Shown: positions 1-64,000 of the stretch, piece after piece
How the letters are laid out: each line of letters begins with the position of its first letter
How positions within the stretch are numbered: the stretch's first letter is position 1
NCBI GenBank assembly: GCA_965200965.1
Contig: OZ241744.1
Coordinates: forward strand, 3,360,001-3,424,000
From: an uncultured Candidatus Binatia bacterium
GTDB taxonomy: Bacteria > Desulfobacterota > Binatia > Bin18
DNA length: 64,000 nucleotides
Reading direction: 5' to 3'
The notes under the pieces: generated by a model
Databases searched by the model: none
What the model was told of the DNA's origin: nothing
What the model saw: the letters and a program-made list of their open reading frames with translations, nothing else
Made by a program: the position numbers and the translations under genes

Positions 1-1
1 G

Positions 2-88
2 AACCCTCAAGATGATGACTGTGGTGCGTTTGTTGATGATCGACGCTTCAGCGAAGCCAAGTTCAAGCCTGACGAGGAACACCAATGA
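2..88 (+). CDS. 3' end of upstream gene, probably a Cmr subunit (Cmr5-like by position); partial
   Basis: Open frame from window start (NPQDDD...RRFSEAKFKPDEEHQ*) whose TGA overlaps the ATG of the next gene (ATGA). Identity is inferred only from gene order. Confidence 0.3.
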   Translation, partial: NPQDDDCGAFVDDRRFSEAKFKPDEEHQ

Positions 89-2406
89 CGCATGAGGACT
101 TGTACACGAAGCCGCTCCTGCCGCAGGCCACACGCAAACTTGTGGATACGGAGAAGCCACTAGTTTCACTTGCTCGGCGTCATCCTGGCCTGCAACTCGA
201 CAAGCTGTCGGCTGTCGGTGACGGAAAGATGGAAGCCCAGAAAGTTGCCTTGGTCAAAGCCACCAAGACGCTTCGGGACGAGCCTCTGTTCCGGTCCCTT
301 TTGGCCCGCCGTCAGGCCATGCTTGACGCCCTTGGCGCAAAACGCCTGCCGATGATCACCCGCGGCTCATTGACCCTGCACCTGTCGCGTTCGGGGGCGC
401 TGGAGAACGCCGGCATCGCCCTGCATCCGGTCTACGGCTTTGTGTACCTGCCGGGCAGCGGCATCAAGGGCCTGGCCCGTGCCTGGGCCGAGACCGTCTG
501 GGCTTCCGCGCAACCTGACAAAAAGGACGCTTGGCGTCAGATTGAAGAAGCCTGTGGCTGGAGTCCTCAATCGGAAAACCACAAGTTTCCCCAGCCGAAA
601 AAGGGGTTGCCGGGCTGGCGTCCGAGCGAAATAAAGCCACAGCCGGGGGCCGCGGCCGGCCGTCTGGTATTTCACGATGCCTGGCCGCTCCGCTGGCCGT
701 GCCTGATCCTGGATGTCATCAATAACCACCACGCGAAATACTATGCAGATGAAGACGCCCCGGGTGACTGGGAAGAACTGACTCTGGTCTATTTTCTCGC
801 TGTTGGCGGAGACGAACAGTTCGAGTTTGCCATCTCCGACCGCAAGCCCAAGGATGACGGCCTGCTTGATCTCGCCTGTGGCTGGCTCCGGGACGCGCTG
901 ACAACCGAAGGCGCTGGCGCGAAGACCGCGGCCGGTTATGGCCGCTTCAAGCCGGCCGAAGGTGAAGCGCCGGCCGTGCCCTCGCCCGATTTCACCAAAG
1001 CCGGTTTTGCCAGCGCGAGTTTCAACTTGAAGCTGGTCACACCGGCCTTTCTCGCCGGCGCTTCCCAGCAGCAGGGTGACTGTGACCTGCGCCCGGCCAC
1101 CCTGCGCGGCCTGCTGCGCTGGTGGTGGCGGACCATGCACGCCGCCCACCTTGACCGGAGCACGCTCAAGAAACTCGAAACCGCGGTATGGGGTGATGCA
1201 GAGTCGGGCAGCCCGGTGCGCATCGCGGTGGATTTCGTCAATGGTGGCCAGCCGCAGCAGTACAACAAGAAAGCTCAGCAGTTTCAGAACCTGCCGAAAC
1301 CACCGCGCGGGCAAAAGGTCACACAAGGCTTGTTCTACGCTTCCTACGGTATGGCCGACGACCCCAAAAAAGGAGGGCGCTGGTACCGACCGGCAGGGTC
1401 CTGCTGGCGCGTGACTCTGACAGTAAGGACAGGCCGGTTTAATCGTGTCTCTCTCATGCCCAAACAGTTCTTGGATCAGGCCACCGCGGCCCTGTGGCTG
1501 ATGACACAGTTTGGCGGGGCTGGGTCTCGTTCGCGCAAGGGCTTCGGTTCCTTCGACGATATTGAGGTCCAGGGCGTTGGCTCAAAAGATGATTGCATAA
1601 AGCTGGCAAGTCGGTTCCGAATAGAATGCTCTCTCGAAATAAACAAAGGCAAGACTGCGGACACGCCCGCACTCGAAGAGATGCTGAACATGGGGATGGG
1701 GCAGCCTACTGTCTGGAAAGACCCTTGGCACGCGCTTGACCAGATTGGCATGGCGCTCCAACTGTTTGCCAAAAAAGGTCTTGACTCCAAAGAACGCAGC
1801 GTACTCGGCCTTCCGCGCCGTGTGGGGAGGGGACGCGAGGCACAGTCTCTCAGAGCCGGGCAGATTGACCGTCACGCTTCTCCGGCCTTCTGGAGCCTTG
1901 CCTGCCGCCAAGACGGGCTCCTGCTGATTCGTCTTATTGCCTTCCCCGCCGCCCGGCTGCCTGACAAGCGCGTCAGCAAGGAAAAGCTGGAACATCTGGT
2001 AGAATTTGCGCGCAAAAAGCTTGCACAGCCGCGCCCCTCGCCGAGGGTTGCGCCCGATAAAGGCGGAGTCACCCCTCAGCCCGATCAAGGGCTCGTCAGG
2101 TCTCAGGAAGTCCAACCCAGACAGGAACGGGCCAACTCCGTATCAGCGGACCCCGCGGGGGAAGAGGCAAAGCGCGTCAAGGGCCGAATCGGGGATCTCG
2201 GGGGAAAAGGCGATGTCAGCAAAATGCCGGAGATTGTGAAACAGATCGCTCAACTCTCCGCTCCGGCTGCCCGCTATGAGTGTGCCCAACGACTTAAGCA
2301 ATGGCTGATGCGCGGAGGCAAGAAAAGTTTGTGGAAGGAGAAGAAACACGCCACCACAGCCTGGCGTCAGCAACTCAACAGCCTGCTTGAGCAAAAGCAG
2401 GAATAA
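85..2406 (+). CDS. cmr6: Type III CRISPR RAMP protein, Cmr6-Cmr1 fusion
   Basis: N-half has Cmr6 motifs (ENAGIALHPVYGFVYLPGSGIKG, LVFHDAWP, GAGAKTAAGYG). C-half has Cmr1 motifs (LVTPAFLAGA, LRPATLRGLLRWWWR, FGGAGSRSRKGFGS). Confidence 0.88.
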   Translation: MTHEDLYTKPLLPQATRKLVDTEKPLVSLARRHPGLQLDKLSAVGDGKMEAQKVALVKATKTLRDEPLFRSLLARRQAMLDALGAKRLPMITRGSLTLHLSRSGALENAGIALHPVYGFVYLPGSGIKGLARAWAETVWASAQPDKKDAWRQIEEACGWSPQSENHKFPQPKKGLPGWRPSEIKPQPGAAAGRLVFHDAWPLRWPCLILDVINNHHAKYYADEDAPGDWEELTLVYFLAVGGDEQFEFAISDRKPKDDGLLDLACGWLRDALTTEGAGAKTAAGYGRFKPAEGEAPAVPSPDFTKAGFASASFNLKLVTPAFLAGASQQQGDCDLRPATLRGLLRWWWRTMHAAHLDRSTLKKLETAVWGDAESGSPVRIAVDFVNGGQPQQYNKKAQQFQNLPKPPRGQKVTQGLFYASYGMADDPKKGGRWYRPAGSCWRVTLTVRTGRFNRVSLMPKQFLDQATAALWLMTQFGGAGSRSRKGFGSFDDIEVQGVGSKDDCIKLASRFRIECSLEINKGKTADTPALEEMLNMGMGQPTVWKDPWHALDQIGMALQLFAKKGLDSKERSVLGLPRRVGRGREAQSLRAGQIDRHASPAFWSLACRQDGLLLIRLIAFPAARLPDKRVSKEKLEHLVEFARKKLAQPRPSPRVAPDKGGVTPQPDQGLVRSQEVQPRQERANSVSADPAGEEAKRVKGRIGDLGGKGDVSKMPEIVKQIAQLSAPAARYECAQRLKQWLMRGGKKSLWKEKKHATTAWRQQLNSLLEQKQE

Positions 2407-2440
2407 CGGAACGAGGCCTCCCATGCCCACACCCGACACG
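2263..2440 (+). repeat. Direct repeat copy 1 (~178 bp): end of cmr6/1 plus first codons of the CARF gene
   Basis: Near-identical to 2950-3126 by visual alignment. Confidence 0.9.
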
Positions 2441-2462
2441 GGGGACAGAGAGGAGGACGCCG

Positions 2463-2873
2463 ATGACGGCCTACACTATTGACACCCATGAAACCGTGCG
2501 GCAATTGGCGGCCGCCGGCATTCCTGACAATCAGGCCGAAGCCATTGTCGCCGCCCTCAGCCGCTCGGATACCGAACTTGCCACCAAGACTGATCTCAGG
2601 CAGGAGTGCGCGGCGGTCAAAGCCGATCTCAGACAGGAAATCGCGGCAGTCAAGACTGACCTTCAGCGGGAGATTACCGCGGTCCGGGTTGACCTCAGCC
2701 AGGAGATTGCCACAGTCAAGACCGACCTCCAGCGGGAGATTACCGCGGTCCGGGCCGACCTTGAGGTTTTGCGGTCTGAGGTGAAGGCCGAACTCGGTGC
2801 CGCTATCAATAAGGTGTTGCTGGCTCAAATCGCCGTTGCCGGTTTGCTGTTTGCCGCTATCAAGTTGTTTTAG
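2463..2873 (+). CDS. DUF1640/CCDC90-like coiled-coil protein with C-terminal membrane helix
   Basis: DTHETVRQLAAAGIPDNQAEAIV N-terminus, about six 11-aa repeats (KTDLQREITAV), hydrophobic C-terminus, AGGAGG RBS. Confidence 0.8.
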   Translation: MTAYTIDTHETVRQLAAAGIPDNQAEAIVAALSRSDTELATKTDLRQECAAVKADLRQEIAAVKTDLQREITAVRVDLSQEIATVKTDLQREITAVRADLEVLRSEVKAELGAAINKVLLAQIAVAGLLFAAIKLF

Positions 2874-2878
2874 GAGGC

Positions 2879-2949
2879 ATGGCCATGTCACAAACCGAGA
2901 GCCGTCAAAGAGTGCTGGTGCTGACCGTCGGCACGGGCAATCCGACTGA
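2879..2949 (+). pseudogene. Truncated 5' end of a CARF-type CRISPR accessory gene (TIGR02710/Csm6-like N-terminus)
   Basis: GGAGG RBS, then MAMSQTESRQRVLVLTVGTGNPTD (CARF beta1 TVG motif); cut off exactly where repeat copy 2 begins. Confidence 0.55.
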
Positions 2950-3126
2950 CCGGTTGCCCGCTATGAGTGTGCCCACCGTCTTAAGCAGTGCTGATGCGCG
3001 GAGGCAAGAAAAGTTTGTGGAAGGAGAAGAAGTACGCCACCACAGCTTGGCGTCAGCAACTCAACAGCCTGCTTGAGCAAAAGCAGGAATAACGGAAGGA
3101 GATCTCCCATGCCCACACCCAACACG
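2950..3126 (+). repeat. Direct repeat copy 2 (~177 bp)
   Basis: Matches 2263-2440 with a few substitutions and a 1-nt deletion. Confidence 0.9.
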
Positions 3127-4257
3127 CTGCTTTGTACGGTCGGGACAAGCTTATTCTATCCTAATCTCAATCAACTCGCCTCGGAAACTCAGGCCAACCC
3201 TACTCGTGCCGCTCTGTCCAAGGCGTATACCGAACAGAACTGGCCGGAGGTGGCGACCCAACTGCATACCATCCCGCCAACCGAGCGGCTGTGTGGCGCT
3301 GAGATTAACTCAGTGGCGAATCTCCTGGAACAGGAAACTGTCGAAAAAGTCCGTTTGCACTTGCTGTTTTCCGATACAAGGGATGGAGAACATATCGCTG
3401 CCGTACTGAAGGCATACTTCAAACGCGATGGCTGGCAGCAAGTACAAACCCACCGGATAGAAGACTTGAAAGACGCGGATCCGAAAGCCTTTCGGACCAG
3501 AGGCTTGCGTAATCTGGCAAAAACCCTGGGCGAGCGAGTACGCGAAACCGGACCGGCCTACTGCGCTATAAACGCCACCGGCGGCTATAAAGCCCAGATC
3601 GCCATTGCGGTTCTCATGGGCCAGGCACTCAGCATTCCAGTGTATTACAAGCATGAGCGTTTTGACGAGATCATCCCCTTTCCTCCGATGCCGGTGGCGC
3701 TCGATTTTTCGCTCTGGCTCCAGGCCAGCGGCATGTTCATGGCGCTTGGCCAGCCCAACGCTTGTGAGCCAGAGGAGCGGTTTCGGGAAGACTGGAATGA
3801 ACGTTTTGAGCCCTTGGTCAACCGGGTAGAAGTCGATGGTACGGTCTGTCTGGAACTTTCGGCAACTGGCCAGATTTTTCACGAGACCTTCCGTTCTCGT
3901 TTCCAGCAGCATAAGACCGGCCGGCTGCCGCGTAAGGCAACACAGACCGAGAAGCAGTCGCCCAATCTTGGACAGCATGGCTACGGACAAGCCCGCGCCC
4001 CAATTGGGCACTTTTTGCGAAAACTCACCGACGAGCGGTCTTATGTCCGCTTGTGTCACTCAACATACTGGAACCCGGATCTGCCTGAATCGTCTCGATT
4101 TCGACAGTCGGGGGGCGAGGTCGAAGGCATATACTCGAACGGGTCCTGGTGTGTGAAGTTCACAGTGCTCACAACAACCGATAAGCAGGACGGCTCAGAC
4201 CAGGACGCCTTAGCTGTTATTGTGACCGATCTTAATGAATGGCTTGCCACCTCTTAG
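3109..4257 (+). CDS. CRISPR-associated CARF protein, APE2256/SSO1393 (Crn1-like) family, with extra C-terminal domain
   Basis: LLCTVGTSL, AEINS, SDT, INATGGYKA and YYKHERF motifs; AAGGAG RBS before ATG 3109. Confidence 0.85.
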   Translation: MPTPNTLLCTVGTSLFYPNLNQLASETQANPTRAALSKAYTEQNWPEVATQLHTIPPTERLCGAEINSVANLLEQETVEKVRLHLLFSDTRDGEHIAAVLKAYFKRDGWQQVQTHRIEDLKDADPKAFRTRGLRNLAKTLGERVRETGPAYCAINATGGYKAQIAIAVLMGQALSIPVYYKHERFDEIIPFPPMPVALDFSLWLQASGMFMALGQPNACEPEERFREDWNERFEPLVNRVEVDGTVCLELSATGQIFHETFRSRFQQHKTGRLPRKATQTEKQSPNLGQHGYGQARAPIGHFLRKLTDERSYVRLCHSTYWNPDLPESSRFRQSGGEVEGIYSNGSWCVKFTVLTTTDKQDGSDQDALAVIVTDLNEWLATS

Positions 4258-4300
4258 GATGGAAGAGGGTTGAAGCGCAAATCGCCTGGAGCCGAACTCG

Positions 4301-5338
4301 ATGCCTACCTTGTACGTTACCGAGCCGGGGGCGGTGGTGCGCCGCTCGGCTGGTTCCATTGTGGTCACGCTTGACGAAGACCCCGACGGGCCTGGACCGC
4401 TGCCCGAGCGCCGGCGGCGGCTGATTGAGGTCGAACCCCACCGGCTGGAGTTGATCGCTCTCTTGGGCCGGGTGCATATCACCTCGGACGCAACCCAGCT
4501 CTGCCTTGAGCAAGGCATTGCCGTTGCCTGGTTCCGGGCCAACGGTGACTTTGTGGGCCGTCTGGTGCCCGAGCTGTCGCGGACGGCTGACTTGCGGCTG
4601 GCTCAGTTCCATATGGTTACAGACGAACGGCAGGCGCTCCCGCTGGCCCAGACCTTTGTGACGGCCAAGCTCCACAACGCCGCCGGGGTGCTGACCGCCC
4701 TGCGCTCCAACCGCGGTGGCGAGCCGGCCTTGGGCCGGGCGATTGGCGACCTCAAGGCGCTGGCAGACACGGTTTCCGGGGCGTCCAGCCGGGACGTATT
4801 GATGGGCTTTGAGGGCGACGCTGCCCGGCGCTATTTCTCAGGGCTGAAGCTTGGTTTTACCGGCGACATTGACTTTACCGGCCGTGCTCGCCGGCCGCCG
4901 CCCGACCCGGCTAACGCCCTGCTGTCCTTCGGCTATGTCCTGCTGGCCAATGCCTTGTCCAACCTGCTGGAAGCGCGCGGTTTTGACCCCTATCTCGGCT
5001 TCATGCACACCGTCCGCTCCGGTCGTCCCAGCCTGGCCCTTGACCTGCTTGAAGAACTGCGCCACCCGGTCGTGGACCGCTTTGTGTTGCGGGCGTGTAA
5101 CCTGCGCCAGTTACGCCCCGGGCATTTCGAGGCCGACCAGGAGCGGGGCGGGGTGCGGCTGACACGCGATGGGCTGCGAACCTTCTTCCGCGCCTGGGAG
5201 GCGTTCATGGACGCCCCCCTGCCGGGGGTAGAGGAGGACATTTGCCCGGAGGACCTGCTCCGCCGTCAGGCTGACCGCCTGGCCGGCCATGTGCGCGGCC
5301 ATGAGCTTTACCAGCCCGTGCTGCTGCGCCACTCGTAA
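4301..5338 (+). CDS. cas1: CRISPR-associated endonuclease Cas1
   Basis: TLYVTEPGA start; GFEGDAARRYF, RRPPPDPANALLSFGY, GFMH and SLALDLLEELR motifs. Confidence 0.97.
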   Translation: MPTLYVTEPGAVVRRSAGSIVVTLDEDPDGPGPLPERRRRLIEVEPHRLELIALLGRVHITSDATQLCLEQGIAVAWFRANGDFVGRLVPELSRTADLRLAQFHMVTDERQALPLAQTFVTAKLHNAAGVLTALRSNRGGEPALGRAIGDLKALADTVSGASSRDVLMGFEGDAARRYFSGLKLGFTGDIDFTGRARRPPPDPANALLSFGYVLLANALSNLLEARGFDPYLGFMHTVRSGRPSLALDLLEELRHPVVDRFVLRACNLRQLRPGHFEADQERGGVRLTRDGLRTFFRAWEAFMDAPLPGVEEDICPEDLLRRQADRLAGHVRGHELYQPVLLRHS

Positions 5339-5350
5339 GGAGATTCACTG

Positions 5351-5638
5351 ATGCCCCATTTTGTGGTGTGTTATGATATTACGAGCGATCAGCGCCGCCG
5401 TCATGTGGCCGAATGCCTGGATACCTACGGTGATCGTGTGCAGGACAGCGTGTTTGAGATGGTGGTCGATCGCGCGCTCTTTGACAGATGTATCTCAGAG
5501 TTATCCGGTCTGATTGACCCGACCGAGGACACCGTGGCGGCTTACCGCTTATGCGCCGCCTGCGAGAAAGAGCGGGTGTATCTGGGTCTGGGCGAGCAGG
5601 CCGAGCGAGTCGGTGAGGAGGATGTCTTCATCGTCTGA
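5351..5638 (+). CDS. cas2: CRISPR-associated endoribonuclease Cas2
   Basis: VVCYDI...RRR...YGDRVQDSVFE; 95 aa; follows cas1. Confidence 0.97.
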   Translation: MPHFVVCYDITSDQRRRHVAECLDTYGDRVQDSVFEMVVDRALFDRCISELSGLIDPTEDTVAAYRLCAACEKERVYLGLGEQAERVGEEDVFIV

Positions 5639-5834
5639 ACGGTAGTCGTAACCGCCTCCGGCCCGGAAAACCGGCGGGGGTTACGAAACCGGGGAAGCGT
5701 ATGAAATCGCTGGGGTTTTATACCCTCCGTCGCAGCGAGAACCGCCCGGTCGGGCGACACAGGCCGTTCCGATCGGGCGGTTACGAAAACCGGCGAGCTA
5801 AACGCTTGTCAGAGAAGTGGAATTTTGTTATACG
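5639..5834 (+). promoter_or_regulatory. CRISPR leader
   Basis: Non-coding region between cas2 and the first repeat; AT-rich proximal end; internal direct and inverted motifs. The variant terminal repeat lies at the far end of the array. Confidence 0.8.
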
Positions 5835-8800
5835 GTTTAACCCACTGCCCCGCTTGCTAGGGGATTGAAACCTAGAACTCGTCGTCTCTGGCCTGTGCGT
5901 CCTCATCTAGTGCCCAGTTTAACCCACTGCCCCGCTTGCTAGGGGATTGAAACTGGGCGATGAATGAATCGGTAAAAACCCGCGAGTAATTTGAGTTTAA
6001 CCCACTGCCCCGCTTGCTAGGGGATTGAAACCAAGATGATGCGTCATGTCGATTGAGGCAATGTGCGCCATGTTTAACCCACTGCCCCGCTTGCTAGGGG
6101 ATTGAAACCAGCAAGCCCCTTGTGAATGAGTCCGGCAAGACGATACCGCAGGTTTAACCCACTGCCCCGCTTGCTAGGGGATTGAAACTTGGACGCATTG
6201 AATATCCGTCCACAGGTCCGTTACCTTAGTTTAACCCACTGCCCCGCTTGCTAGGGGATTGAAACTCGGCCTCGCCCTGCGCTTCGCACAGGTCGCAAAA
6301 CCCCTCGGCGGTTTAACCCACTGCCCCGCTTGCTAGGGGATTGAAACCTCCCGTCGAGCGGCTCTAGCCCAAGATCAGCCCGTACCTTCGCCTGTTTAAC
6401 CCACTGCCCCGCTTGCTAGGGGATTGAAACCCCACCTCAAGACCTCATGAGAGAACGGCGCTTCGTCCTTGAGTTTAACCCACTGCCCCGCTTGCTAGGG
6501 GATTGAAACAAGGCCGCCATCTGTTTTTGCGACCTGGACGGGCTATCGGACTGTTTAACCCACTGCCCCGCTTGCTAGGGGATTGAAACGCAGACAGGCC
6601 GGTATAGCCCCAGGAGTTGACAAGCTGTTTAACCCACTGCCCCGCTTGCTAGGGGATTGAAACCCGACATCTCCAAGATGCTCGGTATTCATCCGGTGGA
6701 GCCGTTTAACCCACTGCCCCGCTTGCTAGGGGATTGAAACTAGAATTCGTGCCTGTAAGTGCCTGTAATCATTGGAGAAACAGTTTAACCCACTGCCCCG
6801 CTTGCTAGGGGATTGAAACATATGACCGACGCCTACGGATGGATGATGAGCCATTTGCCGTTTAACCCACTGCCCCGCTTGCTAGGGGATTGAAACTTTT
6901 TGCGACACGGTGAGCGGTGAGCTACATAGGCATCCCTCGTTTAACCCACTGCCCCGCTTGCTAGGGGATTGAAACGAGGTCAAGCGCGGGGAGTATGACA
7001 TCGGGCAGCTTGACGTTTAACCCACTGCCCCGCTTGCTAGGGGATTGAAACACTCGGTATTCGGTGGGCGGTGGCCATGCGCAGCATACGCTGTTTAACC
7101 CACTGCCCCGCTTGCTAGGGGATTGAAACATCAGTGTCATACTAGATAATCCAAACAATGTCAAATATTTGAGTTTAACCCACTGCCCCGCTTGCTAGGG
7201 GATTGAAACCAGACAAGGCATGGCGCGGACGAAGCGCAACCTGAATGTTTAACCCACTGCCCCGCTTGCTAGGGGATTGAAACCTCCAGAGCATCAAGAG
7301 GCGATTTCGAGTTGCCGGTCGAGAGGTTTAACCCACTGCCCCGCTTGCTAGGGGATTGAAACGTGGCCTTGGCCTTGGCGTCGATCTCAAGCCGGCAGGT
7401 CTTTGTTTAACCCACTGCCCCGCTTGCTAGGGGATTGAAACGCATGTCCCCGTTGTCGCCCATGTGGGCCTCAGCCAGTCCTCGGTTTAACCCACTGCCC
7501 CGCTTGCTAGGGGATTGAAACCAGTCTGATCTTCTGGCCGTTGATGGTCTCGTTGATGAGTTTAACCCACTGCCCCGCTTGCTAGGGGATTGAAACAGTA
7601 TCTCACCAGCGCCGGGGGCCAGATGAGCGCGGAGTTTAACCCACTGCCCCGCTTGCTAGGGGATTGAAACAGGTAGCCCGTCTTACTCTCGTCGCCCGTG
7701 TATGCCACGGCTGTTTAACCCACTGCCCCGCTTGCTAGGGGATTGAAACCCGAACCAGCTCTTCCAGCTCGTATGACTCGGACCGGATGTTGTTTAACCC
7801 ACTGCCCCGCTTGCTAGGGGATTGAAACCCGATGCTCGGCTTTGCCACCACTATCACCGGGATGGGTGCGAGTTTAACCCACTGCCCCGCTTGCTAGGGG
7901 ATTGAAACGTGCCCCGTGCTCAGCTGCCGCAAGATACGGTCGCCAAGGGTGTTTAACCCACTGCCCCGCTTGCTAGGGGATTGAAACAAGGCTGGTCGAG
8001 TTCGCCCAATCGGACCAGGTGCGAAGAGTTGTTTAACCCACTGCCCCGCTTGCTAGGGGATTGAAACCTGGGGGGAGTTGAACGCCGCGGCCAGGGCCTG
8101 CACGGGTTTAACCCACTGCCCCGCTTGCTAGGGGATTGAAACCCGTACTGATCTCCTAGAGGTCTAGGCTTTCCTCACTCAGTTTAACCCACTGCCCCGC
8201 TTGCTAGGGGATTGAAACCGTCGACCGTCCCGCTATTCATCCCGCGCATGACGTGGATGTTGGTTTAACCCACTGCCCCGCTTGCTAGGGGATTGAAACG
8301 CAAATGAGCCGATCAAATTTCTTCAGATCGCTGTCCTTGATGGGTTTAACCCACTGCCCCGCTTGCTAGGGGATTGAAACAGAGACACGCCCGCGGCCAG
8401 GGCCTGCACGGGCTGAACCGGTTTAACCCACTGCCCCGCTTGCTAGGGGATTGAAACATAGACACACCAGCAGATAACCCGCGGGTAGGACCGCCAGTTT
8501 AACCCACTGCCCCGCTTGCTAGGGGATTGAAACATGGGTCCCTCTGGCGTATGCCTGGTAACTCCGCTCCCCCGTTTAACCCACTGCCCCGCTTGCTAGG
8601 GGATTGAAACCGGATGAGCGACCTAACTTTCTGCCAGCTCTTGACCTCATGTTTAACCCACTGCCCCGCTTGCTAGGGGATTGAAACTTCCGCGAGGTCC
8701 TCTTGCCGGGCGATCGCCAGTGCCATATAGGGTTTAACCCACTGCCCCGCTTGCTAGGGGATTGAAACTCCCTCACCCTTTTGCATAGCCGCCCATAGTC

Positions 8801-11800
8801 GCCCGAGCGGGGGTTTAACCCACTGCCCCGCTTGCTAGGGGATTGAAACCGGTTAGTCCGTGCAGGGACACATCCGACTGCTCATATCATGTTTAACCCA
8901 CTGCCCCGCTTGCTAGGGGATTGAAACTTTTTATTCTTCATGGGTCACTTCCATGGTCACTTCCAGTTTAACCCACTGCCCCGCTTGCTAGGGGATTGAA
9001 ACCCATTGTGGCTTGACCCTCCATTATGCCCGCGTGTACGCGCCGTTTAACCCACTGCCCCGCTTGCTAGGGGATTGAAACTGTCCGCCAATGGCGAGCC
9101 AGCCCCATCTTCCTGCGTATCTCGTTTAACCCACTGCCCCGCTTGCTAGGGGATTGAAACCCGACTTCCTTGAGCTCCGGGTCTCGTCCGAGATGCCCGG
9201 TTTAACCCACTGCCCCGCTTGCTAGGGGATTGAAACTTCATCACCTGTTCGTCGGGCCGCCATTGGTAATACGGAGTTTAACCCACTGCCCCGCTTGCTA
9301 GGGGATTGAAACTAAACCGCCTTGGCCTATGCCTAGGTATAGGGCGGCATGATAGGTTTAACCCACTGCCCCGCTTGCTAGGGGATTGAAACAGATTGAA
9401 GAAGGGGTTAGCTCCGCATTATTGCAAAGTTTAACCCACTGCCCCGCTTGCTAGGGGATTGAAACTTCAGAACACGGGATAAGGGAGGCTAAACACTGGG
9501 AGTTTAACCCACTGCCCCGCTTGCTAGGGGATTGAAACCGGCGGATCCGCTCCCCGCCCTCGTCGGGCTCCCCATCCGCGTTTAACCCACTGCCCCGCTT
9601 GCTAGGGGATTGAAACCTTGCTGGCCTTGCTGGCCTTGCTGGCCTTGCTGGCCTTGCGTTTAACCCACTGCCCCGCTTGCTAGGGGATTGAAACTTTTTA
9701 CCCCGTGTTTACGGGGAAACTGTTGGAGGCTGAAAGTTTAACCCACTGCCCCGCTTGCTAGGGGATTGAAACATCGATCCCCTCGTCCAGCGCCGCCCGG
9801 GTGTCGCTGAGGGTTTAACCCACTGCCCCGCTTGCTAGGGGATTGAAACCCGATTTGCGAGTAGGCCGCGGCCATGCTTACCCGGGTTCGCTTGTTTAAC
9901 CCACTGCCCCGCTTGCTAGGGGATTGAAACTTTCGTGGGGCGCTCGCCGTGGGCCTTCGTGCTGACCGAGTTTAACCCACTGCCCCGCTTGCTAGGGGAT
10001 TGAAACTATCTTACAAACCGCAGCTCCTCTGCATAATCGTTCAGCCAGGTTTAACCCACTGCCCCGCTTGCTAGGGGATTGAAACTCCATCCCCTTTCCT
10101 TCAGCAAAGAGAGGGCACTGAAGACTTGTTTAACCCACTGCCCCGCTTGCTAGGGGATTGAAACCGGAGTACCAAATCGGCTTGTCCGATTCCGCATATG
10201 TGGGGGTTTAACCCACTGCCCCGCTTGCTAGGGGATTGAAACGTGAGATTCGGCCTTCTTGACATCTCGTCTCTCCTCTCCTGCCGTTTAACCCACTGCC
10301 CCGCTTGCTAGGGGATTGAAACTTCCACACGCGGAACCCAGTTTTCATTAATAGCGGAAGTTTAACCCACTGCCCCGCTTGCTAGGGGATTGAAACCGAA
10401 TCCGATCTCGTCGATAAGCGCCCACCTTGTTAGATGAATGTTTAACCCACTGCCCCGCTTGCTAGGGGATTGAAACCAGTCAGGGCCGGCCCTGCACCCG
10501 CACCAGTCCACGATGTGTTTAACCCACTGCCCCGCTTGCTAGGGGATTGAAACACTGCGATCACGCCGGGCTGAGGGGCTACAGCCCCAGCCGTAGGTTT
10601 AACCCACTGCCCCGCTTGCTAGGGGATTGAAACTCACTGGCCACTACGAGCTCGGCGTCGCAATCGTCGTCGTCGGGTTTAACCCACTGCCCCGCTTGCT
10701 AGGGGATTGAAACACGTCGTCCGCCTTTTTACCGTCGGCCATCAGGTTCTTGGTTTAACCCACTGCCCCGCTTGCTAGGGGATTGAAACGAAACGGGCGC
10801 CTGAGGCGACCATGCTTGAACGACCACCTCGTTTAACCCACTGCCCCGCTTGCTAGGGGATTGAAACGAGAGTATATCTTCACCACGCTTGAACCTCCTT
10901 CACGAAAGTTTAACCCACTGCCCCGCTTGCTAGGGGATTGAAACAGTTACGAGCTTGTCTTCGGGACATGAACCTGAGCTCGTCTTGTTTAACCCACTGC
11001 CCCGCTTGCTAGGGGATTGAAACACAACCTTAGAGAAGGCATCGCAACCATTCCCATGAACTTCAGTTTAACCCACTGCCCCGCTTGCTAGGGGATTGAA
11101 ACTCTAAAGAAGGGATCAGAGTCAAAGACCCAGATGGCCTTCACCGGTTTAACCCACTGCCCCGCTTGCTAGGGGATTGAAACAAGCCGATTACATATTC
11201 CGTTCCGCTCCATTTGCCATCTTTGTTTAACCCACTGCCCCGCTTGCTAGGGGATTGAAACGCGATACCAACGGCCTTGGCGCCAATGATGACGCCGGGA
11301 AGTTTAACCCACTGCCCCGCTTGCTAGGGGATTGAAACTCCGGCCATCCTCGGCCACGAGGGGGCCGGCGTTGTGGTGTTTAACCCACTGCCCCGCTTGC
11401 TAGGGGATTGAAACTCACTCACCAACCCACGGTGGAGATTGTGGCGTGGTTTGTTTAACCCACTGCCCCGCTTGCTAGGGGATTGAAACAAGTTTTGCAG
11501 CCCCGCCCCTTGACCCGTCACGGGGGCTTGCGTTTAACCCACTGCCCCGCTTGCTAGGGGATTGAAACGATGCTGACGCAACGAGTTCATGGCCTTCCAT
11601 GACTTGGTTTTGTTTAACCCACTGCCCCGCTTGCTAGGGGATTGAAACGCCAATGACCCTTGCGCGGAGACGATGTGAACCATTCGTCGGGTTTAACCCA
11701 CTGCCCCGCTTGCTAGGGGATTGAAACTACCGGGAGCCTCCTATCGGCTGCCTCGAAGCGGCAACCCCAGCGTTTAACCCACTGCCCCGCTTGCTAGGGG

Positions 11801-12590
11801 ATTGAAACCTTCTTTATCCTGGGCATCTTCCCAGGACACCTCTGACGGAGTTTAACCCACTGCCCCGCTTGCTAGGGGATTGAAACCAGGACACCGCTGA
11901 CGGCGACAGGGAGTGCGGACCGCTGATGTTTAACCCACTGCCCCGCTTGCTAGGGGATTGAAACCAGGACACCGCTGACGGCGACAGGGAGTGCGGACCG
12001 CTGATGTTTAACCCACTGCCCCGCTTGCTAGGGGATTGAAACATAATCTCCCGCCCAGGCCTCTCACAGCTCGGGCAGACTGTAGTTTAACCCACTGCCC
12101 CGCTTGCTAGGGGATTGAAACCGGTGACGACTACGTCAAGGTGATCAGACCAGAGGCGATGTCGGGTTTAACCCACTGCTCCGCTTGCTAGGGGATTGAA
12201 ACATATCCGCATCGCATTGCAACCTGACTGGCAACCATCTCTGCCGTTTAACCCACTGCCCCGCTTGCTAGGGGATTGAAACAAATGGCAGAATGTTGTC
12301 GTAGGACGTGTGAAGCTGAGGCATGTTTAACCCACTGCCCCGCTTGCTAGGGGATTGAAACTTGTATTGCCAGTTCTGCTCGATGCTACCGATGGGCGTC
12401 TGTTTAACCCACTGCCCCGCTTGCTAGGGGATTGAAACCCGATCTCGCCGTCAGGGCGTACAAGGGCAAGGCATCCGGGTTTAACCCACTGCCCCGCTTG
12501 CTAGGGGATTGAAACGAAAAGATGCGTGAAGAGTCCGACGAAACCACTTGATAGTTTAACCCACTGCCCCGCTTGCTAGGGGATTGAGAC
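5835..12590 (+). CRISPR. CRISPR array: 37-bp repeat GTTTAACCCACTGCCCCGCTTGCTAGGGGATTGAAAC, 87 repeats, 86 spacers of about 36-46 nt
   Basis: Manual count. Repeat has a CCCC/GGGG hairpin and an ATTGAAAC 3' tag. Repeat at 12166 carries a C>T change; terminal repeat ends GAGAC. Confidence 0.99.
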
Positions 12591-12725
12591 GAGCACGCTT
12601 TCCATTGCAGATCATCTCCATCGACTTCGGTTGAAAGCCGGACGATTTGGGTGTTCCATTCAATCTGAAAAGCCGGGGCGGTGGCGCGAGTGTCGGACGG
12701 TTTGGGTCGGAAGGAGAGGAGCGAG

Positions 12726-13586
12726 ATGAGTTGGCACGAGCACATGACAGCACTGCTGGACCGCGTGGCAATCAGGGCGTGGCGGCTTTTGCTGACAACG
12801 CCACAGGTCACAGCAACGGTCCCGATGCTGCGTGGCGTGTGGGGCCGCGCGCTGCGCCATGTTGATGCGGAGGCCTACCGGCAGGTGTTTGCCCCGGCTG
12901 GGGCGGCCCACCGCCGTTTGCCCCGCTATATCCTGCGGCCAGCCCTGCCCGATCCGACTACGGCCCCGGCGGTTGAGTGGATTCTACTGGGCGTGGCTGA
13001 GAGCCTGGAGCCGGCCCTGTGGCGGGCTTGGGATATTGCCAGCGGTATGGGGCTTGGCCCGACCCGCGCACCGTTTGCCATTCGTGAGCGGGTTCCGCTC
13101 GGACCGGGGAATGAGGGGACGCGCTCTGAGGCGAAACGCTGGCGGTTGTCCGAGGCTGCCTGGCCGTTGGCGGGCGAGCCGGCTTCGACCCCGTGCCGCC
13201 TGCATTTTCTCGCGCCGGTCCGCTTGATCCGCCGGGGTACACTGATTGAAGCCCCCGGTCTGGCTGATATTGCCACCGCGGCCGCGCGTCGTGCCGCTGG
13301 TCTGGCGGGTGAGGACAGAGGCGAACCCTATCGGAATCTGATACGCGGCGTACAACACGAGGCGGCGGGTCTGACCGCCGGTCCCTGGCGTGGTGAGCGG
13401 AGCGACCTGGTGCGCTGGTCCGCGGCCCAGCAACGTGAGATTGACCTGTACGGCGTCACCGGCGGGCTGGAGTTGCCGGTCGGGCCGGGTCGGCTGTGGC
13501 CGCTGTTGGCGGCGGCCGGCTGGACCCACATCGGTAAAGGCACGGTCTTCGGCCTTGGCCAACTGTGCCTGACCGCCGACTCCTAG
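12726..13586 (+). CDS. cas6: crRNA-processing endoribonuclease Cas6
   Basis: C-terminal G-loop HIGKGTVFGLG; LRGVWGRAL N-terminal motif; GGAGAGGA RBS before ATG 12726. Confidence 0.88.
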   Translation: MSWHEHMTALLDRVAIRAWRLLLTTPQVTATVPMLRGVWGRALRHVDAEAYRQVFAPAGAAHRRLPRYILRPALPDPTTAPAVEWILLGVAESLEPALWRAWDIASGMGLGPTRAPFAIRERVPLGPGNEGTRSEAKRWRLSEAAWPLAGEPASTPCRLHFLAPVRLIRRGTLIEAPGLADIATAAARRAAGLAGEDRGEPYRNLIRGVQHEAAGLTAGPWRGERSDLVRWSAAQQREIDLYGVTGGLELPVGPGRLWPLLAAAGWTHIGKGTVFGLGQLCLTADS

Positions 13587-13692
13587 CGGTTTCATGCCGG
13601 AGTGTCACGCGTAGGTCGGAGGTGCGGAGCGTCATCCGCAGGGATGCCGGGCTGTGGCGCTCCGCAAAAAGGAAGACAAGACGACACATCTT

Positions 13693-16449
13693 TCAGGCTT
13701 CAACGCCTCGGGCGACCTCGACCTGTACCGCGCAGTATTTGAACTCGGGGATTTTGCCATACGGGTCCAGGGCCTCGTTGGTCAGCAGGTTGGCCGCGGC
13801 TTCTTGGTAGCAGAACGGCATGAAAATCTCGCCGCGTCTCATACCGCGGTCGGCCCGGGCAAAGGCGGTGAGGGCCCCGCGGCGCGAGACGACCCGCAGC
13901 AACTCGCCCTCCCCTCCGTCAAGGGCGGCTAAGTCATCGGGATGAATGTTGATGACCGGCTGGGGTTCAATCGCGTCCAGCACCCGCGAGCGACGTGTCA
14001 TGGCCCCGGTATGCCAGTGCTCCAACTGGCGGCCGGTGATGAGGACATAGGGGAACTCCTTGTCCGGCAGTTCGTCGGCGCTGATCAGCCGGGCTGGAAC
14101 AAAACGGCCCCGCCGGCTGGGGGTGGGGAAGTCGTCTTGAAAAACAATGGGCTGACCCGGGTCGTCCGTGCTGGTACACGGATAGGTGACGGAGCCGTAC
14201 CGCTCCAGCCGCTTCCAGCTTATCCCGCCAATGCTGGGCATGGCTTGGCGCATCTCGGCAAACACACTCTGGACATCGGGGTAATGCCAGTCCAGACCCA
14301 GCCGGCGGGCGATGTCCTGGATGATGTCCAGGTCCTGACGGGCCGCGCCCGGTGGGTCAAGTGCTCGGCGGCCCAACTGCACCCGGCGGTCGGTGTTGGT
14401 GAAGGTGCCGGTTTTTTCTGGAAAGGCCGAGGCTGGCAGCACCACATCGGCAAAAGCGGCGGTTTCGGTCAGAAACAGGTCTTGCACCACCAGATGATCG
14501 AGCGTGGCCAGGGCGTGGCGGGCGTGGCGCAGGTTGGGGTCTGACATGGCCGGATTTTCGCCCATGATGTACAGGCCGTGCAGACTGCCGTCCAGAATCG
14601 CGTTCATGATCTCAACCACCGTCAGCCCCGGCTTGTCGTCCAGGCGGGCGCGCCACAGGCGCTCAAACTGCTGCCGGGCGGCCGTGTCGTCCACCGGCTG
14701 ATAGTCGGGAAAGACCATTGGGATCAGCCCGGCGTCAGACGCGCCCTGCACATTGTTCTGGCCGCGCAGGGGGTGGAGGCCGGTGCCGGGCCGGCCGACC
14801 TGGCCGGTCAGCAGCGACAGGGCGATCAGACACCGGGCATTGTCGGTGCCGTGGATGTGCTGCGAGACGCCCATGCCCCAGAAGATCATCGCCCCCGAGG
14901 CAGTGGCGTAGCGGCGGGCTACCTCACGGATGGTGGCCGCCTCAATGCCGCAGACGGCGGCCATGTCTTCGGGGCTGAAGCCGGCCACATTGTGGCGCAG
15001 CAACTCAAAGTCTTCGGTGCGCTGTTCCACAAACGCGGTGTTGACCAGCCCCTCGTCAATAATGGTGTGGAGCATGGCGTTCAGCAGTGCCACATCGGTG
15101 TCGGGTGTGAACTGGAGATAATAGCGGGCGTGGCGGGCCAGCTCGGTCCGCCGGGGATCCATGACAATCAGCGTTTTGCCGGCCTTGGCCGCGTTTTTCA
15201 TGAAGGTGGCGGCGACTGGGTGGTTTTCGGGCGTGTTGGAGCCGATGATGAGAATCACCTCGGCCTCGGCCACCTCCTCAACCTGATTGGAGACCGCGCC
15301 CGAGCCGATGCCTTCGAGCAGGGCAGCGACCGATGAGGCGTGGCACAGGCGGGTGCAGTGGTCAACATTATTGGTGCCACAGCCGGTCCGCATCAATTTC
15401 TGAAACAGATAGGCTTCTTCGTTGCTGCCCTTGGCCGAGCCAAAACCGGCCAGGGCGTGGCTGCCCCTGGTGTCGCGGATTGTCTTGAGCCCGGCCGCGG
15501 CTACATCGAGGGCTTCGTCCCAGTCGGCTTCGCGGAAGAGGGCCTGCCAGTTGTCCGGGTCACAGTCCAGCGCTGCCGACTTGGGTACGCCGGGCTTGCG
15601 GAGCAGGGGGCGTGTCAAACGGTGGGGGTGATGCACATAGTCAAAGCCAAAGCGGCCCTTGACGCACAGCCGGCCGTGGTTGGCCGGCCCGTCGCGGCCG
15701 GTGACGGACAGGATGGTATTGTCCTTGACATGGTAGGTCAGCAGACAGCCCACCCCGCAGTAGGGACACACCGAGTCAACGCTTTTGTCCGGCTCAAGCA
15801 GTTCTACACCTCCGGCCACCGCCAGCGCGCCGGTCGGGCAGACCTGGACGCACTCGCCGCAGCCAACGCACGAGCTGTGGCCCATCGGGTCGGCCAGATC
15901 AAATACAATGGCCGCCGCGCTGCCGCGGCCGGCATAGCCGATCACGTCGTTGACCTGCTCCTCACGGCAGGCGCGCTGACAGCGGGTACACTGGATGCAG
16001 GCGTCGAGGTTGACCGCTATGGCCGGGTGGGACAGGTCTGCGGCCGGCTGCTGACGGCGCGCAAAGCGGGGTTGACCTACGGCGAGTTTGTCGGCCCACA
16101 GGTCGAGCTCGGAGGCGCGCGTGTATGGTGTGTCGGCCACATCGGAGCGCAGCAGTTCCAGGACCATTTGCTGCGAATGGCGCGCCCGCTCGCTGTGGCT
16201 CAACACCTCCATGCCGTCGGTCGGCGTTCGGCAGCACGACGGGGCTAGGGGCCGCTCACCCTTGATTTCCACCACACACACCCGACAGTTGCCGTCGGGC
16301 CGCAGGCCGTCGGTGTAGCACAGGTGGGGAATCTTGACCCCGTGGCGCTGGGCGGTCTGGAGGATGGTCTCGCCGGGCCGGGCGTCAAGCGTCCGTCCGT
16401 CGAGGGTGAAGGTGGTGAGTCCGTCCGTATCGGAAGAGGCACCAGCCAT
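13693..16449 (-). CDS. fdhF: Formate dehydrogenase alpha subunit (Mo/W-bisPGD, Cys ligand) with N-terminal Fe-S domains
   Basis: 2Fe-2S and 4Fe-4S motifs, CPYCGVGC, NNVDHCTRLCHAS, PLRGQNNVQG, KIPEFKYCAV. Confidence 0.95.
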   Translation of the reverse strand: MAGASSDTDGLTTFTLDGRTLDARPGETILQTAQRHGVKIPHLCYTDGLRPDGNCRVCVVEIKGERPLAPSCCRTPTDGMEVLSHSERARHSQQMVLELLRSDVADTPYTRASELDLWADKLAVGQPRFARRQQPAADLSHPAIAVNLDACIQCTRCQRACREEQVNDVIGYAGRGSAAAIVFDLADPMGHSSCVGCGECVQVCPTGALAVAGGVELLEPDKSVDSVCPYCGVGCLLTYHVKDNTILSVTGRDGPANHGRLCVKGRFGFDYVHHPHRLTRPLLRKPGVPKSAALDCDPDNWQALFREADWDEALDVAAAGLKTIRDTRGSHALAGFGSAKGSNEEAYLFQKLMRTGCGTNNVDHCTRLCHASSVAALLEGIGSGAVSNQVEEVAEAEVILIIGSNTPENHPVAATFMKNAAKAGKTLIVMDPRRTELARHARYYLQFTPDTDVALLNAMLHTIIDEGLVNTAFVEQRTEDFELLRHNVAGFSPEDMAAVCGIEAATIREVARRYATASGAMIFWGMGVSQHIHGTDNARCLIALSLLTGQVGRPGTGLHPLRGQNNVQGASDAGLIPMVFPDYQPVDDTAARQQFERLWRARLDDKPGLTVVEIMNAILDGSLHGLYIMGENPAMSDPNLRHARHALATLDHLVVQDLFLTETAAFADVVLPASAFPEKTGTFTNTDRRVQLGRRALDPPGAARQDLDIIQDIARRLGLDWHYPDVQSVFAEMRQAMPSIGGISWKRLERYGSVTYPCTSTDDPGQPIVFQDDFPTPSRRGRFVPARLISADELPDKEFPYVLITGRQLEHWHTGAMTRRSRVLDAIEPQPVINIHPDDLAALDGGEGELLRVVSRRGALTAFARADRGMRRGEIFMPFCYQEAAANLLTNEALDPYGKIPEFKYCAVQVEVARGVEA

Positions 16450-18131
16450 CAGGCAAGCTCCTGGGGAAAGTAGGTGATGACGCTGCGCAGGGGGTTGGGT
16501 GCGGCCTGACCCAGCCCGCAGATCGAGGCGTCGGCCATCACTTGGGCCAAGTCTTCAAGCCGGCCGATGTCCCAGCGGTCCTGCTCCATGAGGCCGGCCG
16601 CTTTTGCCGTCCCGAGCCGGCACGGCGTACACTTGCCGCACGATTCGTGGGCAAAGAAGCGCATGGCGTTGAGAGCCGCGGCCCGGGCGCTGTCTTTGTC
16701 CGACAGGACGATAATGGCGGCCGAGCCGATGAAACAGCCGTGGGGCTGGAGGGTGTCGAAGTCGAGCGGCTCGTCGGCCAGCGTGGCCGGCAGGATGCCA
16801 CCCGAGGCCCCGCCTGGAAAATAGCCGTACAACTCGTGGCTGGGCAACATACCGCCGCAGTATTCGTCAATCAGCTCACGCAGGGTGATGCCGGCCGGAG
16901 CGATGTGGACGCCGGGCCGGCTGACCCGCCCGCTGACCGAAAAGGAGCGCAGCCCGGTACGCCCGTTGCGACCCTGGCCGGCAAACCAGGCCGGGCCTTT
17001 TTCGACAATCTCGCGTACCCAGAACAGGGTCTCAAAATTATGCTCCAGGGTCGGGCGGCCAAACAGTCCGACCTCGGCCACATACGGCGGTCGCAGCCGC
17101 GGCATCCCACGCTTGCCCTCAACAGACTCGATCATGGCCGACTCTTCGCCGCAGATGTAGGCCCCGGCTCCCCGGCGGACATGGAAGCGGGGCAGGGGCG
17201 TGGGCGGGTCGGCCCGCAGCTCGACGATACTGTCCTTGATGACCTGGATGCAGGCCGGGTATTCGTCGCGGATATAGATGTAGACCTCGCTGATGCTGAC
17301 CGCCCAGCAGGCGATCAGCAGCCCTTCCAGAAAGCGGTGCGGGTCGCGCTCCATATAATAGCGGTCTTTGAATGTGCCCGGCTCGCCCTCGTCGATATTG
17401 ACCGCCAGCAGCCGGGGGGCGGGGGAGTCGCGGACAATGCGCCATTTGCGGCCGGTCGGAAAACCCGCCCCGCCCAGGCCGCGCAACCCGGCCTCGTCCA
17501 GGGCCGTGATGATCGACTCGGCCGTGCGCTCGCCGGCCACGCAGGCCCGCAGGAGCCGATACCCGCCGCCTTTTGTATACGCTGGGCAGTCTATGACGGT
17601 GGTCGGGGCCGGGCAGGCTGTGGCCCGCCGGCTGACAGCTTCCTGCACCTTGTCCGGGGTGGCCTGAGCGATGGGATTCTGGCCGACAATGACCGCCGGG
17701 GCGACCTCACAGCGGCCAACGCATGGCACGCGCTGCACCCGGATGCTCCCGCCGAGACGGTCGGGCAGAGCCGCCAGCAGCGCCGGCGCGCCGGCCAGCT
17801 CACAACTGAGCGAGTCGCACACCCGGACGGTCAGGGCCGGCGGCGGCGCTTCGTGCTCTTTGACCACATCAAAATGATGGTAAAAGCTGGCCACCTCGTA
17901 GACCTCAACCGGGGCCAGCCGCATCTCCGCGGCCAGGGCGACGAGATGGGCGGCTGACAGGTGGCCATAGCGGTCCTGAATGGTATGCAGGTGCTCAATC
18001 AGCAGATCGCGCCGGCGGGGTGCGTCACCGAGCAGACTTTGGATCTCGGCCAAAGCCTGGGGACTGACCGACCGGCCCTTGGCTCTGGAGCGTCTGCGGC
18101 GGCTGTCTTGTTCCATGCTGGTGTCCGACAT
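16449..18131 (-). CDS. Formate dehydrogenase beta subunit (fused NuoE/NuoF-like diaphorase)
   Basis: EVASFYHHF, CDSLSC, GLRGLGGAGFPTG, DEGEPGTFKD, GAGAYICGEE, ESCGKCTPCR; stop overlaps the alpha start. Confidence 0.93.
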   Translation of the reverse strand: MSDTSMEQDSRRRRSRAKGRSVSPQALAEIQSLLGDAPRRRDLLIEHLHTIQDRYGHLSAAHLVALAAEMRLAPVEVYEVASFYHHFDVVKEHEAPPPALTVRVCDSLSCELAGAPALLAALPDRLGGSIRVQRVPCVGRCEVAPAVIVGQNPIAQATPDKVQEAVSRRATACPAPTTVIDCPAYTKGGGYRLLRACVAGERTAESIITALDEAGLRGLGGAGFPTGRKWRIVRDSPAPRLLAVNIDEGEPGTFKDRYYMERDPHRFLEGLLIACWAVSISEVYIYIRDEYPACIQVIKDSIVELRADPPTPLPRFHVRRGAGAYICGEESAMIESVEGKRGMPRLRPPYVAEVGLFGRPTLEHNFETLFWVREIVEKGPAWFAGQGRNGRTGLRSFSVSGRVSRPGVHIAPAGITLRELIDEYCGGMLPSHELYGYFPGGASGGILPATLADEPLDFDTLQPHGCFIGSAAIIVLSDKDSARAAALNAMRFFAHESCGKCTPCRLGTAKAAGLMEQDRWDIGRLEDLAQVMADASICGLGQAAPNPLRSVITYFPQELA

Positions 18132-18411
18132 GTTGAATTGTTTCGGCACTATACCCATTTGGGCCCGGGTCAACAAGGCAGATAGGGCATGACCTGTCCA
18201 CAACTCCAGAATTGCGAGACCACACAAAAGACCTCTGTCACGGACGGCTATTAAGCCTCTTCTTACAAATCAAGGAAAGAGATGAAGAGGGATTAGGGCA
18301 CCATGATTGGTCGTTTGCTTGAAAGTCGCCCTGCCAGATGGTTCGATTCGTTGTTCACAGGTGGCTGCCATGCTAACCTGCCTCAGCAACAATGTGGGGG
18401 AGGAGAAAGGT

Positions 18412-19040
18412 ATGGAATATTCCGCGCTTCCGCCAATTTTCACGATCGAGCAAGCCGCGGGCTACTTGCAGGTGAGCGTTGGGAAATTGCGTGCCGAACT
18501 GGAGAGTGGCCGCATTCCAGGGCTGAAAATCGCGGGTCAATGGCGCATCGAGCGGCGGGCGCTTGACCATTGGCCGAGTCTCCTCTGCATGATTTTGCAC
18601 TGCACGCCCGCTTGGCGAATGTCGGAACCAACTTGGCGGATACATATATCAGCGCATGGAAGATTTACCAAACAGAGGAGATGCCCAACTATTCCGGCGT
18701 CGTCCACGAGATACGAGACATCCTGACCCTGCTGTTGGATACAATAGCTCCGAACGGAGATGTTATGGCTGAAACTGGCTTCAAACTTGAAGCCGGACAT
18801 AACAATCCTACTCGCCGGCAACGTGTCCGCTACGCGGTTCGTAGACTGTACGACCCCGAACATGCAAAAGAGATCGCGAGCGACTTCGATCTTCTCGAAA
18901 TCCTGTGTGAACGCTTGGCTCAAGCCGCTACAGGTGCCTATCGTCGTGCATCCGATCTGGCTCATAATTCGACCCCGCGGGAGAGAGCGTATCGGGTGCT
19001 CAAGCAATGGGAAGGTCTTGTCGCCCAGCTTCTTCCAGAA
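18412..19040 (+). pseudogene. Frameshifted excisionase-type HTH fused to a predicted pPIWI-associated nuclease-like (pPIWI_RE_Y) domain
   Basis: AGGAG RBS plus MEYSALPPIFTIEQAAGYLQVS...GRIPGLKIAGQWRI (HTH_17). Near 18570 the frame shifts into EIRDIL...IAPNGDV...GFK...PTRRQRVRYA...ASDLAH. Domain call from remembered motif similarity. Confidence 0.55.
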
Positions 19041-19229
19041 CGCCAGGACGCGCTTCACGCATCTGGTAGCAGCGGTATGAAGAGGCGAAAGAGCGACGCT
19101 TACCCCTCTGCGAGTTTGCACGAACTGAGCAGACGGGGCTTTCTCAAAGGAGTGGGGACATCTGTAGCTGGGTCGGTAGGCGTGCTGACTGCCCTGGCGG
19201 TTCAAGCCGCAAAAAGAAAGGATCGGCCT

Positions 19230-20171
19230 ATGACACGCTTTGGGATACAGATCGAACCCCAGTTTGGCTTTTCGTATCAGGAGGTCGCCGGCCTGGCCCA
19301 AGACGCCGAGCGACTGGGCTTTGACGGTCTGTGGGTGTCTGACCACCTGTTCTGGGACGCGCAGTCCGAACAGCGCAACTGTCTGGACGCCTGGACCCTG
19401 CTGACCGCCCTGGCCCCGGTCACGACTCGCCTGCGCCTCGGCACGCTGGTCAGCTGCAACTCCTACCGCCTGCCCAGCGTGCTGGCCAAGGTGACGGCCA
19501 GTTTTGACCACCTGAGCCAGGGCCGGCTGGAGTTCGGCATTGGTGCCGGCTGGAAGGAGATGGAGTATACGGCCTACGGCATCCCCTTTCCGCGGGTTGG
19601 TGTCCGGCTGGCCCAACTCGAAGAGGCGGTGCAGCTCATGCAACTGCTGTGGACCCGGCCGCGGGCCTCATTTCAGGGCAAATACTACCAGCTTGAGCGG
19701 GCGGTGTGCGCGCCCAAGCCGGTTCAGCAGCCGCTCAAGACCTGGATTGGCGGCATGGGCGAGAAAAAGCTGCTGCGGATTGTGGCCCGCCACGCTAGCG
19801 GCTGGAACGCTATGCCCGGCGTACCGGCCGAGGCCATGCAGAAAAAGCTGGACGCGCTGCGCCGGCACTGCGACGCGCTCGGGCGGGACGTGGCCAGCAT
19901 CGACAAGTCGCTGTTCATCCTGTGCTGCATCGTTGACGATGAGGCCGAACTCAGAACCCACGCGGCCGACCTGGAAAAAACCCTGGGCACGGCCGATATC
20001 ATCCGGGCTGGGCGCAAGATTCGTACCGCCGGTACGCCCGAGCAGGTGGCCGACACGCTGCGCGGCTTTCAGCGCCTCGGCTTTGACTATTTTATCGCCA
20101 TGTTTCCCTACCGGCGGGACGCCGAGATGCTGGAGCGCTTCAGCCGCCAAGTCGTGCCGCTGCTGGCCTAG
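19230..20171 (+). CDS. LLM-class (probably F420-dependent) oxidoreductase
   Basis: GFDGLWVSDH, RLGTLV, SQGRLEFGIGAGW, PKPVQQP; own AAAGGA RBS inside the longer 533-aa ORF. Confidence 0.9.
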   Translation: MTRFGIQIEPQFGFSYQEVAGLAQDAERLGFDGLWVSDHLFWDAQSEQRNCLDAWTLLTALAPVTTRLRLGTLVSCNSYRLPSVLAKVTASFDHLSQGRLEFGIGAGWKEMEYTAYGIPFPRVGVRLAQLEEAVQLMQLLWTRPRASFQGKYYQLERAVCAPKPVQQPLKTWIGGMGEKKLLRIVARHASGWNAMPGVPAEAMQKKLDALRRHCDALGRDVASIDKSLFILCCIVDDEAELRTHAADLEKTLGTADIIRAGRKIRTAGTPEQVADTLRGFQRLGFDYFIAMFPYRRDAEMLERFSRQVVPLLA

Positions 20172-20177
20172 TTCGCT

Positions 20178-21347
20178 ATGGATATCCTGCACGCCATCGG
20201 GCCGGGCTCCTGGCTGTGGGCGCTTCTGCCCGTAGCTGTGACCGGCCTGCTCGATGCGGTCCAGCGCTACGCCCTGGGCCGGCTTCACCTGCGGCTCACC
20301 AAAACTGCGGCCCGGTGGGACGACGCGCTTGTCCAGGCGCTCCGCGGGCCGCTCAGCCTGCTGGTGTGGGTGGTCGGCCTGGGGCTGGCGCTTGAGCTGG
20401 GCTGGGGCCGGGCCGGTGTGGTGGAACTGATCGACCCGGTGCGGGTGGTCGGCATTGTCAGCGCCCTGACCTGGTTTGTGGTCCGGCTGATTGCCCTGCT
20501 GGAAATAGTGGTCATCGCTCAGGCCCAGCAGACCGGCGCACCCTGTGAGCGGGCCACGCTCGACGCGCTTGCCAAACTGCTGCGGGTGTCGGCGTGCGTG
20601 GCGGCCGGCCTGGTGACGCTTCAGACCCTCGGCTTCAGCGTGTCGGGGGTGCTGGCTTTTGGCGGTATCGGCGGCTTGGTGGTCGGCCTTGCGGCCAAAG
20701 ACCTGCTGGCCAACTTCTTCGGCGGCCTGATGATCTCCCTCGACCGGCCGTTTGCGGTCGGCGACTGGGTCCGCTCCCCCGACCGCGAGATTGAGGGCAC
20801 GGTTGAACGCCTCGGCTGGCGGCTGACCCTGATTCGGACCTTTGACAAACGCCCGCTGTATGTGCCAAACGCGGTCTTCTCCACGATTACCGTTGAAAAT
20901 CCGTCCCGGATGCACAACCGGCGCATCTACGAAACGGTCGGCATCCGCTACGAGGACGCCGACAAAATGGCCGCCATTGTGGCCGATGTCGAACACATGC
21001 TGCGCGCCCATCCAGCCATTGAACAGCGGGCGCTGACGATGGTCAATTTCACCACCCTTGCCCCGTCGTCGCTGGACTTCTTCGTCTATACCTTCACCCG
21101 CACGACCGACTGGGCCACCTTCCACTCGGTCAAGCAAGACGTGCTGTTGCGGATTATCGGCATTATTGAGCGCCACGGGGCCGAGGTTGCCTTTCCGACC
21201 TCAACCCTGCACCTGGCCGACGGCTTTGTACCCGCGCCGCACCATGCTGTGGCCGAATCGGTGGCCGAAGCTCGGGCCGGCGCGCTCTCCCCGAAGGACG
21301 AAACGTGTCCTCAGATCGACCGGAAGGCGACACGTTTCGGTCCTTGA
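20178..21347 (+). CDS. Small-conductance mechanosensitive channel, MscS family (YnaI-like)
   Basis: TM helices, GGIGGLVVGLAAKDLLANFFGG, DRPFAVGDW, VPNAVF, VAFPTST. Confidence 0.92.
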   Translation: MDILHAIGPGSWLWALLPVAVTGLLDAVQRYALGRLHLRLTKTAARWDDALVQALRGPLSLLVWVVGLGLALELGWGRAGVVELIDPVRVVGIVSALTWFVVRLIALLEIVVIAQAQQTGAPCERATLDALAKLLRVSACVAAGLVTLQTLGFSVSGVLAFGGIGGLVVGLAAKDLLANFFGGLMISLDRPFAVGDWVRSPDREIEGTVERLGWRLTLIRTFDKRPLYVPNAVFSTITVENPSRMHNRRIYETVGIRYEDADKMAAIVADVEHMLRAHPAIEQRALTMVNFTTLAPSSLDFFVYTFTRTTDWATFHSVKQDVLLRIIGIIERHGAEVAFPTSTLHLADGFVPAPHHAVAESVAEARAGALSPKDETCPQIDRKATRFGP

Positions 21348-21428
21348 AAACAGCCCGGCTTGCAGGGTGATCACGGAAACAGCCGGCCCGGCCCGCGCTG
21401 GGACCGACCGAACCAGAAAGGTGGGGCC

Positions 21429-21690
21429 ATGCCACACCTTCGCGTCATTGAGGACGACCTGTCTCGCCTTCCTCTCGACCGGATGAGACGAGTCGTCTTT
21501 GAGCCCTGGGCGTTCACCGAGCGCTATACCTTTTCTCCCGCGGTGCGTAAGGGCAAGCGATATCACCTTATCGCCCTTGCTTTGACCTTCGCCCTCGCGC
21601 TTCTAGCGCCGGGGCTGGCCCCCCCGGTGTTTGGGGATCATCTGCCAGCGGCTCAAATTTATGATCCCTTTGACCCCAACCAGCGCCCTG
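21429..21690 (+). pseudogene. Patchwork of gene fragments: RidA-like N-terminus joined to a signal-peptide-like fragment
   Basis: ERYTFSPAVRKG resembles RidA family N-termini, followed abruptly by RYHLIALALTFALALLAPG; collides with the opposite-strand pseudogene. Confidence 0.35.
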
Positions 21691-22234
21691 ATGATGACCC
21701 CTCGGGCGGCGCGGGCCAGCAGCACATCGTCCCGGGGGCCGGGGGTGATCGCATTCCCCCACCGGTCGGCCCGCAGGGCATGGAAGACGGCAACATCGGG
21801 TCGGATCGGCTGGGCCACTACTACCTGTCCGCCAGGATTGAACGGATTGTCCTGGACGGGCAGATCAGGGCGATAGGTCAGCAGATCGGAGTAGAGCAGA
21901 CCGCGCACAGCGATAAAGGGCACACCCATCGATCCAGCCTGGATCATGCTGTACAACGCCCCTCAAGTACTATCCTTCATGTTGAGCAAGCCCGCCCGCA
22001 CGGCGCGCTGAAAGTTGGGTGCCGGGCCGTAGGGGCCGAGGATTCAGGAGCAGGTTTCGTAGCTGTCCGCGAGTCCGTCGCCGGTCAGGGTTACAAGCCC
22101 AAGGCGGCCGACTTGGCGTTTGCCCGCGAGAAAGCCGTAGGGGCGTTGTTGAGCACGGCCGATGTCATGTCCAGCAGGGTCCCCGGCCGCACCCCGGCGG
22201 CCGCCTCGTCCAGAGACTGAAGTTTGATGCGCAT
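21603..22234 (-). pseudogene. Decayed CoA-transferase subunit A (glutaconate CoA-transferase-like)
   Basis: MRIKLQSLDEAAAGVRPG, LGPYGPAPNFQRAV, QAGSMGVPFIAVRGLLYSDL, RPDVAVFHALRADRWGN; one frameshift, two in-frame TGA, truncated C-terminus. Confidence 0.75.
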
Positions 22235-22541
22235 GCGAGGCGCACTACAGTAAAAGCCTCGGTCGCTGCAACGGTGAGATCGGAGGCAGGATTCCCCACA
22301 CATTTTGACAGGCCGTCCTTTCCCCTCGCCGGCTTTGCGGTCCGGGCGGGACTCTGCTATGAGGGGCGGGGTCTGTGATGGGGGCCGCTAAGGAGGCTGT
22401 AGCGGCGCGCTCTTCCCTGGGTTGGACAAACCGGACAACGGCGGGCTTGGGAGGTGTGTGGCTGGAGATCAGCTTGCCGGGCAGGGTCGCCGGCCAGCGC
22501 GTATGCGATGCAGTGAATGGATATACGGAGGAGGTGTGATT

Positions 22542-23660
22542 ATGCCATCGGCGATATCTGAACGGGCGTGGGCTGGCAAAAAGTATTGGGTGATATCCGC
22601 GGACTGTCATGTGCTGGAGCCGCCGGACCTGTGGGAGCGTCGGGTTGCGCCCAGGTTTCGTCACCGGCTCCCCCGCATGGAGATGGATGACAGGGGCCGC
22701 AAGACATTGATTGTTGAGGGTCAGCGCCCTACCCGGATTCGGGATTTCAGCCTGGAGGGCGACGACCTGGATCGGGCCAAGGGCGGCGGTTGGGAGGCGG
22801 CCAAGCGCCACGCTGATCTGGACCGGGACGGCATTGATGCGGAGGTCGTCTACCCTAACCGGGGTCTGCTGATGTGGGCCTCGCCCGACCCCGAACACCA
22901 GACCGAGATGTGCCGGGTGTGGAACGACTGGGCGATTGAGGTCTTTCCGCCGGCCCAGAAGCGCTCGCTGCCGGTGGCGGCGATTGCGCCCCAGAATGTG
23001 GAGACTGCGGTCAAGGAGGTTGAGCGGGTGGCCAGGCTCGGCTACCGGGTGGTTTTTCTGCCGGTCCAGGTGGCCGACCAGCCGTATAATCTGCCGCTGT
23101 ACGAGCCGCTGTGGGCGGCGGTGCAGGACGCCGGGCTGCCGGTGAGTTTTCATGTCGGAACAGGCAAGGACCCGCGCACGGCAAGCGGCAACGGCGGGGC
23201 GATCCTGAACTATGTGTGGCACGCGCTGTCCACCGCGATTGAGCCGGTGACGCAGCTGTGCGTGTCGGGCGTATTGCAGCGCTTTCCGGGACTGCGGTTT
23301 GCCACGGTTGAAGCCGGGATCGGCTGGCTGGCATGGACCCTGTGGGTCATGGATGAGGGCTATCAGAAACATCATTTCTGGGTTGCGCCCAAGCTGGAGA
23401 TGCTGCCGAGCGAGTATTTCCGCCGCCAGGGCTATGCTACTTTTCAGGATGACCCGGTCGGGCTGGAGACGCGCAAGTGGATCGGGGTTGAGAACCTGAT
23501 GTGGGGCGATGATTATCCGCACCACGAGGGGACGTGGCCGTGCTCTCGGGAGGTTATTGATCGCACAATGGGCGAGCTGACCGACGAGGAGCGCCGGCAG
23601 GTGTTGGGGCTGACCGCGGCTACGCTGTACGGGTTTGATCTGGACGAGGGACGGGGGTGA
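22542..23660 (+). CDS. Amidohydrolase family protein (Amidohydro_2)
   Basis: ISADCHVLEP, DGIDAEVVYP, VSFH, VEAGIGW, MWGDDYPHHEGTWP; GGAGGAGG RBS. Confidence 0.92.
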   Translation: MPSAISERAWAGKKYWVISADCHVLEPPDLWERRVAPRFRHRLPRMEMDDRGRKTLIVEGQRPTRIRDFSLEGDDLDRAKGGGWEAAKRHADLDRDGIDAEVVYPNRGLLMWASPDPEHQTEMCRVWNDWAIEVFPPAQKRSLPVAAIAPQNVETAVKEVERVARLGYRVVFLPVQVADQPYNLPLYEPLWAAVQDAGLPVSFHVGTGKDPRTASGNGGAILNYVWHALSTAIEPVTQLCVSGVLQRFPGLRFATVEAGIGWLAWTLWVMDEGYQKHHFWVAPKLEMLPSEYFRRQGYATFQDDPVGLETRKWIGVENLMWGDDYPHHEGTWPCSREVIDRTMGELTDEERRQVLGLTAATLYGFDLDEGRG

Positions 23661-23977
23661 CGATGGACCACCTGATTGTGGACTGGGGCGAAGCTGAGCT
23701 GGCCGAGGGGCGGCGCAAGCGCTGGATGGGCAGCTGGCTGGTCTCACACGAGGGCGAGGAGGGCGAGTATTTTTATGACGGCCCCGGCGGTCGGCAAACG
23801 CGGCACGCGGTGCCGACCGGGGCGATTGGCGTGCGCCTGCGCTGGTGGCCGAGCGCGGACACGGTGGCCATGAACCTGGAGTTTGGGCCGATGAGTCAGG
23901 TGGCCGACGATTATTTTTTTGAGGACAACGCAGGGCCGGCGGTTACGCTCCGCGCCCACGATCTGATTCGCGGCTGA
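23657..23977 (+). CDS. Hypothetical protein
   Basis: Translationally coupled (GTGA overlap) between amidohydrolase and MFS; no recognisable motif. Confidence 0.65.
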   Translation: MTMDHLIVDWGEAELAEGRRKRWMGSWLVSHEGEEGEYFYDGPGGRQTRHAVPTGAIGVRLRWWPSADTVAMNLEFGPMSQVADDYFFEDNAGPAVTLRAHDLIRG

Positions 23978-23989
23978 GGGGGGAACCGC

Positions 23990-25243
23990 ATGGCTTGGCC
24001 TGTGCGCTACAAACTCGTCGGTCTGCTGGCCACCGGCAGCATGATTAACTATGCCGACCGGGTGAACATCTCGGTGGCCGCGCCGGTGATGATGGCCGCC
24101 CTCGGCTGGGATGAGGCCCAGTTCGGGCTGATCTTTTCGGCCTTTCTGCTCGGCTACACCCTGCTCCAGATTCCCGGCGGGATTATCGCCGACCGCTGGA
24201 ATACGGTCTGGGTGGTGGCGATTGCGTGCTTTGGCTTCTCGCTGTTTACCGCCCTGACGCCGTTTGGAGCGCTGGCGTTTGGCCTGATGCTGGTCCTGCG
24301 GTTCAGTGTCGGCCTGCTGGAATCGGTCAGCTTTCCGGCCTATGCGGCGCTGAACGCGCGCTGGATTCCGCGCTATGAGTATGGCCGCGCCCAGAACATC
24401 AGCCTGTCGGGTTCGCACATCGGTCAAGCCCTGGCCTATCCGGTGACGACCTGGATTATTGCCACCTTTGCCTGGCCGGCGGTGTTTTATTTTAACGGCC
24501 TGCTGGGCGGGCTGTGGCTGATCGTGTGGCTGGCTTCGGTCACGAACACGCCGGCCGAGCATCCTCGCATTAGCCAGCAGGAGTTGCGGGAAATTGAAGA
24601 CAACCTGGCTCCGCGGCCTCAGACGACGGTCTCCCCGCTGCGTCTGCTCAGAAACCGTCACGTTCTGCTGCTCTCTCTGGCTTATATGTACATGGTGTAC
24701 GGGCTGTGGATGGTGATTCTGTGGTTGCCGACCTATCTGGTCCAGGCCCGTGGCTTTTCGCTGGAGGCAATGGGGGTGCTGGGCATCATTCCGACGGTGG
24801 CGGGTGCCTTGGGCCTCATCTCGGGCGGGACAATTTCGGACGTGTTGCTGCGGCGTGGCTGGAGTCCGCGGGTGGCCCGAGCTCAGGCCCCGGCCTTGTG
24901 CGCGTTTCTGGGCGTACCGAGTATCCTGGCCGCGGCGTTTGTGCCGTGGCCGATGGTGTCGGTCGGCTGTCTGGCCCTGTATATGTATTTTGCCAATCTG
25001 GGCAGCGGCGCGTGCTGGGCAGTGCCGGTCGAGCTGAATCCGAGGCAGATTGGAGCCATATCGGGGGTGATGAACGGGGCCGGCAATTTTGCCGGGATTT
25101 TTGGGCCGATGAGTGCCGGCTTTCTGGTGGCGGCAACGGGCAGCTGGGAGCTGCCGCTGGTGGCCATCGCCGTCATGCTGCTGGTAGCGACCCTGCTCTA
25201 CTATTTCCTGGTTGTGCCCGAGCCGATTGAGCTGTCAGGATGA
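23990..25243 (+). CDS. MFS transporter, anion:cation symporter family
   Basis: INYADRVNISVA, GYTLLQIPGG, ESVSFPA, about 12 TM segments. Confidence 0.92.
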   Translation: MAWPVRYKLVGLLATGSMINYADRVNISVAAPVMMAALGWDEAQFGLIFSAFLLGYTLLQIPGGIIADRWNTVWVVAIACFGFSLFTALTPFGALAFGLMLVLRFSVGLLESVSFPAYAALNARWIPRYEYGRAQNISLSGSHIGQALAYPVTTWIIATFAWPAVFYFNGLLGGLWLIVWLASVTNTPAEHPRISQQELREIEDNLAPRPQTTVSPLRLLRNRHVLLLSLAYMYMVYGLWMVILWLPTYLVQARGFSLEAMGVLGIIPTVAGALGLISGGTISDVLLRRGWSPRVARAQAPALCAFLGVPSILAAAFVPWPMVSVGCLALYMYFANLGSGACWAVPVELNPRQIGAISGVMNGAGNFAGIFGPMSAGFLVAATGSWELPLVAIAVMLLVATLLYYFLVVPEPIELSG

Positions 25244-25527
25244 ATGATCCTGACCCGTACAAAGACTTCACCGAGCGCCTGAAGCTGCTGAGCAGCAAGC
25301 GCCCGGATTTGATCACAACCACCCTTGGGAATATCTTCACCATGCGTCTCATTGGAAACAAGACGCATGGTGATATGGCGGAGATAGCAATTGCCGAGTT
25401 TATCAATCAATACATGTACGACTTCCGCTCAATTCACGTCGGGAAAGACCTGTACCGCGCCAAGTCAAAATCGATTGTTTTCTCACGCCCTTGTAGCCTC
25501 GGAGGCTGGCCACACAGCGGCGCTTGA
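25240..25527 (+). pseudogene. Truncated putative type II restriction endonuclease (5' part only)
   Basis: Lower-GC ORF with THGDMAEIAIAEF helix directly upstream of a DNA methyltransferase; sequence character changes after LYRAKSK; too short for a full REase. Confidence 0.5.
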
Positions 25528-25577
25528 GAAAGTCGAGGACAATATTACGCTGCTAAAGCGGGAACAATAATGAAGAC

Positions 25578-26711
25578 ATGGCACACACACTTCCGCTCTT
25601 TGACGACCTCGTCCTTGACGCCCCATCTACGGAGGGGATCAAGTACGCTGGGTCTAAGCTGAAGCTCCTTCCGCACCTGCTGCAACTGGTCAAGAAAGTC
25701 GGAGCGGAGACGGTTCTGGACGGGTTTTCGGGAACAAGCAGGGTATCGCAGGCGCTTGCCAAATGTGGCTATCGAGTCGTGTGTAATGACATTGCTGTCT
25801 GGTCTGAAGTTTTTGGCACCTGTTATCTGCTTAACACCAAAGAACCGGAGGCGTATCAGCCGCTCATTGATCATCTCAACGCCGTCCCGCCGGTTGACGG
25901 GTGGTTCACCGAACACTATGGCGGGAACGCTAACGGAGGCTGTGCGATACAGCGCGATGGCCGTAAGACCCCTTGGCAGCTACACAATACCCGCAAACTG
26001 GACGCGATCCGGCAGGAAATTGAAGCGCTCGCTCTTGACTCTGTAGATAAAGCGGTGGCCCTGAGCAGCCTGATTTTGGCGCTTGATCGCGTAGATAGTA
26101 CCCTGGGACACTTTGTCTCGTATCTCAAAGACTGGTCTCCTCGCTCCTATAAGAAGCTGATACTCCAGGTCCCGAATGTCTTTGCGTCGGCGCACGAACA
26201 CCGGGTGTACCGGAGCGACATATTTGACCTGCTCCCTGGCGTTCCTGTCGATCTGGCCTATTTCGATCCTCCGTATGGATCAAACAATGAGAAAATGCCG
26301 CCGTCACGGGTCCGCTACGCCTCCTACTACCATATTTGGACAAGCGTCTGTCTCTTCGATAAGCCAGACCTCTTTGGTAAGGCTAATCGTCGCACGGATA
26401 CGTCGGATACAGTAGCGGCATCGGTGTTTGAGGAGTACCGACGAAACGCCGCAGGGCGTTTCATTGCCGTCGAGGCAATTGAGAGACTTCTCAAGGCGAC
26501 CCGGACACGCTGGATTATCCTGTCGTACAGCTCTGGGGGGCGGGCGACAGCTGAAGAACTGAACGAAGTTCTGCGCCGTAATGGGCTCCTCCGAGAGGTT
26601 GTTGAGATCGGCTACAGGAAGAACGTTATGTCTGGCATGAAGTGGACCAATGAATGGTTAAGAGATGCGGAGCAAGCAAATCGAGAGTTCTTGTTCCTGC
26701 TCGAAAAGTGA
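25578..26711 (+). CDS. N6-adenine DNA methyltransferase, D12/alpha class
   Basis: IKYAGSKLKL, motif I DGFSGT, motif IV YFDPPY, ILSYSS. Confidence 0.92.
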   Translation: MAHTLPLFDDLVLDAPSTEGIKYAGSKLKLLPHLLQLVKKVGAETVLDGFSGTSRVSQALAKCGYRVVCNDIAVWSEVFGTCYLLNTKEPEAYQPLIDHLNAVPPVDGWFTEHYGGNANGGCAIQRDGRKTPWQLHNTRKLDAIRQEIEALALDSVDKAVALSSLILALDRVDSTLGHFVSYLKDWSPRSYKKLILQVPNVFASAHEHRVYRSDIFDLLPGVPVDLAYFDPPYGSNNEKMPPSRVRYASYYHIWTSVCLFDKPDLFGKANRRTDTSDTVAASVFEEYRRNAAGRFIAVEAIERLLKATRTRWIILSYSSGGRATAEELNEVLRRNGLLREVVEIGYRKNVMSGMKWTNEWLRDAEQANREFLFLLEK

Positions 26712-26729
26712 TGAATAACCCCTCCTCAC

Positions 26730-26903
26730 TTACGCCTCTTTCCACACCGCCGAGACCAGCTCGGTGTCAAGATAGGCCGTGCCTTCGGTGACTTTGCCGC
26801 TGGCGAGCGCATGACCCGGCAATAGCTGTTGTGGTAGGATTTGCCGGAGTTCAATCTGTCCGCCGGCGACCCCAATGGAACTCTCAGACCACGTTTGCGC
26901 CAC
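26730..26903 (-). pseudogene. Chimeric remnant ORF (N-terminus shared with 30550 ORF; SnoaL/NTF2-like C-terminal fragment)
   Basis: GTG-AQTWSESSIGVAGGQ start with GGGAG RBS; ends GKVTEGTAYLDTELVSAVWKEA. Confidence 0.4.
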
Positions 26904-26990
26904 CGCATCTCCCTGTGTGCACTCCCCGTGGCTTAGCAAGGCCGCCTGCCGGAGTCAAGGAAAGCGCGGCCTGAGCCGGGGCAATTCTGC
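26856..26990. repeat. Diverged direct repeat, left copy, flanking the three-gene cassette
   Basis: 26856-26903 matches 30503-30550 at 43/48 nt (manual count); weaker similarity continues for about 80 bp. Confidence 0.8.
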
Positions 26991-27010
26991 TCGAGAGCGG
27001 AAAATCCGAG

Positions 27011-27979
27011 TCACATCAAGCAGAGCGCGATAGCGCTGCCGATAGCCAGCCCAATAATCACTGAAAAGACCAACGCTTTTACAATTGTCCGCCATCTCCA
27101 GTTGAAAAAAGTAAAAACAGACGGCCGCCATCTCCAGTTGAAAAAAGTGAAAACAGAGAGAATCAGGGCGAACAGAGAAAAAACAAGAGAAAAAACAGGT
27201 GTGAAAGCGTCCAATGTTCGGATGTCAGGCAGGCTAGTTTTGATGCCTGCCATATAGGGGAGCCCGATAGCTGCCATGAGGATCGCTAGTAGGCCGACTA
27301 CCAGCGAGGTAAACAGGTTAATTTTTTGGTATACTTCGTCCAGCTTGTCTTTTGTTTCACCAGGCCCGCTGCGGAAATCGTCAATTCCGAAGTCTTCTAT
27401 GACGAGACGTTTGGGGGGCCGTCGGTATCGCTCCCATTCCTCATCTCCCTTGCTGATATCAAAGTAAGTAGTCTTGACGAAATCGAGAACGGCGATAGCC
27501 TCGCCCTTTTCTATTGATACTTTTTTATTCGACAGATTGTAAATTGGACAAAACAGATGCCCTACATAGCCCGGGTCAACCTGCGGTCCGCCGACCCAAA
27601 CCAATCCTTTGTATGCCAAGGCAACTCGAATGTTCCAACGCCCGATGAGGAACCTGGGCAGATTGAGTGTCTCGGCAGTTTGTATGACCGCTACCTCAAA
27701 CGCGGGGATACTGAGCGAATTGTTTGGCCAGCAGTCGCTGAGATGATAAGGCTTACCACCTACCACTACCTCATCGCCCACAGTCAATTTATAGGAAGCG
27801 GGCTTAAGATTCTTCTTATTGAAGGGGTCAATTAGCTGACCCTGCCTTACATAGAACTCTATCTCGTCGCTGAGGAGGACACCAGTCTTCTCCGGGTGGG
27901 AGTCCTTTTCCAAGGGCTTGATCTCGGCTAGCCGATCGCATTCCTCCTGTTGCCTCTTTGTACTCATTGCCTTAACCAC
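27011..27979 (-). CDS. dCTP deaminase/dUTPase-fold domain fused to C-terminal transmembrane helices
   Basis: GVLLSDEI, LKPASYKLTVG, ETLNLP, VDPGYVGHL, IYNLS; three hydrophobic segments after a short coiled linker. Confidence 0.85.
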   Translation of the reverse strand: MVKAMSTKRQQEECDRLAEIKPLEKDSHPEKTGVLLSDEIEFYVRQGQLIDPFNKKNLKPASYKLTVGDEVVVGGKPYHLSDCWPNNSLSIPAFEVAVIQTAETLNLPRFLIGRWNIRVALAYKGLVWVGGPQVDPGYVGHLFCPIYNLSNKKVSIEKGEAIAVLDFVKTTYFDISKGDEEWERYRRPPKRLVIEDFGIDDFRSGPGETKDKLDEVYQKINLFTSLVVGLLAILMAAIGLPYMAGIKTSLPDIRTLDAFTPVFSLVFSLFALILSVFTFFNWRWRPSVFTFFNWRWRTIVKALVFSVIIGLAIGSAIALCLM

Positions 27980-29039
27980 GCCTGCGATGGCTTGAATTGC
28001 TCTGAGGGATGTTGCGCGAAGCTATGTCGCTATGGCCCGGCCCATAGCCAAGGAAATGGACCGGCATCCCGATCTGTTCTTCAACCTTCCGGAGAAACCG
28101 CTCTACGGTAAATGAATGCCGGCCGTTTTTCCCGAAAGCTGGATCGAGATAGTCGAGATGATTGAGGACAATCTCCGTTGGAGCGTTCACCTCTATAGCC
28201 GATCGTACAATATCGGGATCGAACTTTGCGACCCGGCGGACCTTTCCTGTAACGGTTGTATACTCTCGAACGCATTGACCGCCCCGGCCTTTCGTAATTT
28301 CGTCCCATGTCGTTTCGTTCGGGAGAGGGCCGGAAGACCCGGCAACACGAATAGGAAATGCGCGAATGACGAGGACGATCTGATCCACATCCAGAGGACT
28401 CAGGCCCGCCTCGGAGACGAAAGCCGCCGCGCTGGTATCGCGGCTGGTCGTGTACGGATAGTCTGGGGCATGGAGCACCGACAAGCCAAAGCCTTGGGTT
28501 CCCTCTATGACAATACGGGCACCTTTTTTGAGGGCCTCACGCATGAGTGCTGTCGTGTCGCCGAGAAACGCCGTCAGTCGCCGGTCGTCCGCTGCCAAAA
28601 TACTTCGTCCCGAGCGACGGGCGCGTTCTATGACCGCCGCACCTGTCCCGCTTCCCGTCGAACCTATCCGGCTCTGCAAGTCCCAGTCATGTTCTGTCTG
28701 CTTGTGGGCCTCGGAAATGACCACGGCACGCGGACTAATTCTCAGCCGACTCGCTTCCAGAGGGACATCTTCACGGACACGCTCAATTTCTTTGAGCAGG
28801 CGCGGGACGTCAATGTACGAGCCTGGACCGATGATAAGAGTTGGGTCCGGCAACAGACAGGCCGTTGGGAGGTGACGAAACACATGCCGCTTGTTTCTCT
28901 CATCTACGACGGTATGTCCGGAATTGGAGCCGCCAACCCGCACAACGACGGAGGCCTTTTGGGTTTTGGTAAGCCAGTGCGCGACTTTTCCCTTGCCCTC
29001 GGAGCCGAACTGCCCACCCACAACCACTGAAACCGGCAT
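27972..29039 (-). CDS. Adenylosuccinate synthetase homolog, short PurZ/PurZ0-like form
   Basis: GGQFGSEGKGK, GGSNSGHT, IGSTGSGTG, IEGTQG, YPYTTSRD, TTVTGKVRRV, NHLDY; 355 aa. Confidence 0.9.
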   Translation of the reverse strand: MPVSVVVGGQFGSEGKGKVAHWLTKTQKASVVVRVGGSNSGHTVVDERNKRHVFRHLPTACLLPDPTLIIGPGSYIDVPRLLKEIERVREDVPLEASRLRISPRAVVISEAHKQTEHDWDLQSRIGSTGSGTGAAVIERARRSGRSILAADDRRLTAFLGDTTALMREALKKGARIVIEGTQGFGLSVLHAPDYPYTTSRDTSAAAFVSEAGLSPLDVDQIVLVIRAFPIRVAGSSGPLPNETTWDEITKGRGGQCVREYTTVTGKVRRVAKFDPDIVRSAIEVNAPTEIVLNHLDYLDPAFGKNGRHSFTVERFLRKVEEQIGMPVHFLGYGPGHSDIASRNIPQSNSSHRRRG

Positions 29040-29056
29040 CAGTTTCCCCTATTCCG

Positions 29057-30550
29057 TTACAAATCCGTTCGGAGAGATAGCGTCCCGGAATTGGCTTGCC
29101 CCGTGGTTGAGGAGACGCCATTTCCGAGTCTGGGGATAATCAGGGGTTCCTCGTCCGCTGTTCCCAGGGCTTCGGACAGGCCAGCCAGATAAAACGTGCC
29201 CACAAGGGCCGATGTGATGGCATCGAGTTCGTCATGCGTCACGTTGTGTGTCTCGTAATCACCCCGTATGCCAAATTCCCACAAGCCCGCCTTCAGCCAC
29301 TCCGGGCCGGCACCCTTGCGGGGGATACGCATGATATCTTGCGCCGCGCCGGGATAGCTCTCAATCACCTGAACATCATGCTCACGGAGTGTGCGGGCGA
29401 GTCGGATCCCTCTTGCCGTGAGTTTCTGCATGCTCGGGATAAGACAGGGATAGACATTGATACCGCGTCGCCTGAGCTCGCGTTCGCATTCGCGCGTGAT
29501 TCCAAATTCCGTCCGACCGGGGTCGTCATCCCCAACGGCAGCACGGCCAGCCGGAAGACATAAAGGGGAGTCGATAGAAACGAGACGTGGACAGGCCCGT
29601 ATCGTTTTTTCGATCAATGCGTCGTCCGAGAACACTGGCGCTACCTGCGCTTGCGATCCATCCAGAAGGCACCAACCGCTGGCCCGTTCCTCGGAGCCGG
29701 TAAGATCGATTCCAACGATTCGAAGTCTTGAGAGAGGACCGGGGCTGAACAGATCAGAGAACCGGAAGCGTCCCTGCATCAACTCACCAGATGGCATGGG
29801 AAGGCTCGGCAGCGTCTGCCAGTCCTGCGGTGCCGACCAGTCTCGAAAACATACATTCTTGGAAAACAACTCCAGTTGCGTGCCAAGTCGAGAGACCACC
29901 TCGTCAAATATCGCTCCCATGGCTGCGATGTCGGCCCGGTTGTAGCGAATGAGCTTTTGGAGGGCGTCTTGATCGCCACGAACATACCGATGCCAAAGCA
30001 CGACGGCCGCAGCGCCGTCCAGGCTGGTCAAATCGTTTCGAAAGCCGATACCCAACGCTTTTTCGATGGCCTTTTGCCCACCTGTCAAACCGACGCGGCG
30101 GCAAAGATACATCAGGTCAATATGCGGCTCGGGCAGAACGATCTCGGGAAATTCCCGTGTAATGAACTTGGCGTCGAAGCGGATCCCGTTGAAGGTAACC
30201 AGAGCCTTTGCGCGCGCGGCGTCCTCTTGTAACTGTCTCGGAGCTTGCCCCTTGATGATCGTTTTCGCATGACCTCCAAAAGACCATCCGATGACGGTAA
30301 TCTCGTCATAATAATGGCTGAGGCCGGTCGTCTCAATATCGAGAAAAAGAATGTCCTCGGGAGAATCAACACAGGTAGCGAACTGGCGTCGCAATTTTTG
30401 CCGGATGGTACGAGGCGTAACTGAGCGCTCTTTCCTGCCTGTTCTCCTTGGTTCCTTTGCCTGATCGGGCGGATTGCCGACGCCGGGAAGGCTGAGGGCG
30501 GCCTGTCCGCCGGTACCCTCAATGGAACTCTCAGGCCACGTTTGCGCCAC
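29057..30550 (-). CDS. RNase H-like (YprB/RNase_H_2) exonuclease fused to DUF429 predicted nuclease
   Basis: LFLDIETTGL, VTFNGIRFD, HIDL, YNRAD (DEDDy-like), then IVGIDLTG, VSIDSPL, RECEREL, VIESYP, DELDAI. Confidence 0.88.
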   Translation of the reverse strand: MAQTWPESSIEGTGGQAALSLPGVGNPPDQAKEPRRTGRKERSVTPRTIRQKLRRQFATCVDSPEDILFLDIETTGLSHYYDEITVIGWSFGGHAKTIIKGQAPRQLQEDAARAKALVTFNGIRFDAKFITREFPEIVLPEPHIDLMYLCRRVGLTGGQKAIEKALGIGFRNDLTSLDGAAAVVLWHRYVRGDQDALQKLIRYNRADIAAMGAIFDEVVSRLGTQLELFSKNVCFRDWSAPQDWQTLPSLPMPSGELMQGRFRFSDLFSPGPLSRLRIVGIDLTGSEERASGWCLLDGSQAQVAPVFSDDALIEKTIRACPRLVSIDSPLCLPAGRAAVGDDDPGRTEFGITRECERELRRRGINVYPCLIPSMQKLTARGIRLARTLREHDVQVIESYPGAAQDIMRIPRKGAGPEWLKAGLWEFGIRGDYETHNVTHDELDAITSALVGTFYLAGLSEALGTADEEPLIIPRLGNGVSSTTGQANSGTLSLRTDL

Positions 30551-30632
30551 GCTGCTTTTTCCTCCCTGTCTGCGGCTCCCCGTAGTCTAGCAAAGCTGTC
30601 AAGGAAAAGGAACGCGGCCCGGGTGCCGGGGA
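30503..30632. repeat. Diverged direct repeat, right copy
   Basis: Partner of 26856-26990; includes the GGAGG RBS and first 16 codons of the exonuclease ORF. Confidence 0.8.
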
Positions 30633-30707
30633 AGCTCGGAATTGACAAAACTGTGAGGTTCAGCGTAGCCTTCTTGCGCCTACGCCAACTGCACTGAGGA
30701 GGGGGAT

Positions 30708-32519
30708 ATGCAGCCACAGCAATTGATTCGGCTTTCCGCGGCGTTTCTCGTGTTTGGATTCATGCTCGGAGTCCTGCCCGGTCAGCGCGCCAGCGCTCAA
30801 GGCTTGACCGAGATGCAGCAGGACTCTGGGCAGTGGGTCTTGCCCGGGAAGGATTATGCCCTGACCCGTCATAGCCCGCTGACCCAGATCACCAGGGATA
30901 ACGTCGCAAATCTCAAGGCGGCCTGGACCTTCTCGACCGGAGTCCTGCGTGGCCATGAGGGCGCTCCGCTGGTCGTCGGCAGCATGATGTATGTGGTCAC
31001 GCCTTTTCCCAACATTGTCTATGCCCTGGACCTGAGCAAGCCGGGACCGGCGATGCAATGGAAATATGCGCCTGAGCAGGACGAGGCGGCTATTCCGGTT
31101 GCCTGCTGTGACACGGTCAACCGTGGGGCTGCCTACGCCGAGGGCAAAATCTTCTTCAATCAGCTCGACGCCCATACGGTTGCCCTGGATGCCGAGACCG
31201 GCGAAGAGGTGTGGAAGGTCAAACAGGGCGATATCGGCCAGGGCCAGACGATCACGATGGCACCCCTGGTAATTCGGGACAAGGTCCTGACCGGCATCAG
31301 CGGCGGGGAATTTGGCGTGCGCGGCTTTGTCACCGCCAATGATATCAACACCGGCGAGCAGGTGTGGCGGGCCTACAGCACCGGGCCTGATTCCGAAGTG
31401 CTCATCGGCGCAGGTTTTTCGCCGACCTACGCCTCACACCAGGGCAAAGACCTGGGGGTGTCAACCTGGAAAGGCGAGGAGTGGAAGCGCGGCGGCGGCA
31501 CGACCTGGGGCTGGTACAGCTACGACCCGGAGTTGGACCTGTTCTATTATGGCACGGGTAACCCGGGTGCCTGGAATCCCGATCAACGGCCGGGCGAGAA
31601 CAAGTGGTCAATGACGCTGTTTGCCCGCAACCCTGACACCGGCATGGCCAAATGGGCGTATCAAATGACCCCCCACGACGCCTGGGACTATGACGGCGTC
31701 AATGAGAGTATCCTGATTGATCTGCCGGGCACGAACGGCAGCGCTGCCCGGAAGGTCTTGATCCATTTTGACCGCAACGGCTTTGCCTATGTGCTTGACC
31801 GCGCCACCGGCCGGCTGCTCAGCGCCAAGCCCTTCGGACATGTGAACTGGGCCAGTGGCGTTGATCTGGAGACCGGGCTGCCGATTGAAAACCCGGACAA
31901 GCGCACCCGGCAGGGGGAGAATGTGACCGATATCTGCCCGGCGGCGATGGGTGCCAAGGATCAGCAGCCAGCCGCGTATTCGCCCAAGACGGGCCTGCTG
32001 TATGTGCCGACCAACAACCTGTGTATGGAATACGAGGGGATGCAGGTGAACTACATGGCCGGCGTGCCTTATGTGGGGGCGATTGTGAAGATGTCACCTG
32101 GACCGGGCGGACACCGGGGCGAGTTTCTGGCCTGGGACCCGGTAGCGGGTGAGAAAAAATGGGGCATCAAAGAAAAGTGGGCGGCCTGGAGCGGCGCGCT
32201 GTCCACTGCCGGCGATGTGGTGTTCTACGGCACGATGGACGGCTGGTTCAAGGCGGTTGACGCCACCAATGGCGAGGAGTTGTGGAAGTTCAAAACCGGC
32301 TCGGGCATTATTGGCGCACCCATGACCTATCTCGGCCCGGACGGCAAACAATATGTCGCTGTGCTGTCCGGTATTGGCGGCTGGTCCGGCCTGGTGGTTG
32401 CGGGTGATCTGGCCACCGACGACCCGACCGCGGCGCTGGGAGCGGTCGGTGCCTTTAGTGATCTGGGCCAGGACACCAACAAAGGCGGGATGCTGTACGT
32501 TTTCGGGCTTGATTCATAG
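30708..32519 (+). CDS. xoxF: PQQ-dependent methanol dehydrogenase, lanthanide-type XoxF
   Basis: Signal peptide, RGHEGAP, vicinal CCD, GGEFGVRG, WDYDGVNE (extra Asp lanthanide ligand). Confidence 0.9.
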   Translation: MQPQQLIRLSAAFLVFGFMLGVLPGQRASAQGLTEMQQDSGQWVLPGKDYALTRHSPLTQITRDNVANLKAAWTFSTGVLRGHEGAPLVVGSMMYVVTPFPNIVYALDLSKPGPAMQWKYAPEQDEAAIPVACCDTVNRGAAYAEGKIFFNQLDAHTVALDAETGEEVWKVKQGDIGQGQTITMAPLVIRDKVLTGISGGEFGVRGFVTANDINTGEQVWRAYSTGPDSEVLIGAGFSPTYASHQGKDLGVSTWKGEEWKRGGGTTWGWYSYDPELDLFYYGTGNPGAWNPDQRPGENKWSMTLFARNPDTGMAKWAYQMTPHDAWDYDGVNESILIDLPGTNGSAARKVLIHFDRNGFAYVLDRATGRLLSAKPFGHVNWASGVDLETGLPIENPDKRTRQGENVTDICPAAMGAKDQQPAAYSPKTGLLYVPTNNLCMEYEGMQVNYMAGVPYVGAIVKMSPGPGGHRGEFLAWDPVAGEKKWGIKEKWAAWSGALSTAGDVVFYGTMDGWFKAVDATNGEELWKFKTGSGIIGAPMTYLGPDGKQYVAVLSGIGGWSGLVVAGDLATDDPTAALGAVGAFSDLGQDTNKGGMLYVFGLDS

Positions 32520-32525
32520 CTCGGT

Positions 32526-32555
32526 CCGCCCCCCTCCTGTGGGACGAGGGGGTGG
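32526..32555 (+). terminator. GC-rich hairpin after xoxF
   Basis: CCGCCCCCCTC...GAGGGGGTGG inverted repeat; no U-tract, so possibly an mRNA-stabilising stem. Confidence 0.35.
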
Positions 32556-32588
32556 AGTCAGCCCACTTGGCCCTCCTGTCATCGTCTC

Positions 32589-33836
32589 ATGCTGTCTCGG
32601 AGCTATTCAGCCACCCGGGTTTCTTTCCCGCGCCGCCTCCTGTTCGCCGGGCTGGGGGCGTTTTGCGGGGTCTTCCTGTTCGTCACGCTTGGCTGGAGTG
32701 AGGAGGCTGTCGGCTTACGGGTGTGTGCCGACCCGAACAACCTGCCCTTCTCGAACCGGCAGGGCCAGGGCTTTGAGAACACAATCGCCGAGTTGCTGGC
32801 CAAGGAGCGGGGGGGTGCCGTGGCCTATACCTGGTGGCCGCAGCGCCGCGGTTTTCTGCGTGGCACGCTGAACGCCGGTCGGTGTGAGGTGGTCATGGGC
32901 GTCCCGGCCAAGTATGAGTCAGTGCTTACCACCCGGCCCTACTACCAGTCCACCTACGCCTTTGTGTATCGGCCCGACGCCGACTATCGCTTGGCTTCCC
33001 TGGACGACGCGGCGCTGCGCAGCCTGCGTATCGGCGTACATCTGATTGGCGACGACTACACCAACAGTCCGCCGGCCCACGCCCTCAGCCAGCGCGGGCT
33101 GGTCGAGAACGTGGTCGGCTACAGCGTGTACGGCAATTACGCCGAGGACAGCCCGCCCGGCAAAATTGTGGCTGCGGTTGCCGCCGGCGAGATTGATACC
33201 GCTCTGGTCTGGGGACCGATTGCCGGCTATTTCGCTCAGCGTTACACCCCACCCCTGCGGGTGACGCCGCTGCCGGCAGACGCCGGTTCGGCCCGGCTGC
33301 CGTTTCGCTACGGCATAGCCGTGGGCGTCCGTCGCGGCAACCAGGCCCTCAAAGCAGAGCTGGACGCCCTGCTGACTCGTCATGCCGGGCCGATCCGGGC
33401 CATTCTGCACGACTACGGAGTGCCCCTGTCGGGCGGGGAGGAGTCCGCCCATGCGCCGACCCCGGATGCCTCCAGACAAACCGCCCAACTGAAGACGCCG
33501 CCAGCCGTGGCAGCCTCCAGCGACGAGTTGGCAGGCACCGCCAAAAATCCCTTTACCGGCGACCCAAGGGCCATTGCCGAGGGCAAAGAGTATTACAAGA
33601 TGCTGAACTGCTACGGCTGTCACGGAATGCGCGGTGGAGGAGGCATGGGGCCGAGCATCAACGATGCCAAGTGGAGCGTTGGCAGGGGGACAGACGCCGA
33701 TGTGATGCAGCAGATCATGGAAGGGCGGGGCAAGATGCCGTCGTTCAAAGATTCGATTGAGCCGGAGCAGGCCTGGAAGATCATCGCCTATGTGCGGTCC
33801 CTGTACACAGGCAGGCCAGAGAAAGTGACTTGGTAG
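32589..33836 (+). CDS. XoxJ/MxaJ-type substrate-binding protein fused to C-terminal cytochrome c (XoxG-like)
   Basis: LRVCADPNNLPFSN, YTWWPQRRGF, VWGPIAGY; then NPF...CYGCHG...GGGMGPS...GKMPSF. Confidence 0.88.
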   Translation: MLSRSYSATRVSFPRRLLFAGLGAFCGVFLFVTLGWSEEAVGLRVCADPNNLPFSNRQGQGFENTIAELLAKERGGAVAYTWWPQRRGFLRGTLNAGRCEVVMGVPAKYESVLTTRPYYQSTYAFVYRPDADYRLASLDDAALRSLRIGVHLIGDDYTNSPPAHALSQRGLVENVVGYSVYGNYAEDSPPGKIVAAVAAGEIDTALVWGPIAGYFAQRYTPPLRVTPLPADAGSARLPFRYGIAVGVRRGNQALKAELDALLTRHAGPIRAILHDYGVPLSGGEESAHAPTPDASRQTAQLKTPPAVAASSDELAGTAKNPFTGDPRAIAEGKEYYKMLNCYGCHGMRGGGGMGPSINDAKWSVGRGTDADVMQQIMEGRGKMPSFKDSIEPEQAWKIIAYVRSLYTGRPEKVTW

Positions 33837-33940
33837 GGGGTCATCTGTGAAACGCCCCAGTGTGGCTTGCACGACCCCAGGGAAACAGGATATACCCCAG
33901 CCATGCTTCCATACTCCATTCCCGCAGACAGGAGATCGTT

Positions 33941-34591
33941 ATGAAGCTCGTCAACTCACTCGGTCCCAACCCCCGCTGTGTCCGCATGTTTATGGCTGAA
34001 AAAGACCTGACCCTGGAAACCATTGAACTTGATATCCAGGGCGGTGATAACCGCCGGCCGCCGTATACCGACAACAATCCCGGCGGCCAGATGCCGTCGC
34101 TCGAACTTGAGGACGGGAGTTACCTGGCTGAGACGGTGGCGATTTGCGAATATCTGGAAGACCTGTATCCGACCCCGGCTCTGATCGGCAGTACGCCCCA
34201 GGAAAAGGCCCAGACCCGGATGTGGCAACGGCGGGTTGAGCTGAATATCACCGAGCACCTGTATAACGGCTTTCGCTACGCCGAAGGCTTTGAGATGTTC
34301 AAAGAACGGCTGCACTGTCTGCCCGAAGCCGCGGCCGGCCTCAAGCAGATTGTCCAGGAAAAACTCGCCTGGCTCGACGGCTTGATGGCCGGCAAGTCGT
34401 TCATCGTGGGCGAGCGCTTTACGGTGGCCGATATTATTCTGTACAGTGCGCTTGACTTTGGAGCCGGGGTCGGCCAGACGATCAGCCCCCAGCTCAGCAA
34501 CATGACCGCCTGGTTTGAGCGGCTCGCCGCCCGGCCCAGCGCCGATGCCAGCCTGCACGAAAAGGCCCGAGGCAGGCTGCGGGGCGCGTAG
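33941..34591 (+). CDS. Glutathione S-transferase family protein
   Basis: SLGPNPRCVRMF, NPGGQMPSLEL, ETVAICEYLE, FTVADI. Confidence 0.92.
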   Translation: MKLVNSLGPNPRCVRMFMAEKDLTLETIELDIQGGDNRRPPYTDNNPGGQMPSLELEDGSYLAETVAICEYLEDLYPTPALIGSTPQEKAQTRMWQRRVELNITEHLYNGFRYAEGFEMFKERLHCLPEAAAGLKQIVQEKLAWLDGLMAGKSFIVGERFTVADIILYSALDFGAGVGQTISPQLSNMTAWFERLAARPSADASLHEKARGRLRGA

Positions 34592-34618
34592 GGCAAACCC
34601 GTGGCCCGACTGCTGCCC

Positions 34619-35548
34619 TCAGCGTTGGTCCGCTTGTTTGGGGGCTTGAGTGCGGGGTGTTTTGTGTGGCGGCTCAGCCGGGTAATAGCTCAGCGTCCGA
34701 TGAACCACCTCTGAGGGCTCGAGCCTGCCGGTTTGGCCGTCGCCGACCCAATCGGCAATCATTTTCCTGGTCCAGTTCCCCCGCTCGTCAAACTCGTAGC
34801 GATAGACCTGCCGGCCGGCCAGGCTGCCGTCGGGATGATAGGCCAGCCATTCGGTTCGGTTTCGCGTGTCGTCATAGCGATACACCCAGCGGGAGGACAG
34901 CGCGTCTTGACGGTCGTACACTTCGATGGTGGTCAGGTTGCCCCGCTCGTCATAGGCGTACACATTGCGTGACACGGGCTTGCGTTCGTCGTCAACCCAG
35001 CTGCGCTCAAGCATCCGGCCGGCCGCGTCGTAGCGATACACGGCGCGGCCAAAAAAAGTCTCGTCCTTATCCTGACTGACCGACTCAACGGGTTTGGGTG
35101 TTGTGCCGTTATAGCGGAAGAGTTCTCTGGACAGGAGCGTTCCATCGGCCTCGTAGCGCACGGCCGCGGTTATCGCCCCGCGTTCGTCATAGGTCCAGAC
35201 CAAGCGGTGCCACAGGGAGCCGTCCGGGCCGTAGACGATCTCCTGGCTGGGCTGACCGCCCTGACTGTAGCTGCGCACTGTGCGCTGAAAGGGGCTGCCG
35301 TCGGGGTTATACAAGACTTGCTCGACCAAGCGGCCGGCGCGGTCATAGGTGTCAACTTGTCCCTGGCCACGGACGCCTTCGACCCACTCCCCATCCTGGC
35401 GAACATACTGGGCGGTTTCACTCCTCACACTGCGGACCGCCCCGTGCAGTCTGGCCTGTTCCCGGGTGTGTTCGTGCCCGCCCTCGGGCGAGATACCCGC
35501 CAGCGCCGTAAACAGCACCGGTAAGAGCAAGATGCTTGCTGTGCCCAT
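34619..35548 (-). CDS. Secreted YD/RHS-like repeat protein
   Basis: Signal peptide MGTASILLLPVLF; LHGAVRSV; repeated YxYDxxG units of about 24 aa; ends RTLSYY. Confidence 0.75.
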   Translation of the reverse strand: MGTASILLLPVLFTALAGISPEGGHEHTREQARLHGAVRSVRSETAQYVRQDGEWVEGVRGQGQVDTYDRAGRLVEQVLYNPDGSPFQRTVRSYSQGGQPSQEIVYGPDGSLWHRLVWTYDERGAITAAVRYEADGTLLSRELFRYNGTTPKPVESVSQDKDETFFGRAVYRYDAAGRMLERSWVDDERKPVSRNVYAYDERGNLTTIEVYDRQDALSSRWVYRYDDTRNRTEWLAYHPDGSLAGRQVYRYEFDERGNWTRKMIADWVGDGQTGRLEPSEVVHRTLSYYPAEPPHKTPRTQAPKQADQR

Positions 35549-35662
35549 CGTGTGTGCCCGCCGCCTTTCCTGCTGCTGGCAGCATAACACAAAGCAATTC
35601 TTTTCTCTGCTTGACTGTGTTCCGCTCTCGGCAGGATAATCGGTCGTCAGGAGGATGAGACT

Positions 35663-36442
35663 ATGCGTGAAAATCAGCTCAAGAACACCCTCAAGGCGGG
35701 TGACGTGGCGCTGGGGACTCTGCTGTGGGAGGTGCGCGGTCGGGGGGTGCTGCATACCCTGGCCGCGGCTGGGATGGATTTTGTCATGATCTGCAGCGAG
35801 CACTCGGCCTATAACCTGGAGACGGTGGTGGAGCTGGTACACCAGGCCCACGCCGCGGGGCTCAGCCCGGTGGTGCGTATTCCTGACCTGGAATATGAAC
35901 ACGTCACCCGACTGCTGGACTCGGGCTGCCAGAGCCTGATCGCGCCCCACATCAAAACCGGGGACGAGGTCCGCCATTTCATTGAAATGGCCAAATATCA
36001 TCCCCAGGGAAAGCGCGGGGTGGCCATTTATCTGGGTGCCAGCACCGATTACGAGGACATTGATGCGGTGCTGGCTATGGCCCACGCCAATGCCAATACC
36101 CTGCTGGGAGTCATTGTTGAGACGGCGCAGGCGGTTGAAAACCTGGACGACATTTTGCAGCCTGGCCTTGATCTGGCTCTGGTCGGTACCCAAGACCTGG
36201 CTCACAGCCTGGGGTTTCCGGGCGAGTTTGATCGACCGGAACTGCGCGACATACTCGGCCGGGTGCGGACGCTGTGCAGGGAACGCGGGATTGCCACCGC
36301 GGGGGCGCTGACCAGACCGGACGCCGTTCAGGCCGTTATTGACAGCGGGGCCCAGTATATTCTGTACGGCACCGATCTGGTCTTACTCAGACAGGCCGCG
36401 CTCGGGGCCGCCCACGCCCTGGCCCCGTTTCGGAAACAGTAG
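35663..36442 (+). CDS. HpcH/HpaI aldolase family protein
   Basis: GMDFVMICSEH, VVRIP, KYHPQGKRG, IVETAQAVENLDDI, VGTQDL. Confidence 0.9.
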   Translation: MRENQLKNTLKAGDVALGTLLWEVRGRGVLHTLAAAGMDFVMICSEHSAYNLETVVELVHQAHAAGLSPVVRIPDLEYEHVTRLLDSGCQSLIAPHIKTGDEVRHFIEMAKYHPQGKRGVAIYLGASTDYEDIDAVLAMAHANANTLLGVIVETAQAVENLDDILQPGLDLALVGTQDLAHSLGFPGEFDRPELRDILGRVRTLCRERGIATAGALTRPDAVQAVIDSGAQYILYGTDLVLLRQAALGAAHALAPFRKQ

Positions 36443-36547
36443 ACCCGCCCGGCTCGGGCTGGCCCTTTACCGCCCGCCCCCGTATGCGCTAAGAGGGAGG
36501 GCGTAGCCGAGAACGGACACGCGCATCGTTTTCTGGAGGAGGTCGTT

Positions 36548-37657
36548 ATGAAGTTTGGTATTTTTTATGAACTGTCTGTGCCGCGTCCCTGGGACCGGGA
36601 ATCTGAGCGGACCGTGTATCTGAACGCCCTGGAACAAGTCCGGCTGGCCGATGAGTTGGGCTTTGATCAGGTCTGGGCGGTGGAGCACCATTTTCTGGAA
36701 GAATACTCGCACTGCGCCGCGCCCGAGCTGTTCCTGACCGCGTGCGCGATGCAGACCACGCAGATCAATGTTGGCCACGGCATTGTCATCTGTGTGCCGG
36801 AGTTCAATCATCCGATTCGGATTGCCGAGCGCGCCGCAGCCCTCGACATTCTGTCGGGTGGGCGCTTACAGTTTGGGACGGGCCGTTCAGCGACATGGAC
36901 GGAGTTGGGTGGATTTGGGGCCAACCCGGACGATACCAAGAAAAGCTGGGACGAGTTTGTGCATTGCATTCCCAAAATGTGGATGCAGGAGCGTTTCAGC
37001 TATCACGGCAAGTATTTCTCCATGCCGTCCCGGGCCGTGCTGCCCAAACCATATCAGAAGCCCCACCCGCCGATGTGGGTGGCAGTGACCAGTCCGGGCA
37101 CCGAACTTGACGCCGCGGACCGCGGCATCGGCAGCCTCGGGGTGACGTTTACCACGTTTGCCGAGCAAGAGGCTAAGGTCAAAGAGTATCGGCGGCGGAT
37201 CCGGAACTGTAATCCGGTTGGCGGCTTTGTGAACAACCAGGTCAATACGGTCAACTTCCTGTACTGCCACGAAGACGACGAGGTCGGGGCCACAACCGGG
37301 ATGCGGATGATTCAGCATTTCAATTATCTGGCTGCCCAGCTCGATATGGCCAAAGAAGCCTACCCGGCCAAGTCCTATCCATCGGCGGGGCTGCTGCCGT
37401 CGCTGCGCCGCCAGGCTTCGAGTCCAGGTGAACATAACGCAGCCCCGGAGGGGATTGCGGTCGGCAACCCGGCCCATCTGATTCGGGAGTTGAAAAAGTG
37501 GGAAGCCTGCGGGGTGGACCGGGTCGGCTTTATGCTCAACGCGGCCGAGATCATTCCTCAGCAGCAGGTGCTCGATAGCCTGCGGCTGTTTGCCACCGAG
37601 GTCATGCCGGCCTTTGCCGACTCGTCGGCCAGCGTGGCGAGTGGAGGAGTGAGCTGA
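36548..37657 (+). CDS. LLM-class flavin-dependent oxidoreductase
   Basis: ADELGFDQVWAVEHHFLEEYSH, LDILSGGRLQFGTGRS, PKPYQKPHPP. Confidence 0.92.
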   Translation: MKFGIFYELSVPRPWDRESERTVYLNALEQVRLADELGFDQVWAVEHHFLEEYSHCAAPELFLTACAMQTTQINVGHGIVICVPEFNHPIRIAERAAALDILSGGRLQFGTGRSATWTELGGFGANPDDTKKSWDEFVHCIPKMWMQERFSYHGKYFSMPSRAVLPKPYQKPHPPMWVAVTSPGTELDAADRGIGSLGVTFTTFAEQEAKVKEYRRRIRNCNPVGGFVNNQVNTVNFLYCHEDDEVGATTGMRMIQHFNYLAAQLDMAKEAYPAKSYPSAGLLPSLRRQASSPGEHNAAPEGIAVGNPAHLIRELKKWEACGVDRVGFMLNAAEIIPQQQVLDSLRLFATEVMPAFADSSASVASGGVS

Positions 37658-38415
37658 TGCCGGTGTTTGGAAAACAGGATGTCGAGGCCGCCGCGGCCCG
37701 GGCACCGCTGATGAGCGGGCTTGATACCGACCCGTGGGAACTCAAAGGGGCAGAGATTCTGCAACTGAGTTTTGAGGTTGTTGAAGAGCCGGCCGAATGG
37801 CTGATTGCGCCGGCCCTGCATCCGAGTATCCCGCCCTACGCCACGCTGTCGGTTGCCCGTTTTCCTGACAGCCCGGTCGGGCCGTATGCGCTGGCCCAGG
37901 TCCGGCTGATCGTCCGGGCCGGGATTCGGCCCCGGGGCTATGTTGTCGGTGCGTACACCGATTCCGAGCGGGCCGCGGCTGCACTCCGGGCACGTTGGGG
38001 CTTCGCGCTTGAGCTGGCCACGATCGGCCTTCAGGCGCGTCACGACCGGGTGATTGGGACGGTTGAGCGGGACGGCCGGACGATCTTGGACATGGAGGCC
38101 GAGAATCCGGAATATGTCTCTGGGTCGGATGTCACCTATATTGACAGCCTGCACCTGGTGCGGGTGCATGAGGACGGCCAGGAAAAACCGCTGATCGTTC
38201 AGATTGACCCGGAATATGTCTTTCACACCGCCCAACGCGGAATTCCGCACCTCAAAACGCTCGACGCCGCGGCCTGGGGTGCGGACAGGCGTTTGCAGTG
38301 TACCAATCCGATGACCGCCACATTTACGCGGTGTGACACAGACCTGCCCCGGCTGCGGTTTGTGCTGGATGCCAGCCTGCCGGCCATGCAGGGCAGCCGT
38401 AAACTTGTCGCCTAG
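37657..38415 (+). CDS. Acetoacetate decarboxylase-like family protein
   Basis: LIAPALHP, DSPVGPY, LRARWGF; coupled to the LLM gene. Confidence 0.7.
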   Translation: MPVFGKQDVEAAAARAPLMSGLDTDPWELKGAEILQLSFEVVEEPAEWLIAPALHPSIPPYATLSVARFPDSPVGPYALAQVRLIVRAGIRPRGYVVGAYTDSERAAAALRARWGFALELATIGLQARHDRVIGTVERDGRTILDMEAENPEYVSGSDVTYIDSLHLVRVHEDGQEKPLIVQIDPEYVFHTAQRGIPHLKTLDAAAWGADRRLQCTNPMTATFTRCDTDLPRLRFVLDASLPAMQGSRKLVA

Positions 38416-38543
38416 CGGGCACGCGGCGGTCCTGCCGTCTGTGTCTCAGCCGATGAGCAGTCAGCCGCCGGTCCCCCGGCCCGGCCATTGAGTGCCTTGT
38501 CCAGCGGGCTGCGGCCGACCGCCAATGCAAAAAGGAGAGTCGT

Positions 38544-39386
38544 ATGAAGAATGTGTCATGTCTAAGCCTGCTTATCAGTCTATTCCTCAGCCTGCCGGTG
38601 TCTGCCGACCAGCACGGACAGGCCGATCCGGTCCAGACGGCTCTGCACGCCCTGGCCGATGGCGAGCACCGCTCAGCCGCGCATAAAGCCCGCAATCGTT
38701 ACCGCCACCCGGTCGAGACGCTGAGCTGGTTCGGCCTTCAGCCGGACATGACGGTGGTTGAGATTTGGCCCGGCTCGGCGGGCTGGTATATGGAAATCCT
38801 GGCCCCGTTTCTCAAAGACCAGGGCAAGTACTACGCGGCCGGCCCGGATGCAGAGTCGTCGGTGGACTATATCCAGCGCTCGCTCACGGCGATGCATGAC
38901 AAGCTGGCCGCCAACGCCGCGCTGTACGACGCAGTCACCGTGACCGAGCTGGCCCCGCCGGCCGGCAAGACGACAATCGCGCCTGAGGGCTCGGCCGATA
39001 TGGTGCTGACCTTCCGCAATGTGCATAACTGGATGAGTGGCGGCTACGCTGCCGATGTCTTTGCCGCCATGTATACGGCCCTCAAGCCGGGCGGGATTCT
39101 GGGCCTGACCGAGCATCGCGGCAACCCCGCGGTTGCCCAAGACCCCAAAGCCGCCTCGGGCTATGTGAACGAAGACCATGTGATCGAACTGGCCGAGGCC
39201 GCGGGCTTCAAGCTGCTTGACCGCTCGGAAGTGAACGCCAACCCAAATGATACCAAAGACTACCAGGGCGGGGTGTGGACGCTGCCGCCCGTCTTACGCT
39301 TGGGGGACACCGACCGCGACACCTACCTCACCATCGGTGAGAGCGATCGCATGACGCTCAAGTTTGTGAAGCCGCCGGCGAACTAA
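38544..39386 (+). CDS. Predicted exported SAM-dependent methyltransferase (COG4798-like)
   Basis: Signal peptide; RYRHPVETLSWFGL, VVEIWPGSAGWY, LTFRNVHNW, IGESDRMTLKF. Confidence 0.88.
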   Translation: MKNVSCLSLLISLFLSLPVSADQHGQADPVQTALHALADGEHRSAAHKARNRYRHPVETLSWFGLQPDMTVVEIWPGSAGWYMEILAPFLKDQGKYYAAGPDAESSVDYIQRSLTAMHDKLAANAALYDAVTVTELAPPAGKTTIAPEGSADMVLTFRNVHNWMSGGYAADVFAAMYTALKPGGILGLTEHRGNPAVAQDPKAASGYVNEDHVIELAEAAGFKLLDRSEVNANPNDTKDYQGGVWTLPPVLRLGDTDRDTYLTIGESDRMTLKFVKPPAN

Positions 39387-39461
39387 ATCGACACTTGGTC
39401 GGGTGTCGATGCGGGGGCAGAATCCAGCTGGAAACTAACGTGGAACGGATTAGATCCGCCC

Positions 39462-41231
39462 CTACTTCACCTCCATCTCCCACTCTGGCATGGTCAAGAC
39501 GCCCGGTTCGGAACCCGGCCCGAGGTCGTGGAGCAGACGCACGAGGGGGCGGAGGGCGTGGAGGGTGGGCCGCAGGGCCGCCCCAGGGGCGTAGACCTCG
39601 TCTTCGGTATCTTCGTCCAACAGGCGGGCGAGGAGGGTGGCGACAAAAGACCGCTCACGCGGAAAGAGCCTGAGTTGAACTGGCGCGTCGGCGGCGATCC
39701 CCGCCGCTGCTTTGGCCAGCCGGAGGGCGACCGGAAAGCCGCCCAGTTCATCAACCAGCCCGTGCGCTCTGGCGTCTTCGCCGGTCCAGACCCGGCCCTC
39801 GGCAACCGAGAGGACGTGGGCGTGGTCAAGCTTTCTGCCCTGGGCCACTTTTGTGGTGAAGTCCTGATAAATCCAGTCGAGTTGCTGATTAAATTTTGCC
39901 CACTGGGCCGGGCTGAAGTCCAGGTTGCTGCTCCACATGGTGGCGTTGTCGCTGGTATGGACCTCATCCGACGACAGGCCGAGTTTTTCTGACAGCCCAG
40001 CGGTCAGCATTTTGCCGCCAAAGACACCGATTGAGCCGGTAATCGTTCCCGGTTGGGCAACAATTTTGTCGGCCGCGGTGGCAACCAGATAGCCGCCCGA
40101 GCCGGCCACATTGCCCATTGAGACAATGACCGGCTTGCCGGCCTGTTGGGCGCGAATTGTCTCGTGCCAGATCGTCTCAGAGGCAACGGGCGAGCCGCCC
40201 CGGCTGTCAACGCGAAAGATGATGGCCCGGACATCGGTGTCGGCCACCGCGCCCCGGAAGGCGGCCGCCACCGTGTCGGCACCCATAGTCGGACCGCCGA
40301 ACAGCGGGTCGTAGCTGGTTTTGCCGGACTGGACGATGCCGACCCCGTAGATCAGGGCGATACTGTCACCCTCAGTATGGGGCCGGCCGGCCCGGTCCAG
40401 GTAGGTGAACAGGGACAGTCGGGCGTCTTGTCCGGTTCGTGCGGTCAGCGTGTCGTACACCTCATCCCGATAGGCCAGGCCGTCTACCAGCCCGGCCTTG
40501 AGGGCGTCCTGGGCGAGGAACGGGCCGGTGTCAATCAGGGCCCGAACCCGGTCCTGGTCAAGGCCACGGGCTTGGGCAATGCCGTCCACCAGCTGGCCGA
40601 ACTGCGAATCCATAACCCGCTGCACGGCCTCTTTGTGCGGCGGGGTGTATTTCCGTTGGGTGTAGATATTGACCGCGTTTTTGTACTTGCCGCGCGAACC
40701 GATGCGGGGCTCGATGCCGAGCTTCTCAAGCGTACCCTGAAAGAAGGTGCTCTCCACCATCAGACCGGTCAGCCCCACCCCACCGGACGGCTGGATATGG
40801 ATTTCGTCAAAGGCGGTGGCCAGGTAATACACCCCGTTGCCCGGACCAACGCCGCCCAGCGATTCGGCGTAGGCCAGGGCCGGTTTCCCCTGGGCCCGAA
40901 AGCGATTGACCGCGTCCCGGATTTCCTGAATCTGGGCCAGACCCAGACGAGCCGGGCTTATGCGGGCCAGCAGACCGACGACCCGCTCGTCGTGGGCCGC
41001 CCGCTCCAGGGCGTCTACCACGTCTCGTGTGGTATGCGCTTTCTCAAACATCAGGCTGGCCACCGGGTCGGCCGGCAGATACTCAACCAGACCCCGGCCA
41101 AGGTCCATTTCCAGCACGACGTTGTCCGGGACATGCTGGCGGGACAGGAACGATGACAGCAGGCCAACAATGGCCATGATGACGACCCAGGCACCGATCG
41201 TGGCCAGGATGCGAACCACCAATTTCTTCAT
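39462..41231 (-). CDS. sppA: Signal peptide peptidase SppA (67K type)
   Basis: N-terminal TM, YYLATAFD, GKYKNA, RVDSRGGS, SMGNVAGSGGY, TGSIGV, EGRVWTG. Confidence 0.93.
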   Translation of the reverse strand: MKKLVVRILATIGAWVVIMAIVGLLSSFLSRQHVPDNVVLEMDLGRGLVEYLPADPVASLMFEKAHTTRDVVDALERAAHDERVVGLLARISPARLGLAQIQEIRDAVNRFRAQGKPALAYAESLGGVGPGNGVYYLATAFDEIHIQPSGGVGLTGLMVESTFFQGTLEKLGIEPRIGSRGKYKNAVNIYTQRKYTPPHKEAVQRVMDSQFGQLVDGIAQARGLDQDRVRALIDTGPFLAQDALKAGLVDGLAYRDEVYDTLTARTGQDARLSLFTYLDRAGRPHTEGDSIALIYGVGIVQSGKTSYDPLFGGPTMGADTVAAAFRGAVADTDVRAIIFRVDSRGGSPVASETIWHETIRAQQAGKPVIVSMGNVAGSGGYLVATAADKIVAQPGTITGSIGVFGGKMLTAGLSEKLGLSSDEVHTSDNATMWSSNLDFSPAQWAKFNQQLDWIYQDFTTKVAQGRKLDHAHVLSVAEGRVWTGEDARAHGLVDELGGFPVALRLAKAAAGIAADAPVQLRLFPRERSFVATLLARLLDEDTEDEVYAPGAALRPTLHALRPLVRLLHDLGPGSEPGVLTMPEWEMEVK

Positions 41232-41241
41232 GACGGCTTCC

Positions 41242-42062
41242 TCAGGCCATAGAGTAGCGCATCATGCCCGAGCCGCAGCCCAAGGCGTTTTCGTACAGAA
41301 TCACCTCGCCCTTGGCCCCGTTGACCGCTCCGGCGACCGCAATCCAGTTGCGTATCTCGTGTGTCCCGTTGCCCCGGGCGTCCATCTCGGCATCGGTAAT
41401 ATCGCAGAGCGCCGGGCTGTTGTCGCACAGCAGGTCGAGCAGCCTGGTATCAAAGGCTCATCAACACTGCCCATATCCGGGGTGCCGACGGCGTGCGACA
41501 AGCCGCCTGTCCCGAGCAGGGCAACCCGGCGGGGGCTGTCCCAGGACCGAATCGCGTTGCCGACCATGCGGCCAAAATCGTAGCACCGCTTCACGCTCGG
41601 CAGCGGGGGCAGGACGCAGTTCTGAATCAGCCACACATACGACAGGTTCCAGTCCGGGGTCATATGGTGCAGGCAGGTCAGAAAGCCGTGGTCCAGCCCG
41701 GCCTCGCCAATGCGGGTCAGGTCAAAGCCCCGCTGGAGACCCTCGCGCATGATCGCCTCGGCCAGCTCGGGCAGGCAGTTGACGGTGATGCTGTTGCACG
41801 CCACCCCGAGCCAGTTCTCTGACGGACCCCGGCAGGTTTCGGCCGCGACCACGCCAAAGGACGGGTAGTGGCGCGGGCTGAGGGCGTTGAAATGTTCGTC
41901 TGAAATGACCACCACGGTGTCGGCACCCGAATCCTGGAGGGTCTGCCGCAGGGCGGCAAAGCCGCGTTCAAACTTGTCCCACATCAACGCTTCCACCCGG
42001 GCCGGACCGGCCATCAACAAGGGGTTATGGACGGAGCCCATAGCCGCAACGATCTGTGCCAT
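41242..42062 (-). pseudogene. LigB-type extradiol dioxygenase beta subunit with a single frameshift
   Basis: SVHNP, ISDEHF, LDHG, GTGGLSH; adding one base near 41457 restores VDEAFD...GNGTHEIRNW to a stop at 41242. Confidence 0.8.
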
Positions 42063-42098
42063 TGATATCCTCCGTTGATATTCTCCGTGTTTGCTGTG

Positions 42099-42377
42099 TC
42101 AGCGGGCTGCTGGGACCGTGTAGCCCGTGGCCTGCCGGACCTGCTGCATATACTGGCCGAGGTCAAGGTGGATGGTGAGGGCGTACTGGGCCAGGATATA
42201 GGGATGGACGCCCCGCACATACAGCCACCCCATGTCTGCGGCTTTGAGTTTGTCCCGCTCTTCATCGCTGAGTCCGTACCGGGCCGAGACGGCGTTCGGG
42301 TCCTGGTTGTAGCGGGCCAAGGCTTCTTCCGAGCGGAAGAGGTCTGACAGCATGATGTTGAGGCTCTGTGCGCTCAT
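42099..42377 (-). CDS. LigA-like small subunit of extradiol dioxygenase
   Basis: DPNAVSARYGLSDEER...LYVRGVHPYIL; directly upstream of LigB-like gene; AAGGAGG RBS. Confidence 0.75.
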   Translation of the reverse strand: MSAQSLNIMLSDLFRSEEALARYNQDPNAVSARYGLSDEERDKLKAADMGWLYVRGVHPYILAQYALTIHLDLGQYMQQVRQATGYTVPAAR

Positions 42378-42479
42378 AGTCCCTCCTTTCATTCTGGTAT
42401 ACGCAGGACGGGCGCGTCAATCAAGAAGTCTGGTGTGTGATGAAAGACGGGGTGATGGAGAAACGGCCGTGAGGCGCAT

Positions 42480-43391
42480 TCAGCCCAGCAGTACCAGCCC
42501 AATCCCCAGCAGGATCATCAACACGCCGGGGAGCTGGCGGAGCACCTCGCGTTCCCGCCACACCAGCAGGGCCAGGATGGGGGCCAGGACGGCTTCGATT
42601 TGCCCGACGGCTTTTGAATAGGCCACCAGCGTCAGCGAGTAGGCCCAGAACCAACACAGGCTGCCGCTGAAGGACACCGCGCCGATCATCGCCATACGTC
42701 GCCAGTGGTTCGACACGAGCCGGAATTCCTGCCGGCGGGTCAGGCTGAGGGCCACGCTCAGCATCACGACTTCCATCCAGGTCGTGTGAAACAGGGTATG
42801 CACGGCCGGGGTAAAACGTTCGCTGCCCACGGCCGGGTTGGCCAACACAAACTGGGCGTTGGCGCTCTTGAGCAGAAAGCTGGCCAGGACCAGCAGGACG
42901 CTGCACGCCAGGGCCAGCACAGACCCGCTGCTCAGGTGGAAGGCCCGCCGCCAGCCCTGGGGACCATTCTCTCGACCGAGGTTTACCAGCAACACGCCGG
43001 CCCCGCACAGCACGACCCCGGCCCAGCCGAGCGGACTCGGAATCTCGGCAAAAAAGAGCACCCCGACCAGGGCGGTGAACACCACCTCGAGCTTATGCAG
43101 TACAATCGTCTCGGCAAAATTGGCGTGCCTGAAAGCCGACACCAGCGCGATATTGCCCAGCAGTTGGGTCACGGCGGTGGCCGCGCAGTAGGCAAAAAAG
43201 GGCGGGGGCAGGGCTGGCACGCCCACCAGCACCAGCAGGCTGAGCATCAGCAGGGTCGAGAGTGGAAGATTGAAGGTAAAGCGTGACCAGCTGTTGAGCG
43301 TCGGTGAGACCTGACCGGCGAGGCTTCTGGACAGGGCGTTGCGGGCGGTTTGCAGGCAGCCGGCGGCCAGACTGAGTTCAATCCAGGTCAC
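42480..43391 (-). CDS. EamA/DMT family transporter
   Basis: QTARNAL, about 10 TM segments, YSKAVGQIE. Confidence 0.85.
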   Translation of the reverse strand: MTWIELSLAAGCLQTARNALSRSLAGQVSPTLNSWSRFTFNLPLSTLLMLSLLVLVGVPALPPPFFAYCAATAVTQLLGNIALVSAFRHANFAETIVLHKLEVVFTALVGVLFFAEIPSPLGWAGVVLCGAGVLLVNLGRENGPQGWRRAFHLSSGSVLALACSVLLVLASFLLKSANAQFVLANPAVGSERFTPAVHTLFHTTWMEVVMLSVALSLTRRQEFRLVSNHWRRMAMIGAVSFSGSLCWFWAYSLTLVAYSKAVGQIEAVLAPILALLVWREREVLRQLPGVLMILLGIGLVLLG

Positions 43392-43424
43392 AGTCCGGTG
43401 TGTCTTCAGGGCGCATCATGCCCA

Positions 43425-43550
43425 TCACGCTGTTGCCAAGTTCCATCGCTTGTCCGCTCGGACCTCTAACGCGCCTCGTGTTTGAGCGTGTGTGCTTGTG
43501 GGGGCTGTAGCCATGCCCAGCACCATACCCAACGCGATAAGCCAGTTCAT
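43425..43550 (-). pseudogene. Truncated third member of the secreted repeat-domain family
   Basis: GAGGAGG RBS, signal peptide MNWLIALGMVLGMA, then RGALEV (start of the repeat domain) and an abrupt break. Confidence 0.55.
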
Positions 43551-43612
43551 TGTCCTCCTCTCTGAACCCGGCCGTGCTGGGCTATCCTGAGCGGCTTTTG
43601 ATGGGTCTGGGG

Positions 43613-45502
43613 TTAGTCCGTTGGAACCAGGACAAAGCCTTGCACGGGTTCTTGCCACCGGAGAAGCACATCCTCGTCGGGGGCTGGAAAGTCATTCACC
43701 ACTACATCCCGCTCAGCACCCCGGACAAACTCCTCGCCGAGCGTGGTAACGGTGAAGCGGTTTTCTTGAATCGTCCGCCCGTCTACCACAAGGGCCGCGG
43801 TGTATGTCCCTTCCCCCATCAAATTCCAGTTCCATTGCGTGATAAAGCCGTTTTCGGTATCGCCGCATTGCGCTTCGGTATCGCCGCGGCTGATATTCCG
43901 GGCTACGGGCGGAATGCGTAACCCTCCGTCGATAACTATTTCCACAAGCTCCCCCTCGCATGCCCAGCCGGAGACAAAGCCTATGCCGCTCTGGAAGGAA
44001 CCATTGCCAGGCACCTCGAGCCGCGCCCGGGTTGGCGTAGCCGTGGGGCTAGCGGGGGTTGGCTCTGAGCCTGGAACCAGGACAAAGCCTTGCACGGGTT
44101 CCTGCCAGCGGAGCCGGGTATTCTCTCCGGGGCTAGGAAAATCCTGCACCTCAACATCCCGCTCTAGTCCTTTGATGAACTCTTGCCCCATTGTGGTAAC
44201 GGTGAAGGTGTTGGTCTGCATGGTTTGTCCGTCTACGACAAGGGCCGCGGTGTATGTCCCTTCCCCCATCAAATTCCAGTTCCATTGCGTGATAAAGCCG
44301 TTTTCGGTATCGCCGCATTGCGCTTCGGTATCGCCGCGGCTGATATTCCGGGCTACGGGTGGCAGGTGAAGCCCACCATCAATGACGATAGCGACACGCT
44401 CGGCTTCACACACCCAGCCCGACACATACCCTATGCCGCTCTGGAATGAGCCGTTGCCAGGGACTTCAAGGAAGGCAGGGCTAGATGTTGCCATAGGGGG
44501 ATCGGGTTCCGGGTCTGGCTCCGGGTCGGGTTCGGGCTCCGGGGGTGGGGGTGGACGGCGTGTTGTTGTGGGTGGGGGTGGAGGCAGAGGCCGGCCGTAC
44601 CGGTCATAGCCCGGGGGCAAGTGCCCATATACCCGTATGCCCCCGGAGCGCGCATACCTTTGCTCAAGCCCCTGTACGCGCACCGGGGGCAAGTTAACTA
44701 TCCGCGCGCCCTGCGGGGGTAACTGAAACTCGGCGCAACTCGGCCAGTACGGGTCCCCCCCCATACCCGAGCGCGCAGTGCAAGGGGAGAGGCCATTGGC
44801 TGCTGATACCAGAAGGAAGGTTCTATAGCCCTCTAGCCAGACCCAGGCGAATCCTCCAGCAAGAATGTGATTGCGGGGATGGTAAAAAAAGCTGAGAGTA
44901 CGATACCCCTCTATCAGGGTTGCCCTTCGCTCTGCCGGTGTTTGGGGAGGGGTGAGATTGAGATGACCAGTACAGGATAGGGAAACAGTATGATCCTCGT
45001 CGTATCCGTCATACTCCACGCATATCCTAAAGTCGTGCTGGTAGGCCGGCACGGGTGGAGAAAGAGAAGTCGTATCAAAAGGGAGATCACAAACAGCGAA
45101 GCGCTCCCATACGAAGGTAGGGTTGCTGGTAGCGTAAGGATAAGAGAAATAGGCATGCCCAGCATCATAGATAGAATGGATAGTACGGGGATTACCCGCA
45201 GGTGCCCATGGTCCGAACCACACTTCGGTTACATTCCCCGTGCAGCGATTGTTCGCCTCAGCTCGTATGTCGCTGAGACTCGGCGCAATGGCGGCTGGGC
45301 TTGACGTTGCTGCCCTTGCCGTAAAATAGTCCTTGATTACCTGGAATTCAGCTTCCACATAGCCGTTGGCGTTATAGGCGCTATACCCGTTGACGGCATG
45401 GCCACTATTGTGGCCACTGCCCGGCTGGCCGGGGTGTGCATCCGCCTTGCTGCCCGCTAGTAGCAGGGCCGCGGCCAGAGCCAGCAAGAGAAGCCGGTTC
45501 AT
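43613..45502 (-). CDS. Secreted protein: variable Cys-containing N-domain, Pro-rich linker, two copies of a ~140-aa C-terminal domain
   Basis: Signal peptide MNRLLLLALAAALLLAG; PEPEPDPE linker; LEVPGNGSFQSGIGxVSGWxCE...WQEPVQGFVL twice. Confidence 0.8.
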   Translation of the reverse strand: MNRLLLLALAAALLLAGSKADAHPGQPGSGHNSGHAVNGYSAYNANGYVEAEFQVIKDYFTARAATSSPAAIAPSLSDIRAEANNRCTGNVTEVWFGPWAPAGNPRTIHSIYDAGHAYFSYPYATSNPTFVWERFAVCDLPFDTTSLSPPVPAYQHDFRICVEYDGYDEDHTVSLSCTGHLNLTPPQTPAERRATLIEGYRTLSFFYHPRNHILAGGFAWVWLEGYRTFLLVSAANGLSPCTARSGMGGDPYWPSCAEFQLPPQGARIVNLPPVRVQGLEQRYARSGGIRVYGHLPPGYDRYGRPLPPPPPTTTRRPPPPPEPEPDPEPDPEPDPPMATSSPAFLEVPGNGSFQSGIGYVSGWVCEAERVAIVIDGGLHLPPVARNISRGDTEAQCGDTENGFITQWNWNLMGEGTYTAALVVDGQTMQTNTFTVTTMGQEFIKGLERDVEVQDFPSPGENTRLRWQEPVQGFVLVPGSEPTPASPTATPTRARLEVPGNGSFQSGIGFVSGWACEGELVEIVIDGGLRIPPVARNISRGDTEAQCGDTENGFITQWNWNLMGEGTYTAALVVDGRTIQENRFTVTTLGEEFVRGAERDVVVNDFPAPDEDVLLRWQEPVQGFVLVPTD

Positions 45503-46120
45503 TCTTTCTCCTCCGCTTTCTTCGCCTTCCCCTTGGGGGCTATGCCGTTCCACAAACTCTTGATAGGCATGTGAGCCTCCTTGCTTGTTTGCCCTAGCCC
45601 TACCCCTAAGCCGGGTAAGAAACAATAGGCTATAAGGCTAGGGGTGAAGGCTTTTCGCCCGTTCTGGGGCGGTCCTGGGCGGTTTTTGCTGGGCTATCCG
45701 TTAGTCCGTCGAGCCTGGAACCAAGACAAAGCCTTGCGCGGGTTCCTGCCACCGGAGCCGGGTATTTTCACCCGGGCCGGGAAAATCATTCACCACTACA
45801 TCCCGCTCTAGTCCTTTGATGAACTCCTCGCCGAGCGTGGTAACGGTGAACGTGTTGCTCTGAATGGTTTGTCCGTCCACCACAAGGGCGGCCGTATAGG
45901 TTCCATCCCCCATCAAGTTATAGTTCCAATGCAGGATGAACCCGTTGTCTTGGTCTCCGCATATGGCTTCGGTATCGCCGCGGCTGATATTCCGGGCTAC
46001 GGGTGGCAGGTGAAGCCCACCATCAATGACGATAGCGACACGCTCGGCTTCACACACCCAGCCCGACACATACCCTATGCCGCTCTGGAAGGAACCATTG
46101 CCAGGAACTTCGAGATTGCC
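43613..46120 (-). repeat. Three near-identical ~410-bp domain repeats (about 43613-44030, 44071-44480, 45701-46120)
   Basis: Long identical nucleotide tracts shared pairwise, e.g. GGTATCGCCGCGGCTGATATTCCGGGCTACGGG. Confidence 0.9.
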
Positions 46121-46621
46121 CACGGGTTCTTGTGGGGCTTCGGGTTCAGGCTCCGGGGTTGTCGGCCGCCGTGCCGGTGGTGGTGTGGCGCTCGGCGGCT
46201 CGCCATATTGGTTATAGCTCTCCGGGAGTTGAGAGCGATTCACCGTCGCGCCGGCAGGGGGCAAGCGGAGTTGTGCGCATGAAAGCCTAAGATTGTACCA
46301 GAAGTTTGTTCCAAAGGGCGGTTGGGCGTGACACGCATGAAGTAGCGTTAGCTCCCGAAGCCCTAAGGTGTAGGTAACAGGCTCTGTGGGGTTCCGAATC
46401 CAAAAGAAACCCGCGTCTGAAATGTCATCTACAGCAGGCAATGCCACAAATGGCCAGCCAGGAGTGTGGGAAGCGCCTTGTGCCGCGGCTCTGATGACCT
46501 GTTCCCGATATTCTTCTGCTGTGCTGGAGTAGGGCAGCGTAGACGTTGCCGTTGTGGTGGCCATCTGCCCAAAGGCCGGACTACTCAAAGCCAGCATCAG
46601 CACCACCATTAGCCAAGTCAT
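45701..46621 (-). CDS. Secreted paralog with a different N-domain and one copy of the same C-terminal domain
   Basis: Signal peptide MTWLMVVLMLALSSPAFG; Pro-rich linker; LEVPGNGSFQSGIG domain. Confidence 0.8.
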   Translation of the reverse strand: MTWLMVVLMLALSSPAFGQMATTTATSTLPYSSTAEEYREQVIRAAAQGASHTPGWPFVALPAVDDISDAGFFWIRNPTEPVTYTLGLRELTLLHACHAQPPFGTNFWYNLRLSCAQLRLPPAGATVNRSQLPESYNQYGEPPSATPPPARRPTTPEPEPEAPQEPVGNLEVPGNGSFQSGIGYVSGWVCEAERVAIVIDGGLHLPPVARNISRGDTEAICGDQDNGFILHWNYNLMGDGTYTAALVVDGQTIQSNTFTVTTLGEEFIKGLERDVVVNDFPGPGENTRLRWQEPAQGFVLVPGSTD

Positions 46622-46825
46622 TCTTTTTCCTTGCTGAACCCGCCCGTTCAGACGGGGTTCGGGGTGGGTCGTTCATGCCGAAGCCTTTGCGTTTCAGCTT
46701 CGGGGAGGGCCCGGGTGTTGTTCCTGATTGAGCCGGGTGAGCCGGACATTCAGTGGCCGGTCCTGGAGCATTGTGCCAGCCTGAGCCGCCAGTTCCAGGA
46801 GAGCCGCGGAATCCACCGTCGGGTG

Positions 46826-47533
46826 TCAAGAGCCTGGCAGGAGCCGGTTCAGGTCGTCTTGGAGTGTGGCCAGCACTCCATCCGCCACCGCCCCACGGTG
46901 ACGGATTTTGGCCTCACGGTAGACATCGGGGCGGAGTTCGGCCAGCTGCCTGGCCTCGTTCAGCGTCTCCTCAAGCAGGGTATCGGCCGGACACGCACGG
47001 TCCAGAAATCCCGCGTCAACCGCCCCAGCCGGGTCGTACAGACGGGCTTGGAGCGTGGCTTGGGTCAGGTGACGTTTGGACAGCCGTTCACCAGCCAGGG
47101 CCAGCAGAAAGTGCGGCAGGCTCATGCCGATAGCGACCTCGTTGAGGCCAATTCTGAAATCTCCTTCCGCTCCGATACGAGTATCCGCGGCCAGGAGCAT
47201 CAGGGCACCGGCGGCAATGGCGTGACCGGTGCAGGCAATCAGCAATGGTTGAGGATGGACATACATCTTCATCAGCATTGCGGCCCCGGCGGTGACTAAA
47301 CCACGGGCGGCTTGCGGTCCACCGTCGCGGAGCACGCTCAGGTCGAAACCGGCTGAAAAACGCCCCGGGCGACCGACAATCACAACCGCGCGCGCTTCCC
47401 GTACCGCCCGGTCAAGCCCGGCGTTCACCGCGTCAATACAAGCGTGGCTGACCGCGTTGGCCTTGCCGTCGTCAATTCGCAGCAGAGCGACTGAACCCGT
47501 GAGCTCGTAGTCCAGGATTTCAGGTGACATCAT
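46826..47533 (-). CDS. Crotonase/enoyl-CoA hydratase family protein
   Basis: DDGKANA, FSAGFDL, GHAIAAGA, IGLNEVAIG. Confidence 0.92.
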   Translation of the reverse strand: MMSPEILDYELTGSVALLRIDDGKANAVSHACIDAVNAGLDRAVREARAVVIVGRPGRFSAGFDLSVLRDGGPQAARGLVTAGAAMLMKMYVHPQPLLIACTGHAIAAGALMLLAADTRIGAEGDFRIGLNEVAIGMSLPHFLLALAGERLSKRHLTQATLQARLYDPAGAVDAGFLDRACPADTLLEETLNEARQLAELRPDVYREAKIRHRGAVADGVLATLQDDLNRLLPGS

Positions 47534-47686
47534 ACAGTATCCCTAGTCTGAATGGCATTGCACTATTCCACTATATCATAGCCTATGCAAGCCTCGCTGT
47601 CTGCCGCCCTGTGCTGGGCAGGAGGATTGTTCTCTGGTAGGATGTCCACAGACATGGGCGAAGCAAGCGGCAGAAAGGGGAAGCAT

Positions 47687-48664
47687 ATGGAACGTGTGAC
47701 ACGGCTCGGCTATCTCGGACTGAGCGTAAAAGACCTTGACGCATGGGAGCGTTTTGCGGCCGATATCCTTGGCCTCCAGCCAAACGGACGGGACGAGGAC
47801 GGTTCTCTTTTTCTGCGCATGGATGAGTACCACCATCGCTTCACCGTTCATCCCGACGGCAAGGATGATGTCGCCCATCTTGGCTGGGAGGTGGCGGATG
47901 AGCACGCCTGTCACACCCTGGCCGAGCAGCTGGAGGCGGCGGGTTTTGCGGTCAGCCCGGGGACGGCGGAAGAGAACGCCGCCCGTCGGGTGGCGGGGTC
48001 AGTGCGTTTTCAGGACCCGAACGGTATTCCGTCTGAAATTTTCTACGGTCCGCTGATGAGCTTTGAGAAGCCCTTTCAGTCGCCCCGGCCGATCTCTGGC
48101 TTTCGGACCGGCGAGCTGGGGCTCGGACATTTTGTGATTCTGGTCGATAATGCCGAACAGAGCATCCATTTTTATCGGGATGTGCTCGGTATGCGTATCA
48201 GCGACTATGTCCAGCTCACCCCGGCCCCGGGGGTCAGCTTGCAGGCCACGTTTTTCCACTGTAACCCGCGCCACCACACGATTGCGTTTATTGAATCATC
48301 GAAAATTGCCCGGCGGCTGAACCATTTCATGCTCCAGGTCCGGTCTCTGGACGATGTTGGCTCAACCTATTACCTGTGTCAGGATCGGGGCGTCCCGATC
48401 ACAATGAGCCTGGGTCGGCATACCAACGACCACATGACTTCCTTCTATATGCAGACGCCGTCGGGTTTCGCCGTCGAGTACGGCTGGGGGGCCCGCGAGA
48501 TTGATGACGCGACCTGGCAGGTCCAACTGCATAGCTCGGGCAGCATCTGGGGGCATCAGCGCCTGCAGGCCGGTCTGGCCGGGGTAGCGCAGGAACAGGT
48601 CACTACCCACACGAACGGATTGGAGAACATATGCAGTACGCACGACTTGGCAAAACAGGCCTGA
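47687..48664 (+). CDS. VOC-fold extradiol dioxygenase (BphC/HsaC-like)
   Basis: LGYLG, LRMDEYHHR, GLGHFV, FFHCNPRHH, NHFMLQV, LGRHTNDHMTSFYMQTPSGFAVEYGWG. Confidence 0.92.
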   Translation: MERVTRLGYLGLSVKDLDAWERFAADILGLQPNGRDEDGSLFLRMDEYHHRFTVHPDGKDDVAHLGWEVADEHACHTLAEQLEAAGFAVSPGTAEENAARRVAGSVRFQDPNGIPSEIFYGPLMSFEKPFQSPRPISGFRTGELGLGHFVILVDNAEQSIHFYRDVLGMRISDYVQLTPAPGVSLQATFFHCNPRHHTIAFIESSKIARRLNHFMLQVRSLDDVGSTYYLCQDRGVPITMSLGRHTNDHMTSFYMQTPSGFAVEYGWGAREIDDATWQVQLHSSGSIWGHQRLQAGLAGVAQEQVTTHTNGLENICSTHDLAKQA

Positions 48665-49659
48665 CGGTATCACGCATCTGTCTCGGCTGTATGAGCTATG
48701 GGGGTGGTCCGCAACCCGAATGGGCCATGCCGCGCGATTGGGCGCTCGGCAAAGACGAGGCGCGGGAGCATTTTGGGCTGGCGCTTGAGGCTGGGGTGAA
48801 TTTTTTCGACACGGCCGATGTGTACTCAATCGGGCTGAGCGAGGAGATCACCGGCCATTGGCTGAACGAGATGGCCAGCCGTGACGATATCGTGGTGGCG
48901 ACCAAGGTGTGGGGCAGGATGCGGGCCGGCCGGAATAGCGGTGGGCTGAGCCGCAAGCACATTGTTGAGGCATGTGAGAATTCCCTGCGCCGGCTCAGGA
49001 TGGACTACATTGACCTGTATCAGATCCACCGCTGGGACTTCAGCACGCCGATTGAGGAAACGCTGGACGCGCTCAATTCCCTGGTCCAGAGTGGCAAGGT
49101 GCGCTACCTGGGGGCCAGCAGTATGGCCGCCTGGCAGTTTTCCAAGGCGCTCTACACGGCCAAAGAAAACGGCTGGCAGCGGTTTGTGGCAATGCAAAAT
49201 CACTACAACCTGATCTACCGCGAGGAAGAGCGGGAAATGATCCCGCTGTGCATCGATCAGGGCGTTGGGCTGATTCCGTGGAGTCCGCTGGCGCGCGGGT
49301 TTTTTGCCGGGAACCGGGACCCCGAAGGTGGGGAGATGGTGACCAAGCGTGCCGAAACCGACGCCTTTGCCCACAAGAACTATTTCCGCGAGAACGATTT
49401 TGTGGTTGCCGCGACCGTTGAAAAGCTGGCCCACGAACGCGGTGTCAGTCCGACCCAGGTCGCGTGTGCCTGGGTGCTGCAAGCCCCGGGCGTAACCTCA
49501 CCGATTATCGGGGCAACCAAGGTCCATCACTTACAGGAGATTTTCAAGGCGGTTGATATCCAGTTGAGCGCCGAAGAGGTGGCGAGACTTGAAGATCCCT
49601 ATCAGCCGCATCCGGTGCTGGGCCATGTGCAGCCGGGTCCCAAGAAAATGGTTGGGTGA
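48631..49659 (+). CDS. Aldo/keto reductase
   Basis: LGKTGLTVSRICLGCMSYG, FFDTADVYS, DYIDLYQIHR, PWSPLARG. Confidence 0.94.
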   Translation: MQYARLGKTGLTVSRICLGCMSYGGGPQPEWAMPRDWALGKDEAREHFGLALEAGVNFFDTADVYSIGLSEEITGHWLNEMASRDDIVVATKVWGRMRAGRNSGGLSRKHIVEACENSLRRLRMDYIDLYQIHRWDFSTPIEETLDALNSLVQSGKVRYLGASSMAAWQFSKALYTAKENGWQRFVAMQNHYNLIYREEEREMIPLCIDQGVGLIPWSPLARGFFAGNRDPEGGEMVTKRAETDAFAHKNYFRENDFVVAATVEKLAHERGVSPTQVACAWVLQAPGVTSPIIGATKVHHLQEIFKAVDIQLSAEEVARLEDPYQPHPVLGHVQPGPKKMVG

Positions 49660-49719
49660 AAAGCAGGGGGCGGAAAAACTTCCGCCTTTCGTAGCAGCGT
49701 GTCCCGAAAGAGGGTGGTC

Positions 49720-49749
49720 TTGACAAAGTAGACCTTGAAGGTCTATATT
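49720..49749 (+). promoter_or_regulatory. Sigma70-like promoter with palindromic operator
   Basis: TTGACA-18 nt-TATATT; spacer contains TAGACC-N5-GGTCTA. Confidence 0.65.
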
Positions 49750-49849
49750 CCGGGCCGGTTAGAAAATCCGCAAGTTCCTGAAAGGTCTGCAAAAACAGGC
49801 GAGAGCCCCGGTCTTCTCCAGCCGCATGACCCGTCTCTGAGGAATACGC

Positions 49850-50917
49850 ATGCCAAGCGAAGAGGAAATTCGCGCTCAACTCACGCAGATCGCGTATCCC
49901 GGTTCAAAACACGATATTGTGACGCTCGGCCTGATTGGAAATATCGGCATTCGAGACGGCACGGTTGTTGTCCACCTGCGGACGACCAACGCGCGGGAGC
50001 AGGTACTGCAGCATTTGCGAGCCCGGATTACCGAGGCGCTGTCATCCACCGCCGGGGTTGAACAGGTGCAGGTCCATATTTCCGGCCAGCAAGCCCAGCC
50101 GCATACGCCACAGGCCAGACCCCTGAAAGCGCCTACGGTAGTGCCTGGTGTGCAGCGTATTATTGCGGTCGCCAGCGGCAAGGGGGGGGTTGGCAAGTCT
50201 ACGGTGGCGGTGAACCTGAGCTTGGCGTTGGGGGCTTTGGGCAAGACCGTTGGATTGCTTGATGCGGACGTGTATGGGCCGAGTATTCCGCTCATGATGG
50301 GTACCCAGGCGGTGCCTCGGGCCGGCCACAATAAGAAGATCTATCCGGTCGAACAACATGGGATCAGCCTTATTTCCATGGGGCTTTTTGTGGATGACAC
50401 GTCTCCGGTCATTTGGCGTGGGCCAATTGTGATGGGCATTATCCGCCAGTTTTTGCGTGACGTGATCTGGGGTGAGTTGGAGTACTTGATTGTCGATCTG
50501 CCACCGGGCACGGGTGATATCGCTCTGACACTGGCCCAGGAAGTTCCGCTCAACGGCGGGGTAGTCGTCACCACCCCGCAGGATGTCGCGTTGCTCGATG
50601 TGCGGCGCGGTATTGCCATGTTCAAGCAGGTGCAGGTCCCAATTCTGGGCATAATTGAAAACATGAGTCTGTTCATTTGTCCTGAGTGCAATCATCAGGA
50701 AGAAATTTTTGGCCGGGGCGGGGCAAAAAAGACCGGCCTGCCCGTCTTGGGCGAGGTGCCGCTGGTTGAAGATGTGCGGCTCGGCGGTGATCGTGGTGAT
50801 CCGCTGATTCTTGCCAATCCTGACCATCCTGTTTCGCAAGAGTTCAGGGCCATTGCCCAGCGGGTCATGGCAGCCGACGAGTTCACTGTTCAACGCCAGG
50901 GCCAGTCCATGCACTGA
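49850..50917 (+). CDS. mrp: Mrp/NBP35 (ApbC) Fe-S cluster carrier ATPase
   Basis: SGKGGVGKST, DADVYGPS, WRGP, DLPPGTGD, CPEC. Confidence 0.93.
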   Translation: MPSEEEIRAQLTQIAYPGSKHDIVTLGLIGNIGIRDGTVVVHLRTTNAREQVLQHLRARITEALSSTAGVEQVQVHISGQQAQPHTPQARPLKAPTVVPGVQRIIAVASGKGGVGKSTVAVNLSLALGALGKTVGLLDADVYGPSIPLMMGTQAVPRAGHNKKIYPVEQHGISLISMGLFVDDTSPVIWRGPIVMGIIRQFLRDVIWGELEYLIVDLPPGTGDIALTLAQEVPLNGGVVVTTPQDVALLDVRRGIAMFKQVQVPILGIIENMSLFICPECNHQEEIFGRGGAKKTGLPVLGEVPLVEDVRLGGDRGDPLILANPDHPVSQEFRAIAQRVMAADEFTVQRQGQSMH

Positions 50918-50947
50918 TATCTGCTCCATTCTGTAGGGAGAACGGAT

Positions 50948-51262
50948 ATGCCCAAACCAACATTGGTGACCCCCATTGACGAAGAAAAGCAGTTGCGCAT
51001 CCTGTGGGATGACGACGAGTTGAACCAGTTGCCGTTTGCCTGTCTGCGCGGCTGGTGCCCGTGCGCGATGTGCCAGGGCCATAGCGGGGAGCGTCGTTTT
51101 GTCAGCGTTGACGACCCGCAGCTGGTAGAGATACGCCCGGTCGGCAACTACGCCCTGAACATTGTCTGGAAAGACTGTGAGAATGGTATTTATACCTTTG
51201 ACTATCTGAGAGAACTGGGCAAAGACGCCGCAAGCCGGTCAAAAGAGTCACGACAAGAATAA
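50948..51262 (+). CDS. DUF971 (GBBH-like N-terminal) protein
   Basis: LRGWCPCAMC, VGNYAL, GIYTFDYLR. Confidence 0.88.
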   Translation: MPKPTLVTPIDEEKQLRILWDDDELNQLPFACLRGWCPCAMCQGHSGERRFVSVDDPQLVEIRPVGNYALNIVWKDCENGIYTFDYLRELGKDAASRSKESRQE

Positions 51263-51271
51263 GAGCAGCGT

Positions 51272-52333
51272 ATGCCAAGCCCGCAGGAACTGCTGGAATC
51301 CCTCAGAAACGTTAAATATCCCGGATTCAGCCGGGATATTGTCTCCTTTGGCGTGGTCAAGGACATTGCGGTTGGGGTGTCACGGGTAGTGGTCCAGGTT
51401 GCGCCCTCGACCGGCAACAGAGACGTGATTGAGCAGATCCGACGCGACGTACAGGCCACTCTGGCGGCCCAGGTTGATCTGCCGGTTGAGGTCGAGATCC
51501 TGCGGCCCGACGGTGGCCAGCGGCCGACACCCCAGGCTCAAGCCCAGGTCCATCCGTCCATACCTCGCCTTCCGGGCATTGAGCATGTTATTGCAGTGGC
51601 CAGCGGCAAGGGGGGGGTCGGAAAATCCACGGTATCGGTCAATCTGGCAGCTGCTCTGACTCTGATCGACAAGCGCGTCGGTATTCTGGATGCCGATGTG
51701 TACGGTCCCAGTGTGCCCCTGATGCTGGGCCTGAAACAGCGGCCCGAAAGCACCCCAGAAAAAAAAATTCTCCCCCTCACGAAGTTTGATCTCAAAGTGA
51801 TGTCAATGGGTTTTCTGGTGGCCGATGAGCAGGCGGTGGTGTGGCGCGGGCCGATGGTCGATAAGCTGCTGACCGAGTTTCTGCGCAATGTCGAGTGGGG
51901 AGAATTGGACATCCTGGTCATAGACCTGCCGCCCGGCACGGGTGATGCCCAGCTGAGCATCGTGCAAAAAGCCCCGCTTTCGGGCGGTGTGATTGTCACT
52001 ACCCCTCAAGACGTAGCGCTGATGGATGTCCGTCGCGGCGTGCAAATGTTTGAAGAGGTCAAGGTGCCCGTGCTGGGGGTGATTGAGAACATGAGCTATC
52101 TGGTGTGCCGTTCGTGTGGACACCACGCCCATGTCTTTAGTCAGGGGGGTGGCAGGCAGGTGGCCGAGCAGTTTCAGGTGCCTCTGCTGGGTGAAATTCC
52201 GCTGCTCCGCGATATTGTCTTTGGTGGGGATAGCGGCACGCCGCTCGTTGTCTCTCAGCCTGATCACCCTCAGAGTCGGGTGTTTGTCGGTCTTGCTGAG
52301 CAGGTGCTGCGGCAGTTGAAAGGTGAACGATGA
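51272..52333 (+). CDS. mrp: Second Mrp/NBP35 ATPase
   Basis: VKYPGFSRDIVSFG, SGKGGVGKST, DLPPGTGD, CRSC. Confidence 0.93.
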   Translation: MPSPQELLESLRNVKYPGFSRDIVSFGVVKDIAVGVSRVVVQVAPSTGNRDVIEQIRRDVQATLAAQVDLPVEVEILRPDGGQRPTPQAQAQVHPSIPRLPGIEHVIAVASGKGGVGKSTVSVNLAAALTLIDKRVGILDADVYGPSVPLMLGLKQRPESTPEKKILPLTKFDLKVMSMGFLVADEQAVVWRGPMVDKLLTEFLRNVEWGELDILVIDLPPGTGDAQLSIVQKAPLSGGVIVTTPQDVALMDVRRGVQMFEEVKVPVLGVIENMSYLVCRSCGHHAHVFSQGGGRQVAEQFQVPLLGEIPLLRDIVFGGDSGTPLVVSQPDHPQSRVFVGLAEQVLRQLKGER

Positions 52334-52367
52334 TGATCTCCTCATCAGGAGATCATCATCGTTCACC
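52322..52367. repeat. Perfect 21-bp inverted repeat with 4-nt loop
   Basis: GGTGAACGATGATGATCTCCT-CATC-AGGAGATCATCATCGTTCACC. Confidence 0.9.
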
Positions 52368-52381
52368 CTCGTAATACCCCG

Positions 52382-52735
52382 ATGGCTACGTTGCAGGTCC
52401 TCTTTGAGACTGGTGAGTTGGAACGGCTGATCGAATTCGATCCGGCCGATGCCCCTTTTCAAGATGACGGACAACCGGGATCGATTCTGGATGTGCTCCT
52501 CGGTCATCAGGTGGCGCTTGAACACGCCTGTGGCGGCCACTGCGCATGTACGACCTGTCATGTGATTGTCAAAGCTGGTGAAGAGCATCTCTCGGAGAGC
52601 GAGGAATCTGAGGAGGATATGCTTGATAAAGCGCCGGGCTTGACACTTGGCTCCCGGCTTGGCTGTCAGGCCGTCATTGAGACCGGTCATATCACCATCC
52701 TGATCCCGAAGTATACGATTAACCAGCAGATGTGA
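52382..52735 (+). CDS. fdx: 2Fe-2S ferredoxin, ISC/adrenodoxin type
   Basis: EHACGGHCACTTCHV...SRLGCQ. Confidence 0.92.
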   Translation: MATLQVLFETGELERLIEFDPADAPFQDDGQPGSILDVLLGHQVALEHACGGHCACTTCHVIVKAGEEHLSESEESEEDMLDKAPGLTLGSRLGCQAVIETGHITILIPKYTINQQM

Positions 52736-52757
52736 GCGCCCAGCCCTCCTCCCCCAC

Positions 52758-53477
52758 ATGCAGCAGGCTGCACCCTATCGGGCTGTCATTGAGCGTATTG
52801 TTGAGCGGGCACCCGACACCCGTTCGTTTTTTCTACGCCTCCGCACCGACAAGCGCCTGCGCTTCAGGCCGGGCCAGTTCCTGTCCTTTCAGTTGCCAGG
52901 CAACGGAAAAACTCTGACCCGGGCGTATACAATCGCCTCGAATCCCGAAGATGCAGGGCCGCTGGAAATCTGTTTGAACCGCGTGCCTGGTGGTCCGGGT
53001 TCGCACTATGTATTCACCCGCAGGCTTGGCGATGAGCTGTCTTTTACTGGACCCTGGGGCGCTTTTGTGCTTGACCAGGCTCCGCCGGCTGAGTGTGTCT
53101 TTATTGCCGAGGGGACTGGGATTGCAGCCATCCGACCTATGCTTCGGCGGGCGCTTGCCGGGAGTCCGCAGCGACCCTTTGCCCTGCTCTATGGAACGGT
53201 CGGCGAACAAAACCTGCTGTATCGTGAACAGTTGGAAGATTGGGCCCGCCCGCCCGCCGCGTTGACCTTTCGCCCTCTTTTGTGTCAACCCTCCCCGCGT
53301 TGGGACGGACTGCGGGGCGATCTCCTCGCTCATGTCGAAGCGTACTATGTCAAACGCGACACCCACCGGTCTCGCCATTTTTATATTTGTGGGATTGGCA
53401 ACCGGGTCTTACAGATCCGTGACCTCCTGCGAACCGCCGGCTATGAGCGCCGCGCGGTAAAATATGAGAGGTGGTAA
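52758..53477 (+). CDS. FAD/NAD(P)-binding oxidoreductase (ferredoxin reductase-like)
   Basis: FRPGQF, RAYTIAS, GPWG, GTGIA, YICG, terminal YERW. Confidence 0.85.
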   Translation: MQQAAPYRAVIERIVERAPDTRSFFLRLRTDKRLRFRPGQFLSFQLPGNGKTLTRAYTIASNPEDAGPLEICLNRVPGGPGSHYVFTRRLGDELSFTGPWGAFVLDQAPPAECVFIAEGTGIAAIRPMLRRALAGSPQRPFALLYGTVGEQNLLYREQLEDWARPPAALTFRPLLCQPSPRWDGLRGDLLAHVEAYYVKRDTHRSRHFYICGIGNRVLQIRDLLRTAGYERRAVKYERW

Positions 53478-53498
53478 AAAGCCGACTCCCCTGCCACA

Positions 53499-53528
53499 TT
53501 GACAACTTGGACCCTGACAGTCTATATT
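53499..53528 (+). promoter_or_regulatory. Second copy of the promoter/operator, upstream of iscU
   Basis: TTGACA-18 nt-TATATT with GACC-N6-GTCTA; same layout as 49720-49749. Confidence 0.65.
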
Positions 53529-53629
53529 CGGAGTCAGAGGATCGGTCAGTCCTGATTCTGAGCCGCAAATGATAACGTTTTATCCTGAGTTCTTGTGACT
53601 GAGGTGAATGTCCCGGAAAGGAGCAACCC

Positions 53630-54034
53630 ATGGCCTACACAGATAAGGTGCTTGAGCACTACGAAAACCCCAAAAATGTCGGCAGTTTTGCCAAAGACGA
53701 AGAGAATGTCGGCACCGGCGTTGTTGGTGCCCCTGAGTGTGGGGACGTGATGAAGCTGCAACTCAAGATCAATCCTGACACCGAGGTCATTGAGGATGCC
53801 CGCTTCAAAACCTTTGGCTGCGGCTCGGCGATTGCCTCGTCCAGCTATGTGACCGAGCTGGTCAAAGGCAAGACGGTCGGAGAAGCCTACACGATCAAAA
53901 ATACCGAGATCGTCAAGGAGTTGTCCCTGCCGCCGGTCAAGATTCACTGCTCGGTCTTGGCCGAGGATGCGATTAAATCTGCCGTAGCAGACTGGCGAGA
54001 GAAGGGCGACAAGTCGGACGATACGGCGGCATAG
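53630..54034 (+). CDS. iscU: Fe-S scaffold protein IscU
   Basis: HYENPKNVG, GAPECGDVM, FKTFGCGSAIASS, LPPVKIHCS. Confidence 0.96.
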   Translation: MAYTDKVLEHYENPKNVGSFAKDEENVGTGVVGAPECGDVMKLQLKINPDTEVIEDARFKTFGCGSAIASSSYVTELVKGKTVGEAYTIKNTEIVKELSLPPVKIHCSVLAEDAIKSAVADWREKGDKSDDTAA

Positions 54035-54070
54035 CTGTCTGCCGTTCACATTGGATCACGAGGGCAAACA

Positions 54071-54604
54071 ATGGAACATGGCCAGACCTTGACCACGACC
54101 CCGCGTTTGCGGGGCGGGGATGAAGCCCTGCTCGGTGACGCGGTGGTCCTCACCCAAATCGATAAGGCCGTCGGTTGGGCGCGGAAATACTCCATCTTTC
54201 CGTATCCGTTTGCCACGGCGTGTTGCGCTATGGAATACATGGCCCTGTCAATGACCCCCTACGACATCGATCGCTTTGGGGCGTTGCTGCCGCGTTTCAG
54301 TCCGCGTCAGGCCGATCTGCTGATGGTGATAGGGACGGTGACATGTCGTCAGGCACCTGTTCTGAAGCGGGTGTATGAACAAATGACCGAGCCCAAATGG
54401 GTGATGGCCTTTGGGGCGTGTGCCTCAACCGGTGGATTTTATGACAATTATACCACCGTGGCCGGTATTGATCGCATCGTTCCAGTTGATGTCTATGTAC
54501 CGGGCTGTCCGCCCCGTCCAGAAAATGTTCTGGATGCCCTGATGGCCCTCCAGCGAAAAATTCATTCACAGAAGCAAAAGCTTCGAGGGATGGCTGTTGC
54601 CTAG
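54071..54604 (+). CDS. nuoB: NADH-quinone oxidoreductase subunit B, paralog 1
   Basis: [25 protein letters not shown]. Confidence 0.92.
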   Translation: MEHGQTLTTTPRLRGGDEALLGDAVVLTQIDKAVGWARKYSIFPYPFATACCAMEYMALSMTPYDIDRFGALLPRFSPRQADLLMVIGTVTCRQAPVLKRVYEQMTEPKWVMAFGACASTGGFYDNYTTVAGIDRIVPVDVYVPGCPPRPENVLDALMALQRKIHSQKQKLRGMAVA

Positions 54605-54660
54605 AGGCAAGCGGTATGAGCAAGACAGGAAAGTCGAAATCGGTAGAGCGCAGCTCGTTG

Positions 54661-55170
54661 ATGAACATCGGTAAACGGGTTGACTATGCCGTGCGCGCCC
54701 TGTCCTACTTAGCCGCTCAGCCGTCCGGAACCGTTGTTTCTCGACGCGAAATCCAGATCAAACAGGATATTCCCTCCTATTTCCTGTCAAAAATTATGAA
54801 ACAACTCGTTGGAGGCCGTCTGGTGGAGTCGTATATGGGAGCCCGAGGCGGTTTCCGCCTCAAGAAGCCGGCAGCGCACATCAACCTCAAGGAGGTCTAT
54901 GAGTGCCTTGAAGGCCCCCTCTTGCTGATGGAATGTCTCGAAGGGGGCGAACAGGCGTGTCAGTACTGCGAGGTGTGCAACCAGATCTCCGTCTGGGGCG
55001 AAGCTCAGCGGCGGCTTGCCGAATACCTGGCCAGCGTCACGCTGGGGCAGATTGCTGATAAAGTCGGACTGCGGGAGGAGCTTGCCCATCGCGGACAGGG
55101 AGGATATAGAGAAGCCGTGCCGCTTGGCCTCACCCCACCCTGCTCCAGCGGGCAGGACAGGACAGCGTAG
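54661..55170 (+). CDS. Rrf2 family transcriptional regulator with Cys cluster
   Basis: DYAVRAL, FLSKIM, GARGGFRL, C-x6-C-x5-C pattern. Confidence 0.9.
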   Translation: MNIGKRVDYAVRALSYLAAQPSGTVVSRREIQIKQDIPSYFLSKIMKQLVGGRLVESYMGARGGFRLKKPAAHINLKEVYECLEGPLLLMECLEGGEQACQYCEVCNQISVWGEAQRRLAEYLASVTLGQIADKVGLREELAHRGQGGYREAVPLGLTPPCSSGQDRTA

Positions 55171-55204
55171 AAAAGCGGCGTGAACATCGGTCAGGAGTGA
55201 AGCG

Positions 55205-55630
55205 GTGTATTTTCATTTTGGCAACGTTCTGGTGTTCACCCTCATCGGGCTTGGTCTGGGCGCTTTTCACCTCATCCTGGGCAGCTTTCTGCGCCCCCAT
55301 AACCCTGAGGCCAAAAAGCTGACGACCTACGAGTGTGGCGAGTTGCCGACCGGGAGTGCGTGGATTAACTTCAATATCCGGTTCTATCTCATCGCCCTTG
55401 TTTTTGTGATCTTTGATATTGAGGTCGCCTTCATCTACCCGGTGGCGGTGGCGTTTCGGGATTTTGTGCTGGCTGGCAACGGGCTGTTTGCCCTGACGGA
55501 AATTCTGCTCTTTCTCGGGATCCTTGGCGTCGGGCTGGTGTATGTCTGGAAGAAGCGTGACCTGGAATGGATTAAGCGCGTCCAGACCCAGCAGACGGAA
55601 GAGGAACCGGCGCTTCCCAGGGCGGCCTGA
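55205..55630 (+). CDS. nuoA: NADH-quinone oxidoreductase subunit A
   Basis: YECGE, FYLIALVFVIFDIE. Confidence 0.95.
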   Translation: MYFHFGNVLVFTLIGLGLGAFHLILGSFLRPHNPEAKKLTTYECGELPTGSAWINFNIRFYLIALVFVIFDIEVAFIYPVAVAFRDFVLAGNGLFALTEILLFLGILGVGLVYVWKKRDLEWIKRVQTQQTEEEPALPRAA

Positions 55631-55661
55631 GAGGCTGCGTCAGACCGGATAAGGAGGATTC

Positions 55662-56165
55662 ATGTCGCTTGTCAATAGTGTACCGGAGATGGTGCTCACC
55701 ACAAAAGTTGACGAGGTTTTGAACTGGACCAGGAAATCTTCGGTGTGGTATATGCTGTTTGGTCTGGCGTGCTGCGCCATTGAGATGATGCAAACCGGCG
55801 GACCACGAACCGATTTAGAGCGGTTTGGAGCGGCACCTCGGGCCACACCGAGACAGTCCGACATGATGATTATTGCCGGAACCCTGACCCTCAAAATGGC
55901 ACTCCGCACCAAGGTTCTGTACGACCAGATGCCCGACCCAAAATATGTGATTTCGATGGGGAGTTGCTCGAACTGTGGAGGCCTGTTTCAGCTCGCCTAC
56001 TCGGTGTGTGACGGGGTGGATAAGGTGATCCCGGTCGATGTGTATGTGCCAGGCTGTCCGCCCAGACCCGAGGCTTTGACCGAGGGCCTGCTCAAACTCC
56101 AGGAGAAGATGATGCAGGAACGCTGGTTGGTGAAAAAAGCGCCGGCCCAAATCGAAGCGGCATAA
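55662..56165 (+). CDS. nuoB: NADH-quinone oxidoreductase subunit B, paralog 2
   Basis: [29 protein letters not shown]. Confidence 0.95.
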
Positions 56166-56224
56166 TCCCGTGGGCGGCTGTGGCAAGCCCGGAGCCGACC
56201 TCCCGTCTCTCTGCTGTGTGTACT

Positions 56225-56722
56225 ATGTCCCCAGCCGATATTTTCCAGACAATCGTCCAGCGCTTTGGTGTCGAGGCTATCGTTTCCCGTGATGAGGAAG
56301 CGCTGGACCCGTACTGCGTTATTCAGCTCGAGGTGGCGGCCGACATCTGCCGTTTTCTCAAACAGGAGGCTGACTTGGCCTTTGACTGTTTGTCAAACAT
56401 GTCAGGAGTTGATCTCATCAAAGACGACAAAATCCAGGTGGTAATGCACCTGTACTCCTACCTCCACCGGCATCAGATTGTGCTGAAAGTTGATGTCCCG
56501 CGTGACGCGCCCGAGATGCCTTCGGTTGAAGGCGTATGGAAGGCGGCAAACTGGCTGGAGCGTGAAATTTATGACCTCCTCGGGGTCAATTTCACCGGCC
56601 ATCCAGATCTGCGCCGTCTGCTCATGCCGGAGGACTGGGTCGGGCACCCGCTGCGTAAAGATTTTGTGGAGCCGGAAGAGTACCACGGCATTAGCACCCG
56701 GCGTGAGAGTCTGCTCAAGTGA
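56225..56722 (+). CDS. nuoC: NADH-quinone oxidoreductase subunit C
   Basis: [28 protein letters not shown]. Confidence 0.94.
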
Positions 56723-56780
56723 TACGGTCTGGCCCCTGCCCGATCATTGTCCCCGGAAGCGCTGACCACAGGAGGATGAC

Positions 56781-57935
56781 ATGAGCCTGGCAGGGTATGA
56801 GGTTGAGGTCCAACGTGGAGAGGGTCTGGCCGCCGAAGAAATGACCCTGAATATGGGCCCCCAGCACCCGAGTACGCACGGCGTTCTGCGCTTTGTGGTC
56901 AAGGCGGACGGCGAGGTGATGCGGACGGCTATTCCTGACATCGGCTACCTCCACCGGTCTATTGAAAAAATTTCCGAAAAGGTCGGCTACCACGGTTTCA
57001 TGCCCTACACTGACCGGGTCGATTATGTCTCGGCCATGCAGTGTAACCAGGGCTGGGGCATGGCCTGCGAACGGCTGGCCGGTATTGAGGTACCCCGCCG
57101 GGGCGAGTTCTGTCGGGTGCTTGCCTGCGAGCTGGGCCGGATGGCGAGCCATTTGCTCTCGGTCGGAACGATGGTCATGGATATCGGCGGCTATACGCCC
57201 TTTTTGCACGCCATCCGTGAGCGGGAGAAGATTAACAATCTGCTGGAAGAGTTATGTGGTGCGCGGCTCACCTTCAACTACATGCGGGTCGGTGGTGTGG
57301 CCTGGGATTTGCCGCCGAATTATGGCGACAAAGTCGTCGCTTTTGTGGATCAGTTTGAGCCGCTGGTTGACGAGTATAACGACCTCATTTCGTACAACAA
57401 GATTTATGTGGAACGCTTGGCCAATGTAGCGGTGGTCAGCAAAGAGGAGGCGGTCAGCTACAACTTGGTCGGACCGAATTTGCGCGCCTGCGGTATCAAG
57501 TATGATGTGCGGCGCGATGAGCCGTATTCGATATATTCAGAGTTGGATTTTGATATTCCGGTCGGTACCGGGGAGATGGGCCAACAGGGCGACTGCTTTG
57601 ACCGCTATATGACCCGTATCCGGGAGCTTAAGGAATGCTGCAAAATTGTGCGCCAATGTCTGGCCATGATGCCCGATGGGCCGGTGTTGGCGAAAGTCCC
57701 GCGTAAGCTCAAGCCGCCGGCTGGCGATGTCTATGTGCGGGTCGAAGGCTCGCGGGGCGATATGGGCTGGTATGTGGTCAGTGACGGGACCGAGTTTCCG
57801 TACCGGACCAAAATCCGAACCGGCTCGTTTTCTGCCATGAGTATTGTCGATAAAGTCAGTCAGGGCCTGATGATCGCCGACCTGATTGCCCTGATTGCCA
57901 GTTTTGATGTGGTCGCGCCGGAGGTTGATCGCTAG
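56781..57935 (+). CDS. nuoD: NADH-quinone oxidoreductase subunit D
   Basis: NMGPQHPSTHGVLR, GYLHR, DRVDY, terminal EVDR; no NiFe CxxC motifs. Confidence 0.95.
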   Translation: MSLAGYEVEVQRGEGLAAEEMTLNMGPQHPSTHGVLRFVVKADGEVMRTAIPDIGYLHRSIEKISEKVGYHGFMPYTDRVDYVSAMQCNQGWGMACERLAGIEVPRRGEFCRVLACELGRMASHLLSVGTMVMDIGGYTPFLHAIREREKINNLLEELCGARLTFNYMRVGGVAWDLPPNYGDKVVAFVDQFEPLVDEYNDLISYNKIYVERLANVAVVSKEEAVSYNLVGPNLRACGIKYDVRRDEPYSIYSELDFDIPVGTGEMGQQGDCFDRYMTRIRELKECCKIVRQCLAMMPDGPVLAKVPRKLKPPAGDVYVRVEGSRGDMGWYVVSDGTEFPYRTKIRTGSFSAMSIVDKVSQGLMIADLIALIASFDVVAPEVDR

Positions 57936-57976
57936 CCGGCGACCTGGATAAAAGTGGATGAGTAGGGTAGCGCGCT

Positions 57977-59164
57977 ATGCAAGAACTCTTTGACCGATTA
58001 CTGGCCAACGGGTGGTTTGCCGGGCTGCCGACAGATGTGGTGTATGCCAGCGGCATGATGGTGTTCGGGCTGGTTCTTGTGTTTGGCTTTGTGCTGCCGA
58101 TGGTCCCGATCACGGTCTGGCTTGAACGGCGGGTGTGGTCGCGTATTCAGTCACGCATCGGGCCGAACCGGGTTGGCCCCCAAGGGGTGTTGCAGGGTAT
58201 TGCCGACGGGCTCAAAAATATCCTGAAGGAAGACATCGTTCCTGACGCGGCTGACCGTCCTTTGTTCCGGTTTGCCCCCTATCTGCTGGTGTGGGGCTTT
58301 GTCGCCACCTTTGTGGTTATCCCCTTTAGCAGCAGTCTGATCATTGCCGACCTGAATGTGGGGATTCTGTATTTGACGGCTATGACCGCCCTGTCGGTGG
58401 TGGGCGTGCTGATGGCGGGCTGGTCATCAAATAACAAATGGTCGCTGTTAGGCGGTATTCGTTCTGCCGCCCAGGTCATCAGCTACGAAATCCCGGCTGG
58501 ATTAGCCATTATCCCCACGGTTCTGCTGGCCGGCACGCTGAGCATGCAGGGCATTATCCACCAGCAGGGCTGGGCCCCGTGGGATTGGTATGCGTTTCAT
58601 AACCCGTTCACCTTTCTTGCGGCCCTGATCTTCTATGTGTCGGCTCTGGCAGAGGCGAACCGTACCCCGTTTGACATTCCGGAGGCCGAATCTGAGTTGG
58701 TGGCCGGCTTTGCGACCGAGTACAGCGGGATGCGTTTTGCGCTGTTCTTCCTGGCCGAATGGGGTACGCTGTATGTGATCGGGGCGGTAATGACGACCCT
58801 GTTTCTCGGTGGTTGGCATGTGCCGATCTGGACCGAGAATGTCGCGCTGCTGAATATTTCGCAGTTCGTGGTGTTTTTCCTCAAGTCCTACTTCTGGGCA
58901 TTCCTCGCCATGTGGCTGCGGGCAACGCTGCCGCGTGTTCGGGTCGATCAACTGATGTCGCTGTGTTGGAAGTATTTGGTGCCGCTCGGCTTCATCAATA
59001 TCGTGGGCACGGCAGTCATCATGGTCATCTGGCCGCACGGAAGCAGTTGGCTGCGGTATCTGATGTGTTTGGTGTTTGTCATGATTGTCGTGCAGTTCTT
59101 TCGACGGGTCGTTTTCCATATCCGGCGTGCCCGGCCTGAACTGTATTTTAACCCGGCCATCTAG
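57977..59164 (+). CDS. nuoH: NADH-quinone oxidoreductase subunit H
   Basis: ERR...RIGPNRVG, AEANRTPFDIPEAESELVAG, PRVRVDQ. Confidence 0.96.
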   Translation: MQELFDRLLANGWFAGLPTDVVYASGMMVFGLVLVFGFVLPMVPITVWLERRVWSRIQSRIGPNRVGPQGVLQGIADGLKNILKEDIVPDAADRPLFRFAPYLLVWGFVATFVVIPFSSSLIIADLNVGILYLTAMTALSVVGVLMAGWSSNNKWSLLGGIRSAAQVISYEIPAGLAIIPTVLLAGTLSMQGIIHQQGWAPWDWYAFHNPFTFLAALIFYVSALAEANRTPFDIPEAESELVAGFATEYSGMRFALFFLAEWGTLYVIGAVMTTLFLGGWHVPIWTENVALLNISQFVVFFLKSYFWAFLAMWLRATLPRVRVDQLMSLCWKYLVPLGFINIVGTAVIMVIWPHGSSWLRYLMCLVFVMIVVQFFRRVVFHIRRARPELYFNPAI

Positions 59165-59173
59165 GAGTGCAGT

Positions 59174-59779
59174 ATGGCGAATACAAGCGTTCATCGTTAC
59201 TTCAAAAACCTGTCCGAGGCAGTTAGCACGATTTTTGAGGGGATGAGCATCACCTGTTCGCATTTTGTGCGCAAGCCGTATACCATCCAGTATCCGGACC
59301 GAACGCCCGTCAGGGTCCAGGATACCCTCCCGCCCCGCTATCGGGGTATTCTGGCAGTTGATCTCGAAATTTGTACTGGTTGCCTGGCCTGCGAGCGGGC
59401 GTGTCCGATTGACTGCATTGTTATTGACGCTCCAAAAGACCCCAAAACCCGCCAGATGGAGTTGGCCCGCTTTGACATTGATATTGCCAAGTGCATGTAC
59501 TGCGGCTTATGTAGCGAAGCCTGTCCAACCGGCTCAATTCATCATACGGCCGAGTTTGAAGGTGCCGATTATTCCCTGGAAAGTCTGATCCGCCACTATG
59601 TGGCTACCCCGGTCGCGGCCTATAAGGCCAAAAAGGGGGAAGAAACCGATCCCGCCATTGCTCCGATTCTGGAACGCGGTCTGGCCTATATCGCGGATTA
59701 CGCAGAGCCTATTGACATGAAGAAGTACAAAACTGCCCAACAGGAAGAAGCCGAAAAAGCGACCGACAACGGAGCCTAG
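59174..59779 (+). CDS. nuoI: NADH-quinone oxidoreductase subunit I
   Basis: Two CxxCxxCxxxCP motifs; TIQYP. Confidence 0.95.
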   Translation: MANTSVHRYFKNLSEAVSTIFEGMSITCSHFVRKPYTIQYPDRTPVRVQDTLPPRYRGILAVDLEICTGCLACERACPIDCIVIDAPKDPKTRQMELARFDIDIAKCMYCGLCSEACPTGSIHHTAEFEGADYSLESLIRHYVATPVAAYKAKKGEETDPAIAPILERGLAYIADYAEPIDMKKYKTAQQEEAEKATDNGA

Positions 59780-59806
59780 AGCGCGGACAGCCCGAGAGCT
59801 ACGATT

Positions 59807-60316
59807 ATGAGTGCATTGGTCTTTTATTTGATTGCCGGGGTGACCATTGGCTCGGCCGCTATTGTTGCCTTTTCACGAAATCTTGTCTATTCGGCCTTTG
59901 CCTTACTCGGGACTTTGCTCGGGGTAGCCGGCCTGTACGCCATGCTGGCGGCTGACTTTGTAGCTGTTGTCCAAGTCCTCACCTATGTCGGTGGGATTCT
60001 GGTGTTGCTGATTTTCGCGGTCATGCTGACCCACCGTATTTCCGATGTCGCGATATCAAACCGCGTGGTCGGGCCGGTCCCGGCACTGCTCTTTGTGGTC
60101 CTTGTCGCCGGGGTGATGGGGATGTGTGTGATAGAGGCAAACTGGATCCAGTTCGCTACGACATCGGCTGAGCCAACCACCGCGGGTATTGGTCAGGCGT
60201 TCTTGGGGCCCTATATTTTGCCTTTTGAACTGGCATCGGTCGTGCTGTTAGTGGCCCTGGTTGGGGCGATCGTGATATCCCGCAAGGAAATTCGCGGACA
60301 GACACCAGCATCGTAA
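59807..60316 (+). CDS. nuoJ: NADH-quinone oxidoreductase subunit J
   Basis: QVLTYVGGILVL, PFELAS. Confidence 0.95.
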   Translation: MSALVFYLIAGVTIGSAAIVAFSRNLVYSAFALLGTLLGVAGLYAMLAADFVAVVQVLTYVGGILVLLIFAVMLTHRISDVAISNRVVGPVPALLFVVLVAGVMGMCVIEANWIQFATTSAEPTTAGIGQAFLGPYILPFELASVVLLVALVGAIVISRKEIRGQTPAS

Positions 60317-60350
60317 CCGATCTCTCACCTCCTACGCTGAACGGATGGTT

Positions 60351-60674
60351 ATGGACGAAGTTCTGCTCGCTATCGGGCTCCGCCACTTTTTGCTCGTCAG
60401 TTTGATCATCTTCGCGCTTGGCCTCTATTGTGTCCTGACCCGCAGAAACGCGATCGGGATTCTGCTCGGTGTGGAGTTGATCCTGAACTCGGCCAATATC
60501 AACTATATCGCCTTTTCGCATTACTCTTCCGGCCAGTACGACGGTCAGGTGTTCTCGGTCTTTGTAATTATGCTGGCGGCCGCTGAAGCCGTGATCGGCT
60601 TAGCGATCGTGCTGGGCATCTATCAGAACTTTTCAACCATTGACGTTGAGGCAACCGACCGTCTGCAGGGCTGA
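60351..60674 (+). CDS. nuoK: NADH-quinone oxidoreductase subunit K
   Basis: RRNAI, VELILN, AAAEAVIGLA. Confidence 0.95.
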   Translation: MDEVLLAIGLRHFLLVSLIIFALGLYCVLTRRNAIGILLGVELILNSANINYIAFSHYSSGQYDGQVFSVFVIMLAAAEAVIGLAIVLGIYQNFSTIDVEATDRLQG

Positions 60675-60677
60675 GCT

Positions 60678-62855
60678 ATGGAGCATCCTGTCCTTGTTTC
60701 GTATCTCCGCTGGATCGTCCTCTTCCCGCTGCTGGGGTCCATCATCAACGGGGTGGGCGGTGCGCTTATCCAAAAACATCTTGGTAAGGCGGCCAATCAC
60801 CTCATCGCGGTTGGCGCGGTTGGCATAGCCTTCGTGTTGTCGCTGGTGGCTTTTGTTCAGGTGTACAACCTTGAGCCGGCCCAGCGTTTCCTGCTGGATA
60901 TCACCCTGCGTTGGATCGACCTCGGCGACCTGCAAGTGAATATCGCCTTTTGGGTTGATCCGCTGTCCGCGGTCATGATTCTGGTTGTGACCGGTGTTGG
61001 CGGGCTGATCCACATCTACTCCATTGGCTATATGCACGATGATGACGCCTACTGGCGCTTTTTTACCTTCCTGAATTTGTTCACCGCCGCCATGCTGACC
61101 CTGGTCTTGGCCGATAATATGCTGTTGCTCTTTGTCGGCTGGGAGGGAGTTGGTCTGTGTTCATACGCCCTGATCGGCTTCTGGTATAAGGAGCAGGCCA
61201 ATACTTCGGCGGCCAACAAAGCCTTTATCGTCAACCGGATCGGCGATGCCGGCTTTACCCTGGGCGTATTCACGATCTTCTGGGCTCTCAGTTCGATGGG
61301 TCACGGCTCGGCGGTGTTCCGCGATATGGAAGCCCATATCGGCGTCCTCACCGATCCGAGTGTGGCGGTTTTCGGCGTGTCTGCCGTGACCCTGGCCGCA
61401 GTCTTTCTGTTTATTGGTGCGGCGGGGAAATCTGCCCAGATTCCGCTCTATGTGTGGCTGCCCGACGCCATGGCCGGGCCGACCCCGGTCAGCGCTCTTA
61501 TTCATGCGGCAACGATGGTGACGGCTGGGGTCTACATGATGTGCCGGCTGCACTTCCTGTTCTCGCTGTCACCGACTGCACTCCAACTCATCGCTACGGT
61601 TGGGGCGCTGACCGCGGTGTTCGCCGCGACTATTGGTCTGGCCCAGAACGACATCAAGAAAGTGCTCGCCTACTCCACCGTCAGCCAGCTGGGCTACATG
61701 GTCCTTGGGGTCGGAGTTGGGGCCTACGCCGCGGCCTTTTTTCACGTCTTTACCCACGCCTTTTTTAAGGCGTGTCTGTTTCTTGGTTCGGGGAGCGTGA
61801 TTCATGCTATGGGCGACGAGCAGGACATGCAGAAGATGGGCGGTCTCAAGGACAAGATGCCGACCACCTATTGGACATTCCTGATTTCAACCCTGGCGCT
61901 AATGGGGCTGCCGCCTTTCTCCGGGTTTTTCTCAAAAGACGAAATTCTGTGGAAGACCTTTTCGGGGGGGCATCAGGTCCTGTGGTTTTTAGGATTCCTC
62001 GGCGCGGGCATGACCGCTTTCTACATGGGCCGTCAGGTCTTCCTGGTCTTCTTCGGTGAGAATCGGGCCGACCACCATACCCAAGAGCACCTGCATGAAT
62101 CTCCGCCGGTGATGACTTACCCGCTCATTGTCCTGGCCGTTGGAACTGTCCTGGTCGGTCTCCTGGGTATTCCGCACGCCCTAGGTGGCAGTCTGCGCTT
62201 TGAGCAGTGGTTGGAGCCGGTTTTTGCCGGGGCGGGCCACGCCGGCGGGCACGGGCCGGCGGCGCACGGTCACGGAGCACCCGTCATGGAGTATGTCTTG
62301 ATGCTGGCGTCGGTGGGGATTGCCCTGTCGGGCGTCCTTCTGTCGGCCAGACTGTACCACTGGAAGACGCTGTCGCCGGACGTGTTCGCGTCGGTGGGCG
62401 GGGGACGGCTGTATACGACGATTTTTAATAAGTACTACATTGATGAGATATACGCGGCGACCTTCGTCCGCTTTTCGCTCTTTGTGTCGCGGCTGTGGTC
62501 GGCCTTTGATCGGATCATCATTGACGGCATTGTGGATGGGACGGCCAAGGTCATATCTGGTGTCGGGTCAATTGTTGGCATGTTTGATAGTGGCATTATT
62601 GACGGGCTGATCAACGTTGCCGCCAATGCCACCTTTGCCCTAGGCAATCGTCTCCGCCAAGTCCAAACGGGCGGCATTAATGTCTACTTGTATATGATTG
62701 TCGGTGGTGTGGCGGTGGCACAGTTCCTGCCGCGTCTGGTGCCTCAGACGCTGATCAATGTCGCTCTCACGCTCATTGTCGTGCTGGCAGTGATCGGTCT
62801 GATTGCTCTGTTCGCTCCCCGCCGCCCTGCCCCGACCCAGGAGAGCACTGTTTGA
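60678..62855 (+). CDS. nuoL: NADH-quinone oxidoreductase subunit L
   Basis: GWEGVG, GKSAQIPLYVWLPDAMAGPTPVSALIHAATMV, HAFFKA. Confidence 0.96.
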   Translation: MEHPVLVSYLRWIVLFPLLGSIINGVGGALIQKHLGKAANHLIAVGAVGIAFVLSLVAFVQVYNLEPAQRFLLDITLRWIDLGDLQVNIAFWVDPLSAVMILVVTGVGGLIHIYSIGYMHDDDAYWRFFTFLNLFTAAMLTLVLADNMLLLFVGWEGVGLCSYALIGFWYKEQANTSAANKAFIVNRIGDAGFTLGVFTIFWALSSMGHGSAVFRDMEAHIGVLTDPSVAVFGVSAVTLAAVFLFIGAAGKSAQIPLYVWLPDAMAGPTPVSALIHAATMVTAGVYMMCRLHFLFSLSPTALQLIATVGALTAVFAATIGLAQNDIKKVLAYSTVSQLGYMVLGVGVGAYAAAFFHVFTHAFFKACLFLGSGSVIHAMGDEQDMQKMGGLKDKMPTTYWTFLISTLALMGLPPFSGFFSKDEILWKTFSGGHQVLWFLGFLGAGMTAFYMGRQVFLVFFGENRADHHTQEHLHESPPVMTYPLIVLAVGTVLVGLLGIPHALGGSLRFEQWLEPVFAGAGHAGGHGPAAHGHGAPVMEYVLMLASVGIALSGVLLSARLYHWKTLSPDVFASVGGGRLYTTIFNKYYIDEIYAATFVRFSLFVSRLWSAFDRIIIDGIVDGTAKVISGVGSIVGMFDSGIIDGLINVAANATFALGNRLRQVQTGGINVYLYMIVGGVAVAQFLPRLVPQTLINVALTLIVVLAVIGLIALFAPRRPAPTQESTV

Positions 62856-62890
62856 GCGCGGTGACGCTCGGGGAAGCTTGAGGAGTCTCC

Positions 62891-64000
62891 ATGGAAAGTT
62901 ATGTGCTCACCCTGATTATCTTCTTCCCCCTGCTGGGGATGGTCGCCCTGTGGTGTCTGCCGAGCCAGGCGCACGAGTTGATCAGAAGGGTTGCCCTGGG
63001 GTTTACCATCCCGCCGCTGCTGTGCGGTTTTTACCTGTATACGGCCTTTGACGGTTCCAATACCGGTCTCCAATTTGTGGTCCAAGTGCCGTGGATTACC
63101 TCGTTCAATATTTACTACTTTGTGGGCGTTGATGGCGTAAGTATCACCATGGTGCTGCTGTCGGTCCTGCTGTGTCCCATCTGCATCCTGGCCTCATGGG
63201 GGATTGACCGGGCGGTAAAAGCCTATTTTGCCCTGTTTTTACTGCTTGACACCGCAATGGTTGGCGTGTTCTGCGCCCTGGACTTCTTCCTGTTCTACAT
63301 CTTCTGGGAGTTGATGCTGATCCCGATGTACTTTCTGATCGGTATCTGGGGCGGGCCGCGTCGAGAGTATGCGGCGATTAAATTTTTTTTGTACACCATG
63401 TTTGGCAGCGTGCTGATGCTCGTGGCCATGCTCGTCTTTTATTTCCAGTCTGACTTCTCTTTTGATCTGACCAAGCTGCCCGAGGCGGCAAAGACATTCG
63501 GGACTGATCCGATTCTGTTCGGCATGACCACGGGTCAGGTCCTGTGGGTTGCGCTCTTCATCAATTTTGCGGTCAAGATTCCGGCCTTTCCTCTGCATAC
63601 CTGGCTGCCCGATGCGCATGTCGAAGCTCCGACCGCTATTTCGGTTATTCTGGCCGGGGTGCTGCTGAAAATGGGCACCTACGGCATTTTACGGATTAAT
63701 TATCCGCTGTTGCCGGCAGAGACTTTCTTGTTAGCTCCCTATTTCCTGGCCGCGCTCGGTGCCTGGAATATCATCTACGGGGCGTTCTGCGCACTGGCCC
63801 AATGCTTCAATGAGCCGAAAGACCTGAAAAAGCTTGTGGCGTATTCCAGTATCAGCCACATGGGCTATGTCATGCTGGGCATGGCCTCCTTTACCCCCCA
63901 GGGCATCAACGGGGCGGTGCTCCAGATGTTTAACCACGGAACGATCACCGCCATGCTCTTCCTGTTGGTCGGGGTGATCTACGATCGTGCCCATCACCGC
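62891..64000 (+). CDS. nuoM: NADH-quinone oxidoreductase subunit M (partial, runs off window)
   Basis: AGGAG RBS; manual translation gives FYIFWELMLIPMYF, PLHTWLPDAHVEAPT, LLKMG, AYSSISHMG. Confidence 0.94.
   Translation, partial: MESYVLTLIIFFPLLGMVALWCLPSQAHELIRRVALGFTIPPLLCGFYLYTAFDGSNTGLQFVVQVPWITSFNIYYFVGVDGVSITMVLLSVLLCPICILASWGIDRAVKAYFALFLLLDTAMVGVFCALDFFLFYIFWELMLIPMYFLIGIWGGPRREYAAIKFFLYTMFGSVLMLVAMLVFYFQSDFSFDLTKLPEAAKTFGTDPILFGMTTGQVLWVALFINFAVKIPAFPLHTWLPDAHVEAPTAISVILAGVLLKMGTYGILRINYPLLPAETFLLAPYFLAALGAWNIIYGAFCALAQCFNEPKDLKKLVAYSSISHMGYVMLGMASFTPQGINGAVLQMFNHGTITAMLFLLVGVIYDRAHHR

Follow-up and report, generated by a model that had tools for sequence, protein, structure and literature searches.

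A bacterial operon pairing a PurZ-like synthetase with a degenerate dUTPase-fold membrane protein as a candidate anti-phage signalling system

What might a bacterial operon do that joins an exonuclease, a cellular relative of the phage PurZ enzymes and a dUTPase-like protein carrying membrane helices? Such an operon lies in a stretch of 64,000 nucleotides (the window) from an uncultured Candidatus Binatia bacterium; one public contig covers the stretch with no differences and may itself be its source. The three genes are on the minus strand and comprise an exonuclease-DUF429 gene (29057-30550, 497 aa, with a DEDD-type domain of the RNase_H_2/YprB kind and a DUF429 domain of RNase-H fold), a PurZ0-like homologue of adenylosuccinate synthetase (27972-29039, 355 aa) and the gene of a Dcd/dUTPase-fold protein with a helical stalk and membrane helices, a predicted homotrimeric sensor-effector (27011-27979, 322 aa; hereafter Dcd-TM). 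By their ORF coordinates the first two genes are separated by a 17-bp gap and the last two overlap by 8 bp, an overlap that becomes a 4-bp gap if translation in fact begins at an ATG four codons further on. In GC content the operon, at 55%, lies below both flanks (64% and 62.5%) and the genome (61.5%). A sequence-only reading of this DNA had described the genes as co-oriented, tightly coupled and lower in GC than their flanks, and it was right on each count. We consider it somewhat better than an even chance that the operon is an anti-phage signalling system with a dGMP-derived alarm and a membrane-anchored sensor.

The same reading had placed a methyltransferase and a restriction remnant beside the operon. 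Both are there, outside it and on the plus strand: an intact Type II adenine methyltransferase gene (25578-26711; PADLOC MTase_II, E 7e-168) and the remnant of a Type II REase gene (25240-25577; REase_II, E 6e-38), which through an internal deletion of about 500 bp measures 338 bp here versus 840 bp in relative L001, where it is intact (279 aa). Phage structural genes were said to be absent nearby, and indeed no cluster of them was found among the 42 ORFs of the window scanned with PHROGs; a single match to a 'head maturation protease', 8.9 kb from the operon, is probably a host protease. A promoter scan gave chance level. The bracketing direct repeat described earlier also exists (48 nt at 90% identity, 26856-26903 and 30503-30550; about 130 bp in all), but its nature had been missed, since it is a duplicated host promoter with the start of a hydrolase gene. 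Copy A (30503-30640, minus strand) holds the native promoter region and the start of an alpha/beta-hydrolase gene, 16 codons that run in frame into the nuclease gene; in same-genus genomes this copy is contiguous with the PQQ-dehydrogenase upstream region. Copy B (26848-26975, minus strand) carries the same promoter and hydrolase start, ends after about 19 codons, is 75-87% identical to the hydrolase start in four genomes (G002, G004, G005 and G006) and is deleted in another strain. The 3' remnant of a SnoaL-like gene (26731-26851, minus strand) comes from a hydrolase-monooxygenase-SnoaL operon deleted here. To judge from these junctions, the nuclease gene has captured the host promoter and the hydrolase start. 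No further copy of the repeat was found in the genome, and an att site or a target duplication is ruled out by the duplicated promoter and gene start, by the read-out of the junction and by the same-genus comparison. In two congeners the same chromosomal slot holds other defence-like cargo: G006 has C5-MTase/HEPN/GmrSD_N there, and G002 has a dynamin-like pair.

The operon is widely conserved, its three families occurring together as the sequence-only reading had supposed. The PurZ-like gene has 552 metagenome loci; among the best 80 of these, all three genes occur in 34 of the 44 with both flanks sufficient; exo/DUF429 is found in 38/48 loci with at least 2 kb upstream and Dcd-TM in 54/63 with at least 1 kb downstream, and 59/63 have a dedicated downstream partner of the synthetase. 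Of 195 viral loci, the best 80 include none with exo-DUF429 or Dcd-TM; on this ground, and for the lack of a structural cluster, we reject a prophage or Z-phage remnant. The operon is likewise absent from the viral contigs and purine-biosynthesis loci examined, in keeping with the earlier expectation that homologues lie outside prophages and purine loci. Some parts are exchanged: in 5 loci Dcd-TM gives way to an AAA-ATPase protein, comparisons of whose N-terminal domain gave no identification, and in 4 a PHP-type domain stands in for the DEDD domain. Such part swapping is typical of defence modules. A further partner of 230-250 aa, present in 14/80 loci of the same best 80 of 552, had no PDB match and is not RlmJ-like according to hhalign. 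The operon is present in 2 of 40 relatives, with no conserved flanking genes, and behaves as an accessory, patchily spread element; one DNA query found no match in E. coli genomes. Homologues of the nuclease include one 90% cluster spread over several rhizobial genera, and the full-length nuclease-kinase protein had no match on plasmids.

The synthetase matches Pfam Adenylsucc_synt (E 3e-59) and falls below the cut-offs of both NCBIfam archaeal PurA (281.7 bits, cut-off 368) and NCBIfam PurZ (NF038379; 261.8 bits, cut-off 300). It is not a housekeeping PurA: Ser13 stands in place of the catalytic Asp13, and a canonical purA sits elsewhere in the genome (G000:C1:1612781), making the operon gene an extra copy. 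A single-protein search of genome contigs returned three loci only, two of them ordinary purA. A housekeeping purine locus is rejected as well: no pur gene turned up among the recurring neighbours, nor in a Pfam scan covering 108 of the 243 flanking ORFs. We mapped the residues of the synthetase to the S-2L, phiVC8 and Ghobes enzymes and read them against PMC8342488 and PMC12884076. The protein has the PurZ dGMP-site residues Ser13, Ser127, Ile230 and Thr261 (T261 at the S-2L T273 site), V232 in the Val241 loop with its insertion, and K266, which corresponds to the phiVC8 K267 that replaces the PurA Arg303 equivalent. Across 66 operon loci, position 13 is Ser or Gly in all (58 Ser, 8 Gly), Ser127 and Ile230 are invariant (66/66 each), and Thr261 is kept in 62/66. 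Asp296 is likewise found in 66/66, as in PurA and Ghobes PurZ0; here it forms part of N293-H294-x-D296 and is of GTP type, not the Asn/Phe/Gln-or-Asn adenine pocket of ATP type. The claim of a PurZ-like enzyme is upheld by these residues, with the addition that the predicted nucleotide is GTP, as for PurZ0, and not ATP. The reaction predicted from the sequence is dGMP + Asp + GTP -> dSMP. The substrate is nevertheless uncertain, because the PurA Arg303 site, associated with the ribose 2'-OH, keeps Arg in 33/66 operon enzymes and position 40 is Ser in 62/66, unlike both PurA and PurZ.

Compared with the phage enzymes of the same two papers, the operon enzyme resembles those of S-2L, phiVC8 and Ghobes/Archimedes in the Ser at the PurA Asp13 site, the Thr at the S-2L T273 site and the PIRV loop with insertion; its Asp at the GTP site is as in PurZ0 (PMC8342488, PMC12884076). 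It differs in being cellular, in its identity of 32-37%, in forming a separate branch in a quick tree and in His294 and Ser40, which are specific to the operon family. None of the Z-cluster partners DatZ, MazZ, DutZ and DpoZ was found at the locus, and there is no phage context.

The third protein has a DCD domain (Pfam, E 4e-12) and three hydrophobic segments, at 222-240, 262-280 and 303-321. Its AF2 model (pLDDT 85) yields Foldseek matches of the Dcd domain to dUTPase and dCTP deaminase with TM scores of 0.78-0.82 over the target. In fold, in its predicted trimer and in keeping the motif-III Asp, Dcd-TM resembles the dCTP deaminase/trimeric dUTPase superfamily, from which it is set apart by replacement of the motif-II Ser, the Dcd Arg and Glu, the motif-IV Gln and motif V, and by its fusion to a stalk and membrane helices. 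V119, Y123 and P145 occupy the sites of the motif II Ser, the Dcd catalytic Arg and the Glu (S111 and R115 in the numbering of the E. coli enzyme; E138 is named in PDB titles). Motif V is missing in 203/203 family members and RS[SG] is found in 2/203, while a new pocket set is invariant: R114, N116, G129-x-G131-P132, D135, P145 and N148. The trimer prediction scored 0.78 against 0.00 for the best control, with at least 82% contact agreement between runs and pLDDT of at least 64; this mark was reached by 20/30 solved pairs and 1/23 single chains, and the pass may reflect memory of solved Dcd trimers. The protein is predicted to be a homotrimeric sensor-effector with a catalytically degenerate Dcd domain. 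At 50% identity and E up to 1e-30 its family numbers 1,114 clusters, a large count that includes relatives with no PurZ-like neighbour; such relatives make up 2 of 4 genome matches.

Could the protein instead be an active enzyme? A dUTPase-like dutZ gene accompanies PurZ0 in all 98 PurZ0 phages (PMC12884076), and the synthetase here is PurZ0-like at its GTP site; one could imagine a cellular Z-base pathway in which an active DutZ-like dGTP/dATP pyrophosphatase supplies PurZ, and Z is incorporated into DNA by the host or a mobile element. We regard this as very improbable: the RS motif and motif V are both essential for dUTPase catalysis (PMC1802613), and Ghobes gp55 dUTPase retains the two, motif V at its C-terminus, whereas the Dcd-TM family has neither. 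Moreover, MazZ is without a match in the genome and DatZ has just a weak one, through an HD domain, and the membrane anchor would be left unexplained.

At least one membrane helix is predicted in 53/53 complete partners and in 147/150 representatives. The sequence-only reading had the Dcd/dUTPase domain trigger membrane damage; the catalytically dead appearance and the membrane anchor agree with this, but damage is not a given, because most family members have one membrane helix only (44/53 complete partners), which fits a receptor better than a pore. The membrane tail of the sensor evolves fast: a 36-bp tandem duplication at 27089-27157 lies in this variable part of the gene, and the region has other letters in another strain.

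The nuclease protein matches RNase_H_2 (E 1e-31) and, below the cut-off, DUF429 (E 0.003) in Pfam; D71, E73, D126, D207, D282, D327, E397, D440 and D443 are invariant among 20 aligned homologues. A full C-terminal kinase domain, matching Pfam AAA_18/CoaE in the full-length proteins, is present in 104/120 homologues and absent from the 8 closest. The end of the nuclease gene (29060-29128, minus strand) holds a decayed remnant of the first strand and P-loop of this domain, which aligns to the kinase-domain start of P0129-P0131; on this evidence the P-loop kinase has been lost in the lineage of the present operon. A decayed pseudo-operon is unlikely, given that the frames are open in two genomes, that dN/dS is below 1 (0.26, 0.38 and 0.55 versus L001) and that the kinase-less clade comprises 8 clusters at 80-99%; these substitution ratios show a lineage still, by all appearances, under purifying selection. 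An NMP-type nucleotide kinase, fused or adjacent, accompanies 41/45 homologous loci, and a deoxynucleoside kinase (dNK) is found in 30/80 (best 80 of 552 metagenome loci). Both are absent from this copy and none was found elsewhere in its genome. The three-family composition first described is therefore right as far as it goes, and overlooked the usual NMP-type kinase and the frequent dNK.

This supply chain bears on two alternatives. With an exonuclease, a kinase and often a dNK of their own, most copies could sustain a steady nucleotide level without phage, as a guard would require in which a constantly made modified nucleotide keeps the membrane protein off and its depletion by phage enzymes that hydrolyse dNTPs or consume nucleotides releases toxicity. 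Panoptes reportedly follows a guard logic of this kind. We think it unlikely here, since Dcd-TM appears whole in loci whose operon is interrupted, through a split or a transposon (the synthetase is split in L071), and the DNA exonuclease heading the operon points to DNA breakdown as the trigger. A shade less likely still is sabotage of the nucleotide pool, whereby dGMP/dGTP would be drained or dZTP fed into phage DNA, with the membrane protein as regulator or localiser. It finds support in the kinase domain of L007, which is similar to that of the defensive dCTP deaminase (PADLOC dCTPase, E 6e-11), and in the toxicity of the phage Z-cluster in E. coli and the failure of polymerases to discriminate Z from A, as reported in PMC8342488. 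A simple drain would not need the dedicated partner with its conserved non-catalytic pocket.

Does the operon belong to defence at all? For the proposed enrichment in defence islands there was no significant excess over control: PADLOC matches numbered 28/243 flanking ORFs versus 16/134 control ORFs (p=1.0), or 28/243 versus 10/134 once luciferase-like matches are removed from the control (p=0.28), the controls all being close kin of the host, possibly defence-rich themselves and from other taxa than the metagenome loci. In many flanks the genes are ordinary metabolic ones. Together with the mostly single-pass topology, this would suit a mobile module for salvage, for the sensing of DNA damage or for addiction, which would signal DNA breakdown to a receptor in the membrane. 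We hold such a non-defence role to be rather unlikely, in view of the patchy spread, the partner swapping, the fast evolution of the sensor tail and the lack of a conserved cytoplasmic signalling partner; moreover, individual loci adjoin BREX, short pAgo, type I RM, DRT2 and AbiE. The family libraries do not name the operon as a defence system, giving weak matches only (PDC-S44, E 1e-4). Our literature searches found no description of it and, as claimed before, no characterised system of this composition; bioinformatic mention may exist in comparative-genomics papers on nucleotide-centred conflict systems, in the PurZ0 paper or in defence-screen supplements. The main text and one supplement of PMC13069673 contain no relevant terms.

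Our best reading is a Kongming/Metis-like anti-phage system with a new signal, derived from dSMP or dZ, and a new sensor fold. Purine dNMPs are not intermediates of de novo synthesis; dGMP should therefore rise mainly upon DNA degradation, which would make it a clean infection cue. The exonuclease would release dGMP from broken DNA, and the PurZ-like enzyme would turn it into the succinylated 2-aminoadenine nucleotide dSMP. In most homologues the operon's own kinase may then phosphorylate dSMP (or dZMP, once host PurB has acted) to the di- and triphosphate. The accessory dNK might make dGMP anew from deoxyguanosine and so reverse the work of phage dNMP phosphatases like T5 Dmp. The kinase-less copy described here would need kinase activity from elsewhere, either the host's Gmk or, as in Kongming, a dNMP kinase of the phage. 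Conversion through host PurB and kinases had been proposed earlier; PurB and Gmk are indeed encoded in the host genome, while that proposal had left out the kinase that most homologues carry themselves. Finally, on binding the phosphorylated product, the putatively dead, membrane-anchored trimer would bring the infected cell to arrest or death.

Kongming consists of the deaminase KomA, the dead HAM1 sensor KomB and the SIR2 protein KomC (bioRxiv 10.1101/2024.12.20.629578, PMC13454610), KomB being a dead NTP pyrophosphatase that senses dITP (PMC13454610). The logic predicted here is alike, with a base-modifying enzyme acting on a purine dNMP, kinases leading to the triphosphate and a dead house-cleaning pyrophosphatase fold as sensor, and the operon does place an apparently dead nucleotide-hydrolase fold with an effector module next to a base-modifying enzyme. 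No protein family is shared: the operon has a PurA/PurZ ligase rather than a deaminase, a Dcd/dUTPase trimer rather than HAM1 and membrane helices rather than SIR2, besides its own exonuclease and, usually, its own kinases. Searches with Pfam, PADLOC and NCBIfam found no adenosine deaminase, HAM1 or SIR2 in it. Type II Metis (MisB-MisC) has a membrane effector for a nucleotide from DNA breakdown (bioRxiv 10.1101/2025.11.05.686725), and so shares the sensing of such a mononucleotide with a membrane-spanning effector. In contrast, Metis reads pre-existing m6dAMP and has a phosphatase, whereas in the operon the signal would be newly made by an enzyme; no domain is annotated in MisC, and dUTPase and deaminase go unmentioned in the Metis paper (bioRxiv 10.1101/2025.11.05.686725). 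The MisB HAD phosphatase, MisA (PUA-calcineurin) and MisC were not found in the operon, nor were such domains among its recurring neighbours.

If this reading is true, dITP would be joined by a second class of base-modified messenger in immunity, and a new sensor fold would be added. PurZ-like enzymes, which have hitherto been studied as the means by which phages replace A with Z, would gain a cellular role. Further questions touched by the operon are where Z-genome biosynthesis came from and why some large phages have a lone copy of a PurZ-like enzyme. We tentatively put forward, as a possibility well short of even, that the enzyme lineage behind phage Z-genomes serves bacteria as an immune alarm, in which conversion of dGMP from destroyed DNA to an amino-acid-conjugated or Z-base triphosphate (dSTP or dZTP) would open a trimeric dUTPase-fold membrane sensor, the dNK would defeat phage dNMP phosphatases, kinase-less copies would borrow the kinase of the phage, and phage PurZ may itself descend from a defence enzyme.

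The operon on the minus strand (27011-30550) is real and widespread. Its three ORFs, for a DEDD exonuclease-DUF429 nuclease (29057-30550), a PurZ-like synthetase (27972-29039) and a Dcd-TM sensor-effector (27011-27979), and their spacing are as the sequence-only reading described. The co-occurrence of the three families was borne out by a gene-neighbourhood survey of 80 metagenome loci, the best among 552 and selected solely by similarity to the synthetase, in which all three genes were present in 34 of the 44 loci with both flanks. The exonuclease/DUF429 gene was found in 38 of the 48 loci whose upstream flank is 2 kb or longer, and the Dcd-TM gene in 54 of the 63 whose downstream flank is 1 kb or longer. 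In five of these 63, Dcd-TM is replaced by an AAA-ATPase protein (L083:1705-3795, L008, L019, L022 and L072) in which an AAA ATPase with weak IetA matches follows an all-helical N-terminal domain, and which we propose to be an alternative effector or sensor; the four loci with neither protein include L012, which matches the viral locus L086, and L073, which carries a phage head-morphogenesis gene. The DEDD domain is swapped for a PHP-type domain in four loci, and six of the ten loci that lack exonuclease/DUF429 despite at least 2 kb upstream carry a 230-250-aa gene of no known family. This family, with a conserved DPDNG motif, occurs in 14 of the 80 loci (L066:131-826 and 13 others) and has no match in Pfam, PADLOC or PDB. 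Among 195 viral loci, the 80 best have neither an exonuclease-DUF429 nor a Dcd-TM partner. Among genomes, the PurZ-like gene is present in 2 of 40 relatives, and the Dcd-TM profile matches 3 genomes among 400 others from the phylum and 1 among 401 from a second phylum. Only two of these four sensor matches adjoin a PurZ-like gene, and the Dcd-TM module therefore also partners other genes. Two loci without a PurZ-like neighbour, L218:1297-3541 (genome G458) and L216:8546-9217 (G237), encode a Dcd fold, a stalk and, at the C-terminus, a hydrophobic helix, the former downstream of a 397-aa unknown gene and facing a gene judged HNH-like by eye; they suggest that other enzymes, too, are partners of the sensor module.

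The direct repeat, the adjoining methyltransferase and the REase remnant noted earlier are all present, and the low GC content of the operon was confirmed (55% versus 62.5-64% in the flanks). In the closest relative locus, L001, titled Candidatus Binatia, the same operon occupies the same site next to an intact REase of 279 aa. It is absent from the site in all four congeners read across in full (G002, G004, G005 and G006), where the genes for an alpha/beta-hydrolase, a luciferase-like monooxygenase and SnoaL form an operon, of which the window keeps just the hydrolase's first codons and the SnoaL tail. The direct repeat is the hydrolase promoter and start in two copies. The upstream copy is joined in frame to the nuclease gene, so that the first 16 residues of the nuclease are host-derived, and close homologues have different N-termini ahead of the common part. 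Divergent from the captured promoter, a PQQ-dependent dehydrogenase and a binding-protein/cytochrome c gene (30708-33836) represent ordinary flank. Directly downstream of an MFS gene, a slot holds defence-like cargo that varies among congeners: a type II RM system in the window, a C5 methyltransferase, HEPN and GmrSD_N cluster in G006 (L182:5799-8764), and, in G002 (L183:4437-9318), a dynamin-like pair accompanied by a canonical Dcd. At 18570-20171, inside a lower-GC patch, a luciferase-like monooxygenase is preceded in frame by a pPIWI-associated nuclease domain predicted from PF18165 (E 4e-11), possibly another inserted defence remnant. The expected enrichment in defence islands was not observed: 28 of 243 ORFs flanking the metagenome loci of cellular origin (L012 being excluded as viral) matched PADLOC, versus 16 of 134 control ORFs (p 1.0), which came from the host and its kin (20 arbitrary stretches of 9 kb), and there was still no significant excess when luciferase-like matches were taken out of the control (10/134, p 0.28). 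Individual loci adjoin BREX, short pAgo, RM, DRT2 and AbiE genes, but metabolic genes surround many.

The host genome has a canonical purA separate from the operon, together with purB and gmk. We mapped the synthetase onto S-2L PurZ (PMC8342488): S13 and T261 equal S23 and T273 of S-2L, and S127-T128, R142, Q182 and I230-R231-V232, the last with a loop insertion, also map to it. The PurA Arg303 site is K266, equivalent to phiVC8 K267. The energy-donor site is D296, shared with PurA and Ghobes PurZ0, whereas ATP-using PurZ has Gln or Asn there; the enzyme would thus use GTP. S127, I230 and D296 do not vary in the 66 operon loci, but 62 of these have Ser at position 40 and 33 have Arg at the Arg303 site, which makes both deoxy specificity and the exact base tentative. 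The enzyme scores under both NCBIfam cut-offs, for PurZ and for archaeal PurA. A quick 70-row tree (midpoint root, no clade test, careful search unfinished) places it in a set of 31 rows with support 98, separate from the characterised PurZ and PurZ0 enzymes; several lone copies from viruses are nested among the operon enzymes. Two genes downstream of one lone operon-type copy on a viral contig (L090:6944-8894) is an anti-CBASS Acb1 gene, and the large viral contigs L086, L087, L089 and L102 hold further lone copies. No Z-cluster partners were recognised among the ORFs scanned nearby, and these copies are possible counter-defence or decoy genes. On a Rhizobium plasmid (NZ_CP050089.1, L085:4401-15722), a short Asp-type PurA clusters with purB, IMP dehydrogenase, folE, queC/D/E, nitrile hydratase and PRTase genes, which we take to resemble a 7-deazapurine nucleoside (toyocamycin/sangivamycin-type) pathway.

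In the confident AlphaFold2 model of the sensor (pLDDT 85), a Dcd/dUTPase domain leads into three long helices; the top Foldseek matches are archaeal dUTPases and dCTP deaminases. Throughout the family other residues stand in place of the motif-II Ser, of the deaminase Arg and Glu and of motif V, whereas the motif-III Asp persists together with a new set of invariant pocket residues; dUTPase catalysis requires motifs II and V (PMC1802613). The three-copy model scored 0.78 versus 0.00 for the best control, with contact agreement of at least 82% and pLDDT of at least 64, a score that may reflect solved trimers; of 30 solved pairs 20 reached the mark, and of 23 single chains 1 did. The predicted contacts begin in the Dcd core, follow a three-helix stalk (209-238) and continue into the first membrane helix. 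Hydropathy predicts a membrane helix in 53 of 53 complete partners, a single one in 44 and three in the window copy. The proposed dNTP-binding membrane effector is thus upheld as regards a predicted Dcd fold, trimer and helices; membrane damage is only one candidate mode of harm to the cell, since most partners have a single helix.

Of 45 DUF429 loci, 41 have a P-loop NMP-type kinase as a fusion or a neighbour, the full kinase domain is present in 104 of 120 nuclease homologues, and a deoxynucleoside kinase (dNK) occurs in 30 of the best 80 loci. The window copy is kinase-less, as are its eight closest homologues (80-99%), whose C-terminus is a decayed P-loop, and a search of the host genome found neither the kinase half nor a dNK elsewhere. 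Compared with L001, dN/dS was 0.26, 0.38 and 0.55 for the three operon genes and 0.07-0.15 for their neighbours; the operon genes are constrained yet evolve faster. In a strain from another study, divergence is greatest in the sensor's membrane tail and the left repeat copy is absent.

Exonuclease, dGMP-type ligase, NMP kinase, dNK and dead dNTP-binding trimer would form a coherent chain, which starts at DNA ends, passes through a modified purine dNTP and arrives at a membrane protein. The dedicated kinase of most copies hints that the product is no substrate for host Gmk and would be the succinylated nucleotide, not dZMP, which Gmk handles. Kongming provides a precedent for sensing by a dead pyrophosphatase and for a kinase borrowed from the phage, and Metis for a membrane effector set off by DNA-breakdown nucleotides. 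T5 escapes Kongming by dNMP dephosphorylation (PMC13728456), and such an evasion could be the reason for the accessory dNK. We consider the whole scheme, from exonuclease to membrane sensor, slightly better supported than not, and a defence role of any kind quite likely.

The view that no characterised system has this composition held in PADLOC, and neither NCBIfam nor Pfam names the operon; we found no description in the literature, where subscription papers or supplements could mention it. The operon would work like base-modified nucleotide signalling, but it belongs to neither Kongming, Metis nor the phage Z pathway. It is probably defensive, and for its mechanism we put forward a specific proposal.

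Follow-up and report, generated by a model that had tools for sequence, protein, structure and literature searches.

The window analysed here, the whole 64,000-nt stretch of DNA from an uncultured Candidatus Binatia bacterium, contains a minus-strand cassette of about 3.5 kb (27011–30550) in which a PurZ-like gene lies in the middle, flanked by genes for a nuclease and for a membrane protein with a dCTP-deaminase (Dcd) fold. The cassette and its surroundings comprise the following features:

25240..25527, plus strand: remnant of a type II restriction endonuclease gene, from which 506 bp have been lost internally at 25470/25471
25578..26711, plus strand: type II DNA adenine methyltransferase (PF02086; PADLOC MTase_II, E 7e-168)
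26856..26903, no strand: left copy of a 48-nt direct repeat, matching the 5′ end of a host hydrolase gene that is present here in relatives
27011..27979, minus strand: putative receptor-effector of 322 aa, with a dCTP-deaminase/dUTPase fold and three hydrophobic helices
27972..29039, minus strand: PurZ-like adenylosuccinate-synthetase paralogue of the serine type, 355 aa, an ORF without stops
29057..30550, minus strand: nuclease gene, 497 aa, with an RNase_H_2 (DEDD-type exonuclease) domain and a DUF429-like RNase-H-fold domain
30503..30550, no strand: right copy of the 48-nt direct repeat, providing the start codon of the nuclease ORF

The two repeat copies are 90% identical and bracket the three genes, and the first codons of the nuclease ORF derive from the host alpha/beta-hydrolase gene. 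The methyltransferase is a separate insertion outside the conserved cassette; the closest relative has an intact version, 279 aa long, of the endonuclease beside it. Positions 25000–31000 are covered without differences by a public-run contig, possibly the source itself, and contigs from three other studies also cover the PurZ-like gene. Scanning the locus for promoters and terminators returned no more sites than were found in shuffled sequences. The close cassette type was present in 3 of 36 genomes of the same family and in none of 24 more distant ones, and the membrane-protein profile matched in 2 of 400 genomes of the phylum, a rare and patchy distribution. Across 25 genomes, distances between the operon proteins were intercorrelated (rho 0.57 and 0.67); for PurZ-like versus host PurA distances, rho was 0.17. 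The cassette genes travel together and the cassette is mobile. The two genes flanking the PurZ-like gene, overlooked in the preliminary description of this DNA, are its conserved partners and point to its role.

The PurZ-like protein (PF00709, E 3e-59) had been described as an adenylosuccinate synthetase carrying substitutions of the phage type, and alignment to the genome's own canonical PurA and to phage references bears out that description. The catalytic GDEGKG motif reads GSEGKG, with the Ser13 codon at 29003–29001; the EFG glycine, listed earlier as Gly298, is Thr261; the equivalent of Arg303 is Lys266; and TKxD has become NHLD (Asn293-His294-Leu295-Asp296), which keeps the GTP-specifying aspartate. 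Catalytic H42, T128, R142, Q182, T198 and R268 are retained. The protein is short, as stated, and its best match among solved structures is archaeal PurA (2d7u, E 4e-57), followed by 7vf6 and 6fm1. Comparison of the gene with two relatives gave dN/dS values of 0.38 and 0.24.

None of 85 cellular relatives has Asp13: 78 carry Ser there and 7 carry Gly. Residue 261 is Thr in 81 of them and Ser in the other 4, and all 85 share N293, H294 and D296, whereas W11, D13, G261 and R266 occupy all 31 canonical PurA rows. The signature residues are family traits and not drift. Lys266, although present as claimed, is not diagnostic, since 32 of the 85 relatives have Arg at this position.

Phylogenetically, PurZ, PurZ0 and the cellular proteins formed a clade of 42 rows outside canonical PurA (support 100/99) in a tree that contained no archaeal short PurA, and an AU test did not reject a placement next to canonical PurA (p 0.21). 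The PurZ-like protein falls in a separate branch of mostly cellular members (support 100/100) whose hallmark is an invariant N-H-x-D motif, and it is neither PurZ nor PurZ0 proper. PurZ0 and the cellular branch are two separate 100/100 clades, so that the proposed likeness to PurZ0 holds for the acidic residue 296 but not for the position in the tree. Profile scores were below the cut-offs for NCBIfam PurZ (NF038379; 261.8 versus 300), TIGR00184 (224 versus 396) and PRK04293 (282 versus 368). The protein has the Ser/Gly 13, aromatic 11 and Thr 261 that define PurZ in the wide sense in the accessible parts of PMC12884076 and 10.1101/2025.10.22.683976, but carries N-H-L-D and Glu14 where PurZ proper has an N-F-x-N/Q site and Thr14.

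With PurZ of cyanophage S-2L and Vibrio phage phiVC8/VP2 (NF038379; 7odx, 6fm1), it shares the short form, Ser13, the aromatic residue 11, Thr261, a P-I-R-V motif with a loop insertion, Asn293, Tyr297 and a C-terminal GxGP, the roles of the PurZ residues being taken from the accessible text of PMC8342488. Unlike PurZ, it has Glu14 for Thr, and His294 and Asp296 in place of Phe and Asn/Gln, from which use of GTP rather than ATP is predicted; it also differs in its chromosomal operon, its own clade and its score under the family cut-off. PurZ0 of two actinophages, Gordonia phage Sapo and Arthrobacter phage Wayne (7vf6), has the GSE start motif, Thr261 and the acidic residue 296 in common with it, but lacks the N293-H294 that is invariant in the cellular branch. 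Canonical and archaeal short PurA (TIGR00184, PRK04293) share the fold and most catalytic residues, but Asp13, Trp11 and Gly298 are substituted in the PurZ-like protein. PurZ0 is said to use GTP.

A canonical purA lies elsewhere in the genome (C1:1612781-1614037), which makes the PurZ-like gene an extra copy, and purA is retained in 44 of 50 host genomes. Neither datZ nor mazZ, as noted before, and neither dutZ nor dmtZ was found beside the gene, and a genome-wide tblastn search with five phage Z-cluster accessory proteins other than DpoZ had no matches beyond the host dUTPase and an HD hydrolase some 320 kb distant. Judging by its motif, the hydrolase is probably a housekeeping YfbR, and it was set aside. 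The closest characterised enzymes are phage PurZ and PurZ0, and seven viral contigs carry genes nested inside the cellular branch, as a remnant of a Z-genome prophage would suggest; yet no phage genes lie nearby, the viral copies have no partner genes and are scattered within the branch, and the operon is a conserved cellular one. A redundant second PurA is at odds with the loss of Asp13 in every relative. The separate canonical purA, the conserved operon, the retention of purA in most hosts and the family residues largely refute both ideas, which we consider very improbable. Both the non-phage context and the absence of datZ and mazZ support the earlier expectation that synthesis of a Z genome is unlikely and that the enzyme has another role.

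The partner downstream, whose ORF overlaps the stop codon of the PurZ-like gene, combines a Dcd fold (about residues 30–175 of 322) with three hydrophobic helices after it. Foldseek matched it to 9ln0 (E 1e-12) and 1xs1 (E 7e-10), and its TIGR02274 score (51) was below the cut-off of 93. It shares the fold, the DPG motif and a predicted trimer with dCTP deaminase and trimeric dUTPase, from which the fused membrane helices and an altered active site set it apart: against the canonical Dcd of L320, the catalytic Ser/Arg/Glu are replaced by Val119/Tyr123/Pro145. In E. coli numbering these are Ser111, Arg115 and Glu138, the last according to PDB titles. The triad is gone from nearly all of the 50 and 43 aligned members of the Dcd-domain family, in which Arg114 and Asn116 are new invariant residues. 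Motif III Asp135 is retained in 47 of the 50, so residual dNTP pyrophosphatase activity may be possible. A membrane segment was predicted in 64 of 65 family proteins versus 11 of 81 PurZ-like controls; 56 of the 65 have a single helix, which might anchor the protein rather than form a pore.

A trimer model of the membrane protein scored 0.80, with the best control at 0.00. Of 30 solved homodimers, 20 reached the mark used, as did 1 of 23 monomers; contact agreement between runs was at least 82% and pLDDT at least 67. In the modelled trimer, residues 114–123 face 127–145 across subunits, although the model may owe its pass to likeness to solved Dcd trimers. No fusion of the dead Dcd domain to a classical effector occurred among 661 candidates of 565–2000 aa, a negative of little weight.

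The upstream partner matches RNase_H_2 (PF13482, E 1e-31), and the acidic residues of its two intact-looking nuclease domains are conserved in 55–57 of 57 rows; the DUF429 profile matches its relatives weakly and the copy studied not at all. Full-length nucleases of relatives have a P-loop kinase-type domain (11 of 11 tested), and this C-terminal domain is missing from the copy studied. Purifying selection acts on all three cassette genes.

The trio recurs in 14 phyla. The PurZ-like protein was used to select 80 genome loci. Of the 68 with at least 1.5 kb downstream, 65 carried the Dcd-membrane gene, and of the 73 with at least 2.5 kb upstream, 58 carried the DUF429-like nuclease; 35 of the 80 had a deoxynucleoside kinase and 17 a methyltransferase whose predicted fold matches RlmJ, an N6-methyltransferase fold (E 1e-4, TM about 0.47), and for which no family was found in Pfam, PDB sequences or Atlas. 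The kinase profile also matches deoxynucleoside kinases, and its count of 65 of 80 is therefore left aside. Searching in reverse from the membrane protein recovered the PurZ-like gene at 50 of 66 non-redundant metagenome loci; 14 of the other 16 were short contigs. Two well-flanked loci (L260 and L276/L278) had the Dcd-membrane gene and no PurZ-like gene. Three genome loci (L049, L061, L077) had no Dcd partner. The cassette is found in cultured strains of Nostoc, Methylobacterium, Mesorhizobium, Microbacterium and Nitrosomonas. In a sister form, located on plasmids among Sir2/DUF87, AbiEii and PD-(D/E)xK genes, a kinase is fused to the PurZ-like domain and accompanied by DUF7002. The sole plausible match of DUF7002 among solved structures was DarT1, at a non-significant E of 0.15, so a DarT-like toxin was set aside on that value and kept as a lead.

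Of 20 loci, 12 had PADLOC matches in their flanks; of 20 control windows taken from the same genomes, 4 had such matches (Fisher p 0.022; two pairs of the loci are related and so not all 20 are independent); restriction-modification genes alone gave 8 versus 2 (p 0.065). The defence enrichment around the cassette is modest. Against PADLOC-DB 2.0.0 (2023), the three proteins matched no system, with weak single-domain matches at most. The locus has the genomic features of nucleotide-signalling anti-phage systems, namely a signal enzyme linked to a candidate nucleotide-binding effector in a mobile, defence-associated operon. A literature search yielded no paper in which an enzyme of the PurA/PurZ type is tied to a defence operon, to DUF429 or DUF7002, or to a Dcd-membrane protein, although supplementary tables of large screens might list the operon; PurZ, PurA and adenylosuccinate go unmentioned in the accessible part of the review PMC13434031.

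Metabolic salvage or sanitation, in which a unit anchored in the membrane would recycle nucleotides derived from DNA or remove unusual purine nucleotides (such as dIMP or excess dGMP), would explain why all domains stem from deoxynucleotide metabolism, why the three genes are under purifying selection and why Asp135 is retained. We regard it as rather unlikely: the system is rare and patchy, the gene tree of the PurZ-like proteins differs from the host tree, the neighbours are defence genes, the catalytic triad is dead while the membrane region changes fast (49–75% identity), and no adenylosuccinate lyase family recurs across the 80 loci.

We instead suggest, with a little less than even confidence, that the three genes form an anti-phage alarm in which a 2-aminoadenine-type nucleotide, predicted to be made from dGMP by the PurZ-like enzyme, would bind and switch on the membrane protein. 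The suggestion builds on the PurZ-type residues, the gene linkage, the dead triad, the membrane segments, the mobility of the cassette and its defence neighbourhood. dGMP would be freed by the nuclease or by phage-driven DNA breakdown, and in relatives the deoxynucleoside kinase could supply more. Going by its PurZ residues, the enzyme would join aspartate to dGMP, probably with GTP, to give succinyl-2-amino-dAMP. Host PurB, whose gene is present, and kinases would then yield dZTP, or kinases could phosphorylate the succinyl form directly; most relatives have their own kinase domain, and the copy studied would need host or phage kinases. The triphosphate would bind the clefts of the catalytically dead, predicted-trimeric Dcd domain, whose membrane helices would damage the membrane and abort infection. 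Against the alarm speak the missing kinase domain here, the absence of a PF01712 kinase from the genome studied, and the existence of loci with the membrane protein or the PurZ-like gene but not the other. The modest defence enrichment, the lack of a PADLOC system match and of fusions to classical effectors, the retained Asp135 and the single helix of most family members also count against it.

The same enzymes could act by poisoning the nucleotide pool or marking DNA: dZTP or a succinylated dNTP would enter replicating DNA, DNA marked in this way would be the target of the nucleases or DUF7002, while buffering or removal of the nucleotide would fall to the Dcd-membrane protein. Consistent with this, expression of the phage Z-cluster is toxic to E. 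coli and leads to incorporation of Z into DNA, according to the accessible text of PMC8342488, the cassette nuclease has both domains apparently intact, and DUF7002 and the N6-methyltransferase-fold gene occur in related loci. We nevertheless consider it unlikely, given that the steadiest partner is a membrane protein, that the DUF429-like gene is missing from 15 of 73 evaluable loci, that the main form has no dATP-depleting enzyme and that a pool buffer would need no membrane helices.

Alternatively, the modified nucleotide could be made constantly and hold the membrane protein off, with toxicity freed when a phage depletes dGMP or the signal. The architecture resembles that of Panoptes, a synthase with a nucleotide-binding membrane effector (accessible part of PMC12657218), and the supply enzymes (nuclease, two kinases) fit constant production, with no trigger domain evident. 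Such a guard seems quite unlikely, as the two well-flanked synthase-less copies of the Dcd-membrane gene would be lethal unless inactive and constant dZTP would enter host DNA.

The proposed alarm has parallels among known systems, as far as the accessible texts describe them. In Kongming (KomABC; 10.1101/2024.12.20.629578), a base-modifying enzyme and kinases, which may be borrowed from the phage, produce a non-canonical dNTP, dITP, that is sensed by a repurposed nucleotide-hydrolase fold; in the cassette, by contrast, these parts would be taken by a PurZ-like synthase, a Dcd-like sensor and a membrane-protein effector, and none of the Kongming domains (komA adenosine deaminase, komB NTP pyrophosphatase, komC Sir2) was found in the three proteins or in recurring neighbour families. 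Type II Metis (10.1101/2025.11.05.686725) and Panoptes likewise place a nucleotide-binding membrane protein under the control of an unusual nucleotide, but with other sensor folds and with m6dAMP and cyclic dinucleotides, respectively, as signals; the words dCTP, dUTPase and adenylosuccinate are absent from the accessible Metis text.

The cassette may well be an undescribed anti-phage alarm that would use a modified nucleotide as its signal. Rather tentatively, we extend this to the proposal that, in at least 14 phyla, bacteria themselves produce dZTP or its succinyl precursor, both 2-aminoadenine nucleotides, as an immune signal, with a dead dCTP deaminase joined to membrane helices as a new class of receptor. 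Z-base synthesis has been described as a phage pathway, with four archaeal serine/glycine-type homologues noted in the accessible part of PMC12884076, and a large bacterial branch in a fixed operon gives cellular PurZ-like enzymes a testable job. If the proposal is true, the few base-modified signals on record (dITP, m6dAMP) would gain a further immune messenger, read by a new receptor fold, and Z chemistry, familiar as a means by which phages evade restriction, would also serve cells widely. Phage copies of the PurZ-like gene that stand alone would then possibly interfere with the system. The alarm would also bear on the origin of PurZ: the cellular branch could have given rise to the phage enzyme or could have been captured from it.

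The PurZ-like protein, a 355-aa adenylosuccinate-synthetase paralogue whose residues are numbered here on its own sequence, is encoded in the middle of a three-gene cassette:

29057-30550, minus strand: nuclease gene, upstream of the PurZ-like gene
27972-29039, minus strand: adenylosuccinate-synthetase homologue (PurZ-like gene), reading frame intact, 355 aa
27011-27979, minus strand: Dcd-membrane gene, downstream, overlapping the PurZ-like stop codon
25240-26711: neighbouring type II restriction-modification pair
C1:1612781-1614037: normal purA, elsewhere in the same genome

Alignment of the PurZ-like protein with 31 canonical PurAs and eight phage references revealed F11, S13, T261 and a P-I-R-V motif with the PurZ/PurZ0 loop insertion, and H42, T128, R142, Q182, T198 and R268 are retained. 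In phiVC8 PurZ, S14, F12 and T262 are described as accommodating the 2-amino group (10.1101/2025.10.22.683976). The preliminary description had read Ser for the catalytic Asp13, Thr for Gly298 and a retained GTP-specifying Asp, and S13, T261 and D296 bear this out; its Arg303-to-Lys signature fared less well, as Lys266 is present but lacks diagnostic value, 32 of the 85 relatives having Arg there. Because of D296, GTP is the predicted donor and dGMP the predicted acceptor; N293-H294-x-D296 is common to all 85 cellular relatives. Seven relatives, mostly Desulfuromonadales and related lineages, carry Gly at position 13 (L025, L028, L029, L031, L032, L037 and L075). The PurZ-like protein falls short of the score thresholds for canonical PurA (224 versus 396), archaeal PurA (282 versus 368) and PurZ (262 versus 300). 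On residue evidence the enzyme probably works in the PurZ manner yet lies outside PurZ proper and PurZ0.

A protein search returned 4,969 matches at E 1e-40 or better out of 8,000 scored candidates, a count that may take in other PurA types; the best 120 share 51–97% identity with the PurZ-like protein. A GTDB genome scan confirmed at least 593 of at least 599 stretches, of which the best 80 loci were used. The tree labels of the cellular relatives include 14 phyla. In a 51-row tree without archaeal short PurA, these relatives, PurZ, PurZ0 and a kinase-fused cellular form are separate clades (each 100/100) enclosed in one serine group (100/99). Phylogeny, proposed earlier as a check, thus favours grouping with PurZ/PurZ0, but an AU test on this tree did not reject placement of the cellular clade beside canonical PurA (p 0.21). 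Four archaeal serine/glycine-type sequences fall in the PurZ group in PMC12884076, and cellular PurZ homologues are therefore known in principle; the sections covered give no operon or role for them.

The search for a canonical purA elsewhere in the genome, also suggested earlier, found one, and purB is present too. Fifty host genomes, which represent 50 of the 80 loci and include incomplete assemblies, were tested for canonical purA; in 44 of them a match exceeded the cut-off. Metabolic salvage is an unlikely role for the cassette. For all three cassette genes dN/dS is below 1 (0.19–0.57), peaking in the membrane region. That the PurZ-like gene is left over from a prophage or is a surplus PurA is highly improbable.

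Clustering of reading frames across the best 80 loci showed that the gene order recurs repeatedly, with the Dcd-membrane gene in 65 of 68 and the nuclease in 58 of 73 loci with sufficient flank. A deoxynucleoside kinase (PF01712) occurs in 35 of the 80 and a 250-aa uncharacterised gene, whose predicted product model resembles the N6-adenine methyltransferase RlmJ, in 17; only two loci have both. A reverse search with the downstream protein agrees with this linkage: a PurZ-like gene is present at 50 of 66 non-redundant metagenome loci and absent from two, the remaining 14 being too short for a verdict. Nuclease and Dcd-membrane genes adjoin without a PurZ-like gene between them at L260:1421-4020 and L227:1557-4576, the latter with a kinase in between. 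Across 25 genomes, distances between PurZ-like proteins track those of the nuclease (rho 0.67) and downstream protein (rho 0.57) far more closely than those of host PurA (rho 0.17).

All 11 full-length nucleases tested (about 630–920 aa) carry a C-terminal P-loop kinase-type domain, and in three a PHP domain replaces RNase_H_2. The middle domain, a weak DUF429 match with invariant acidic residues, is judged by those residues a putative RuvC-like nuclease. PHP stands in place of the DEDD exonuclease at L034:2405-5161, L054:5263-8010, L083:1927-4626 and L250:3010-5919, three from Bacillota (with a PolX-type helix-hairpin-helix) and one a metagenome contig. The window's cassette lacks both the nuclease kinase domain and the deoxynucleoside kinase; L004 and L170 share this layout, and at several metagenome loci the nuclease adjoins the synthase with no kinase. 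The window's copy would have to rely on kinases of the host or of a phage, as does Kongming, a nucleotide-signalling anti-phage system (10.1101/2024.12.20.629578); alternatively, its function may be partly impaired.

The downstream protein has a dCTP-deaminase (Dcd)/dUTPase fold in which the catalytic Ser, Arg and Glu of a relative's canonical Dcd are Val119, Tyr123 and Pro145. Throughout the aligned sets (50 and 43 members) the Arg and Glu are substituted, as is the Ser in all but two members; two residues, Arg114 and Asn116, have become invariant, and 47 of 50 members retain Asp135. A membrane segment follows the Dcd domain in 64 of 65 full-length members versus 11 of 81 controls; 56 have one segment and the window's copy three. 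A three-copy model scored 0.80 (best control 0.00; at least 82% of contacts shared between runs, pLDDT at least 67) against a mark that 20 of 30 homodimers of solved structure attained, as did one of 23 monomers; the pass may reflect likeness because Dcd trimers are already solved. In the model the substituted residues border an inter-subunit cleft, and helix 209–238 forms a bundle continuing into the first membrane segment. With a conserved but non-catalytic pocket joined to membrane helices, the protein is built like a receptor-effector; against this view, none of 661 candidates of 565–2000 aa fuses the Dcd domain to another effector domain. That Arg114 reads a succinyl group is a guess. A guard of the Panoptes type (PMC12657218) is a doubtful alternative. 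Two divergent paralogues at L221, L222, L232, L236, L249 and L288 suggest two sensors or a mixed trimer. In the window, a 33-nt duplication (27089-27157) repeats VFTFFNWRWR in the membrane region, which is swapped for other sequence in contigs of public sequencing runs X5 and X11.

The sister form, which joins a P-loop kinase and a serine-type PurA domain in one protein and is followed by DUF7002, lies in plasmid defence islands, often near a YfbR-like HD hydrolase. One contig, L274, holds the fusion, DUF7002, the RlmJ-like methyltransferase and the Dcd-membrane gene, and ties both forms into one system. The fusions (L165:6431-8774, L166:5446-7739, L168:5449-7741, L169:5449-7748, L172:7431-9721 and L274:156-2459) carry a T-F-x-D motif; DUF7002 (PF22531) bears a faint likeness to DarT1. 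A same-family genome (G027) has two frameshifted copies (L173, L174) with DUF7002 split. On viral contigs L084-L089 and L091, some of 100–310 kb, the cellular-type gene stands alone among structural or replication genes, its NHxD motif intact but its operon partners absent, and could serve counter-defence or independent Z-type modification. A Rhizobium leguminosarum plasmid (L167:3401-14722) groups a short Asp13-type PurA with purB, folE, queC, queD-like, queE, nitrile hydratase and IMP dehydrogenase genes, presumably a 7-deazapurine nucleoside biosynthetic cluster.

Among same-family genomes 3 of 36 carry the close cassette type, as does 1 of the 7 others in the genus; none does among 24 that are more distantly related. 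Of 400 genomes from the phylum, two match the membrane-protein profile. By genus comparison, the cassette (55% G+C; flanks 62–64%) stands in place of a hydrolase-monooxygenase-SnoaL cluster, between 48-nt direct repeats of the hydrolase 5′ end, one of which supplies the nuclease start codon. In the window the adjoining slot is occupied by the restriction-modification pair; relatives have different genes in this slot, such as two dynamin-like GTPases or an HTH gene. The restriction endonuclease has a 506-bp deletion in the window's strain and two other runs, but L004 and run X11 carry an undamaged copy; the window's methyltransferase is intact. Genus relatives carry at the same insertion site (L320:2863-8003, L322:547-1396) a 97-aa gene and a canonical dCTP deaminase, one with two dynamin-like GTPases; no dCTP deaminase exceeds the TIGR02274 cut-off in the window's genome. 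At E 1e-25 or better, PADLOC matches flank 12 of 20 loci versus 4 of 20 fixed-position control windows from the same genomes (p 0.022 by locus; 21 of 150 versus 5 of 142 proteins), and restriction-modification genes alone 8 versus 2 (p 0.065); support is moderate because two pairs of loci are related.

In the literature searched we found no description of this system; the working proposed resembles Kongming, with which the cassette has zero genes in common. Marking of DNA or poisoning of the nucleotide pool is an unlikely purpose. The cassette probably serves defence or conflict. Within that role an induced signal is the best model, at slightly less than even confidence: the PurZ-like enzyme would convert dGMP to succinyl-2-amino-dAMP, which would become dZTP or a succinyl triphosphate and switch on the membrane trimer.
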